47,951 nt of DNA from a virus (lineage: Duplodnaviria > Caudoviricetes): the IMG/VR virus record IMGVR_UViG_3300010362_000029, positions 1 to 47,951 of that record, one strand, 5' to 3'. The translations under genes and the position numbers were made by a program. The notes under the pieces are model-generated. The model did not search any database. It had not been told where the DNA came from and saw only the letters and a list, made by a program, of their open reading frames with translations. Positions 1-47,951 of this stretch are shown in pieces (position 1 is the stretch's first letter; every line of letters begins with the position of its first letter).

Positions 1-135
1 CTCGATTTTCTGGATTACCTCGTGATCAGGAGACAGATCATGGGGAAATTCATCAGCTCGCGCAACAGGTGGAAGAAGGCATCTTCGCTCGTGCCCTCAA
101 CTACCACTGGCCGCCCGGATCGTGGGACCAACTGA
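1..135 (+). CDS. Tail assembly chaperone, C-terminal fragment (5' truncated by the window)
   Basis: Frame 1 reads LDFLDYLVIRRQIMGKF... to TGA at 133-135. It lies just upstream of the tape-measure genes and overlaps a -1 frame ORF. Confidence 0.55.
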   Translation, partial: LDFLDYLVIRRQIMGKFISSRNRWKKASSLVPSTTTGRPDRGTN

Positions 136-275
136 GCATCGCGCGCTTGGTCCGCATCTACGCGGTCGAGCGCAAGATGGCAGAGGAACGCGAGGCAGCG
201 CGCGAGCGGAGCCAGCCAACCGGGCCGCCGATGAGGGACACGGGACGCGACACGGCGGACGATGATGACGAGTAG
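42..275 (+). CDS. Tail assembly chaperone extension (P2 gpE'-like), probably made by -1 frameshift
   Basis: NYHWPPGSWDQLS resembles the FHWPPSEL motif of P2 gpE'. The frame is open from GGGGAAA at 42-48; the ORF track starts it at 69. Confidence 0.55.
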   Translation, partial: GEIHQLAQQVEEGIFARALNYHWPPGSWDQLSIARLVRIYAVERKMAEEREAARERSQPTGPPMRDTGRDTADDDDE

Positions 276-281
276 ACCGCC

Positions 282-2864
282 GTGGCCGAAACAGCCGCCG
301 AAACCACCCTAAGCGTAGAAGTCCAAGGCGCCGAAGCCGTCAACGCGCTGGCGGCGGCGCTCGCCAACCTCAATCAGCAGGCGGCGCAGGTTCAGCGGAC
401 GGTATCCGCCGCTGGTGCGCGCGCGGGTACGGCAGCCGGGACGCGTGAGGCGAACCGCATCAGGGATGCGGCGATCCAAGACTACGCGACGTTCGGCGAG
501 CGCCTCGCCAACCGGTTCGGCTACGCTATTCACAACACCCTGCGGACGGGGTTTGACGTCCTCCGCTCGACCGCCAGCGTCGCCGGCCGCTCGCTGTTGT
601 CGTTCTCGGGCACGTTGGGACAGGTCGCCGCCGGTGCCGGCGCGACGTCGACCGCCATCGTCGCCATGACGTTGGCCGTTACTGGGCTTGGCATTCCGCT
701 CCTCAACCTGATCGCCGGCTTCAAACTTTTGCGCTCGTCGTTCGGTTGGGCGCAGGAGGCGGCCGACGAGCAATTGCGCGTCGCCGCGCGCACGCAGCGC
801 TTCTATCCGCAGATGGTCGGCGCAGGCGTCGAGGCCGCCGAGAACGAAGTACGCGCGCGGATGGGCATGTCCGCGGCGCTGTTCGGCAACGCTGCTGAAT
901 CCATCCAAGAACAGGTCACGCGCAAGTTCACCGAGTTCCGCATGGGCCGCGGGCTGCGCGGCGAGCGCGACATCTTCGCGCGCTGGGGGATCACACCGGA
1001 GAGCGTGCAGACGGCCGAGCGGATGATGGGCCGGCGCTTCGACGTCTCGTCGTGGCTCGAAGCGTTCATCATGGAACGCGAGCGCCTTCAGCGAATGTTG
1101 CCGGGCGCGTCGCCGGAGGCCGCGGAGGGGATACGACGCCGACTGGCGATGCTGTCAGACGACACCGTGAAGATGTTCGGCGCGAAATTCAGCGACATGG
1201 TCAATACGCTGTCGACACAGGACGCACAGCGCTTGAAGACCAATATCGAAGCCGCCATTCCGCTCGGCAACGTTGTCGAAACATCCGAGCAAGCAAGGCG
1301 GCGCGCCGTCGATTTCAACATCGCACTCGAAAGCCTGAAAGGCACGTTCACCAACATCATTCGCGGCGTCGGCGCCGACGTGCAGCCGACCATCACCACG
1401 TTCCTCACCGAGCTCAATCGGCGGATGCTCGACGCGACGGAGGGCGGCGAGGGGCTCGGCCGCGCGTTCCGCGATCTGGCCTCGACCATGGCCAACCGGG
1501 CTTGGGAAGAACTGAAAAACCTCATGAACTACCTCAAACCGGAGAGGGTCAGAAACTGGATTGAAATCATCAGCAGTTGGAATCCGGCAGAGACGCTTGA
1601 GACCGTCAAGTCGGTGTTCAACACGCTCGCGTCGTTCGGCAGCGCGATCAAGGGAATGGTCGACAGCATCAACGCGCTGGAGCGCTTCCTGCCGGACTGG
1701 CTGAAAAGAAAACTCGGCTTCGCTTCCATGCAGCCGCAGCCGGCGGAGCGACCTGCCGACGCCGAGGGCCCAGCCGAAGGCGCGCCGGCAGCAGAACCGC
1801 AGGCGCCTGCGGCGCCAGCGATGCCGGAGGGCTTCGAGCGCGGGTTCATGCCGGGAAGGGCGACGCCGCCACCAGCCGTTGCTCGGGGCCAGCAGTACAA
1901 CGTTGCACCAGGAGTGCCAGGAGCAGCGGGAGAGCGCGGGGCATCGGGAGCGGCGGCGGCGCCGTTGCCGTTGCCGCCGCCAACGGTTAGTCCGGGCGCG
2001 CCAGCCGCAGGACCGCCCGCAGCGACAGAACCAACAGCGCCGGCCGTAACGCCGTCGCCGCCTGCAGCACCGGCGACGCCTGCTCCTGTCACGCCTGTCA
2101 CGCCGGCACCTTCATCGCCCGGAGGTGCAGCTCCCGGAGCGCCGGGATGGCGCGAGCGATTGCGCGAGTGGCTGCCGAATTTCGGAGCACCAGCACGGCC
2201 TCTGGTAACGCCGCCCGCGGCGCCGCCTGCACCCGTGACGCCGGCGCCCGGAGCGACCGGAGGTGCCAGCAATTGGTTCCAGCAAATGCAGCAGCCAGCA
2301 ATGGCGATGATGGCGCCGACGACGCGACCAGCGCCGCAACACAACGCCGCCGTCGAGGCGCTCAAGGCCAGCGCTGCTGGCAGCGCTCTCGGCACGATGA
2401 CCGACGTGCAATCTACGGCGAGCGGCGACACGCTGACGATGAAAACGTCATACACAGCGGGCGCGGACGAGGCGATGGCGCAGCCGGCGAGTTGGCGCGG
2501 CGCGCTCCCCGGCATGGGCATGCTAGAGTTCATGCAGCAGGACGCTGAGCAGGGTCACCCGACGCGCACCTACCTGCGCGAGATGCTCGGCATTCCCGAT
2601 CCCGGCGAGCCGGCGCCATGGCAACAGGATCGCGGCGCCGCGGCCGAGCTCACCGCACCGTTCGCCGACCGCTTCGGGACCTGGGGGACTGGCGGCAGCC
2701 TCACCGCCGAGGACGGATACCAGTTCGGCACGGCCGCGGCGGAAAGCATTCGCGACGGCCTTGAAGGCGTTCACATCCCAGGCGGCTATGCCGACACGTC
2801 TCGCGGCGTGGCGCCGCGCACGGCGCCAAAACCGACCGGCGGCGACACCGCGACGGAAGCGTGA
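282..2864 (+). CDS. Tape-measure-like protein 1 with Pro/Ala-rich C-terminal half
   Basis: Position after the tail chaperones, Ala-rich helical N-terminal half with a hydrophobic stretch, and clear paralogy to the next gene. Confidence 0.7.
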   Translation: MAETAAETTLSVEVQGAEAVNALAAALANLNQQAAQVQRTVSAAGARAGTAAGTREANRIRDAAIQDYATFGERLANRFGYAIHNTLRTGFDVLRSTASVAGRSLLSFSGTLGQVAAGAGATSTAIVAMTLAVTGLGIPLLNLIAGFKLLRSSFGWAQEAADEQLRVAARTQRFYPQMVGAGVEAAENEVRARMGMSAALFGNAAESIQEQVTRKFTEFRMGRGLRGERDIFARWGITPESVQTAERMMGRRFDVSSWLEAFIMERERLQRMLPGASPEAAEGIRRRLAMLSDDTVKMFGAKFSDMVNTLSTQDAQRLKTNIEAAIPLGNVVETSEQARRRAVDFNIALESLKGTFTNIIRGVGADVQPTITTFLTELNRRMLDATEGGEGLGRAFRDLASTMANRAWEELKNLMNYLKPERVRNWIEIISSWNPAETLETVKSVFNTLASFGSAIKGMVDSINALERFLPDWLKRKLGFASMQPQPAERPADAEGPAEGAPAAEPQAPAAPAMPEGFERGFMPGRATPPPAVARGQQYNVAPGVPGAAGERGASGAAAAPLPLPPPTVSPGAPAAGPPAATEPTAPAVTPSPPAAPATPAPVTPVTPAPSSPGGAAPGAPGWRERLREWLPNFGAPARPLVTPPAAPPAPVTPAPGATGGASNWFQQMQQPAMAMMAPTTRPAPQHNAAVEALKASAAGSALGTMTDVQSTASGDTLTMKTSYTAGADEAMAQPASWRGALPGMGMLEFMQQDAEQGHPTRTYLREMLGIPDPGEPAPWQQDRGAAAELTAPFADRFGTWGTGGSLTAEDGYQFGTAAAESIRDGLEGVHIPGGYADTSRGVAPRTAPKPTGGDTATEA

Positions 2865-2867
2865 CCG

Positions 2868-5800
2868 ATGGCTGATGCCACATCCACTCTGCGCATCAAC
2901 GTCGTCGTTCAGGGCGCCGACCAGGTGCGCGGGTTCGCTTCCGCGTTCGCTCAGATACGCACCGGCGCGACCACGCCGCTGCCCGTCGTCGCCGGCGTAC
3001 GGCGCGGCGGTGCCAATACCACTGCCGACCGCACGGCACAGAATGCCGCCAATCAGGTTGCACGCTTCATCACCGGCGCCATCGCGCAGCCGTTGGTCGC
3101 GCCGATCAATGTCGTGGGCGCGAGCGTGCGCATGGCCAGCGGTTCGCTCGTGTCGTTTCTTGGTCCGCTGGCTTCGGCGGCGACCGCCGTCGCCGGTGGC
3201 ACGACCTCGATTCTCGCGCTGGGCGTTGCGATTTATGCCGTCGGCATTCCGCTGTTCAACCTCGCGGCCACCTGGAAAATATTGCGCTGGTCATGGGGTC
3301 TCGCGGCTGACCGCGCCGAAGAGCAGTTCCGCACTATCGCGCGCACGCGCCGCACGTTCCCTGGGCTCGTCGGCGAGGCGTTCGAGCAGGCGCAGAATCA
3401 GATGGAGACCAAGCTCGACGTTACCGAGGCGCTGTTCGGTGACGCCGCGGCGTCGCTCGACGAACGCATCACTCGGTTGTTCACGGACGTGCGCCTGCAA
3501 CGCGGCATGCGCGGCGAGCGCGACATCTTCGCGCGCTGGGGGATCACGCCGCAAGCCGTGCAGCTGATGGAGCGCGAGCGCGGTGGCGAGCGGATGAACG
3601 TCACCGATTGGCTTGCGTTCTTCATCAAGCGGCGCGAGCAACTGGACGCGCGAATATTGGCTAGTCCGGTAGGTTCGGCCGAGCATCAATCGCTGGTGCG
3701 CCGCAGGGCGGTGCTGTTCGACGACAGCATCAAGCTGTTCGGCACGACCTTTACCGATCTCCTCGGCGTGTGGAACACGGAGGATTTGAAGCGGCTGACC
3801 GACAACATGGAGAAGTCCAATTCGCTGTCGGACGTCGAGAACGCCGCGCAGAAGTCGATCGATTTCAAGATCGCGCTGGAATCAACGCGCTACACGTTCG
3901 AGCGATTGCGCCTGGGTATCGGGCGCGACGTTCAGCCGGCGATCACCGGCATGATGACTGACTTGAATGATTGGCTGCTCCAGACCGACGACCAAGGTCA
4001 GAGCATGGGCATGATCCTGCGACAGCTCCTCACCGCGTTCGCGAAGAAAACGTGGGAGGCGATCGTCGTGCTGGTCGATCAGATCGACACTGAAACCGTG
4101 AAAGCCTGGGTCGAGTACATCAAAACGGGTTGGAACCCGCAGGAGTCCATTAGCCTGATCGAATGGGGCATCAGCGCAGTCGAAAAAGTAACGAATATGT
4201 TCGACGCACTGGCGCACACCTTCTTCCAAATGAAGAAGCTAGGCCCGTGGCAATTGGCTTTGCTCTTCGGGCTTCCGGGCGCCGGAGGGCCGATCTTGCG
4301 CGGCGCCGGCGTGCTCGAAGAATGGACGCCCGGCGCGGGGCGTCGCGCCGCCGCCAATGCCGCCGCGGAGGCACAAGGACGTCCGCCGCCATATCCCGAA
4401 GTCGGCCGACGGCGCAGCATGCTGGAGCGATATGGGCTCCCAGGCGTAGGCGAAACGTGGGGCGGTCGAACACCCGAAGGAAGATACGGCGCCGGGGGCG
4501 AGGTGCCACAAGGTGTTCTTTCGGGCGCTGCAGCGGCAGCATTGGCCGGCGGTCAGCCTGCCGTCGACCGGTTCATGCGTCAGAACGGTTATCCACGCAG
4601 CGGCGCATGGTGTGGTCAGTTCGCCGCGGCGGTGGTCACATCGCAGGGCCTGCGGCCGCCGCCCAATCCACAAGTCGCCGGCAATTGGAAAAATTGGGGC
4701 GCGGCCGTCACCGGCACGCCGCAGCCCGGTGACGTGCTCGTGCGTCGCGGCGTCTCGCCGCGCACCGGCGTTGAAGGCAGGCACGTCACGTTCGTCGAAT
4801 CGTATGATCCTGCTACCGGAAGGGTCGTCACGATCGGCGGCAACCAAGGTGGCCGCTCGTCTGGACATATCAGCCAGTATTACGTTCGTCGTGCGGCGCC
4901 CGTGGCTGGTGCTGCTACCGGAGCGGCCACGACGCCGACGGCGGTCGCACCAGGGGGTGCGTCCCGCTACGGCGGCGGTGGTGCCAACCAGATGATGGGT
5001 CGCCTCATGGGTGACCTGCAGCGCGATTTCAACCTGACGAGAGAACAGGCGGCGGGCGTCGTTGGCAATCTCGCGCATGAAACAGGTGGTTTCACGCTCA
5101 TGCAGGAAGCGCGACCAATCGGCGGCGGTCGCGGCGGCTACGGCCTCGCGCAATGGACCGGCGTGCGACGACAACGATTTGAATCATGGGCAGCGGCGCA
5201 AGGCCTCGATCCGAGTTCATATGAGGCAAACTATGGTTATCTCAAACACGAGCTATCGGACCCGACCACGCGAGAAGGTCGCGCCATCTCGCACGTGCAG
5301 CGAGAAAGCTCGGTGCTCGGCTCGATGTATGCATTCGAGCGCGAATTCGAGCGGGCGGGCATTAAGCACTATGGGCGCCGCCAAGCATGGGCGCGGCGGG
5401 CATTGTTGGCCGACGAAGGCATGGAAGAGGAAGCCGCAGTTCCGGTGCCAGCCGATGGCGGGCGCGTGAGAGAATTGCAGCAGCAGGTTGCCGGCACTCG
5501 CCGGCTCGCGCTCGCGTCCTCGACGCGCGGCTATCTCGAGGCCGCGGCCGCGGCAACAGGTGTCGAGGTTGAAGTGACGTCGGGCGGGCAGGCCCGCATC
5601 GGCACCGGCGGCCCGCGCACCGGCTCGACGCGTCATGATCTCGGCGGTGCTGCCGATATCCAATTGCGCGATCCGCAAACAGGGCGGTTGCTCGACATGA
5701 CGAAGTCAGCCGACGCCGCCAGAATGGCGCAGTTCACCGCCGCCGCCGTGCAGGCCGGTGCGACCGGCGTCGGTGCGGGCGTCGGCTACATGGGCGCGCA

Positions 5801-6242
5801 TCGATTGCACATCGGTGGAGGCCGGGCGACGACCTGGGGAGGCGCTCCATGGATTCGCGGCGCGTGGGCGGCTGGAATGACGCGCCAAGGCCGACCGCTC
5901 GCGGTCGCGGCTTCCGTGCAGCGCGCACGGCCTGAGGCGGAAGACGAAGCGCGGGAGCATGATGACGAGGCGGTACGAGCGAAGAACGAGGCCGCCGCGA
6001 AAGAAACCGCGACCGCAAGAGAACTTTTGCAGAGCAAGCAGGCCGAACGCAATCGCGAGGCGTTGACGCAACCGCCGCCGAAGAAATCCATCGACGAAGG
6101 CAAGCGTGCTGGCGAGGCCGCCGCCGATGCGTTCAAGGAGGGCGTCAAGGAAGTGTCGATCCCAGTGAAGTCGATCAAGGAAAGCGACCAGGACAAGGAG
6201 CGCGAGCGCACGCGCGACGAGGAGGAGAAGAAGGCCGCATGA
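2868..6242 (+). CDS. Tape-measure-like protein 2 carrying CHAP-like, phage tail lysozyme and peptidase M15-like domains
   Basis: Motifs AWCGQF...GDVLV...HVTFV...GGNQ; AGVVGNLAHETGG...GYGLAQWTG; and VTSGGQ...STRHDLGGAADI. Confidence 0.75.
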   Translation: MADATSTLRINVVVQGADQVRGFASAFAQIRTGATTPLPVVAGVRRGGANTTADRTAQNAANQVARFITGAIAQPLVAPINVVGASVRMASGSLVSFLGPLASAATAVAGGTTSILALGVAIYAVGIPLFNLAATWKILRWSWGLAADRAEEQFRTIARTRRTFPGLVGEAFEQAQNQMETKLDVTEALFGDAAASLDERITRLFTDVRLQRGMRGERDIFARWGITPQAVQLMERERGGERMNVTDWLAFFIKRREQLDARILASPVGSAEHQSLVRRRAVLFDDSIKLFGTTFTDLLGVWNTEDLKRLTDNMEKSNSLSDVENAAQKSIDFKIALESTRYTFERLRLGIGRDVQPAITGMMTDLNDWLLQTDDQGQSMGMILRQLLTAFAKKTWEAIVVLVDQIDTETVKAWVEYIKTGWNPQESISLIEWGISAVEKVTNMFDALAHTFFQMKKLGPWQLALLFGLPGAGGPILRGAGVLEEWTPGAGRRAAANAAAEAQGRPPPYPEVGRRRSMLERYGLPGVGETWGGRTPEGRYGAGGEVPQGVLSGAAAAALAGGQPAVDRFMRQNGYPRSGAWCGQFAAAVVTSQGLRPPPNPQVAGNWKNWGAAVTGTPQPGDVLVRRGVSPRTGVEGRHVTFVESYDPATGRVVTIGGNQGGRSSGHISQYYVRRAAPVAGAATGAATTPTAVAPGGASRYGGGGANQMMGRLMGDLQRDFNLTREQAAGVVGNLAHETGGFTLMQEARPIGGGRGGYGLAQWTGVRRQRFESWAAAQGLDPSSYEANYGYLKHELSDPTTREGRAISHVQRESSVLGSMYAFEREFERAGIKHYGRRQAWARRALLADEGMEEEAAVPVPADGGRVRELQQQVAGTRRLALASSTRGYLEAAAAATGVEVEVTSGGQARIGTGGPRTGSTRHDLGGAADIQLRDPQTGRLLDMTKSADAARMAQFTAAAVQAGATGVGAGVGYMGAHRLHIGGGRATTWGGAPWIRGAWAAGMTRQGRPLAVAASVQRARPEAEDEAREHDDEAVRAKNEAAAKETATARELLQSKQAERNREALTQPPPKKSIDEGKRAGEAAADAFKEGVKEVSIPVKSIKESDQDKERERTRDEEEKKAA

Positions 6243-7534
6243 CATACCTCGATCCCTACTACAACAAACGCGGCTCGGTCGGGCGCAATCACCAACCCGT
6301 CGACTGCTATGCTCCCGACTATCGGGTGGCGAGTTGGAAGGGCCTCGAATTCTTCTGCGACACGTCGGCGGATGAATTCGGTAGGCGGGGCGACCTGTAC
6401 GAGTATCCGCTATCCGACGACATCGGCTACGTCGACCTCGGTCGCAAGGCGCGCCGGTTCAAGGTTGAGGGCTACTTGATCGGCCGCGACCAGGACGACC
6501 AATCGGTCCGCATGGTGCTGCGGGCCGAAAACCCGCAACCAGGCATCCTGATACATCCGCTCTATGGCCGCCAGTCGGTGGCCTGCGTCTCGCTCACGAC
6601 CACGGCAGATTATCGGCGCGACAAGAAGCGGACCAAGCTCAGCTTCGAGTTCATCGAAGCCTACTCGTCGCAGTCCTACGCCCAAGCTGGCGGGACCGTC
6701 GGCCAAATATTCAGCAGCAGCAACAACGCGATCGACGCCTCGCGCGGCAGCGCACAATGGGACCCAGGCGCGCGCGACATCGAATTGCTCGGCGACGTCT
6801 CCACCGCGCTTGGTCAGCAGTTCAACCCTGATCCCAACGTCATGGTCAGCGAGCAGAATTTTGATGCGGTCGACACGCTCAAGCGGTGGCTGCCGTTCAC
6901 GCCCGGCGCGGCTCTCCCAACCCAGCCGTTCACCGCATTGGCCGCGCGCGACATGGTGGTAAGCGTGCCGACCAGCGCATTGCCGGCGTATGGCATCCCG
7001 AGCTTCACCGCGGCCGTCGCGCCGATCGACTTCGCATCGGCGATGCTCCGGCAAATCCACCTCGACGCGCTCGAACGCCTGCGCTCGTTCAACGCCTACG
7101 TGGTCGATCGCACCGAGGCGATGGCGCTCACGCCGTCGGCGCGGTCGCTGATCATCACCACGCGTCTGATCACGATCCGCGACTATGCCATCGCGGCGGC
7201 GCAGAAGCGCTATGACACGGTCAAGGCCGCGCTCGACGATCTCGACTTCATCATGCAGGTCTTTGACGATGAGGAGCGGCTCGCGACCGAGCAGTGCGAC
7301 GACGTGCTGGTCGCCGCCATTCGTCAGGCCCGCGCGACCGCGGCCTCGGTGATTCTCGCAATGAACATCCAGCGACCGGGCATCGTCGAGTTCCACGTCG
7401 ACGGCGAGTGGCCGTCGCTCGTCGTGGCCCACAAGATTTACAACGATGCGCGGCGCTACCAGCAGGTCGAGCAATACAATCCGACGATGCTCAATTTCTG
7501 GATGGGCCGCAGCGTCATCGCGCCAGCGAGGTGA
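6239..7534 (+). CDS. Mu gp43-like DNA circularization / tail tube initiator protein
   Basis: ASWKGLEF...GRRGDLYEYP...DLGRKARRFKVEGYL...PGILIHPLYG, plus C-terminal PSLVVAHKIYNDARR. Confidence 0.85.
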   Translation: MTYLDPYYNKRGSVGRNHQPVDCYAPDYRVASWKGLEFFCDTSADEFGRRGDLYEYPLSDDIGYVDLGRKARRFKVEGYLIGRDQDDQSVRMVLRAENPQPGILIHPLYGRQSVACVSLTTTADYRRDKKRTKLSFEFIEAYSSQSYAQAGGTVGQIFSSSNNAIDASRGSAQWDPGARDIELLGDVSTALGQQFNPDPNVMVSEQNFDAVDTLKRWLPFTPGAALPTQPFTALAARDMVVSVPTSALPAYGIPSFTAAVAPIDFASAMLRQIHLDALERLRSFNAYVVDRTEAMALTPSARSLIITTRLITIRDYAIAAAQKRYDTVKAALDDLDFIMQVFDDEERLATEQCDDVLVAAIRQARATAASVILAMNIQRPGIVEFHVDGEWPSLVVAHKIYNDARRYQQVEQYNPTMLNFWMGRSVIAPAR

Positions 7535-7537
7535 ACC

Positions 7538-8818
7538 ATGCCCCTTCCGTGGCACCCGAGCCCGATCAACGAAGAGCAGGCCAGCGTCGTCATCATCATC
7601 AGCGGCCAGCGGTTTAAGAATTTCCTGAGCCTCAACCTCAAGCGCTCGAAAGAGGAGGCCTGCGGGTCCGGCACTGTGGTGCTGTCGTGGCCGGGCACCG
7701 AGCAGTTCGAGGCCGCGGGACCGGTGGCATCGGCGTTCGGCGCCGGCACCGACGGCACGATCATGATCGACGGCCAGATCGCGGCCAGGGTCCGCTTCGA
7801 CACGCGCGTCTCGAAGGGCACGCCGAAGTCCTACGAGCTCACGCTGCAATTCCGCGGCATATGTTCGGCAGCGGTCGACGGCAGTCCGAATCACGAAACC
7901 GGACAGGAGAACCAGAAAACTCCGGCGCAAATCATTCGCGCGATAGCGCAGGGCTACGGAATTCAATTGGAGGACAGGTCGGGCGGCGGCAAGACCATCG
8001 AGCGTTTCATCATCGCCGAAGGCGAGACCGTCGAGCGCGCCGCCCGGCGGGCCGCACGCGAGATGGGCCTCACGCTGTACGAGGGACGGATGGGCCAGTG
8101 GATATTGGAAAGGCAATCCTCCGGCGGAAGCGGCGGCAGATTGCAGCTGGGCCGCCATTTCACGCACTGGAGCGTCAAGCAGGATATCGTCCCGCGCTTC
8201 ACCGAGATCGGCGTCGCCGGGAACGGCATTCCCAACGATGACAGATACGGCAAGCAGAATGAGAGCCTGTACGACAAAGGCATGCGCGAGCTCATGAACT
8301 TCGAGGGCTTGCGGCATCTGCGCGTGCTGATCGACGGCGATCATACGCAGGAGTCGCTCAAGCAGCGCGGAGAAACGGAAGGCAATCGCCGCCAGGGTCA
8401 GGGTCTCAACGTCACCCTGCGCGTCTCGACGCATTCCGACGAAAACGGAATGCTATGGGATCTTGGCCAGAAGTATCACGTCACGATCCCGATTGATGGA
8501 GTCGACGAGGAGCTTGAGCTTTCCGAGGTCGAGTTCGAGATCACGCCGACCTCGCGCACCGCGACGCTGGTGCTCATGGGCAAAGGCGCGTTCGGTGGCG
8601 CCAACGTTCCAGGGAACTATGCTGCTGGGCAACCGCAACCCGCAACGCGGATGAATGATGCGGTGAAGCAACCGCCACCGCCTGCGCAGACGCCGACAGA
8701 ACCCGAGACGCCGCCGCCGCCGGCGCCGCAGGAGGGATTGCCGGAACAAGCGCCTCAGCAGGAAGCGCCGCCGGGCGAGGGCGGATTCCGCGGCCGCGGG
8801 GCGACCGGGAGTTGGTGA
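7538..8818 (+). CDS. Baseplate hub protein (Mu gp44/gpP-like)
   Basis: Synteny between gp43-like and gp45-like genes; GETVERAARRAAR and NGMLWDLGQKYHVTIP motifs. Confidence 0.75.
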   Translation: MPLPWHPSPINEEQASVVIIISGQRFKNFLSLNLKRSKEEACGSGTVVLSWPGTEQFEAAGPVASAFGAGTDGTIMIDGQIAARVRFDTRVSKGTPKSYELTLQFRGICSAAVDGSPNHETGQENQKTPAQIIRAIAQGYGIQLEDRSGGGKTIERFIIAEGETVERAARRAAREMGLTLYEGRMGQWILERQSSGGSGGRLQLGRHFTHWSVKQDIVPRFTEIGVAGNGIPNDDRYGKQNESLYDKGMRELMNFEGLRHLRVLIDGDHTQESLKQRGETEGNRRQGQGLNVTLRVSTHSDENGMLWDLGQKYHVTIPIDGVDEELELSEVEFEITPTSRTATLVLMGKGAFGGANVPGNYAAGQPQPATRMNDAVKQPPPPAQTPTEPETPPPPAPQEGLPEQAPQQEAPPGEGGFRGRGATGSW

Positions 8819-11059
8819 ATGGGTTACGACCTGTGGAACCACTCGAAGTTCTTGCACCACAAGCTGCGCAACATGACGCGCCGCGGATGGCTGCTGAAAA
8901 CTTATTACGACAAAAAAATAATGCAGGCGAAGGTGAAGACCGGCGAGAAGATCGAGAACGACCGCCTCGACATCGCTCATCCCGTCGGCTTCCTCGGGCG
9001 CAACAAGCCGGGCGACAAGGTCGAAGTCCTCACCATGGACGTCGGAGGCGACACGTCGCGCCGCGTCGTGATCGGCGTGATCGGTGACCGTGAGCATCAT
9101 CCGAAAATCGAGGAAGGCGAGTCGATCCTCTACTCACCAGGTGACAAGAAAAAATTCGTGCGCGTGTACAAGAAGCCGCAACAGGACGGGCAGGGCGGCG
9201 GCGGCGACGGTGGCGGCGGCGATCAACAGCAGAGCGAAAGCAAAGAAGGCATCCACACGAACGCCGACGACCTGCCGATCACGTCGCAGACTGAAAGCAC
9301 CTTTCAAGGCAATGCGGACGGCGGCCAGGGCTTCACGACCAAAAAGAACTTCGACATCCGCGCCGATGAGAACACGCAATTTCAGGCAGCGAAGCACATC
9401 CGCAAGGGCGACACGTTTCGCGATGGAAACACGTACACCTCCGGCGTCGAGCATGCGGCCGATCACGTCGCCGGCGGCGGAGCGAGCATCTCGACGGGCC
9501 GAGCGGAAGCCGGGCGCCCGGACGGCTCGCAATCGTGGGGCGCTAGCGGACAGCCGGGCACCACGTCGCTCCTCGATCTCGGCGCGCGCGTGGCGGCGAT
9601 CGAGGCCGGCGGTGGTGGTGGTGGCGGACAGCCCGGACCACCGGGCCCACCGGGACCGCAGGGCGAGCAAGGTCCGCCCGGCGCCACCGGACCACAAGGA
9701 CCGGCGGGGCCCACAGGCGCGACTGGCGCGCAAGGGCCGCAAGGTGTGCCGGGCCCGACAGGCGCGACTGGCGCGCAAGGGCCGCCAGGACCAACCGGGC
9801 CGCAAGGTGTGGAGGGGCCAGAAGGACCGCAGGGTGAGCAAGGGCCGCAAGGGCCGCAAGGGCCGCAGGGTGAGCAAGGGCCGCAAGGCGCGGCCGGTAC
9901 CGGCATCACGATGCAAGGATCGGTAGCTACCGAGGCCGATCTACCGACGACCGCGGCACAGGGCGACGCGTTCATCGTCCAAGAGGACGACAGCCTGTGG
10001 ATTTACGACGGCACGCAATGGGTGAGTGGCGGCTCGATCCAGGGGCCGCCGGGCGCGCAAGGTCCGATCGGACCGCAAGGTGATCCGGGCCAGCAGGGGC
10101 CCACCGGTGCAGAAGGACCGCAGGGCGTGCCGGGAGCGGAAGGTCCTGAGGGTCCGCAGGGTCCGACCGGTGCGCAAGGTGCAGAAGGGCCGCAGGGACA
10201 ACAAGGACCGCAGGGCGATCCGGGACCGCAGGGCGATCCGGGTGCTCCGGGAGCAGCTGGACCGCCAGGGCCAGAGGGACCAGCCGGTGGGAGCGCTCGG
10301 CTCGACTATGTAAGCCCGACGCAAATCCGTTTTCGGCCGTACAACGGAGACCGCGTACGCATCAATGGCGCGTGGGTGGCAATCCCGGCGGCCGGCGTGA
10401 CGGCGGCGAACACCGGCGTAAACGTTGACGGGACGACCGGTGCGCTCGTCGGCAACGTGACCTATCTCGTCGGCGCCCAGCTTTCCGGCGGCAATATTGT
10501 CCTGTCGTTCTGGTCGGGCGTCACGCATGCGCCATCGCAGACCGCCGGCAACGTTGGCACGGAAATCATCGCCAACAACAACGTGTTCTCACTTGTCGGC
10601 CTAGTGCGCGCTGACGCCGCCGGACAATTTTTCGATGCGGGCACGCTCTCCTGGTTCAACCGGGCAGGCAAGATTCAGCGCGCATCGATCACCGCTGTGC
10701 GCACCGTTACCACGACAACAGAAAGCGAGGTACATTCGGAGCTGCGGCTTCCGTTCGCCACGTGGGCCGATGAGGTGGTGTTTTTCATGATCGGCGGTGC
10801 TGCGTATCCATCGGCCGCGGCCAACGCGCGCATCATCGTCGGCGTCAGCATCAACGGCGCGGCCTCGGAAAATCCGAAAGTCACGGTGCAAGCCGAAACC
10901 ACTTTACAATCGTACAAGTCGCTGTCGCTGCCCATCGTGCGGCGGCTGGCGGAAGGCGGGCATTACGCTACGGTGATGGCGCGCGTCGGTGGAGCCGGGC
11001 AGGTCGGAACATTCGATCTCGACAACCCGACGACCAATCAAGTCACGACCAGAGGATGA
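8819..11059 (+). CDS. Baseplate spike (Mu gp45-like) fused to collagen-like repeats and a C-terminal beta-rich domain
   Basis: N-terminal HPVGF...PGD...VGGDTS...EGESILYS motif, followed by long Gly-X-Y runs. Confidence 0.75.
9626..10290 (+). repeat. Collagen-like Gly-X-Y coding repeats in two blocks
   Basis: GPPGPQGEQ-type repeats, interrupted at about 9900-10040 by a short domain (WIYDGTQWV). Confidence 0.9.
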
Positions 11060-11063
11060 AGTG

Positions 11064-11771
11064 ATGGCCAGCACACCGAAAACCAGCGTTCAGCCGATCT
11101 GGATATGTGACCCGCGCGATGATCGCTGCGTGCGTCCGGTCGAGCCCACGTTTTTGCCCGGCATCTCGGTGCGCCACTCGCCGAGTTGCACCGGCGACAT
11201 CTGCGCGCTGTTCGCCTGCGATGGAGGCAACTGGCGCGTGACCAATGAGAACACGCTCGACCGCGCGCGCTGGATCGAGGGCTGGATCATCACGCAATTG
11301 CTCACGCGCGGGTTTGTCGATTGCGAGGAGCATCCGCTCCAGCAGCGCGGCGGCGGCTGGTGGGCCGATGCATTTCGCGCCGCGTCGACTGGACGCTCGC
11401 GGTTCAGGAGCGGCTCGAAACTGTGGGCGCTGAAATGGCGGCGCGGCGGCGCCACCAATGACTTGCTGCTCCAGGCGAAAGACTACGCTTACGAGGCGCT
11501 GCAATATCTGGAAACGTGGGGCATCGTTTCTGAGCTCCAGATCGACGCGCAGTTCATCACGCGCGCGATTACCGGCGTCGGCATTCCCGGCGCCGTCATC
11601 CACCTAAAAATCTCGATCCGTGGTCCGGGCGTTGCATCGGCGTTCACGCTGGAGGGCATGGCGATGCCCGACGCGAGCTGGCTGTGGCAGGAGTACATGC
11701 CGCCGAGCGCGATCAGGAGCACGTCCGGGCGGTTATATGGGCGCGTGCAGCGCATGCTAGGAGGTCCGTGA
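11064..11771 (+). CDS. Mu gp46-like baseplate protein
   Basis: GGWWADAF...GSKLWAL...AKDYAYEALQYL motif. Start moved to ATG 11064. Confidence 0.8.
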   Translation: MASTPKTSVQPIWICDPRDDRCVRPVEPTFLPGISVRHSPSCTGDICALFACDGGNWRVTNENTLDRARWIEGWIITQLLTRGFVDCEEHPLQQRGGGWWADAFRAASTGRSRFRSGSKLWALKWRRGGATNDLLLQAKDYAYEALQYLETWGIVSELQIDAQFITRAITGVGIPGAVIHLKISIRGPGVASAFTLEGMAMPDASWLWQEYMPPSAIRSTSGRLYGRVQRMLGGP

Positions 11772-13018
11772 TGGCCATCGCTCCCGACATCGGTTGCCGA
11801 ATCCCGCGGCCCGACATCGCGCAATTGTCGGAAGCCGTGCGCGTCGAGTTCTCGAAGCGGCTGCTCGGCGGCGCGCCGGTGTTGCCGCTCAGTACCGAGG
11901 ACATCCTGGCGTTCGTGATGGCGGGGACCGTGAACCTCATGCACGGCATGGTCTCGCAAGCACTGAAGGAAACCGATCCAGCGTTCATGTGCTGCGATTC
12001 GCTCGTCGTCTATGCCGCGCGCCACGGCATCAATCTGCTCGGCGCCACGCGCGCCAAGGGCTACGTCGCGATCACCGGCGATCCGAACGCGGCGATCCCG
12101 ACCAGCCTCCGGCTCATCGGCCTCGCGTCGCGGGAGTACAAACAGGACCCGGCCGTCACCTGGAATCCGGTACACCTGGACGCCGCTGGCGGTGCCGTCG
12201 TGCGCGTAGTGTCGGCGCTTCCCGGCAACGTATTCAACCTGCCCACTGGGAGCGCGCTCACCGTCGGCACCAGCGCACCCGGCATCGACATCGACGCGAC
12301 CGTGGTCGGCAACGGATTGATCGGCGGCAGCGACGCGGAGACCTGCGATCAGCTGCGCGCGCGCGTGCTGGCGGCCGAATCGGCCGGCGTGCTGTCGACC
12401 AATCAGCAATGGTACATCGCGCAGACGATGTCATATCCGGGCGTCACGCGCGCGTGCCTCGACGAATGCGAAGGCTGTTGCGATCCCACGCACCTGGTTG
12501 TCTACCCATTCTTTGAGGGCGTGTATGGCGACGCCACCACGCCACCATACGGCGTGCCACCGCAAGAGGTGATCGACGAAATGAATCATTGGATGTGGGG
12601 CCTTAACAACGGCAAGGGCGAGGGACTCGCGCCGGTCGGCGCGCAGGGTCATTACGAGTGCGCCACGCCGGTCAAGATCAACGTCGTCGGGCACTGTTTC
12701 CGCGGCTGCGACAACATCGCGGTCAGCAACATCGTCAGCGCGTTGAACGCCTACATCCGCGACAACTACTGCGTCGGCTCGCCGATTTGCAAAGAGCACA
12801 TCAAGAGCACGATCTACCGCGCGGTCGGCGAACCGTGCTTCGCCGGCGTCACGTTCACGTTCGATCCGCCGCAGGGCATTCGCCGCCAGGATGATGCCTA
12901 TATCATTGTCGAATGCGGATACCTGCCGGTGCTCGGCGACGTGTCGGTCACCGAGGCGGAAGCTGACCCGGTTCCGATGCCGCTTCGCGTGTTGAAGCGG
13001 CTGCAAGGTCCGAGATGA
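11771..13018 (+). CDS. Baseplate J / Mu gp47-like protein
   Basis: ATRAKGYV, GGSDAETCDQLRARVL and YPGVTRA motifs; ATG overlaps the previous stop. Confidence 0.88.
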   Translation: MAIAPDIGCRIPRPDIAQLSEAVRVEFSKRLLGGAPVLPLSTEDILAFVMAGTVNLMHGMVSQALKETDPAFMCCDSLVVYAARHGINLLGATRAKGYVAITGDPNAAIPTSLRLIGLASREYKQDPAVTWNPVHLDAAGGAVVRVVSALPGNVFNLPTGSALTVGTSAPGIDIDATVVGNGLIGGSDAETCDQLRARVLAAESAGVLSTNQQWYIAQTMSYPGVTRACLDECEGCCDPTHLVVYPFFEGVYGDATTPPYGVPPQEVIDEMNHWMWGLNNGKGEGLAPVGAQGHYECATPVKINVVGHCFRGCDNIAVSNIVSALNAYIRDNYCVGSPICKEHIKSTIYRAVGEPCFAGVTFTFDPPQGIRRQDDAYIIVECGYLPVLGDVSVTEAEADPVPMPLRVLKRLQGPR

Positions 13019-13995
13019 TGCTCGATCGCACTACGTTGCCAGATGAAGCGCCGTTCTGCTGCCCGCAACCACCGGTGAAGAACCTCACCGGCCCGGACGA
13101 ACCCGGCATCGAATGCTGGGCGCCCGAGGGCTGTTGCATGCCGTCGCCGTGCGCGGTGAAGGAGTGGGACTTTCTTTGCATCGTGCGCTCGCTGTTGCCC
13201 GAGGGCGATATTTTCAACAACACCCGGCAACACACGTACACGCCGCCGCGCGACGTTGGTGTCGCCAACATTGGTTGCGCGCGCATCGGCTGCGAGCAAC
13301 TGATCCTCGGCGGTTGCTGCAACGACATGATTTTGTGCGACGACGACCCGCCGGCGCCGCAGCTCGCCGTTGTCGATTCCTTCGCCGCGGTCGCCTACGG
13401 CGTGATCCAGGCGCTGTGCGCGATGCTGCGCGAGCTCGACCCATGCACCGCGCAAAAGATGATACGCCAATGGGCCGAGCGCATGGGCATCGAGCATCCC
13501 GACCCATGCGGGCCAGGGTTCTCTGATCGCGTCCTCGCGATGCTGATCTGCGTCGTTCTGCAACTCCGCAACTATCGTGGCGCCCACAACTGGGAATTCC
13601 TCACCGCGCTAGCACACCGCTTCGGCGCCGAGATCGTGATGCGCTACGCCGGTGACCTGAATTGCGGGCCGCTCGGTTGGTGGACGATGGCGCGCGATCA
13701 GCAGGCTTGCCCTCCCGTGTTCATCTGTCCGCCGGATGCGACCGCGCCATACAACCCGACGCTACGGCCGATCTCGGAATGTTTCAGCACGCCGCTGTCG
13801 CTAAACATCATCGTGTGTCCCGGCGACGTGATCATCCCGGAGAATTGCAACCTCGCCATTCCGGAGCGGCACCTGCCGCACGATCCCGAGCTTTACGAGG
13901 CGTTTCGACACTGGCTGTTGCCCACGCTGCTGGACGGCGAGCGCGGGGTGTTCTGGTGCGTCTACGATTGCGACCCGGCCGACTGCATCGTCTAA
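13015..13995 (+). CDS. Mu gp48-like baseplate wedge protein, Cys-rich
   Basis: SLLPEGDIF and RELDPCTAQKMIRQWAERMG motifs; follows the J-like gene. Confidence 0.7.
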   Translation: MMLDRTTLPDEAPFCCPQPPVKNLTGPDEPGIECWAPEGCCMPSPCAVKEWDFLCIVRSLLPEGDIFNNTRQHTYTPPRDVGVANIGCARIGCEQLILGGCCNDMILCDDDPPAPQLAVVDSFAAVAYGVIQALCAMLRELDPCTAQKMIRQWAERMGIEHPDPCGPGFSDRVLAMLICVVLQLRNYRGAHNWEFLTALAHRFGAEIVMRYAGDLNCGPLGWWTMARDQQACPPVFICPPDATAPYNPTLRPISECFSTPLSLNIIVCPGDVIIPENCNLAIPERHLPHDPELYEAFRHWLLPTLLDGERGVFWCVYDCDPADCIV

Positions 13996-14047
13996 GCCAC
14001 AGGCGACTCACGCTAATCGCCGACCTGCCCGTGATAATCTCCGATCC

Positions 14048-15811
14048 ATGGCTGGCATTTTTCCTCCAGGCGGCGTGCCGCCCGCGCCCGAGGTGTGCGA
14101 GGGTTACACGCCGGTCAATCCAGTGACCGGCGTCGGACCGCTCTACGCCGCGCCAGAATGCACGACCACGCTGACTGATTGCACGTTCAACGCCATCGTT
14201 TCCGAAATCCTCGCCAGCGTTGATTTGCTCGGCGTGCCCTACAACTCAGGACGCGTCGACAATCTCGGTCGCGCATTGGCCGACAGGTTCGATCACGTCA
14301 CCGGGCTCATCGACGCCAGGATTTTGCGCAGCGGCGACGCGATGACCGGTCCGCTTTCGCTGGCCGGCGATCCGGTGACCGACCTGCAGGCCGCGACCAA
14401 GCGCTACGTCGATCAGCGGGACGCGGCGCTGCTTCAACAGGTCGACAACACAAAAGTGTCGAGGTCGGGTGATCAGATGAGTGGCGTGCTGCTTTTGCAC
14501 GCCGATCCGATCGCCGGGCTCGAAGCCGCCACCAAGCAATACGTCGACTCGCAGGTCGGCGACGCAATCATCGAGCCGCCGGCCGATCTGCAAACCTACG
14601 GACGCGTGCACGGGAGCTGGGTGCCGGTGCTTCCGATCACCGGGGGGACGATCACAGGCGCGCTGAACGTGCGCGAGCCGGTAGCCAACACCGAAGCCGC
14701 GACCAAGTATTACGTCGATGCGCTGGTGGCGCAGGGCGGCACGTTCGTTGATGCTCCGGCCGATGACTTTGTATATGGAAGATTGAATCACGCGTGGGCG
14801 CGAGTGTTGCCGATTGCCGGCGGCACGATGACCGGCCCACTGACATTAGTCGGCAGTCCACAACAGCCGCTGCAACCGGTGACTTTGCAATATTTGAATT
14901 CGCAACTGACCTCGCTCAACGAGACCGTTAATGCCAACCTCGCAAACAAGGTAAATCGCGCCGGCGACGTGATGGCCGGCGTATTAGATATGAACGTTGC
15001 CGCTGCAACGAATGCGTGGAGCGTCAATGCTGGCGTGGCGTTAGCGCGGGGCGACGGCACCGGACTGTTCACTTCGCCGTTCGACATCAGGGCCGCTGCC
15101 GGCGCGCCGAATCCGCGCCTGCGGTTTCTAAATTCCGGCGGCACCGGAGTCTCGGAAGTTTGGCATAACACGACGGCCAACGCGCTCAGGTTTCGCATTG
15201 GTGCCGCCGACAACGCGGAGATTCGGGGATACGGACTTTACTTGGGCGCCTCGCTTGATGCGGGGATGTTCCTCGAAGGCGGCGCCTCCGGCAGCGATTT
15301 CTACATCAGAGCCAACACGCAATATTATTTCCGCTACAACACCGGGAATCTCTATTGGATGACGCCGCTGGGCGCCGGCTTTGCGTGCGACACAAATCGA
15401 AACGTCTCCATCGGGCGAGACCTCGTAGTCGGAGCCGGTGCGTTCAAGCCGGGCGGTGGCCCGTGGACCGACACTTCCGACATACGTATCAAAGACCGAG
15501 TCGTTGATTACACTAACGGGCTCGACGCGATCCGCTCGCTGCGGCCGGTAAGCTATCATTTCCTGCCGGCCACCGGGCGCGACAGCGAGCGCGAACACAT
15601 CGGGCTCGTGGCACAAGAGGCCGAGCCGGTGATGCCGGAATGCGTGTCGCAACAGAAGATCACGCTCGGCGATCTCCAGCTTGACGACATGCGCATGCTC
15701 GACACCGGGCCGATTGTGTTTGCGCTCATCAACGCGGTGAAGACGCTCGCCGACGACAACGATCAATTGCGCGCCCGCTTGGCCGCCCTGGAGAAGGGGA
15801 GGAAGCGCTAG
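14048..15811 (+). CDS. Tail fibre with C-terminal intramolecular chaperone (peptidase S74-like)
   Basis: Repeats of GxxMTGPL...AATKxYVD, then SDIRIK...LRPVSY...GLVAQE and a terminal coiled coil. Confidence 0.85.
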   Translation: MAGIFPPGGVPPAPEVCEGYTPVNPVTGVGPLYAAPECTTTLTDCTFNAIVSEILASVDLLGVPYNSGRVDNLGRALADRFDHVTGLIDARILRSGDAMTGPLSLAGDPVTDLQAATKRYVDQRDAALLQQVDNTKVSRSGDQMSGVLLLHADPIAGLEAATKQYVDSQVGDAIIEPPADLQTYGRVHGSWVPVLPITGGTITGALNVREPVANTEAATKYYVDALVAQGGTFVDAPADDFVYGRLNHAWARVLPIAGGTMTGPLTLVGSPQQPLQPVTLQYLNSQLTSLNETVNANLANKVNRAGDVMAGVLDMNVAAATNAWSVNAGVALARGDGTGLFTSPFDIRAAAGAPNPRLRFLNSGGTGVSEVWHNTTANALRFRIGAADNAEIRGYGLYLGASLDAGMFLEGGASGSDFYIRANTQYYFRYNTGNLYWMTPLGAGFACDTNRNVSIGRDLVVGAGAFKPGGGPWTDTSDIRIKDRVVDYTNGLDAIRSLRPVSYHFLPATGRDSEREHIGLVAQEAEPVMPECVSQQKITLGDLQLDDMRMLDTGPIVFALINAVKTLADDNDQLRARLAALEKGRKR

Positions 15812-17205
15812 TGTCTGGCATTTTCCCTTACAGCACGGACGGCGGCATTCCGCCTAACGCTCAAACGCCGAACAATCCGGCGCAGGCGTTCATCCATCAG
15901 CATGCGCTGCCGGTCGACACCTCGGCGCTGTACTATGGCAATGGCTGCGACGTGCGGCTGCGTCCGCACGTGGTCAACTCGCTGATCTCGGAGATCGCGG
16001 CGGTCGCTGATCGTGCCGGCGTCGCCTATCGCGCCGCCTCGCTGCAAAATCTCGAAGTCTCGATCCGCTACCTGATCCAGCGCGGCTTGCCGCATTCCGG
16101 CATGCTGGTCGCGCAAAACGCGTTTCAGTACGCGATCACGCTCGATCCGGTGCCGCCCTACTACACGGATTTTCTGACGATCGTTTTCGTTCCGCAATTG
16201 CTGCCGGGCGCGACGCAGAACCAGGGCTACGTCCGCATCAACGTCAACGGGCTCGGCTACGTTCCGCTCTATCGCAACGACGGCGAAGAGGTGCGCGCTG
16301 GCGACATTCTGTCGTTCAAGCCATTCATCGCTACCTACTTCAACGGCGCGTTCCACATGATCGGCTTGTGTGCTTCGCAAGTCCCGCTGGTGAAGTACGG
16401 CGGCATCAACGCGTGGGTGCGCACGGACGGCAATGACGAGACAGGCGACGGCACGGCCAACTCGCCCGACAAAGCATTTCGCACGCTCAACGGAGCATGG
16501 GAGGCCATCGGTTCGCGCTACATGGCCACGCCGATGTTCTCGGTCAATTTCAGGCTCGGCATTCCCGGCACCTATGAAGCGGGAATAATCGGGCCGTTCG
16601 GTTCGACCATGACGATAACCGGCGACGAGCAAAATCGCGCGGCGTATCGCATCGGCACGAAATACTATCCCGGCTCGAACGTGTGGATATCGCTGCAAAC
16701 GGTGGGTGTCGCACAGATGGCAATCACCGGCGTGACGCTGCAGATCGCGAACGCGGGCAACCCAGCCATCGCGCTATGGAACGCCAACTCGCACATCGAA
16801 CTCAGGAACGTGAACTTCGACGCGATGACATCGAACCCGGCCGGCATCTTCATCGCGAACCACGGGGGAGCAAGTACGGGCATTGCCGCTCAGGCGACCA
16901 CCCAATTCAACGGCAACGGAAATGAAATCGGCTCGGCGATCGACTGCCAAAGCGGGCGCTGGGCAGGCTGCGGCGACGTGAGCCGCGGCAATCTCATGAG
17001 CTCAAATTTTGACTGCGCTGCATTCATCAGCCTGTCATCGCTGTCGGTTGGCGTGATGGTCGGCACAAATTTTTTCACTAGCAACGTCACCGGCCGGCAG
17101 TTTTTGATAACCACCAATTCTGTGCTGTACCAGAGCAACGCGTCCGGCCCGATTCCCGGCGATCAAGTTGGCATTTACAACACCGGTGGAGTCTTCGTGC
17201 CATGA
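15811..17205 (+). CDS. Second tail fibre / tailspike-like protein
   Basis: N-terminus paralogous to the previous fibre; VRTDGNDETGDGT...AFRTL motif followed by a beta-rich region. Confidence 0.65.
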   Translation: MSGIFPYSTDGGIPPNAQTPNNPAQAFIHQHALPVDTSALYYGNGCDVRLRPHVVNSLISEIAAVADRAGVAYRAASLQNLEVSIRYLIQRGLPHSGMLVAQNAFQYAITLDPVPPYYTDFLTIVFVPQLLPGATQNQGYVRINVNGLGYVPLYRNDGEEVRAGDILSFKPFIATYFNGAFHMIGLCASQVPLVKYGGINAWVRTDGNDETGDGTANSPDKAFRTLNGAWEAIGSRYMATPMFSVNFRLGIPGTYEAGIIGPFGSTMTITGDEQNRAAYRIGTKYYPGSNVWISLQTVGVAQMAITGVTLQIANAGNPAIALWNANSHIELRNVNFDAMTSNPAGIFIANHGGASTGIAAQATTQFNGNGNEIGSAIDCQSGRWAGCGDVSRGNLMSSNFDCAAFISLSSLSVGVMVGTNFFTSNVTGRQFLITTNSVLYQSNASGPIPGDQVGIYNTGGVFVP

Positions 17206-17474
17206 ACACGACCGATGAACAGCAGACACAATGGCAGATTCCCGCGATCGATCCGCCGCCGCCGTCGCCGCCGCGCGATATCGAGCCGGTGCCCATTCGA
17301 GTGGCGAGGTCGGGCACCGCAGAAGAGGACTTGCCGAAAGCGCCGTTGTGGCCGCTGTGGTGGCCGCCACCGGGTCCGATGTACCCAAACCCGAGAGAGT
17401 TCGCACCAGCGCGCAACTGGCCGCCGGAGGGCACCGCAGATGAGCGTCAATCAGGCAGCGAGCGGAATCGTTGA
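17202..17474 (+). CDS. Small Pro-rich hypothetical protein
   Basis: ATGA overlap with the upstream stop; no recognisable family. Confidence 0.4.
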   Translation: MNTTDEQQTQWQIPAIDPPPPSPPRDIEPVPIRVARSGTAEEDLPKAPLWPLWWPPPGPMYPNPREFAPARNWPPEGTADERQSGSERNR

Positions 17475-17712
17475 GGCGCTCAAGACGCAGCCGGCGTTGC
17501 TGGCCTTGATCGTCGTCGCCTTCGGATTGCTCGGGTTCACCTGGTACGAGGGGCACACGTTCAACGAATACGCGCGCATCGTCTCCGCGCAGCAACAAGA
17601 GGCGACGCGACTGCTGGCACAGTGCCTGCCTGTGGAGGTGCAGCAGCAAAGCGAAACCAACAAGCAGATCGAGCAGCTGCGGTCAGCGATCGAGAAGCTG
17701 GCGCCGAAGTGA
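17440..17712 (+). CDS. Single-TM membrane protein, holin candidate
   Basis: PALLALIVVAFGLLGFTW helix plus coiled coil, directly before the endolysin. Confidence 0.5.
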   Translation: MSVNQAASGIVEALKTQPALLALIVVAFGLLGFTWYEGHTFNEYARIVSAQQQEATRLLAQCLPVEVQQQSETNKQIEQLRSAIEKLAPK

Positions 17713-17713
17713 G

Positions 17714-19279
17714 GTGCACATCATGCGAAGCCCGATCGCCATATCATCGGCTCACAGCAAGTACGTCGGCGGCGCCGCTGGCGTGCTCAACGAAGTGAAG
17801 GAATCGCGGCGCGTCGTGACGCGCGTGGCCGAGCTCCTGACCGCCGCCGGCGTCTCGGTGCGGGTCTTCCACGACGACGAGAGCAAATCGCAAGGGGCGA
17901 ACCTCAACCGCATCGTCAATTGGCACAACGCGCAGCAGCGCGCACTCGACGTGTCGGTGCACTTCAACGCGTTCAAGACCACCAGCGCGCCGCGGGGCAC
18001 CGAGGTCCTGTACACGACGCAGAGCAAGCTCGCTGGCGAGGTCTCCAAGGCGATGGCCGACGCGGGCGGGCTGATCAACCGCGGCGGCAAGAAGCGCACG
18101 AACCTATCGTTCCTCAACCGCACGCGGAAGCCGTCACTCCTGCTCGAGGTGTGCTTCGTCGACAGCCGCGCCGACGCGGACGCCTATCGCAAGAATTTCG
18201 AGGCCATCTGCCGCGCTATCGCGCAGTCCACTTCGGGCGCGACGACGACGACACCGCCGGGACCGCCGCCACAGCCCGGTCAGCGGCCGACCTTGCGGAG
18301 GGGCGCGTCCGGAGCGGACGTGCGATACCTGCAGGAGCAACTCAACAGCGACTTCGGCGCCGGCCTGTCTGTCGACGGCGACTTCGGAGCGCGCACCGAG
18401 GCTGCCGTGCGCGGTTATCAGGCGAGCCGCAACCTGGGCGCCGACGGCATCGTCGGCCCGCGGACGTGGGCCGCGCTGGAGACGAACGCCCCGCCGTATG
18501 TGCCGCCGGGCCTACCGGCGCCGCTCGACGACGACGATCAGGATGCAATCATCGAGATCGCCATGAAATCCAGGATCGCCGGTTATAACTGGCCCGGCCG
18601 CGGGCGCGCACCTGCTGGCTACGTGCAGGGCTTCGCGCTGGCATTCGCCAACGTCTACCGCAAGCTCCTGGTCGTTCACGCGCCGGCCGTTGAAATGGCC
18701 AAGGCCGACACGCGCAATGTCGACGTTGACGCGCTGGCTTGGTACGCATCCGAATTCCAGCAGCTCGGCATGCGCAACAACGTCTCCGGCCCCGACACGT
18801 TGCGGCACCTGTACACGCTGATGATGGGGCTCGGCATGCGGGAGTCGAGCGGCAAGCATTGCAGCGGTCGCGACACGTCGGCCGCAAATACGACGAGCGA
18901 GACCGCCGAGGCTGGCCTGTTTCAGACGTCCTGGAACGCGCACACGTCCCACCCGACGTTCGTGCAACTGTTCAACGAGTATGCCGGCGGCGGTGCCAGC
19001 GATAACCCGCAGGGTTTTCTTGCGACGTTTCGGAACGGCGTGACGTGCCCGACGTCGTCGTGGCAAAGCCACGGCAGCGGCAACGGCCGCAAGTTTCAGG
19101 ACATGTGCAAGAACCTGCCGGCGTTTGCGATCGAGACCGCCGCGCTGGTGCTGCGCAATCGGCGCAAGCATTATGGCCCGATCAACCGGCGCGAGGCAGA
19201 GATTCGCCAGGACGCCAACGCAATGCTTGCGGACGTGCAGCGCTACATCGATGAGACAGAGCCCGGCGCTATCATCTGA
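17714..19279 (+). CDS. Endolysin: Amidase_3 + peptidoglycan-binding domain + C-terminal lysozyme-like domain
   Basis: SAH...E...SVHFNA...LLEVCFVDS; LRRGASGADVRYLQ...DGIVGPRTW; MRESSG...AGLFQTSWN. Confidence 0.88.
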   Translation: MHIMRSPIAISSAHSKYVGGAAGVLNEVKESRRVVTRVAELLTAAGVSVRVFHDDESKSQGANLNRIVNWHNAQQRALDVSVHFNAFKTTSAPRGTEVLYTTQSKLAGEVSKAMADAGGLINRGGKKRTNLSFLNRTRKPSLLLEVCFVDSRADADAYRKNFEAICRAIAQSTSGATTTTPPGPPPQPGQRPTLRRGASGADVRYLQEQLNSDFGAGLSVDGDFGARTEAAVRGYQASRNLGADGIVGPRTWAALETNAPPYVPPGLPAPLDDDDQDAIIEIAMKSRIAGYNWPGRGRAPAGYVQGFALAFANVYRKLLVVHAPAVEMAKADTRNVDVDALAWYASEFQQLGMRNNVSGPDTLRHLYTLMMGLGMRESSGKHCSGRDTSAANTTSETAEAGLFQTSWNAHTSHPTFVQLFNEYAGGGASDNPQGFLATFRNGVTCPTSSWQSHGSGNGRKFQDMCKNLPAFAIETAALVLRNRRKHYGPINRREAEIRQDANAMLADVQRYIDETEPGAII

Positions 19280-19469
19280 ATAGTACAAAGTTGGCGTCTG
19301 GCCGTGCCGACGACACATCTGGCGCCTTGGTCATGGCCTGGATAACCGCATAGGCGGCGACGGTGGCGAGGATCGCGACCGTCACTCTTATGGCTATCTG
19401 GCTCAATCGCATCGCTTGCTCCTTTGATCGAGGGTCGAGACCGCTGCCGCTCATTGCAGTGCCAGCCAT
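19272..19469 (-). CDS. Small membrane hypothetical protein
   Basis: Hydrophobic stretch VTVAILATVAAYAVI; start uncertain. Confidence 0.35.
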   Translation of the reverse strand: MAGTAMSGSGLDPRSKEQAMRLSQIAIRVTVAILATVAAYAVIQAMTKAPDVSSARPDANFVLFR

Positions 19470-19623
19470 AAAATCGCAATGCCCACAGCAGCCTCAATGT
19501 AGGCGAGCACGACGGCGTAAACCCACATCCAAGTGGGCATGGACGGTGACCACATGGAAACGTTATCGGCCCACTGGAAGGCGCGCACGATCACGGCCGC
19601 ACCGCCGACGATTAGGATAGCCG

Positions 19624-20283
19624 TCATGCCGCCAGCGCCGTGTCGACGAGCATCATGGCGGCGCGGGTTTGATGTTCGAGCGCGACGATGGCCTCGTGGC
19701 CCTGACGCTCGGCGACCTCCCGCAGCAATGGCAATCCGGTTTCGATGGACGCGAGAACCTCCGCGCGCGTGGCCTTGCGGCCCTCAGCGTAGAAGTGCAC
19801 CTGCTCGGGCGGTCCGATCTTGAACAGCGAACCGCCATCGGCGCGAAATGTCGTGTAGCCGTTCGTGATCCAGATCAGCGAGACGCCGGGATTGCGCCGG
19901 ATCATGACGCCGGCAGGCTCGACGCCTTCCGTGGGGCGGTCCTTGTCGTTGCGCCGCATCTTCGGCTTGGTCAGGAACGGACAGGCCTTGACCGCATACT
20001 CGGCGCAGTCGCGGTGGCAGGGCGGTTCCGACGACACGCGGTTGACCGCGCACATCGGGCCGATGACGAAGGCCTTGTGCCGCCCGAGCGTCTGACCGCA
20101 CAGCCAGCACAGATTGGCGCGGACGGCGCGCCCGACCTTCGGCGCGTCAACGATGCGGAAGTCCGGCTCGCCGTTCAGCCACTTGACGAACCACGGCACC
20201 GGATAGCCGGTGGCGCTGATCGGCAGACGCCGCATGCGATCAGGGATCGGGATGGCGCGAATGGAGGCGTTGAGCTCGTTCAT
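19624..20283 (-). CDS. Conserved phage hypothetical protein with Cys motifs
   Basis: GYPVPWFV...CWLCG...IGPMC...EPPCHRDCA...ACPFL; start placed at MNELNAS. Confidence 0.7.
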   Translation of the reverse strand: MNELNASIRAIPIPDRMRRLPISATGYPVPWFVKWLNGEPDFRIVDAPKVGRAVRANLCWLCGQTLGRHKAFVIGPMCAVNRVSSEPPCHRDCAEYAVKACPFLTKPKMRRNDKDRPTEGVEPAGVMIRRNPGVSLIWITNGYTTFRADGGSLFKIGPPEQVHFYAEGRKATRAEVLASIETGLPLLREVAERQGHEAIVALEHQTRAAMMLVDTALAA

Positions 20284-20293
20284 GGTGGAACCT

Positions 20294-20527
20294 TCAGCGG
20301 CGAGGGTAGAGCAGGTCGAGCAGTTGCCCCACGTCGGCGCCGTGCAGCTCGAGCGCCTCCCAGCTTTCCTGGGCGAGCGCGGCGAGGTGGGCGGTGTCCG
20401 AGACATCCGGGAAGCAGCGGCCCTCGTGGACGGCTACCGCGTGCAGGGCGACGGCATACAGGGGGCAGCAGCGGACTAGTTCCTGGCGGCGGTCGAAGGC
20501 GGCCAGGACGGGGGATGTGGCGGTCAT
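20294..20527 (-). CDS. Hypothetical protein
   Basis: MTATSPVLAAF... with a GGAG RBS, co-oriented with the next gene. Confidence 0.45.
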   Translation of the reverse strand: MTATSPVLAAFDRRQELVRCCPLYAVALHAVAVHEGRCFPDVSDTAHLAALAQESWEALELHGADVGQLLDLLYPRR

Positions 20528-20596
20528 GGAAGCAATCTCCGGGGTTCGATCATGCAGGGAGGCGGCGGCGTGGCGCAAGGTGATCCAGGCGGGCCG

Positions 20597-20883
20597 GGTT
20601 GCCCCAGGGTTGCCCCAGGCCAAATGTGTGCCATAATGGCAGTCGATTTTTGCGCCGCCAAGAGCGCCAAGTTGTCCTTTGTTTTTGCGACTTTCTTGCT
20701 TGGTCGGAGCGCCGAGATTTGAACTCGGGACCCCCAGTCCCCCAGACAGATAACCATGGGTTTTGGTGGGTCGGCGTGGGTCACGGCTGGACAAGGAATC
20801 CCGCGTAAAATATATATTTCCGTGACCCAGCGCGGACCACCGTGGATCGCGCTGGAACGCAGAAAGGTTGCCCCGGGGCAACC
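20597..20883. repeat. Putative integrase arm-type sites (GGTTGCCCC x4)
   Basis: Direct copies at 20597-20605 and 20608-20616, and a perfect inverted pair GGTTGCCCCGGGGCAACC at 20866-20883, flanking the core. Confidence 0.7.
20701..20747 (-). other. attP core: 3' 47 nt of tRNA-Pro(GGG)
   Basis: Reverse complement GTCTGGGGGACTGGGGGTCCCGAGTTCAAATCTCGGCGCTCCGACCA gives anticodon loop, T-arm, acceptor strand and CCA. No 5' half is present. It lies about 235 bp upstream of the integrase. Confidence 0.9.
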
Positions 20884-20982
20884 GCCGCGCCTCCCAGTCT
20901 CTGAGACAGGTGCGCGAAAAAACCGGAACCCGCGCGCACCAGTTTTTGGGACTGGTGCGCCACCACAACGGAGCAAACGACG

Positions 20983-22353
20983 ATGAAACCCAGACCCCTC
21001 AACGACACCGAAGCGCGCGCTGCCAAGGCACCGCCCGGCAAGCGCAAGATCCTCAAGGACCCCACGTGCCCAGGCCTGCAATTGCGCGTCACCGACAAGG
21101 GCGCAAAAACCTTTTCCTTCGTCTACAAACTGCACGGCAAGACGAAGCGGCTGCACCTCGGTGACTACGATCCGCCGCACGGCCTCTCGCTCGCCGACGC
21201 GCGCGAGGCGACCAATGATGCGCGCAAGCTCGTGCGCCAGCAGGTGGACCCGGCAGCACAGCGGGCGGTGAAGCTGGAGGCCGCGCGCGAGGAGGCCAAC
21301 GGCATGACGTTTGAGGAACTCTGCGTCGAATATCTCGACAAATACGCCAAGGTCGAGAAAGGCTCGTGGGAGAACGATGTGAGTCTGCTCAAACGCCCGC
21401 GCGCCAAGTGGGGCAAGAAGCTCGCCCGCTCGATCACCGATGAGGACGTCGCCAAAATGCTCACCGAAATTCTGGACGAAGGCTACAAGACCACCGCCAA
21501 CCGCCTGCGTTCGGTCCTGCGCAAGATGTACGAATGGGCGCGCGACAAGGGGCGCCGCGCCGCGACCGGCGTGACGGTCAATCCGGTCGCCGACGTCAAC
21601 AGGTTCACCCCGAACAAGCCGCGCAAGCGGTTTCTCGCCGAAGCCGAGGTGCGCACGCTGTGGCGGGGGATCGAGCGCGGCCTGCGCGACGGCGATCTGC
21701 CGTGCGAACCGGAAGCGGCGCTGGCGTGCCTGCTGGTGCTGGTGAGCATACGCCGGCCGCACGAGGTTGCTGGCCTTGAGCGTGATGAGCTGGCCAACCT
21801 GCACAAGCCGGGCAGGGCAGAGATCGTATTGCCGCCGGATCGGGTAAAGAAGGACGACGACTTTGTCGGACCGATCAACGATCTTGCGGTCGAAATCATC
21901 AATCGGGCGATGACTGATCCGGAGCAGCCGGTGGTGTTCGCCTCCCGGTTCTCCGACCGCGCGTCGATCGCGCGGCGCACGCTGTCGCAGGCCCTCACCG
22001 GCAAGAAGGGCGACAAGAAGCGGCCGGGCTTGCGCAAGTGGCTTGGCATGAAGCACTTCACGACGCACGATCTTCGCCGCACCGGCGCCACCTGGGCGCG
22101 CGCAGGCGGCGCGCCGCGTGACCACGTCAAGCACCTGCTCGGGCACACACCCGACGACGTGACCGGCGTCTACGATCAGTATGACATGTATCGGGAGAAG
22201 CGGCTCGCCGCCTTCATTCTGGAAATCAAGATCCGCGAGATCGTCGGGTTGCCACCAAATCCGCGTCTCGTGCTCCTGGCACAGAAGCTCGAGGAGATGA
22301 ACAACCTTTACGCCCTGCCAGAGGCGAAGCCCGAACTGCGCATCGTTGCGTGA
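20983..22353 (+). CDS. int: Tyrosine integrase with N-terminal arm-binding domain
   Basis: PGLQLRVTDKGAKTF arm domain; catalytic R (RRPHEV), HDLRRT, LGH and Y (GVYDQY). Confidence 0.95.
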   Translation: MKPRPLNDTEARAAKAPPGKRKILKDPTCPGLQLRVTDKGAKTFSFVYKLHGKTKRLHLGDYDPPHGLSLADAREATNDARKLVRQQVDPAAQRAVKLEAAREEANGMTFEELCVEYLDKYAKVEKGSWENDVSLLKRPRAKWGKKLARSITDEDVAKMLTEILDEGYKTTANRLRSVLRKMYEWARDKGRRAATGVTVNPVADVNRFTPNKPRKRFLAEAEVRTLWRGIERGLRDGDLPCEPEAALACLLVLVSIRRPHEVAGLERDELANLHKPGRAEIVLPPDRVKKDDDFVGPINDLAVEIINRAMTDPEQPVVFASRFSDRASIARRTLSQALTGKKGDKKRPGLRKWLGMKHFTTHDLRRTGATWARAGGAPRDHVKHLLGHTPDDVTGVYDQYDMYREKRLAAFILEIKIREIVGLPPNPRLVLLAQKLEEMNNLYALPEAKPELRIVA

Positions 22354-22372
22354 CATAGGGAGAATCCCTATT

Positions 22373-22624
22373 ATGAGCTTTGCATTCGACACGCTCGACT
22401 ACGTGAAGCGCCTGCGCGCGGGCGGCGTTCCGAACGAACAGGCCGAGGCCATGGCGGCGGCGCTCGCCGCGACGTTCAGCAGCCCCACGGGCGTCGCCAC
22501 CAAGCAGGACATCTCCGACTTGCGCCATGAGATTGCAGCGCTGGAAAATCGACTAATCATCAAGCTCGGCACCTTCATCATCGCTGTCGCTGGCCTCGCA
22601 ATAGCGATCGCCAAAGCGCTGTGA
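22373..22624 (+). CDS. DUF1640/CCDC90-like coiled-coil membrane protein
   Basis: FDTLDYVKRLRAGGVPNEQAEA...ATKQDI motif plus a C-terminal TM helix. Confidence 0.8.
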   Translation: MSFAFDTLDYVKRLRAGGVPNEQAEAMAAALAATFSSPTGVATKQDISDLRHEIAALENRLIIKLGTFIIAVAGLAIAIAKAL

Positions 22625-22630
22625 AAAGTC

Positions 22631-22667
22631 GGGGGTCGGTCTCGGACGAGATCGGCCCCCTTTTTTT
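22631..22667 (+). terminator. Intrinsic terminator between convergent operons
   Basis: GGGGGTCGGTCTC-GGAC-GAGATCGGCCCCC hairpin followed by T7. Confidence 0.85.
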
Positions 22668-22674
22668 GACGGGC

Positions 22675-22887
22675 TCACACGCGCCGCTGCTGCCGCGACC
22701 TCTGCCATGCCGCGATGTCGTCGGCGTACCAGCCGATCCGGTTCGGCCCCATCTCGACCGGAGGCGGGAACGTCCCGGCCTTGATCCACCGTTGCAGCGT
22801 CGCGCGCGCCACCGGCACGATGTCGAGCACCTCCCGCTCCAGCAGCATCTTGCGTGGCGCGTCGTTCGTCGCCCGCTTCGCGGTCAT
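22675..22887 (-). CDS. AlpA-family excisionase / regulator
   Basis: EVLDIVPVARATLQRWIKAGTFPPPVEMGPNRIGW. Confidence 0.85.
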   Translation of the reverse strand: MTAKRATNDAPRKMLLEREVLDIVPVARATLQRWIKAGTFPPPVEMGPNRIGWYADDIAAWQRSRQQRRV

Positions 22888-22898
22888 GGTGGTTCCTC

Positions 22899-23624
22899 CT
22901 ACGCGCGCTTGCGGATCGGCGCCGCAGCGGCGTTCTCTTGCTCCGCGCTGATCTTCACGGTGAAGCGCCCCCAACCCAGCTTGCGCGACGCGCCGACGCC
23001 GATCTCGCGGCCGGCGAACTCGATGAAGTCGGTCATCTTGCGATAGGCCACGATGTCCTCGCTGAACGCAACGTGGCCGTGGCCGACGAACGGCCCGAGA
23101 TACTGGTTGGACCGCAGCGCACGCTGGTTGCTCAGCGTCTGCCCGGTACCGCTCTTGACCTGGACGAACCGCTCCCAGGTGCCGTCAGAGCGCGTCTTGC
23201 CGGTCGAGATATTGCTGACGTGCACCACCGTTCGAATCTGTTCTTTGCGCGCGATGCGAATGGCGCTCGAGGCGAGGTCGGCGGCCTGCGCGAGGCAGCC
23301 GTACAGTTGGTGCGATGGAATCGTGATCTCGTCGGCATCGTTAGCGGCGTGACCCGCCACGCGGTGCAGCAGGTGAAAGTCGTCGGGAGCGGTGCCGTAG
23401 GTATAGAACTGCCGCTCGGCGAGCTTTTGCAGCGCTTCATAGTCCTCCATGCTCATGTCGTGCGCAGCGAGATAATCGCGCAGCGCCTTGACCCGCTTCT
23501 CCTCCGAGCGCGCGCGCCGCGTGCCGCTCTCCTTCTGCACGTTGATGAGCCGCTCGAGCTCGGGCCAGTACGGGTGCGCGATGTAGCCCTTCGTGAAGGT
23601 CAGTTCGATCGGATAGATCGTCAT
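22899..23624 (-). CDS. Solitary RAMP-superfamily (Cas7-like) protein
   Basis: IPSHQLYGCL resembles the RAMP IPGSSLKGAL motif; C-terminal G-rich loop GREIGVGASRKLGWGRFTV; N-terminal beta strand IELTF; 241 aa. Confidence 0.72.
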   Translation of the reverse strand: MTIYPIELTFTKGYIAHPYWPELERLINVQKESGTRRARSEEKRVKALRDYLAAHDMSMEDYEALQKLAERQFYTYGTAPDDFHLLHRVAGHAANDADEITIPSHQLYGCLAQAADLASSAIRIARKEQIRTVVHVSNISTGKTRSDGTWERFVQVKSGTGQTLSNQRALRSNQYLGPFVGHGHVAFSEDIVAYRKMTDFIEFAGREIGVGASRKLGWGRFTVKISAEQENAAAAPIRKRA

Positions 23625-24136
23625 GGTGATGGTCCCTTCGTTGTCGTAGGCGATTCCGTCGGCGTTGGCGTTGACGCTGGCTGCGACGGCCGGGACGTTG
23701 GCGCTGGCGAAGGCGTAGGCGATAGCGGAGGCGGGGGCGTAGGCGATGACGAAGGCACAGGCGGTGGCGGCGGCGATGGCGTCGGCGATGGCGGTGGCGA
23801 TGAAGAGGGCGTTGGCAACGACGATGACGACGGCGGTGGCGATGGCGATGGCGCAGGCGGCGGCGAAGCCGGTGGCGTCGGCGTGGGCGGTGCCGCAGGC
23901 GGAGGCGTCGGCGTTGGCGGTGGCGACGGTGACGGCGTCGGACAGGCGAACAGCGGGCCGGGCGGCTCGCGCTCGACGATGGCGCGGTAGTCGGCGGCAA
24001 TCTCCTCCATCAGCGCGATCTGCCGGCGCGCCTCGCCCTCGGTCATGGTCCCGGACGCTACGCGGCCGGGATAGACCTTAAGGCGCCAGCGAACCTCGCG
24101 CTCGGCGCAGCGGAGTTTATCGGTCGCCGAGGCCAT
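23621..24136 (-). CDS. Small phage protein (about 65-aa domain) with an array-encoded Pro-Ser/Thr tail
   Basis: KLRCAEREVRWRLKVYP...RQIALMEEIA domain followed by (P-X)n; stop overlaps the RAMP start (ATGA). Confidence 0.7.
   Translation of the reverse strand: MASATDKLRCAEREVRWRLKVYPGRVASGTMTEGEARRQIALMEEIAADYRAIVEREPPGPLFACPTPSPSPPPTPTPPPAAPPTPTPPASPPPAPSPSPPPSSSSLPTPSSSPPPSPTPSPPPPPVPSSSPTPPPPLSPTPSPAPTSRPSQPASTPTPTESPTTTKGPSP
23649..23941. repeat. Hexamer array 1, (GGCG-NN)n, about 49 units
   Basis: For example GGCG-GT GGCG-GC GGCG-AT GGCG-TC GGCG-AT; one 3-nt phase shift near 23685. Confidence 0.9.
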
Positions 24137-24139
24137 TCG

Positions 24140-25666
24140 TCAGGTCCGCGAGACCACGGTGGGAAACGTTCCGGGCTCGACCCGCCAGCCCGCGGCGCGC
24201 CGGATTTCTGCGAGCGTGGAGGTCGCGGTGCTCAGGCGGTTTTCCATTGCCTCGACGTCGGCCGCCAACCGCTCGTTGCGCTCCTCCAAGGTCTTGATCT
24301 GGGCGAGCAGCTCGGCGTTCTCCGTGTTCAGCCGGTCGATGACGGCCTCGCGTTCTTCGGCCTCGCGCATCAACCGCGCGCGATCGTTCACAGTGTCCTC
24401 GACGTCTGCGATGACGACGCCGGCTTGCTGGACGAGCTTGTCGATGTTGGCCTTCACAAAGGCGAAGGTGTCGGTGGTGATCGTGGTCATGGGTGGCTGC
24501 TCCGGCTCGCTGATCCAAGACGCGCCGGCCGCGCGAGCCACGGCGGCGGGCGGAGAGTTGAGCGCGCGGTGCGCCGCCAGGGCGACCAGGAGTGCTAGCG
24601 CCATGCTCAACAGCATGCGCGGCGCGGGTCGGCGCGGGAGCGGCAGCTCGACCGGCGTCGCCACGAACGCGTCGGTGAACGCGACGGCGACGCGGTGCGA
24701 GGGCGTTGGCGATGGCGCAGGCGAAGGCGATGACGTCGGCGTCGGCGCTGGCCGAGGCGGTGGCGAAGGCGCGGGCGATGGCGTTGGCGAAGGCGACGGC
24801 ATGAGCGTTGGCGATGGCGGTGGCGGAGACGAGAGCTTTGGCGCGGGCGAAGGCGGTGGCGAGGCCGCAACCGAGGGCGATGGCGATGGCGACGGCGAAG
24901 GCGCAAGCTTTGGCGCGGGCGTCGGCGTTGACGCGGGCGATGGCGGAGGCATTGCCGTCGGCGAAGACGCTGGCGAAGGCGTTGGCTGTGTCGTTGGCGT
25001 CGGCGGTGGCGATGCCGCAGGCGATGGCGAAAGCGAAGCCGATGGCGGCGGCGCGGGCGAGGACGAAGCCGCAGACGCTGGCGATGGTGACGGCGTGGCC
25101 GCAGGCTTAGGCATTGGCGAGGGCGAAGGCGAAGCCGTTGGCGCAGGCGCTGGCGATGGCGCGGGCGGTGGCGTTGGCGTCGGCATTGTCGTTGTCGCTG
25201 GCGTTGGCGTCGGCGGCGGCGAAGTCGTCAGCGACGGCGAAGGCGTTGGCGTCGGCGCGGAACGGGACAGGATCGCGGCGCGGCGCGGCGCCCGGCGGGC
25301 GTGCAGATTTGCATTGGCCTTGAGCGGACCGGACCAGCACTTGCGACCGCGGACGAGGCGGTAGGACCAGTAGCCGGCGCGGGCCGACGCCGGTGGCAGG
25401 GTCGAGCGACACCCCGCCGAGCGGCGCGCGCTTGAGACGTCCGACAGACCGCTGGCGGCGGAATGTGGGTCGGAGGTCCGCGCGGCCGCCGGCGAGGCGA
25501 CCATCACCGTGAGCGCGGCGATGATGGCAGTGAAGGTGGGGCCGTGCCTACCGCGCGCATCACGGTCGCTGGCCGTGCCCCTTCGCGGCATCTGAGCGCT
25601 CCCGCTATCGCCGCGCCGAAGCACGTGGTGGGCAGCGCCGCGAAACTCAACCCATGCGGAGATCAT
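24140..25666 (-). CDS. Long ORF: signal/TM segment, C..YWSYRLVRGRKCW domain, array-encoded (P-X)n, TM, coiled coil; the coiled coil may be a separate gene at 24140-24490
   Basis: Open frame co-oriented with the operon; true start and possible internal start MTTITTDT are uncertain. Confidence 0.55.
   Translation of the reverse strand: MISAWVEFRGAAHHVLRRGDSGSAQMPRRGTASDRDARGRHGPTFTAIIAALTVMVASPAAARTSDPHSAASGLSDVSSARRSAGCRSTLPPASARAGYWSYRLVRGRKCWSGPLKANANLHARRAPRRAAILSRSAPTPTPSPSLTTSPPPTPTPATTTMPTPTPPPAPSPAPAPTASPSPSPMPKPAATPSPSPASAASSSPAPPPSASLSPSPAASPPPTPTTQPTPSPASSPTAMPPPSPASTPTPAPKLAPSPSPSPSPSVAASPPPSPAPKLSSPPPPSPTLMPSPSPTPSPAPSPPPRPAPTPTSSPSPAPSPTPSHRVAVAFTDAFVATPVELPLPRRPAPRMLLSMALALLVALAAHRALNSPPAAVARAAGASWISEPEQPPMTTITTDTFAFVKANIDKLVQQAGVVIADVEDTVNDRARLMREAEEREAVIDRLNTENAELLAQIKTLEERNERLAADVEAMENRLSTATSTLAEIRRAAGWRVEPGTFPTVVSRT
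24702..25259. repeat. Hexamer array 2, (GGCG-NN)n, 93 units in unbroken phase
   Basis: Parsed by hand: position 3 is C in 92 of 93 units, while NN is highly variable. Confidence 0.92.
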
Positions 25667-26079
25667 TTACGCCGCTCCTCGATCATGGCGCGGACCTCGG
25701 CGGCGGCCACCTGGTCGAGCAGCATGGGGAGCACCTGCGCCAGGATCACTTCGCGCGCGTCCTCCCAATAGGCTTCGAATTCGACGGCTGACATTGCCGA
25801 CAGGGAATGCGGGACCGGCAGCGTCGAGCGGCTGCCGTCGGGCTGCGGCACTAGGTCGAAGCGCCCGGTCGCGATAGCGAGCCAGCCGCCGGGGTTCTGA
25901 ATGCCGCGCGCGCGGCCGATCCGGGCCAGAACCATATGGACGAAGTCTCTGAACGCCGGCGCCTGCTGGATGCGCACGCGCACCTTCTCGCCGACCGAGA
26001 GCTCGGCCATTTTGACTCGGGCCGAGTCGTCGAGCGGGATGAGTCCGTTCTTCACAACACCGAAGTCCATTTCATCCAC
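25663..26079 (-). CDS. Hypothetical protein (NinB/DUF1367-like position and ending)
   Basis: VPHSLSAMSAVEFEAYW, directly downstream of the recombinase. Confidence 0.5.
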   Translation of the reverse strand: MDEMDFGVVKNGLIPLDDSARVKMAELSVGEKVRVRIQQAPAFRDFVHMVLARIGRARGIQNPGGWLAIATGRFDLVPQPDGSRSTLPVPHSLSAMSAVEFEAYWEDAREVILAQVLPMLLDQVAAAEVRAMIEERRK

Positions 26080-27211
26080 CAGCCAGCGGGTTCACCGGCG
26101 TGACGTCCAGCTTTCGCTTGTTGACCGCGGCGACCAGCCGGACGTGAATTTTCGGCGCGTGCGCCTCCATCTGCGTGAAGATGTGGGCGTTGGCCTTCTG
26201 CCACGCATCGATGCTGGCGACCGTTTGCAGCGGCTGTATCGCCGCCAGGAAGCGGGCGCCCCACGAGCGCCACTCCTCCTGATCGCCCAGTACGAGCTCT
26301 TGCGGCGCGACCTCGCCGGTTTCGGGATCGACGTCCAGCCCGTCGGGATCTGCGGGTGGCGGGTCGGGACCATAGTCGGACGTTGGCGTAGGCGCGGGCG
26401 TCGGCGAGGACGTCGGCGTTGGCGAGGGCGACGGCGAAGGCGCAGACGTTGGCGCTGGCGCTGGCATGGGCGAGGGCGGAGGCGTTGACGGCGGCTTGGG
26501 CGATGGCGTAGGCGAAGGCGGCGGTGACCAGTTGTCGGCGGGCTGCGGCGCGGCTTCGGGCGCGCCGATTATGCCGCCGGCCATTTCTTCGTCCGAATAG
26601 TCGGCCTCCTCAGGAAATGCGGCGCGAAGCGACATCGCCTTGGCGACCTTGAGCAGCTGGCCGCGCGGTCGGCGCGCCCACATGTCGTTGGGCAATTCTC
26701 CGCCGCCGACGCGACCGTAAGTCTCAAGCCAATAGACGGGCTCGACGAAGGAGACGCGCTGATTGTCGACCAACCGATAGACGACGACTGAGCACCATTC
26801 AGGGTATTTTAGCGTGACTTCGGCGTCGACCCACTGGCCGCGCACGCGCTTGCGGCCGCTGAAAGTCTGCGTCGTGTCCGGCCCCCACTGCGGCGGGTCC
26901 ATGCCGGCCCACGCGCCGGTGCGCGCCGCCGTCACCTGCACCTCGTTGATTGACGGCCAAACAGTCTCGATTTCTTTGCCGAGCGTGCTGTTCCACATGC
27001 TTACGATGTTGACGGCGTGCTTCATCGGATCGAGGCCGCGCTTCTTGCAGTACGCGAGCGCGAGCAAGATCGCCTCGGGCGTTTTCGCCGTCGGGAAGAT
27101 CGCCTCGACGTAGACGCGCCAGTCGACAGGGTCGCAGTCGGCATAGGTCGGCATCGGCAGGCGCGGCTGTGGGCGCACGGCCGGTAGATTGCGGGGCGGT
27201 TGCTCGTTCAT
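26072..27211 (-). CDS. bet: Bet/RecT-family single-strand annealing recombinase with array-encoded Pro-rich linker
   Basis: YCKKRGLDPMKH...AARTG...PEWC...MWARRPRGQLLKVAKAMSLRAAFP. Confidence 0.88.
   Translation of the reverse strand: MNEQPPRNLPAVRPQPRLPMPTYADCDPVDWRVYVEAIFPTAKTPEAILLALAYCKKRGLDPMKHAVNIVSMWNSTLGKEIETVWPSINEVQVTAARTGAWAGMDPPQWGPDTTQTFSGRKRVRGQWVDAEVTLKYPEWCSVVVYRLVDNQRVSFVEPVYWLETYGRVGGGELPNDMWARRPRGQLLKVAKAMSLRAAFPEEADYSDEEMAGGIIGAPEAAPQPADNWSPPPSPTPSPKPPSTPPPSPMPAPAPTSAPSPSPSPTPTSSPTPAPTPTSDYGPDPPPADPDGLDVDPETGEVAPQELVLGDQEEWRSWGARFLAAIQPLQTVASIDAWQKANAHIFTQMEAHAPKIHVRLVAAVNKRKLDVTPVNPLAGG
26379..26528. repeat. Hexamer array 3, (GGCG-NN)n, 25 units inside bet
   Basis: GACG-TT GGCG-TA GGCG-CG GGCG-TC GGCG-AG ... 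in unbroken phase. Confidence 0.88.
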
Positions 27212-27225
27212 TTGGTCACCTCGGT

Positions 27226-28053
27226 TCATGCCACCGACTTGATGCTGATGGCACGCGCGCGGTTTCGGCGTATGACCAGTCCGGCATACCGCAGCGTGCC
27301 GACGTCCTCGGGCAGCAGTGCCTTGATGCCTTCGCGCGCGGTCGCGTTGCTGTCGGCGGCGTCGCGCGTGCCGGACCAGGTGGTGAGGTGTTCGATCATC
27401 GTGGCGCTCCAGTTGTGCAGGGAGCGCTCGCCTTCGTCGTCGAAGTTGATCGTGCGCCATTGTTCGGGCGGCGTGAGCTTCGGCATCGGCACGACCTCGA
27501 TCGGTGGCGTGAGCGTTTCGACGCATTGCCAGAATTGATCGACACGCAACCACACGAGCGTCTCGTACGTGTGGTCGATGCGGACCTCGATCTCCTGCGG
27601 CGCGGCGCCGCCGTGCACGACGAGCAGCGCCGCGCGGTCGGCGCCGGTGCAGCCCTTCTGCCCGATCAATTGCGGGACGTAGTGGATGATCCAGTCATCG
27701 AGCCGGTTGTGGCCGTCGATCCACTTGCAGTCGATGCACGTGCGATCTTCCGCGCGCCAAGCGTCGAGCGTGCAGCAGAAGAACGGCCGACGTGGGTGGA
27801 CGACGACCTCGCCGCGGCGCGTGAGCTCCTGGCGGGTGCGGCGCTCATGCCAGTCCAGCGCGATCGGTTCGACGTGCGAGCCGAGCGTCATCGCCCAGTT
27901 ATCCGAGAAGTCCTTGGGCTTCCACGACGGATCGCCGATGCACTCCAGCCACTTGTCGTGGATGGCGGCCTCGTCGCCTTCCATCAGGTGTGGCAGGAAG
28001 CTCGCGGTGATCTTCTCCGCGCGCCGCGCGCGCTGCTCGGGTGACAACGTCAT
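27226..28053 (-). CDS. YqaJ / lambda-exonuclease family protein
   Basis: KITAS...MTLGSHVEP...CTLDA...IDCK...YVPQL; adjacent to bet. Confidence 0.8.
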   Translation of the reverse strand: MTLSPEQRARRAEKITASFLPHLMEGDEAAIHDKWLECIGDPSWKPKDFSDNWAMTLGSHVEPIALDWHERRTRQELTRRGEVVVHPRRPFFCCTLDAWRAEDRTCIDCKWIDGHNRLDDWIIHYVPQLIGQKGCTGADRAALLVVHGGAAPQEIEVRIDHTYETLVWLRVDQFWQCVETLTPPIEVVPMPKLTPPEQWRTINFDDEGERSLHNWSATMIEHLTTWSGTRDAADSNATAREGIKALLPEDVGTLRYAGLVIRRNRARAISIKSVA

Positions 28054-28532
28054 GATATGCTTCCTGGTCGCGGCAGCAGCGGCTGCATCTTGCCGTCCTG
28101 GTAGATCGCGGCGACGCGCGGGCGCACGTGGTCGCTGACGGTGCGGCCGTCGGGCAGCATGGTGTAGGGCAAGAACTCGTCCTCGAAGGTGGCGACGTTG
28201 CCGGCGATGGCCTCGAACTTGGCGAGCAGGATCAGGCGCAGAGCGCGCCACGACTGGCGGCAGGCCTGTTCCCAGGCGGCGAGCGCGGCCTCGGGCGCGC
28301 GGCGGTGACGTCCGCCGTGCGAGTGCGTGAACTGCTGCTGGTCGCGGCGCGGCAGCGGGAGTTCGATCATGATGCGGCGGCCGTGCGCCTCGAACATGAT
28401 CATCGCGCGATCGCTGCTGTTCATGAAGGCGGTGCTGGTGGCGCCGTGGCGGATCAGCAGGCGCTCGATCTCAACGCGCGTCTTGGCGACGGGCACTTCG
28501 GTCGTTGCCGCGAATCGAGCGGGGCCGGGCAA
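28050..28532 (-). CDS. Conserved phage hypothetical protein
   Basis: TTEVPVAKTRVEIERLL...RQSWRALRLILLAKFEA...FEDEFLPY; GGAGG RBS before a TTG start. Confidence 0.7.
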   Translation of the reverse strand: MPGPARFAATTEVPVAKTRVEIERLLIRHGATSTAFMNSSDRAMIMFEAHGRRIMIELPLPRRDQQQFTHSHGGRHRRAPEAALAAWEQACRQSWRALRLILLAKFEAIAGNVATFEDEFLPYTMLPDGRTVSDHVRPRVAAIYQDGKMQPLLPRPGSIS

Positions 28533-28844
28533 GATGTCCTCCCGGTGAAACGTCTGGCGATTTGGAATGTGTGATAAGACGGTGAACCGCCTTGAGCTAA
28601 AATGCTACGCCTTGCACAACTTTCGGTCAATACGGATTCGGAGGGTGAAGGAGGTAACAGGAAGTGGTAAAGGCGATTACCGCCCACGCGCGGATATAAC
28701 TTGCCACCGCTATCGCTCGCGGTAAACCGAAGATGACACCGCAACGGGTAGCCATGCGTCATTTACGCACGGGTTGGAAATCCCTGATGAGCTTTTCAGG
28801 GAAACACCCGACCGATCTCTGACCCCGAGGCGGGTCAGAGTTGA

Positions 28845-29495
28845 TCACCGGGAATACTTGCCAACGATTCTGTGGCAGCGCGGCCAACGTTCGCGCGCGA
28901 ACGTCACCGGTTTTGGCCCGCGGTTGCGCTGGAGAAGTATCCAGGCGCTGTCGGTAACCTTCTCCAGGCGACCGACGACGACGGTGCGATCGGTATCTGA
29001 TTGCCGATTGGTCGGGAGCGTTTCCGACAGCAGCACGTCCTTGCCCGGTTCGGGCGGAAGATGTGGGTTTATCAACAGGGTGTCGCCCAGTTCGAAAACG
29101 GGCGACATGGCCTCCGTCGATACCAAGACTGCGAAGGCTTCTTTGACTGTCATGAGCGGTGCCGGCCGCAATGTGTAGGCGATAGGTTCCGCCGTTAAGA
29201 CCATATCCCACCCCGCCTGCGTGCTTCCGTAGACCGGCAGATCGCGCTCGCCAAACAAAGGCTCTCGCGATCCCGCGTTGTCACCCGCGGGGTGCGCTGC
29301 CGCTGTGCCTTCGGGTAGCATGTTGACGATACCAAGACGTTTCGCGATAGGGAACAAGTATCGCGAGAACTTGATTTCCCCGCGCTCGATCTTGTCGATG
29401 GTCTGCATATGGGCTCCGACGGCGCGTGCCAATTGCTGCTGGCTTAGACCCAACTCTTTGCGCCTTCGGCGGATTTGTTGCCCATGGTCTGTCAT
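28845..29495 (-). CDS. CI-like repressor (XRE HTH + S24 domain)
   Basis: IRRRRKELGLSQQQLARAVG HTH; AMSPVFELGDTLLINP. Confidence 0.9.
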   Translation of the reverse strand: MTDHGQQIRRRRKELGLSQQQLARAVGAHMQTIDKIERGEIKFSRYLFPIAKRLGIVNMLPEGTAAAHPAGDNAGSREPLFGERDLPVYGSTQAGWDMVLTAEPIAYTLRPAPLMTVKEAFAVLVSTEAMSPVFELGDTLLINPHLPPEPGKDVLLSETLPTNRQSDTDRTVVVGRLEKVTDSAWILLQRNRGPKPVTFARERWPRCHRIVGKYSR

Positions 29496-29644
29496 AACAC
29501 GTACCTCCGCCCCACCGTTTTTGACACCGAATCATATCAGGCCGATGTCTCACCTTGCATCACTTTTGCTCAACTTGGCTAATATGTAGCGGTGAAGGAA
29601 AATCCGGTTGGCACCTGCCGGTCGGGTGGTAGGGTGGACGTTCC
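29496..29644. promoter_or_regulatory. Divergent cI/cro control region
   Basis: AT-richer intergenic stretch between divergent HTH genes; individual operators not resolved. Confidence 0.6.
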
Positions 29645-29914
29645 ATGTCACCCCGCCGTCACATCCAGCGCGCGATCACGTTCTTTGGCTCGGAGCGAAA
29701 GCTCGCGGAGGCGATCAGCGTTTCGCAGCACGCAGTGTGGCGAGCAAAGAGGGCTGGTCGGCCGACGCCGGAGATGGCAGTGGCGATCGATCTGGCGACC
29801 GGCGGCAAGGTTTCCCGCTTCGATCTGCGCCCGGACGTGTTCGTGCGCAACGTGGCGGCTCAGCGCAAGCAGTACGCGGCAGCGAACGGCGGAGGACGGC
29901 TCGCTGCTGCCTGA
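29645..29914 (+). CDS. Cro/YdaS-like regulator
   Basis: AITFFGSERKLAEAISVSQHAV...IDLATGGKVSRFDLRPDVF. Confidence 0.88.
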   Translation: MSPRRHIQRAITFFGSERKLAEAISVSQHAVWRAKRAGRPTPEMAVAIDLATGGKVSRFDLRPDVFVRNVAAQRKQYAAANGGGRLAAA

Positions 29915-29962
29915 ACGAGGAGGCCGCGCCATACGCGGCCCCGCGCCGGGAGTCTTTCGCTC

Positions 29963-30388
29963 ATGGCGGAAGCGCGCCAACTGAATCTGTTCGCCGGCCG
30001 TCGCCAGCGCGGCGTCGCTCCTCCTCCCGCATCCGAGTTTTCCCTTCAATGCATGGTCGCTGACACGCTGCGCCGCTGGCAGGTGCCGGGCTGGCTGTGG
30101 ACGCACATGCCGATGGGCGAACTGCGGCAACCGATCACGGCGGCGCGCCTCAAGCGCATGGGCGTGACACCGGGATGGCCCGACTTCCTGCTGCTGGCGC
30201 CGGGAGGTCGGGCACATTTTCTCGAGCTCAAGCGGCGCAAGCTCGGCCGGCTGACCGATGAGCAGGCGGCGTTCGGCCTGTGGTGCGAATGCAATCATTG
30301 TCCGCACGCTGTCGTCGACACCTACCCCGCCGCCATCGACGTGTTGAAGCAATGGGGCGCGGTGCGCGCCGGTTGGTCAACGTGGTGA
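29963..30388 (+). CDS. VRR-NUC-like nuclease
   Basis: LKRMGVTPGWPDF...FLELK...GRLTDEQ. Confidence 0.8.
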   Translation: MAEARQLNLFAGRRQRGVAPPPASEFSLQCMVADTLRRWQVPGWLWTHMPMGELRQPITAARLKRMGVTPGWPDFLLLAPGGRAHFLELKRRKLGRLTDEQAAFGLWCECNHCPHAVVDTYPAAIDVLKQWGAVRAGWSTW

Positions 30389-30395
30389 TTAGAAA

Positions 30396-31520
30396 ATGAA
30401 ACGCGAAGATGCCGAGGAATTCACGCAGGCGCTTGGGCAGATCGTCGCCGGCTCGTGGCGACAAATCGCGATGGCGAAACGGCTCGGTGTCCCGAAGGCG
30501 CTAGGGCTGACGGTCGATCAATGGGTCAATGATCGGCTCGGCGGTTACGTTCGACATTCGGTCGCCGAACGTCGCGAAGCGGTGAAGGAACTGGCAGCGG
30601 AAGGGATGTCGCAACGCGAGATCGGTGGCGTGCTCGGGGTCAACGAGGCGACAGTAAATCGCGATCTGCATAGCGTTGCAAATGCAACACCGCAGGACGA
30701 AACATCCTCAGAGAAAGCGGATAGGGCAGAGGCGCCTGTTGCAAATGCAACACCGCCGCCACTCGACGCTGTCGCTGCGCTGGTGGCCGACGAGAAGATG
30801 CGCAAGACGGCCGAGGCGGCGGCGGCAAAGGCGGCGCGCGAGCAAGATCGGAAGGCTGAGCGCGAGATCGCGCCGACGCTGCCGGATGTCGGCGAGCAAT
30901 ACCGGCTGATCCTGGCAGACTTCCAAACAGCGGACGTCGAACCTGCGAGCCTCGACTGCATCATTACCGATCCGCCGTATTCGGGCGAGGCGGTCGATCT
31001 CTATGCGCGGCTCGCGCGGTGCGCTGGCCGCTGGCTCAAGCCGGGCGGGTCGCTCGTTGCGATGGCGGGGCAAGCGCACCTGCCGAAAGTGCTCGCCGCG
31101 CTGGGCTCGGCCGATCTCATCTACCAGTGGACCGTCGCGTATCTGACGCCGGGCGGCCAGGCGGTACAGATTTTTCCACGGCGCGTGAACACGTTCTGGA
31201 AGCCGGTGTTCTGGTTCGTCAAAGGCGAGTTTGCCGGCGAGTGGATCGGCGACGTTGCGCGCAGCGACGTGAACGACAACGACAAGCGCTTCCACGATTG
31301 GGGGCAGTCGGAGAGCGGCATAGCCGATCTCATGCACCGCTTCACCAAACCCGGCGACACCATCGGCGATCCATTTTTGGGCGGCGGGACCACCGGCGTC
31401 GTGGCGCTAGCAATGGGCCGACGATTTGTCGGCATCGAGCGTGACGCTGACATTTTTGCGACGGCGAAGTGCCGGATCGCGGAGCGAGAAAATGAGTTTC
31501 GATTGCAACGGCGTGCGTAA
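30396..31520 (+). CDS. N4/N6 DNA methyltransferase with N-terminal HTH
   Basis: IITDPPY precedes DPFLGGGTT (beta-class motif order); GMSQREIGGVLGV HTH. Confidence 0.88.
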   Translation: MKREDAEEFTQALGQIVAGSWRQIAMAKRLGVPKALGLTVDQWVNDRLGGYVRHSVAERREAVKELAAEGMSQREIGGVLGVNEATVNRDLHSVANATPQDETSSEKADRAEAPVANATPPPLDAVAALVADEKMRKTAEAAAAKAAREQDRKAEREIAPTLPDVGEQYRLILADFQTADVEPASLDCIITDPPYSGEAVDLYARLARCAGRWLKPGGSLVAMAGQAHLPKVLAALGSADLIYQWTVAYLTPGGQAVQIFPRRVNTFWKPVFWFVKGEFAGEWIGDVARSDVNDNDKRFHDWGQSESGIADLMHRFTKPGDTIGDPFLGGGTTGVVALAMGRRFVGIERDADIFATAKCRIAERENEFRLQRRA

Positions 31521-31956
31521 GGAGCGCAGTGGCTGGCGCGACCTGGAGCTCAGCTTGCGGCATCGGCAGTGGGGCTTCAATTGCCCGGCTGTCGATCTCG
31601 ACTTTCTGATGGTCGAGTACAACCTCGGGAAGCCTGTCGGCCTCGTTGACTACAAAGTCTACGTGGTGCCGACGCCGAATTTGCAGCATCCCACGTACCG
31701 AGCGCTCACGGAGCTGGCTGACATTGCAGGCCTGCCGTTCCTGCTGGCGTTTTACTGGCCGGAGATATGGGCGTTCAGAATTGTGCCGGTTAACGCTGTC
31801 GCCAGGGAAGCATTCGTCGAGAGCGAGATGCTGACCGAACGGCAATTTGTCAGCCGCTTGTATCGGCTGCGGCGGCTCTGCCTCGCCAAGCATCTCGAAT
31901 CGAATCTGCTCGACATTCTGCCGGACGCTACGAACGCGTGGCTATACGAGGTGTGA
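31492..31956 (+). CDS. Hypothetical protein, possible PD-(D/E)xK fold
   Basis: DLDFLMVEY...GLVDYK. Confidence 0.5.
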   Translation: MSFDCNGVRKERSGWRDLELSLRHRQWGFNCPAVDLDFLMVEYNLGKPVGLVDYKVYVVPTPNLQHPTYRALTELADIAGLPFLLAFYWPEIWAFRIVPVNAVAREAFVESEMLTERQFVSRLYRLRRLCLAKHLESNLLDILPDATNAWLYEV

Positions 31957-31957
31957 A

Positions 31958-32278
31958 ATGATGACGCAGATCTGCGAGCGCTGCGGCCGTCCTTTGCGCC
32001 TCGGCGTGGCGCTGTCACCGCTCAAAGCGCGGCTGTTCGACGTGATCGAGCGCGCAGGACCTGAAGGGATCAGCGGCGACGATTTGTTCGCCATCGTTTT
32101 TGCCGAGCGGCGGGCCTCGCGCATGTCGGGGCTCAAGTCGCACGTCTGGCAGATCAACGTCGCGGTCGCGGCGACCGGTTACCGCATCGACGGGCGCGGG
32201 GGCTTCTTCCGATTGATCGGACCGGAGCACAGGAGAACGAACGATGGAGACGTATTACTGGGGCTATCGCGATCGTGA
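31958..32278 (+). CDS. Small CxxC + winged-helix-like protein
   Basis: CERCG...LFDVIERAGPEGIS...KSHVWQIN. Confidence 0.55.
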   Translation: MMTQICERCGRPLRLGVALSPLKARLFDVIERAGPEGISGDDLFAIVFAERRASRMSGLKSHVWQINVAVAATGYRIDGRGGFFRLIGPEHRRTNDGDVLLGLSRS

Positions 32279-32606
32279 CGACACCGCGGAGGTTCGACGT
32301 GGAACTGGTGGAGCGGGACACCTGCTGCGTCTGCGGCTCGACCTTGACAATCATTCGCCGTCTGGATTCGAGTGGGGCTATGGTGGCAGCGGCCCCTCGC
32401 AGTTGGCGCTCGCCATTCTCGCCGACACGCTGCATGACGACGCGAAGGCGCTGCGGCTGCATCAGCGCTTCAAGTGGCGGGTCATCGCCAAGCTGTCGCG
32501 CGAACGCTGGCAACTGAAACAATCCGAAGTGCTGGAGCATGTCCGCGCCATCGAGCTGGCGCTGGCGGTTGAGGACGAGGCGCGCTGGCTGGCGGGCGGT
32601 GCGTGA
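32244..32606 (+). CDS. DUF6166-like protein
   Basis: NHSPSGFEWGYGGSGPSQLALAILAD. Confidence 0.75.
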   Translation: METYYWGYRDRDDTAEVRRGTGGAGHLLRLRLDLDNHSPSGFEWGYGGSGPSQLALAILADTLHDDAKALRLHQRFKWRVIAKLSRERWQLKQSEVLEHVRAIELALAVEDEARWLAGGA

Positions 32607-33580
32607 TGGATGCGGCGGACCTCGCGCGCGCACTCGGCGGCAAGAAGGCGGGGCGGCAATGGCGCTGCCGTTGTCCTGCCCACGCCGATCATGATCCGAG
32701 CCTGATCGTGTTTGACGGCAGGCAGACGGTGCAGGTGCGCTGTTTGGCCGGGTGCGCGCCCGAGGACGTGATTGCGGCGTGTCGGCAATTGCATGTGTGG
32801 GAGGACAGCGATGCCGATCTGGAGCGGGAGCGTCGGCGCCTGGAGCGGGAAAAGCGTTTGCGTGAGCGCGAAGCGAAGCGGGCGGCGGAGGAAGCGGAGG
32901 CGCGGGCGCTGGCATTGGCGATATGGAACGAGGCGGTGCCGGCGCTCGGGACACCGGTGGAGACGGTCTATCTCGGCTGGTGGCGGTGCGTCGAGGTTCC
33001 CGGATCTGCGCGCGAGCAGCTGCTGACCCAGGTGCTGCGGTTTCATCCGTGTTGTCCGCGGCGGCGCGAACGGGCGCCGGCGATGGTGGCATTGATGCGC
33101 TCGGTGCACCGGGATGTGCCGGTCGGCGTGCACCGCACGTATTTCGATACACAGTGGCGCAAGGTTGGCGTGCCGATGATGCTTGGCACGGCGGGCGCGA
33201 TCAAGTTGACTCCACACGCGGCGACGTTTGGCGAGGAGTTCGCGTACTGCTCGCGGCTTCACGTCACCGAGGGAATTGAGACCGGCCTGACGCAATTGTG
33301 CTGTGGGCACGCGCCGGTGTGGGCGCTCGGCTCGGCCGGCGCGATCGAGCGATTTCCGGTGCTATTCGCGGTGGGCGAGTTGTGCGTCTGGGCTGATCTC
33401 GATTGGCCGACGTCGCGCGGCTACGGCGAGTTTGAGAACGCGGGACCGGGCGAGCGGGCGGCAGCGATCTGCATCGCGCGCTGGCAGGCGGAAGGCAAGC
33501 AGGCATTTGGGTTGATGCCGCGGCCACCGGCCGACGAGTTTGATGCGCTCGACTTCAACGACCTGGTTCGGGTGGCGTGA
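32603..33580 (+). CDS. Primase (Zn finger + Toprim)
   Basis: CPAHADHDPSL...CLAGC; GVHRTY; EGIETG; ADLD; DFND. Confidence 0.85.
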   Translation: MMDAADLARALGGKKAGRQWRCRCPAHADHDPSLIVFDGRQTVQVRCLAGCAPEDVIAACRQLHVWEDSDADLERERRRLEREKRLREREAKRAAEEAEARALALAIWNEAVPALGTPVETVYLGWWRCVEVPGSAREQLLTQVLRFHPCCPRRRERAPAMVALMRSVHRDVPVGVHRTYFDTQWRKVGVPMMLGTAGAIKLTPHAATFGEEFAYCSRLHVTEGIETGLTQLCCGHAPVWALGSAGAIERFPVLFAVGELCVWADLDWPTSRGYGEFENAGPGERAAAICIARWQAEGKQAFGLMPRPPADEFDALDFNDLVRVA

Positions 33581-34998
33581 TGGCGGATGACGAGGACGAC
33601 AACGTCATCCCGATCAAGCCGGCGCCGGCCTACGCGGTACCGGGTTGGGTGCCGACTGGCGAGACAATGCTGATGGAGTTTGAGCGGAGGCACGGCGATG
33701 AAATCCGTTTTGTCGGGCCGTGGGGCAAGTGGTTGATCTGGCGTGACGGCGCGTGGCGCGAGGACGTGACGAACCGGGTGCTCGACATGGCGGGGTTTCT
33801 GGCACGCGACATTGGCACGTCGTCGAAGAAGAGGAGTACGCGCATGGCTGTCGAAGCAACGCGCACGGTATCGTCGCTTGAGCGGCGGGCGCGCGGATCG
33901 CAGCTGCTGGCGGCGCGGGTGGAGGAATGGGATGTCGACCGCATGCTGCTCAACGGGCCGAAGGGGACGGTCGACCTGTCGAGCGGCGCCACGCGCGGGC
34001 ATAAGCGCGAGGACCATTGCACGATGCAGACGGCAGTGTCGCCGGACGAGCGGCCGCCGCTGCGCTGGCTCACGTTTCTGCAGCGCGTCACCGGCAACAA
34101 CACCGAGCTCATCGCCTTCTTGCAGCGTGTGTGTGGCTACTGCCTGACCGGGCAGGCGCACGAGCAGTGCGTTTTTTTTATTTGGGGCCCAGGCGGCAAC
34201 GGGAAGGGCACGTTCGTCCACACAATCACTGGCATCATGGGTGGCTACGCGCGCACGGCGGCGGTGGAGACATTTGTCGATACGAAGTACGACCGCCATC
34301 CGGAGGAGCTCGCGGTGCTGTTCGGCGCGCGGCTGGTGACGGCGACCGAGACCGAGGAGGGGCGGTCGTGGAATGAGGCGCGGATCAAGGCGGTGACCGG
34401 CTGCGATCCGGTGCGCGTGCGTTTGATGCGGCAGGATTCGTTCGAGTATGTGCCGCAGTACAAGCTGATCATCACGGGCAACAAGAAGCCGGCGTTCAAG
34501 TCGGTTGATCGGGCGGTGCAGCGGCGTTTCCACATCATTCCGTTCACGGTGGAGATCAGCGACGCCGAGCGTGACAAACTGCTCGACGAGCATCTCAAGG
34601 CAGAGTGGCCAGCGATCCTCGGCTGGATGGTCCAGGGCGCGCGCGAATGGCTGGCGAAGGGTTTGGCGCCGCCGGCAATCGTGACCGAATCGACGACGGA
34701 ATACCTCGAGACAGAGGACGCAGTCGGCGAGTGGCTCAACGAGTGTTGCGACAAGCTGCGTGACACGTTCACACCGTCGTCGGCGCTGTTCGGTTCGTGG
34801 AAGCAATGGGCGGACGCGCGCGGCGAGCGCGCCGGGAAAATCCGCACGTTCGTGCAGAACCTGCAGGGGCGCGGCTACGTGCTGACGCGTACCAGCCGCG
34901 AGCGCGGCTTCCGTGACCTGATCGTCACGCCGGCGAAGAAGCGGCCAGCCGATGACAGCGGGCGCGATTACGGCGATCTGTACGGGGACGAGCAATGA
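33577..34998 (+). CDS. D5/P4-family SF3 helicase
   Basis: Walker A GPGGNGKGT; GARLVTATE; IKAVTGCD; RRFHIIPF. Confidence 0.92.
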   Translation: MMADDEDDNVIPIKPAPAYAVPGWVPTGETMLMEFERRHGDEIRFVGPWGKWLIWRDGAWREDVTNRVLDMAGFLARDIGTSSKKRSTRMAVEATRTVSSLERRARGSQLLAARVEEWDVDRMLLNGPKGTVDLSSGATRGHKREDHCTMQTAVSPDERPPLRWLTFLQRVTGNNTELIAFLQRVCGYCLTGQAHEQCVFFIWGPGGNGKGTFVHTITGIMGGYARTAAVETFVDTKYDRHPEELAVLFGARLVTATETEEGRSWNEARIKAVTGCDPVRVRLMRQDSFEYVPQYKLIITGNKKPAFKSVDRAVQRRFHIIPFTVEISDAERDKLLDEHLKAEWPAILGWMVQGAREWLAKGLAPPAIVTESTTEYLETEDAVGEWLNECCDKLRDTFTPSSALFGSWKQWADARGERAGKIRTFVQNLQGRGYVLTRTSRERGFRDLIVTPAKKRPADDSGRDYGDLYGDEQ

Positions 34999-35020
34999 CA
35001 ACGCGTGCGAGGGTGTAGGC

Positions 35021-35554
35021 TTGTACAAGAAGGCATCCGAGAACGCGCAGAGCCGGGCCGTGCGCAGCGTCGTCGAGGCGACGCGCAACGAGCACGGCGT
35101 CGATCCGCTGGTGTGGCTGGCGGATGCCAAGGCGAAGCGCGCGGCGCTGGTCGAGCGCATCAACGGCCTCACGTTCCAGCTCGCTTCGTTCAACCGGCAG
35201 CTGGGCGGGAAGGTCTATGGCTCGTTCGCCCACGCATTGCGCGACAAGTTGCGGGAGAAGCGCGATGCGCTGCGCGAGGAGTTGGCGGCCGCGCATGTCG
35301 AGCTCACCGCGGTCAACGCGGCGATCGGCGCGCAGAAGCGCGAGCTCGGGTTCCAGGACAAGGTCCAGTCGCGGCGCGAGGCGAAGGAGGAAGCGGAGCG
35401 GTCGTTCGAGCGCGAGTTCTTCGAGATGGCGCGGCGGATGCTCGCCAAGGACGTGTTCGACCGGATCGTGGTTGCGACAATCCATGCGGTGGGCGAGCGC
35501 GGCGACGCCGCGGCGCTGGACGCGATCGCGCGGCGGCGAAAGGTCGGGCGATGA
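35021..35554 (+). CDS. Coiled-coil hypothetical protein
   Basis: Helical ORF filling the gap between helicase and methyltransferase; TTG start is tentative. Confidence 0.55.
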   Translation: MYKKASENAQSRAVRSVVEATRNEHGVDPLVWLADAKAKRAALVERINGLTFQLASFNRQLGGKVYGSFAHALRDKLREKRDALREELAAAHVELTAVNAAIGAQKRELGFQDKVQSRREAKEEAERSFEREFFEMARRMLAKDVFDRIVVATIHAVGERGDAAALDAIARRRKVGR

Positions 35555-36747
35555 GGGCGGCGACGCTGTTCAGCGGGATCGGCGCGCCGGAGGTGGCGAT
35601 GCCTTCCTGGCGCTGGCTGTGGTGTGCGGAGCTCGAGCGGTTCGCGTGCGCGGTGCTGGCGGCGCGGCATTCCGCGACGCCGAACATGGGAGACGTGACG
35701 GATGACGATTTCCTCGAGCGAGCGGCGGCCGCTGGCCGTCCAGATGTCATTGTTTTCGGATCACCATGCCAGGACTTCAGCGTCGCCGGCGGTCGTCTCG
35801 GCCTGGTTGGCGCGCGCGGCAACCTCACGCTTGTTGCCCTGGGAATTGTTGCACGACTTGAGCCCCGTTGGTTCGTTGTCGAGAACGTACCCGGTCTGTT
35901 GTCTTCCGCCGGCGGGCGCGACTTCGGGCTTTTCCTGCGAGCGGTGGATGACGCAGGGTATTGTGGCGCGTGGGCAGTGCTGGACGCGCAGTGGTTCGGC
36001 GTGGCGCAGCGGCGCGAGCGCGTGTTCTTTGTCGGACATGCTGGAGACTGGCGCGGTCCTGCCGCGGTACTTCTTGAGCCCGAGGGCCTGTGCGGGGATT
36101 CTCCGCCGCGCCGCGGCGCGGGGGCGGGAGTTGCCGAGTCCCTTGCGAGCCGCGCTGGCGGTGGCGGCTGGCCGGACGGCGGCGACGGCAGGCGCAATCA
36201 ACTGATCGCCGAGGTTGCCGATCTGATCTCCGGCAGCGAGGCCCATACCTACACGCATGAGGGCAAGGGCAATTTTCGGCTGCACAACGTCGTCGACCAG
36301 GCGCTGGCGTTCGGCGGCAACGACACGCGCGGGCCGATCGAGGTGGCGACGGCGCGCAACGGGCATCACGGCCCGCACGGGCGGCTGGACTTCGAGAGCG
36401 AGACGTTCGCGGTGTGCCACGCCCGCGTGCGGCGGTTGACGCCGCGCGAGTGCGAGCGGCTGCAGGGGTTTCCCGACGACTACACGCTGGTGACCTATCG
36501 CCGCCGGCCGGCGGCGGACGGGCCGCGCTACCGGGCGCTTGGCAACGCGATGGCGGTGCCGGTGATGCGGTGGATCCTGCGGCGCCTTGAGGCGGTCGAC
36601 GCGATCATGCGCGAGGACTGCCTGGGGCGGGCGCTGGTGGGCGATTCTGGTGCCCGGGCTCCTGCGGCGGCGGCGTTGATTGCGCGCAAGGACGAGGCGC
36701 GCTGCGCGGGCGGCGGGCATCCTGGTGGCGGCAAGGCGGTGCGGTGA
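35551..36747 (+). CDS. C5 DNA cytosine methyltransferase
   Basis: LFSGIG, GSPCQDFS, ENVPG, QRRERVF, RRLTPRECERLQGFP and GNAMAVPV. Confidence 0.93.
   Translation: MRAATLFSGIGAPEVAMPSWRWLWCAELERFACAVLAARHSATPNMGDVTDDDFLERAAAAGRPDVIVFGSPCQDFSVAGGRLGLVGARGNLTLVALGIVARLEPRWFVVENVPGLLSSAGGRDFGLFLRAVDDAGYCGAWAVLDAQWFGVAQRRERVFFVGHAGDWRGPAAVLLEPEGLCGDSPPRRGAGAGVAESLASRAGGGGWPDGGDGRRNQLIAEVADLISGSEAHTYTHEGKGNFRLHNVVDQALAFGGNDTRGPIEVATARNGHHGPHGRLDFESETFAVCHARVRRLTPRECERLQGFPDDYTLVTYRRRPAADGPRYRALGNAMAVPVMRWILRRLEAVDAIMREDCLGRALVGDSGARAPAAAALIARKDEARCAGGGHPGGGKAVR
35702..36205 (+). CDS. Nested alternative-frame ORF inside the C5 methyltransferase (possible beta subunit)
   Basis: 167-aa +1 frame ORF ending SLSDMLETG...RYFLSPRACAGILRRAAARG; GGAG upstream of a GTG start. 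Confidence 0.5.
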   Translation: MTISSSERRPLAVQMSLFSDHHARTSASPAVVSAWLARAATSRLLPWELLHDLSPVGSLSRTYPVCCLPPAGATSGFSCERWMTQGIVARGQCWTRSGSAWRSGASACSLSDMLETGAVLPRYFLSPRACAGILRRAAARGRELPSPLRAALAVAAGRTAATAGAIN

Positions 36748-37385
36748 TGTTTGCCTATGCGAGCAGCACCGGAAATCGGCGGAATCTGGCGGGGCTGCGG
36801 GCGGCGGGGTGGGGGATCATGGTGTCGGCGAAGGGGCGCAACGGGTCGAACGGGTTTGCGCGGTGGGCTTTCGACAATGGGGCGTGGTGGGCCTATGCGA
36901 ATGGCGAAGCATTTGATGAGCGGGCGTTTTTGCGTGGGTACGCGCGCTATGCGGCGGGCGCCGATTTTGCGGTGCTGCCGGACATTGTTGCTGGCGGGCG
37001 GCGGTCGCTTGAATTTTCGCTGGCGTGGCGGGCGCGGCTTGGAGCGCCGGTGTGTCCGTTGATGCTGGCGGTGCAGGACGGGATTGCGCCGGCGGATGTT
37101 GCGGCGGTGGTTGGTCCCGAGCTTGGCGTGTTCGTTGGCGGGAGCACTGAGTGGAAGGAGCGCACGCTTGCCGGGTGGGGTCGCCTGGCGCGCGAGTGCG
37201 CGGCGCGGCTGCATGTCGGGCGGGTGAACACGGCGCGGCGGATTCATCTGTGCATGGCGGCTGGCGCCGACAGTTTCGACGGGTCGAGTGCGTCGCGATA
37301 TGCGGTGAATCTGTCGCTGTTGGACAACGCGCGGCGCCAACCCGACCTGCTGGCGCGTTTGGAGGTGCTGCCATGTACGCGGTGA
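36744..37385 (+). CDS. DpdA/TGT-like DNA deazaguanine transglycosylase candidate
   Basis: FDNGAW, LPDIV, AVQDG, FVGGS, HVGRVNT and DSFDGS in TGT-barrel-like order; directly upstream of queE and queD. Confidence 0.6.
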   Translation: MMFAYASSTGNRRNLAGLRAAGWGIMVSAKGRNGSNGFARWAFDNGAWWAYANGEAFDERAFLRGYARYAAGADFAVLPDIVAGGRRSLEFSLAWRARLGAPVCPLMLAVQDGIAPADVAAVVGPELGVFVGGSTEWKERTLAGWGRLARECAARLHVGRVNTARRIHLCMAAGADSFDGSSASRYAVNLSLLDNARRQPDLLARLEVLPCTR

Positions 37386-37990
37386 AGGAGATTTTCAAGA
37401 CGCTGCAGGGCGAGGGTTTTTATGTCGGGCGGGCGGCGGTGTTCTGCCGATTTGCCGGCTGCAATCTATGGTCCGGGCGCGAGGAGGATCGCGCTGCGGC
37501 GGTGTGCACGTTCTGCGACACGGATTTTGTTGGCGGCGACAGGTTTGAGGACGCCGAGGCGCTGGCTGGTGCGATTCTGGCGGCGTGGGGTGATGGGCGA
37601 CCGTGCCGGTTCGTTGTGTTCACCGGTGGCGAGCCGTTGCTCCAGCTTGACGAGGCGCTGCTGGCGGCGGTGCATCAGCGCGGCTTTGGGGTTGCGGTGG
37701 AGACGAATGGGACGCTGCCCATCCCTGGCACGATCGAGTGGTTATGCGTGAGCCCGAAGGCGGGCGCGCCGCTCGGGCTGCACGAAGCGGACGAGGTGAA
37801 GATCGTTTTTCCGCAGGATGGTCTCGATCCGGAGGTTGTGCGGGCGGCTCTGCCGGCAACGCGGTATTCGATTCAACCGATGGACGGGGCGGACCTTGAG
37901 CGGAACAACGCGGCGGCGGTGGCCTATGTGCTGGCGCATCCGTGGTGGCGGCTGAGCACGCAAACCCACAAGCACTTGGGAATCAGATGA
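37373..37990 (+). CDS. queE: 7-carboxy-7-deazaguanine synthase (radical SAM, CX14CX2C type)
   Basis: KEIFKTLQGEG...RFAGCNLWSGREEDRAAAVCTFCDTDF, TGGEPLLQ, ETNG and QTHK. Confidence 0.95.
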   Translation: MYAVKEIFKTLQGEGFYVGRAAVFCRFAGCNLWSGREEDRAAAVCTFCDTDFVGGDRFEDAEALAGAILAAWGDGRPCRFVVFTGGEPLLQLDEALLAAVHQRGFGVAVETNGTLPIPGTIEWLCVSPKAGAPLGLHEADEVKIVFPQDGLDPEVVRAALPATRYSIQPMDGADLERNNAAAVAYVLAHPWWRLSTQTHKHLGIR

Positions 37991-38304
37991 CGACGCTGGT
38001 CGGGGCGAGGGCGATGTTCTGTGCCGGGCACTGGCTGCCGCAGCACGAAGAGGCGCACGGGCACTCGTACCAGGTCTGGGCCTACGCGCGCGAGGGACGC
38101 TGCGTTGAGGCACTGCAGCGCGAGCTCGCGGCGGCGTGCGCGCTGCTTGACCACCGGATGCTCAACGACGTGATGGAGGAGGAGCCGACGATGGAGAACA
38201 TCGCGCGCTACGTTGCAGCGCGGGTGAGCGGCTTGGCCAAGGTGGTCGTAGCGCGGCCGGTCGAGGGTCTCAGGTGTGAGTATCACGTCGATGCTGGCGC
38301 CTGA
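37987..38304 (+). CDS. queD: 6-carboxytetrahydropterin synthase
   Basis: FCAGH...HGHSY...LDHRMLND...PTMENIA. Confidence 0.85.
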   Translation: MTTLVGARAMFCAGHWLPQHEEAHGHSYQVWAYAREGRCVEALQRELAAACALLDHRMLNDVMEEEPTMENIARYVAARVSGLAKVVVARPVEGLRCEYHVDAGA

Positions 38305-38398
38305 CCATCGGCGGCGCAACGGCTGGATCTTGTGGGCGGCGGTGGTGGCGTTCCTGCTGGTGCTGGCGATCGTGCTGCTGGCGGGAGCGGCGCGATGA
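38291..38398 (+). CDS. 35-aa single-TM peptide
   Basis: MLAPDHRRRNGWILWAAVVAFLLVLAIVLLAGAAR; ATGA overlap with the next gene; not in the ORF track. Confidence 0.5.
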   Translation: MLAPDHRRRNGWILWAAVVAFLLVLAIVLLAGAAR

Positions 38399-38901
38399 CG
38401 TGGCGACTGTCATGGCGGGCCGATCCGGTGGCGCGACTGGTCGCCGACCGCCATTACAACCGGCAGGCTGTCGGCGCGGCGCAATTTGTCCCGCCCGGCG
38501 CATGCGTGGTGCTGCGATCGGAGCAGGCGCGAGCAGTGTGGGTGACGTCGTGGCCGCGGCCCGAGTACGTCATGCACCAGTGGCGCGGGTTGTGGGTCAA
38601 CACGCTGTTCCGCCGCGAAGAGGGTGGCGGCCGGGCGAGCGAGATGATCCGCGCGGCGGTGGCAGCAACGCGGGCGCTGTGGGCGCCGCCACCGGGCGGC
38701 CTGATCACGTTCGTCGATTCGCGCGAGGTCCCGGGCGTGATGGTGCGCGGCGAGCGCATCTATGGGTTCTGCTACCTCAAGGCCGGGTTCGAGCACGTCG
38801 GCTTCACCGCAACGGAAGAATTGTGGGCGTGGCAATTGCGGCCGGAGCGGATGCCGACGGCGGCGCCGCCGCTCGGAATGCAACTGAGGTTAGCCGTGTG
38901 A
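38395..38901 (+). CDS. Mom-like / GNAT-fold putative DNA modification protein
   Basis: ADRHY...ASEMIRAA...LITFVD...GFCYLKAGF resembles Mom-family patterns. Confidence 0.5.
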   Translation: MTWRLSWRADPVARLVADRHYNRQAVGAAQFVPPGACVVLRSEQARAVWVTSWPRPEYVMHQWRGLWVNTLFRREEGGGRASEMIRAAVAATRALWAPPPGGLITFVDSREVPGVMVRGERIYGFCYLKAGFEHVGFTATEELWAWQLRPERMPTAAPPLGMQLRLAV

Positions 38902-39116
38902 TGGACTGGTCCGCCGCAAAACGCGACACGCTCCGCCGCCGCGTGCGCAAAGGCGCCGCGTTCGCCCGCCCGGAATTCCGCCAACCGTCGACCGAACGAA
39001 TGATCGCCAACGGTCCGACGTCGCCCGCAATCAAGATCGTCGACGAAGCCACTCGTCGGCTGATCGACGAGGCAATCGCCCAGCAAAAACCAGCAGAACG
39101 AATCGTGCCTCGGTGA
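38901..39116 (+). CDS. Hypothetical protein
   Basis: MDWSAAKRD..., coupled to the upstream stop. Confidence 0.45.
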   Translation: MDWSAAKRDTLRRRVRKGAAFARPEFRQPSTERMIANGPTSPAIKIVDEATRRLIDEAIAQQKPAERIVPR

Positions 39117-39650
39117 TCTCCGCAGCACCGTCAAGAGCAACGTCAATGCCTGTGTAAAACCTGCAACGAGAAGATAGGTAAGTACGCGCCGTGCGTGCCT
39201 TAAGTTGTAGAGAGAAAAGCGCGTGACACTTCTCACACGTAGAACGGGCGGAATTCGCGATCTCATTTCTGGTTGTGGGCAAAATGACGCTTGTGACGCT
39301 TGTTCAGAAATTCAAGCACCTTATCATGACACACTGCACACAAACCTCATCTAGCACTTGCGATATGAACACCTCGATACAAACAAAAAATTCCGTAGAC
39401 ACAAACATCCAAAAACCACCGTAAAGACATCTTGCCGTCACTCCCGTCACCATATCCGTCACTAACCAACCCGCTGAATATACAGTAAAAATGACACTAG
39501 TGTCACTAGTGACACTAGTCGTACTATCAAGCTATATTTACCTTCGCAGGTGCAGCATTTTTTTACGCTGCATTGCAGGACGTAGATTCACGGAGAATAT
39601 AGGCGTAGACGTCACGTCCGTCACCGATCGCTAGAAAAACCTGCCGCCGC
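39117..39650. other. AT-rich non-coding region with TGAC/GTCA iterons, candidate replication origin
   Basis: TGACGCTTG x2 (39285-39302), CCGTCAC x3 (39435-39462) and a 24-bp palindrome at 39496-39519. Confidence 0.6.
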
Positions 39651-39853
39651 CGAGCTCAGCCTCGCGCGCGCGCGCCCGTGCGCGCGCGAGGAGATGCTGC
39701 CGGCCAGAGCCGCCGCTGTGCTTCGAGATTGCGTCGGGCTGGCTCTGATCGCCGCGCCCGCGGTTGGGCTCGCCAAGCGGGCTCCGCTGCGCGATTGTGG
39801 GCCTGCCAGAATGACGGGTTTTTCCCTTCCTTCTGCTCGCTTGGCGCTCTATG

Positions 39854-39881
39854 TGTCACGTTGACCTTGGTCAACCTGACA
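39854..39881. promoter_or_regulatory. res-like / autoregulatory inverted repeat
   Basis: TGTCACGTTGACC-TT-GGTCAACCTGACA: 13-bp arms with one mismatch, just upstream of the resolvase. Confidence 0.65.
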
Positions 39882-39897
39882 TAGAAGGGAGCCAGCA

Positions 39898-40545
39898 GTG
39901 GCCAGCAATCGCAATCTCGTCGCCTACTTCCGCGTCTCGACCAGGCGCCAGGGCCGCTCCGGCCTTGGCCTGGACGCGCAAAGAGCCGCGGTCGCCCGCT
40001 TCGCCGAAGCCAACGGGCTCGCCATTGCTGGCGAGCACATCGAGATCGAGACGGGGAGAGGCGAGGACGCGCTCGAGCGCCGGCCGCAACTGGCGGCCGC
40101 ATTGGCGGCGGCCCGCAAGGCAAAGTGCGCAATCGTCGTCGCCAAGCTGGATCGATTGAGCCGCGACGTGGCCTTTATCGCCAGCCTGATGGTCCAACGC
40201 GTTCCCTTCATCGTCGCCGAGCTCGGGCCCGACGTCGATCCGTTCATGCTGCACATCTACGCCGCGCTCGCCGAGAAAGAGCGGCGGCTCATCTCGCAGC
40301 GCACGCGCGCGGCTCTGGCTCAGGCGAAGGCGCGCGGTACCAAGCTTGGCAATGCTGGGCTGGCTGCGGCCAATCGAGCCGCGGCGCGCGAGCGCGCAGA
40401 GCAGCTGCGCCCGGTTCTCGACGAGATCGCCGCGCGGTCGCTCAACGAGCAAGCGCGCGAATTGAATGCGCGCGGCATTGCTGGTCCGAATGGTGGTGCG
40501 TGGTCTGCCACGTCGGTCAAGCGAGTGCGCGCGCGGCTCGCGTGA
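39898..40545 (+). CDS. Serine recombinase (resolvase family)
   Basis: [11 protein letters not shown]...RPQL...VAKLDRLSR...ERRLISQRT. Confidence 0.93.
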
Positions 40546-40827
40546 CCGGGGGCTTCGATTGCCGGGCGCGGGCGATTGGCGGACGGGCCGTGGGCACCAC
40601 TTTGGCAGTGGATTTCTGGCGGGGGGAAGGACTGCCAATATGGCATATCTGGCGGGATAGTTTGGTTGGGTGAGAAGTGGCCGTGGTTCCGTGGGTTTTT
40701 GCCATTTTGGATGGAAGGTCGCATGGGACTGAATTCCCATAGTTCCTATGGCGAGCACTGCCATTTTGGCATATATTACTGGCGTCGGGTTGGCGATTGG
40801 CGCTGGCCAGGGAATGGAGCCAGAGAG

Positions 40828-41061
40828 ATGGCGAAGCGGAAGAAGGGTGAGACGACGTTGGTGCGGGTCGATGCGCGCGGCGAGCGTCATTTTGAAATTG
40901 AGGATGCGCGCGGCAGGCGGATGACGACGTTGACGGCGTTTCGTGCTGATCAGGATGCGCGGGCTTTGATGGCTGCGGCGATCATGGACGCGGTGCGGCG
41001 TGGTGATCTTGAGGGTTGTGCGCGGGCGCAGGCGGCGATGCGCGAAGCATTTCCGGTCTGA
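40828..41061 (+). CDS. Hypothetical protein
   Basis: Purine-rich leader and ATG; start of the small-gene cluster. Confidence 0.5.
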   Translation: MAKRKKGETTLVRVDARGERHFEIEDARGRRMTTLTAFRADQDARALMAAAIMDAVRRGDLEGCARAQAAMREAFPV

Positions 41062-41084
41062 ATTCTGGCCAAACGGAGAGAGCG

Positions 41085-41462
41085 ATGAGGCGGAAGGTTG
41101 AGATTTTGCATCCGGTTGAGATCCCGGAAGACGAGGTGCTGCTGGCTCCGCGCGAGTGGGGTGTGTGGTGCGAGGTTTGGGGTGGGGTGACTGGGAGCCG
41201 CGAGGCTTGGCTTAAGAGCAATGGTGCTCGCGCGACTTTTGCGACGCGGGAGGAGGCGGAGGCGGAGGCTGCTGGTTTGATGGCGAAGCAATGGTGCGAA
41301 TCCGAATCGGGTTGCGACGTTCCGGTACACGGCGCGGTTGTTGACGGACTTTTGATGGCGAAACGCGGCGGTGTTGCCGCGTCTGCGGATGGGTGGCTCC
41401 CAACTGCGCTGATGATGCCAAGCCAAGAAACGGGAGAGGACGATGGCGATGTCGATGCATGA
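41085..41462 (+). CDS. Hypothetical protein
   Basis: AACGGAGAG leader; VWCEVWGGVTGSREAWLK. Confidence 0.5.
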   Translation: MRRKVEILHPVEIPEDEVLLAPREWGVWCEVWGGVTGSREAWLKSNGARATFATREEAEAEAAGLMAKQWCESESGCDVPVHGAVVDGLLMAKRGGVAASADGWLPTALMMPSQETGEDDGDVDA

Positions 41463-41697
41463 GCGTGCTGCTCGGCTTTTTGAGATCAAGGAAGAGATGC
41501 TCGATCTGTTGCGTGAGTCGGAGCAGTTGTTGCGTGGGACGGATTCGGAGGATCGCGCTCGGTCTTACTGGTGGGCGCACATTCGCTGCGCGCTCGACCG
41601 CGACCACACGTATTTGGATCGTTCGATGACGATGGAGGAGACGGTTCAGGAGTTGGAGGCGGCGGCGGACGCGAGTGAGGACGCGGAGACGGCGTGA
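41443..41697 (+). CDS. Hypothetical protein
   Basis: GGGAGAGG RBS; helical acidic protein. Confidence 0.6.
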   Translation: MAMSMHERAARLFEIKEEMLDLLRESEQLLRGTDSEDRARSYWWAHIRCALDRDHTYLDRSMTMEETVQELEAAADASEDAETA

Positions 41698-41786
41698 TTT
41701 GGCGAAACGCGGCATGCGGCCGCGTCTGCGCGCGGGTGGTTTCCGCCGCACTGACGAGCCAAACCAAAAAAGGAACGGAGACGACG

Positions 41787-42005
41787 ATGACTGTTGGTGA
41801 ACTGATTAACGAACTGCAGGCATTTCCGCCGGAAACGGAGGTGCATTTTGCCTATCCCTATGGCGACTATTGGCGGACGACGGTTGCTCCGCCGGTGAGC
41901 AGTGTCGATGAGGGCGAGGTGGTTCATTCCGATTATCACCGGATGCCGAAGGTGGTTGAGGAAGGCGTGCACAGCGACGCGGTCGCGGTGGTGCTGATTG
42001 GTTGA
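41787..42005 (+). CDS. Hypothetical phage protein
   Basis: MTVGELINELQAFPPETEV, a common N-terminus of small phage proteins; strong RBS. Confidence 0.65.
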   Translation: MTVGELINELQAFPPETEVHFAYPYGDYWRTTVAPPVSSVDEGEVVHSDYHRMPKVVEEGVHSDAVAVVLIG

Positions 42006-42033
42006 TGCGCGCGAAACAACGGGAGCAACGACG

Positions 42034-42303
42034 ATGACGACACCGACGAGCAAGGGGCGCGCCGCGGCCGCCGACATGCACGACGCGCTCGCCCGCAAGG
42101 GGCGGAAGGGAGACGCGGTCACGCAGGCTTTCGACCGCCAGCGCGCGGAGATCGAGCGGCGGTTGGCGCTGCTCGCAACATCGCCGCGCCTGACCGACGC
42201 CGGTCCCAAGACTTGGCCCGCGGTCGGCACGCTGGAAGCAATCAACGAACGGTTGGCGCAGGCGCTGCATTGGGCGGGCGTCGCCGAGTTCGTGGAACGC
42301 TAA
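42034..42303 (+). CDS. Hypothetical protein
   Basis: GGGAG RBS; co-oriented with the cluster. Confidence 0.55.
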   Translation: MTTPTSKGRAAAADMHDALARKGRKGDAVTQAFDRQRAEIERRLALLATSPRLTDAGPKTWPAVGTLEAINERLAQALHWAGVAEFVER

Positions 42304-42321
42304 AACACAACGGGAGACGGA

Positions 42322-42582
42322 ATGATGAATACGACGAGAACTAGGTTCAGTGAGTTGCTCGACGCGCTGTGCGACGAGTACACGGCGTGGAACAAGGCGA
42401 ACGGGCTCAAGCTTGGTTCCGCCGACGAGCATCTGCACGATGAGGCGTTGACCGAGGAGCAGCGCGCGTGGCTCGCGGACTTCTGCGAGCGCTGGGACGC
42501 GATCAATGAGGCGTTGGTGCGCGCGCTGCATCGGGTGTCGCCGAGTTCGTGGAATTGCTCGGGAGGGCAAAGCAATGACTGA
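42322..42582 (+). CDS. Hypothetical protein
   Basis: GGGAG RBS; co-oriented with the cluster. Confidence 0.55.
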   Translation: MMNTTRTRFSELLDALCDEYTAWNKANGLKLGSADEHLHDEALTEEQRAWLADFCERWDAINEALVRALHRVSPSSWNCSGGQSND

Positions 42583-43015
42583 GCGCACCACCATACCGCC
42601 GCTGCCCACGCGGCTGCTAACGTTCACCGCCACCGTGCGAGTCGCTGTCGACCAGATCGACGACGAAGCCGCGCGCGTCGCGGCGGCCAACGACTTGCGC
42701 GTGCTGCTGGAGCAGCACGGCTACGACCCGACCATCACCATCATCGGCACCGGAGCAAACCCGGCGACTCCCATGCCACTAGCCGAAGCCCTGCCGATCC
42801 TGATCGACATGGCCGCACGCTATGGCGAGAACGCCGAGGAGATGTTCATCCGCCGCCCCACCGCCGACATGACCGACGAACAGTGCGCCGCGCTCGCCGC
42901 CGAAACCGACGACGAGGTGAGCGACGTCATCGAGATTCGCGACCTGTGGCGCGCGGTGGACGCCGCGAATGCTGCGCTTGCGGCATCGCCAGCGGCCGAG
43001 GTGAAGCAGCGATGA
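42575..43015 (+). CDS. Hypothetical protein
   Basis: GGGAGG RBS; overlaps both neighbours. Confidence 0.55.
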   Translation: MTERTTIPPLPTRLLTFTATVRVAVDQIDDEAARVAAANDLRVLLEQHGYDPTITIIGTGANPATPMPLAEALPILIDMAARYGENAEEMFIRRPTADMTDEQCAALAAETDDEVSDVIEIRDLWRAVDAANAALAASPAAEVKQR

Positions 43016-43254
43016 TGACGTTCAACGAATGGCGCGCGGCCGTGGTTGCTGCCGCGCGCGAGCGCGGAGCGGTGCTCGACGTGGTCGGTGTGCCGACCAA
43101 GGAATGGAAGCGCTGGTTCATCCTCGGCGAGCCGCTGGAGACCACCGTCGACCGCGTTCTCGCCCACGCCCACAACACCGCGCGCGCCGCCCACCTGCGG
43201 CGCCAGCGCACCACCACCAACACCTTCAACCGAACCGCAAGGAACAAGCGATGA
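43012..43254 (+). CDS. Hypothetical protein
   Basis: ATGA coupling at both ends. Confidence 0.55.
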   Translation: MMTFNEWRAAVVAAARERGAVLDVVGVPTKEWKRWFILGEPLETTVDRVLAHAHNTARAAHLRRQRTTTNTFNRTARNKR

Positions 43255-43691
43255 CGACACTGATCTTCAACGCCGCCGATGTGCGCCGCATTGTCGAGCA
43301 CGCGCTCGCTGCGCCGCGGCACCAGGATCATCTCGTCGGCTACACCGACGACTTCCAACCCATCACCGAACCGGGCCAGCCCGCGCTCGTGCTGGTCCAC
43401 GACGACGGCGTCTACCTCATGAGCAATGGCCTGCCGCGCGACCTCGTCTCCGGCACGGAGGACAACGGCCGCTCGTTCGTCGCCTACGCCAAGGGCTGCC
43501 ACCCGCAGAACGACGCGGGTTGGTGGGACGCCTCACGCGCGCTCGTCGGCGGCGATGATTTTGCCGAGACGCTGCCCTGGGCGCGCGAGGTGCTCGCGCT
43601 GATCGAGCGCGGCGCGCCGCGCATCGAGCTCGAATTCACCGACGATGGCATCGGCCTCGTCGAACCGCGCCCGATCAGGAGCAGGCAATGA
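43251..43691 (+). CDS. DUF3085-like protein
   Basis: LVHDDGVYLMSNG...VAYAKGCHP...GGDDFAE. Confidence 0.78.
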   Translation: MTTLIFNAADVRRIVEHALAAPRHQDHLVGYTDDFQPITEPGQPALVLVHDDGVYLMSNGLPRDLVSGTEDNGRSFVAYAKGCHPQNDAGWWDASRALVGGDDFAETLPWAREVLALIERGAPRIELEFTDDGIGLVEPRPIRSRQ

Positions 43692-43987
43692 CGTATCGCG
43701 AAGAGTTTCCAGACTTCGATCCGGCGACGCTGCCGACGATCCCGGCGGGCTGGGCGGACATCAGTTGGCACAACGACGCCTGCCCGTCGTTCGACACCGG
43801 CGCGGGCAAGTTCGTTTACGTCGACTACGCCGACGCGACGCTGCGCGAGTGGCCTGAAAGCAAGCGCTTCATCGTGATGCTCGACCCGGAAGTGCGCGAT
43901 GGCGGCGATGTGCTTTTGGCGACCGACGACTGGAGCGCCGTGCTCGCGGAGATCGCTTGTGCCGCGCCGCCGAAGGTGGCGCCATGA
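43688..43987 (+). CDS. Hypothetical phage protein
   Basis: DISWHNDACPSF motif; ATGA coupling. Confidence 0.6.
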   Translation: MTYREEFPDFDPATLPTIPAGWADISWHNDACPSFDTGAGKFVYVDYADATLREWPESKRFIVMLDPEVRDGGDVLLATDDWSAVLAEIACAAPPKVAP

Positions 43988-44220
43988 GAAAAACGGCGCT
44001 CGCCTGCGCGCTGGTGCTCCTGGGCGCCAGCCCGGCGCTGGCGCAGAGCACTTTCCACGACAGCGTCGGCAACGTCGTCGGCAAGTCGCGCACCGACTTG
44101 AATGGCGTGACCACGCTCTCCAACCGCGCCGGTTTCACCACCGGCAAGGCGCGCACCGATAGCAACGGCGTGACCCGGTTCTACGACGCGAGCGGTCGGC
44201 AGATTGGAAGCAAACGATGA
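43984..44220 (+). CDS. Small secreted protein with beta-hairpin repeats
   Basis: Signal peptide ending ASPALA; repeated RTDxNGVT. Confidence 0.6.
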   Translation: MRKTALACALVLLGASPALAQSTFHDSVGNVVGKSRTDLNGVTTLSNRAGFTTGKARTDSNGVTRFYDASGRQIGSKR

Positions 44221-44489
44221 CCAACGGCAAGAAACACAGCGACCTGATGGTGCCGACCGTGCACCTCAACGGCACCTCGCGCGATGAATTGAGCAGGCAA
44301 GTCTGCCAAGCCTATGCCGCGGTGGTGGAGGCGGGGCGCGCGCTCGCCGCCTCTGCTCCCAACGGCCGCGACTACTACCCGCAAGGGCAGGACGCGATCA
44401 TCCGCGCGATGACGCAGCACGAACTGCGCATGCGCAAACTGCGCGAGGTCGCCGACGAGCTCCAGCACATCGCCGAGCAGATTGCGTGA
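44217..44489 (+). CDS. Hypothetical phage protein
   Basis: PTVHLNGTS...PNGRDYYPQG. Confidence 0.6.
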   Translation: MTNGKKHSDLMVPTVHLNGTSRDELSRQVCQAYAAVVEAGRALAASAPNGRDYYPQGQDAIIRAMTQHELRMRKLREVADELQHIAEQIA

Positions 44490-44528
44490 TCTGAAAGAAC
44501 CAAACCCGGAAAAAAGGAAACGACGACG

Positions 44529-44828
44529 ATGAACGAACTACTGCACACGAACCTGACCTCGCTGCTGCCGCTCCTGATCACCTTCGCGCCGCTCATCCTC
44601 GCCGTCACGCGCGGCAGGGGCGGCGGCGGCTGGAAGGTCGCCACTGGCCTGCTTTGCCTGCTCGCGCCCATCGGCGTGTTCTTCGGCGTCCTGCCCGGCC
44701 TGCTCGCCTGGATCGCCGCATGGTGCACGGCCGCAGCTGCATCCTCGGCCGCACGCAACATCGCGATGCAGGAGAAGATTTACGCCGCCCTTGCCGCACG
44801 ACACCGGCAGCAGGAGGGCGGGCGATGA
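44529..44828 (+). CDS. Small multi-TM membrane protein
   Basis: Two to three hydrophobic helices; A-rich leader. Confidence 0.6.
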   Translation: MNELLHTNLTSLLPLLITFAPLILAVTRGRGGGGWKVATGLLCLLAPIGVFFGVLPGLLAWIAAWCTAAAASSAARNIAMQEKIYAALAARHRQQEGGR

Positions 44829-45160
44829 GCGACGCATTCTTTTCCTGGCTCGACCGCACGACAGCCGATGCCAGAGCGACGCCGCTCGGCGCGCGCATGG
44901 TGGCGGCAGGCTACGGCATCGACCATACCGGCGGCGGTTGCCTTGCGTGGGCGAAAACCAACGCGGCGGGCGACTGCGTGTGGATTACCTACAATGATGG
45001 AATCAGTCTGTTACCCGAGGGCGACGAAACCGCTGAAGCGGCGCAGTGGCTCGTCGGGCTCTACCTCAACAACAGTGATGACGAGCCGCAGGTGGCGGAG
45101 GTGATCGGAATCTCGGCGGCGCTGCAGCAGGCCGAAACCATGCTGGCGGTGGCGCCATGA
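44825..45160 (+). CDS. Hypothetical protein
   Basis: HTGGGCLAW motif; ATGA coupling. Confidence 0.55.
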   Translation: MSDAFFSWLDRTTADARATPLGARMVAAGYGIDHTGGGCLAWAKTNAAGDCVWITYNDGISLLPEGDETAEAAQWLVGLYLNNSDDEPQVAEVIGISAALQQAETMLAVAP

Positions 45161-45357
45161 GCGACGACGCCGCCAACCGGCAATTCATCGCCGCCATCAA
45201 CGGGCAGATCGCCACGCTGTCGGGTCGGCGCTACGCGATCAAGCTGGAAGCGCTCGACGCCGCCAGCCTGCGCGAACTGCTGCGCCTGCTGCGCGACCTG
45301 GAGTACGAAAAGATGTCCGCGGTGCGCCGCGCCAAGACCATGCCGTGGAGACGATGA
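45157..45357 (+). CDS. Hypothetical protein
   Basis: ATGA coupling at both ends. Confidence 0.55.
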   Translation: MSDDAANRQFIAAINGQIATLSGRRYAIKLEALDAASLRELLRLLRDLEYEKMSAVRRAKTMPWRR

Positions 45358-45569
45358 CGATGGCACACAGCAGCATGACCGCAACCGAATACCGCCACCT
45401 GCTCGAACGGCTGAACCTGTCGATCATCGACGCCGGGCGGGTGTTCGGCTTCTCCGCGCGGCAGGCCTACCGCTATTCCGCCGAGGGCCCGATTCCCAGC
45501 GTGGTGGCCAAACTGGTGCGCCTCGCCGCCGCCCACCGCCTGACACCGGAGCAAATCAAGCGGTTGTAG
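45354..45569 (+). CDS. Small HTH protein
   Basis: MTATEYRHLLERLNLSIIDAGRVFGFSARQAYRY. Confidence 0.65.
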   Translation: MTMAHSSMTATEYRHLLERLNLSIIDAGRVFGFSARQAYRYSAEGPIPSVVAKLVRLAAAHRLTPEQIKRL

Positions 45570-45699
45570 TTTGCCTTGACCAAACTGCACCGGGAGCATT
45601 ACCGTACCCGGTATCACAACTAGAGAAGTATTCGGCGGTGTCCGCAAGGCCACCCGCCCGACTTGTTTCAGCCACCCAACAAAAGAACGGAGCAATCGA

Positions 45700-46158
45700 A
45701 TGCCAGCCAGCGGACCCAACCTGTTCCACGTGAGCGCAATCATCGACGAAAAACGCTTGTGGGATCTCTTGCGTCACATGGAGGCGGTCAGAGCCTACGA
45801 TGTCGAAGTCCGCCCGGTCGCGCCGACCGCCGGGCTCCTGGCCGCTCCCGCCGGAGCGACGGCCGCCGCCAACGCGCCCGACGCCCTCTATGCGACCATG
45901 ATCGGCAACCGCAAGCCGCGTGCCGACGAAGGCGCATCCGGCAAGGCGCGCCGCGCCATCGCCGAGATCGTCGCCGTCAACCCGACCGCGACGTTCACGC
46001 ACAGCGACGTGCTCGCGCACGGAGCCGACGCCAAGGCGATCACGAACACGGTCTTCATTCTGATCAGGACGAAGATGCTCAAGCGCGTCGAGAAGGGAGC
46101 CTACAAAGCCACCCCGCGCCTGCTCAATGGCAGCCATGCTCACGAGGTGGCGGAATGA
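45700..46158 (+). CDS. Hypothetical protein, possible C-terminal winged helix
   Basis: AACGGAG RBS; LKRVEKGAY wing-like ending. Confidence 0.55.
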   Translation: MPASGPNLFHVSAIIDEKRLWDLLRHMEAVRAYDVEVRPVAPTAGLLAAPAGATAAANAPDALYATMIGNRKPRADEGASGKARRAIAEIVAVNPTATFTHSDVLAHGADAKAITNTVFILIRTKMLKRVEKGAYKATPRLLNGSHAHEVAE

Positions 46159-46484
46159 GCACATACAGCAACCGCACCGGCCGCACCCACCACAACGGCG
46201 GCCATCTCAAGCTGTATCGGTCATACAATTTCCGCGACAAGGACCCGATCATCGACCGCATCCGGACATTGATGCGCGACCAGCATGCGCGCTACCGCGA
46301 CATCGAGGAAGCGAGCGGCGTGTCAACATCCACGCTGTACCAGTGGTTCAACGGCGAGACCCGTCGGCCGCAGTTCGCCACCGTGATGGCGGTGATGCGC
46401 GCGCTCAGCTACGACCTGCAAATCACCAAGCAGAAGCGTGTCGCCGGCGCCCAGGTAATCGAGCTTCGCAGGCGCGCAGCGTAG
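46155..46484 (+). CDS. XRE-like HTH protein
   Basis: IEEASGVSTSTLYQWFNGETRRPQFATV. Confidence 0.75.
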   Translation: MSTYSNRTGRTHHNGGHLKLYRSYNFRDKDPIIDRIRTLMRDQHARYRDIEEASGVSTSTLYQWFNGETRRPQFATVMAVMRALSYDLQITKQKRVAGAQVIELRRRAA

Positions 46485-46508
46485 CCGTAAACGCGCGCCA
46501 CGCGAGGA

Positions 46509-46556
46509 CGGGGGCTGGCGGGTTCTCGACGACCCGACCGGCCCCCGACGCTTTTT
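46509..46556 (+). terminator. Possible intrinsic terminator
   Basis: CGGGGGCTGG-CGGGTT...GACCCG-ACCGGCCCCCG hairpin, then ACGCTTTTT. Confidence 0.45.
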
Positions 46557-46569
46557 GGGAGGTCCCATC

Positions 46570-46803
46570 ATGCCCACGACGCGACACTATCGCGCCAGCG
46601 TGCCGGTCACGCTCCACCTCGAAGTCCTGAGCAGCACAGGCCCCGAGGAGACGCTCGCTGCGATCACGGCCGCGTTCCAGCGCGGCGACGATCCGCTGCT
46701 CGGCGCCAACGTCAAGGTGCAGGAGAAATTCCGCGTCGCTTCGCGGCTCGACCTGGTTGTCAACGGCGGGCGCTACGCTCAACGGTCGCGTCGCGCTCCA
46801 TGA
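46570..46803 (+). CDS. Hypothetical protein
   Basis: GGGAGG RBS; the 3' end runs into the direct repeat. Confidence 0.5.
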   Translation: MPTTRHYRASVPVTLHLEVLSSTGPEETLAAITAAFQRGDDPLLGANVKVQEKFRVASRLDLVVNGGRYAQRSRRAP

Positions 46804-46854
46804 AATCGAGGAGGGCGAATGACCGCGAGCCGCATCACGTTCCGCCTCGCACGC
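46771..46854 (+). repeat. 84-bp direct repeat, copy 1
   Basis: Identical to 47868-47951. Confidence 0.92.
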
Positions 46855-47079
46855 CACACGGCGCGCCAAGTCGAGGTCGTCGAAGTGCTATGCGACGGCG
46901 AGATGTGCGGCGTGATTTATCCGCTGCAGGGCAAAGCATTGATGCTGGTGAGCGCGCACATGACGGACGTCACGCTCGACGACGGCGCGGGTGAGCCGCT
47001 GCAGATCCCCGCGGTGCGCGTGACGTTCGACCCGCGCCCGTATCGCATCGACGCGCAAGGAAGGATGCTTCGCAAATGA
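46819..47079 (+). CDS. Hypothetical protein
   Basis: GAGGAG RBS. Confidence 0.6.
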   Translation: MTASRITFRLARHTARQVEVVEVLCDGEMCGVIYPLQGKALMLVSAHMTDVTLDDGAGEPLQIPAVRVTFDPRPYRIDAQGRMLRK

Positions 47080-47363
47080 CCACCATCGTTCACACGCCGG
47101 CGAACAAGCCGGGCCACGTCATCGACAAGGTCTGGCTCGTCGTCTCGCGCGACGAGAACGGCGAAGGCGTGTGCGCCGGGCCGATGCCGCCGCTCCAGGT
47201 CGTGCCCTACATCGCCGCCGACGAGGCACGGCTCGAAGCCGTCATCGCCCTGGCCACCGACCTCGCCAGGATCACCGGGCAGACTTTCCACCTGATCAGG
47301 CTGTCGCGGCGCGACGTCGTCGGTACCATCGACGGCAACGGACTGACGAGGCACGAAGGCTGA
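47076..47363 (+). CDS. Hypothetical protein
   Basis: ATGA coupling; SRDENGEGVCA. Confidence 0.6.
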   Translation: MTTIVHTPANKPGHVIDKVWLVVSRDENGEGVCAGPMPPLQVVPYIAADEARLEAVIALATDLARITGQTFHLIRLSRRDVVGTIDGNGLTRHEG

Positions 47364-47479
47364 TGGGCCGGCTCAAGCAAGGCAGCACCGAGTTTCGCCT
47401 GTGGCTCAACGGCAAGCGTACTACGACTGCGTGAAGCGCAGCAAATGACACCTACAACCGCTTCAACAAGGGAAACACA

Positions 47480-47812
47480 ATGACTATCCAAACGCTCGCT
47501 TTAGTCGTCGTCATTCTGGCGATTGTCAACAATACGGCATCTGCTGAAACGCAACAGATCACGCTGATGTGCAGCGGAGTCAGTAAGCGTCCGCAACCGA
47601 ATGTGCCATTTGCTGATCCAGACCCGAGGCTACAGCAACGTCTCTCGCGCGTGACGATCACCGTCTCGCAGGACGACAAGCAGGTCGTGATCAACGGTGA
47701 CTACTACGGAACCATTGAGCAGTTCGATGCGAACGAGATCATCTTCGAAAATCCGAAAGGCTCGCCGAGCCGATCTATTCTGATCACTTTGATGGACGGC
47801 TGGATCGGATAA
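47480..47812 (+). CDS. Secreted hypothetical protein, possibly frameshifted
   Basis: Signal peptide and lower GC; the -1 frame continues as ...DGRLDRITG... Confidence 0.5.
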   Translation: MTIQTLALVVVILAIVNNTASAETQQITLMCSGVSKRPQPNVPFADPDPRLQQRLSRVTITVSQDDKQVVINGDYYGTIEQFDANEIIFENPKGSPSRSILITLMDGWIG

Positions 47813-47867
47813 CCGGGCACGTTGACCTGCACTTTCACCTCAACAACAGGTGGGCCGAGCAGCGGAT

Positions 47868-47951
47868 CGCTACGCTCAACGGTCGCGTCGCGCTCCATGA
47901 AATCGAGGAGGGCGAATGACCGCGAGCCGCATCACGTTCCGCCTCGCACGC
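47868..47951 (+). repeat. 84-bp direct repeat, copy 2 (runs off the window edge)
   Basis: Identical to 46771-46854. Confidence 0.92.

Follow-up and report, generated by a model that had tools for sequence, protein, structure and literature searches.

Six-base arrays linked to a RAMP gene in a temperate phage: a probable VIPR-like guide RNA that also codes for protein

Introduction

The DNA analysed here (the window) is the entire 47,951-base virus record of a temperate tailed phage. One of its genes contains a proline-rich stalk built from two-codon units that read CCN-NCG, and an earlier note on this DNA had claimed that this run, array 2, is constrained at the nucleotide level and not just as a Pro-rich linker. 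What would hold a synonymous site fixed through such a linker? One answer is suggested by VIPR, which combines a protein (Vipr) with a guide RNA (vrRNA) and has been divided into types I-VII (10.64898/2026.04.26.720920, 10.64898/2026.04.26.720927, 10.64898/2026.10.15.759431). In the main description of VIPR the repeat units are pentanucleotides only (10.64898/2026.04.26.720920). We argue that array 2 probably supplies guide RNA to a VIPR variant with six-base units and encodes a Pro-rich linker at the same time. The sequences establish the unit, phase and strand of the repeat, its linkage to a family of RAMP genes and its in-frame insertion into real genes; the guide function is proposed by analogy.

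Unit, phase and codon pattern of array 2

In the CCN-NCG phase, array 2 occupies positions 24698-25255 on the minus strand and has exactly 93 units, the number previously counted by hand. The wobble base of the second codon is G in 92/93, again as counted, and that of the first is A in 39, T in 25, G in 15 and C in 14, which turns an estimate of about 64 A/T into an exact 64/93. There is indeed no phase break. Codon usage in 21 further window genes (9,633 codons; GC3 0.78; Pro A/T wobble 0.22; NCG share 0.54) served as reference: over 92 counted units, the Pro codons of slot 1 end in A or T in 47/69 cases (p 2.5e-16), the NCN codons of slot 2 end in G in 82/83 (p 5.6e-21), and the Pro codon itself switches with the slot, CCG accounting for 9/9 in slot 2 and 14/69 in slot 1.

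Information content per position, computed on the plus strand (GGCG-NN), is 1.65, 0.99, 1.91, 1.41, 0.12 and 0.13 bits. One synonymous site is frozen, as had been claimed, but variability is not confined to the first wobble: both NN bases are free, one a wobble base and the other the first base of a codon. On the gene strand, CGCC-NN (24698..25257) is a better reading of the unit, with scaffold position 3 semi-variable. A guide on the opposite strand (GGCG-NN) was rejected, since the repeats of relatives take the form TGGC-NN when the gene strand is read, and the operon has that orientation as well. The order of NN is non-repetitive, as the earlier note had suspected: entropy over the whole array is 3.49 bits (2.47 bits over the first 15 units), and no 5-unit word recurs among the three arrays of the window. 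Judged by eye, the Pro-rich part of the gene at 282-2864 (tape measure 1 of the earlier note) has no long phase. Contigs of three runs (X1, X2 and X3, of which X1 may be the source sample) match array 2 whole or in large parts with 0 differences, so the array is no assembly artefact.

Two units of array 2 have the scaffold AGCT; they lie 12 units apart at 24832..24909 (minus strand), and an identical pair of units precedes each. In distant relatives the modules of the arrays end with AGCT, and these units could possibly be a guide boundary.

The locus

The three arrays sit on the minus strand in the leftward early region, which runs from the RecT gene (array 3) through a NinB-like gene, the array-2 gene and a small gene (array 1) to the RAMP gene at 22899-23624. 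Array 3 (24 units, 26377..26520) is an in-frame insert in the linker of the RecT-family annealing protein (26072..27211). The ORF hosting array 2 (24140..25666) encodes a predicted signal peptide, a Cys/Trp domain, the array stalk, a predicted membrane helix and an in-frame coiled-coil tail. Array 1 (41 units, 23692..23937) is in frame in the small gene immediately upstream of the RAMP gene (23621..24136), which has a weak PHROG 19667 match at its N-terminus and overlaps the RAMP start. Neighbours of the RAMP gene include RecT, the NinB-like gene, YqaJ and an integrase, the last with matches at only about 25%. Pfam scans of 28 window ORFs found no Cas families, no CRISPR-like repeat was found in the window, and the three arrays are not followed by a common 3′ tail. 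Between positions 19000 and 31000 an Rfam scan returned 0 matches, and a promoter scan stayed at chance level. A strong terminator-like hairpin with a T run lies on the plus strand at 22631-22670, between the integrase side and the RAMP gene.

A distant homologue of Vipr

The RAMP gene (22899..23624, minus strand) encodes 241 aa with no Pfam match and no match among annotated phages. Its structure model has a pLDDT of 93, and the top PDB matches of that model are Cas7/Csm3-type subunits (E 3e-6, TM 0.4-0.5). A profile of 50 relatives and SUSP1 Vipr align over 137 columns at 16% identity, with 92% probability and E 6e-7; the only PHROG match of the family profile is phrog_4652 (E 6e-4), the family that SUSP1 Vipr itself matches at 1e-96. 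Two features picked out the SUSP1 Vipr ORF: GGY-NN runs on its flanks, and residue numbering in agreement with the structure paper. By these profile comparisons the window gene is a distant homologue of SUSP1 Vipr, and its product is likewise a small stand-alone RAMP with RRM, thumb and G-loop. The G-loop, near residues 205-221, reads GxGASRKxGWGR, as opposed to GVGDWRPRFGR in VIPR.

Of the scaffold-reading residues of SUSP1 Vipr, the alignment, at 16% identity, places R138 and R179 opposite window R168 and R214, and D177 and W178 opposite A212 and S213; the change at the latter two counts against the VIPR-like reading. The alignment suggests that the retained thumb Arg would read the invariant scaffold G and the retained G-loop Arg the final pyrimidine, and that loss of Asp177 may have relaxed the first scaffold base. 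Across the family, G-loop residue 218 is W only where scaffold position 3 is a pyrimidine (50/50); where that position is a purine, the residue is Y, F or C (15/15), and six pyrimidine cases have other residues. The tally covers 71 of 75 rows (four did not parse), and because the quick tree contains few independent changes it gives only a hint that the protein may read the scaffold.

Arrays beside RAMP genes in relatives

Homologues of the RAMP protein numbered 169 in one search and 210 by profile. DNA context was available for 94 distinct RAMP genes. In 81 of them the gene strand carries an array no more than 400 nt away, the median distance being 27 nt. The remaining 13 comprise two with an array further off, six with an incomplete flank and five without an array by the strict caller. 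A looser caller found arrays beside four of these five; the fifth, L090, is the only RAMP gene with an internal stop, and its array is merely degenerate (at L090:8789-9900 an internal TAA in the RAMP gene is followed by a decayed array). The pooled scaffold of the family is C/T (97%), G (98%), a variable position and C (94%), and scaffold types cluster on a quick tree of the RAMP family. Clades with TGGC-NN and CGGC-NN have the GGY-NN of VIPR plus one base. The family survey found no 5-nt array adjoining any RAMP gene: the period is six.

Several relatives' arrays cannot be coding. That of L108 contains 26/3/8 stops in the three frames and a tgacTT-agct separator that recurs, that of L118 shifts phase by +1 every 5-13 units, and those of L082 and L047 have repeated separators. 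These arrays bear on the plainest explanation of array 2, that it is an ordinary Pro-rich linker or a coding microsatellite with a codon-pair bias. Its host gene is real and in frame in four phages, as such a linker requires, but the same six-base unit also occurs beside RAMP genes in non-coding, frame-shifting form, and intergenic arrays of this kind largely refute the idea.

Some features of these loci were recorded in passing. In L118 (9690-11300) it is a seven-base unit that divides the array into its modules, and a few units have three free bases. A hairpin in the L082 separator was proposed and not supported. At L120:8854-11983, from a Planctomycete bin, the RAMP gene is split in two about 1.7 kb apart with TGGC/TGAC arrays behind it; at L292:12301-12451 (reverse-strand numbering) a CGTC-NN run is opposite in strand to the RAMP gene of G013; and at L048:100-300, upstream of a RAMP gene by about 2 kb, there is a separate palindromic, low-complexity repeat of alternating GC and AT.

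Similar repeats without a RAMP gene

Does the same codon pattern occur in PT/PS linkers of phages that lack a RAMP gene, which by the earlier note's own account would tell against its claim? It does in part. A scan for ten CGCC-NN units gave at least 121 viral loci (about 670 estimated), 80 of them with flanks, and a RAMP gene lies near only two, both on one contig; a check of 40 whole records with such repeats, run with no positive control, found a RAMP gene in none (0/40). The PT/PA/AY repeats of RAMP-less phages, a set picked for its scaffold, have the same frozen G, and their Pro wobble base is often A or T, in line with an ordinary linker. They do not share the diversity of NN. Over 15 units NN entropy has a median of 1.29 bits and a maximum of 2.39 in RAMP-less repeats (n=95), compared with a median of 3.0 in RAMP-linked arrays (n=124), and 2.5 bits is reached by 0/95 of the former and 114/124 of the latter, a threshold that the first 15 units of array 2 just miss. 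With the diversity filter applied, RAMP-bearing records yielded 33 high-diversity arrays over 903 kb, and 856 kb of phage DNA lacking RAMP yielded 0, the control set being less GC-rich (57 vs 64%). The codon asymmetry alone is not diagnostic, because RAMP-less low-complexity repeats share it; NN diversity together with RAMP linkage is diagnostic. On this evidence a mere linker or microsatellite is a highly improbable account of array 2.

Array 2 is real, non-random and RAMP-linked. The constraint asserted for it at the nucleotide level is borne out and is bound up with the RAMP gene.

Many RAMP-less phages (L126-L246) have low-diversity coding repeats of the Ala-Tyr-Ala-Asp type on the same CGCC scaffold; as speculation, these could be a source of the arrays or a decoy for them. 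Phage PT/PS linkers and AYAA-type coding repeats resemble the window arrays in the look of the peptide and sometimes in the CGCC scaffold, and differ from them in low NN diversity and the lack of a RAMP gene.

Arrays inside genes

The scaffold is nearly stop-free by itself, so stop-free frames were rejected as proof of coding, and the coding status of an array rests on conserved flanking domains. In the window and in L009, L013 and L015, array 2 is in frame, with the conserved Cys/Trp domain, which follows a predicted signal peptide, on one side and the predicted membrane helix on the other; the frame is kept despite differing unit numbers. One homologue of the Cys/Trp domain has no Pro stalk. 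RecT relatives at ~50% identity in G001-G003 lack both the RAMP gene and the insert. Other RAMP-bearing phages have arrays in the same frame within unrelated genes: L262:9785-10202 (G004), L293:18232-18466 and 19123-19219 (G013) and L270:2805-2979 (G023), two of these three records having arrays 14-26 kb from the RAMP gene.

Alignment with related phages, proposed in the earlier note as a way of seeing whether only NN varies, gave a divided answer. Between the window and L009 or L013, 20-60 units could be aligned (alignments that may not be orthologous), and 0-2 of them differ at the synonymous scaffold G; third positions in RecT and RAMP differ by 25-41%. NN changes fast, as expected, but unit number does too: phages with almost identical RAMP proteins have 70 vs 67, 31 vs 20 and 50 vs 42 units. 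Blocks of 5 units are common to different arrays within some genomes (13 in G015, 7 in L036, 3 in L042 and 3 in L017, where nulls gave at most 0.23), and a 12-unit block is placed differently in array 2 of the window and array 2 of L009.

Such movement would also be expected if six-base guides are real and only the gene-flanking arrays work, in-gene copies like array 2 being by-products of recombination that are tolerated because they never break the frame. The in-gene arrays have no clear separators or tails, which fits. Against it, the scaffold G of array 2 is frozen while neighbouring wobble sites diverge, so that G is still under selection, and all three arrays of the window are within genes. 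We regard inert copies as an improbable explanation.

Target searches

If NN guides pairing, targets might be found. The units of 190 arrays (4,721) were searched against 2.9 Mb with skips of 0-3 bases, and matches scoring 8 or more numbered 7/5/4/0 against nulls of 4.3/6.7/2.0/4.7; an earlier gapped search (skips 0-4, 1.0 Mb) was also at null level. Both results hold after removal of one mis-phased low-complexity L036 array and, in the 2.9-Mb search, of the L048 arrays as well. Two skip-1 patterns from array 2 met 0 and 5 contigs of the viral collection, the five being two unrelated chance events with no extension. In no register did the order of NN carry a signal resembling that of codons (|z| never exceeded 2.4, and no positive z was above 1.0); NN is AT-rich and avoids GG and CC, unlike codon positions 1-2 of GC-rich genes.

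One match is a lead, though not a significant one. The first 8 units of the L064/L099 array (9 with the two bases before it) match the antisense of a conserved motif in DndB-family genes with a skip of 1 that falls on the wobble; L064:1058-1105 pairs with L123:2368-2391 and L262:14187-14210, in two related temperate phages that are its only two matches in the viral collection. Shuffles put p at ~0.03-0.15: a score-8 window matching two different sequences arose in 0/30, and in 131/867 under a looser rule. Other arrays of G013 do not converge on G001 or G004, with which G013 has only the RAMP gene in common.

The null searches accord with a further possibility, that the arrays are landing strips for the RAMP protein on the phage's own mRNAs, controlling translation or stability or titrating the protein, with NN near-neutral and no target. 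Many unrelated genes, some as far as 26 kb from the RAMP gene, do contain arrays on their sense strand, and the AT-rich NN make the RNA less structured: a 72-nt stretch has -15.8 kcal/mol, against -21.5 +/- 1.9 kcal/mol when NN is uniform. Intergenic arrays that abut the RAMP gene are nonetheless divided into modules of 5-13 units, as guide arrays are, and the protein is a Vipr homologue whose known relatives target via NN, according to the main VIPR report (10.64898/2026.04.26.720920). Landing strips seem to us unlikely.

Discussion

The system of the window most likely works like VIPR, even though its units are not of five bases and its arrays are not intergenic vrRNAs. The likenesses are a phage-encoded, stand-alone RAMP homologous to SUSP1 Vipr, at a locus where neither cas genes nor a CRISPR array was found, and adjacent same-strand repeats in which a fixed scaffold alternates with variable NN, modular in relatives. 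The unit differs: 6 nt (YGNC-NN) in the window family, 5 nt (GGY-NN; YNNGG or a related 5-mer) in VIPR. So do the arrays, which reach 93 units or more in the family, often in frame in protein-coding genes, and for which no common 3′ tail was found. A VIPR vrRNA is intergenic, with 9-16 units and a conserved 3′ tail, and the 24-93 units of the window's in-gene arrays count against reading them as six-base guides.

A survey of non-canonical 5-mer VIPR, as far as its main account goes, likewise finds a Vipr-like fold next to arrays whose fixed motif is a different one (GAC/NN, CAC/NN), and differs in that all those arrays are 5-nt and intergenic (10.64898/2026.10.21.760802). Its screen used intergenic sequence, so in-gene arrays would likely be missed. 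No six-base unit was found in the main texts of the VIPR literature (10.64898/2026.04.26.720920, 10.64898/2026.10.15.759431, 10.64898/2026.10.21.760802), whose supplements may list clade members. In Class 1 CRISPR, as summarised in the first of these, Cas7/Csm3 takes up six guide nucleotides per subunit and leaves every sixth position unpaired (10.64898/2026.04.26.720920). The window system shares the RAMP fold of these backbones and would share their six-nucleotide step; it differs in having four of the six bases fixed and in that no cas operon or CRISPR array was found.

By analogy with VIPR, the arrays would be carried on the early-operon RNA. One RAMP subunit would bind each six-base unit, hiding the four fixed bases and presenting NN to DNA, and runs of about 8-12 units would pair with, and silence, the DNA of a competing phage, the most likely arrangement being a skip of one base per unit. 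Since a six-base unit equals two codons and neither CCN nor NCG can be a stop codon, guide units could be gained, lost or changed without frameshift, and guides could thus be stored inside genes. A wider reading would make this an RNA-guided system in which each guide unit spans exactly two codons, with targeting memory inside protein-coding genes genome-wide, mRNAs that double as guide arrays, and a six-base step per RAMP subunit that matches Class 1 CRISPR and bridges VIPR and Cas7; we offer it tentatively, as a possibility we are somewhat inclined to doubt.

The locus offers a small, testable system: one protein of 241 aa, one repeat and one predicted specificity residue (218). If the guide interpretation of array 2 is right, genes would hold guide RNAs in frame, out of sight of intergenic screens, and some “Pro-rich linkers” would be dual-coded. 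The VIPR code would widen from five to six bases per subunit, the step of the Cas7 filament, which would bear on the origin of the CRISPR backbone.
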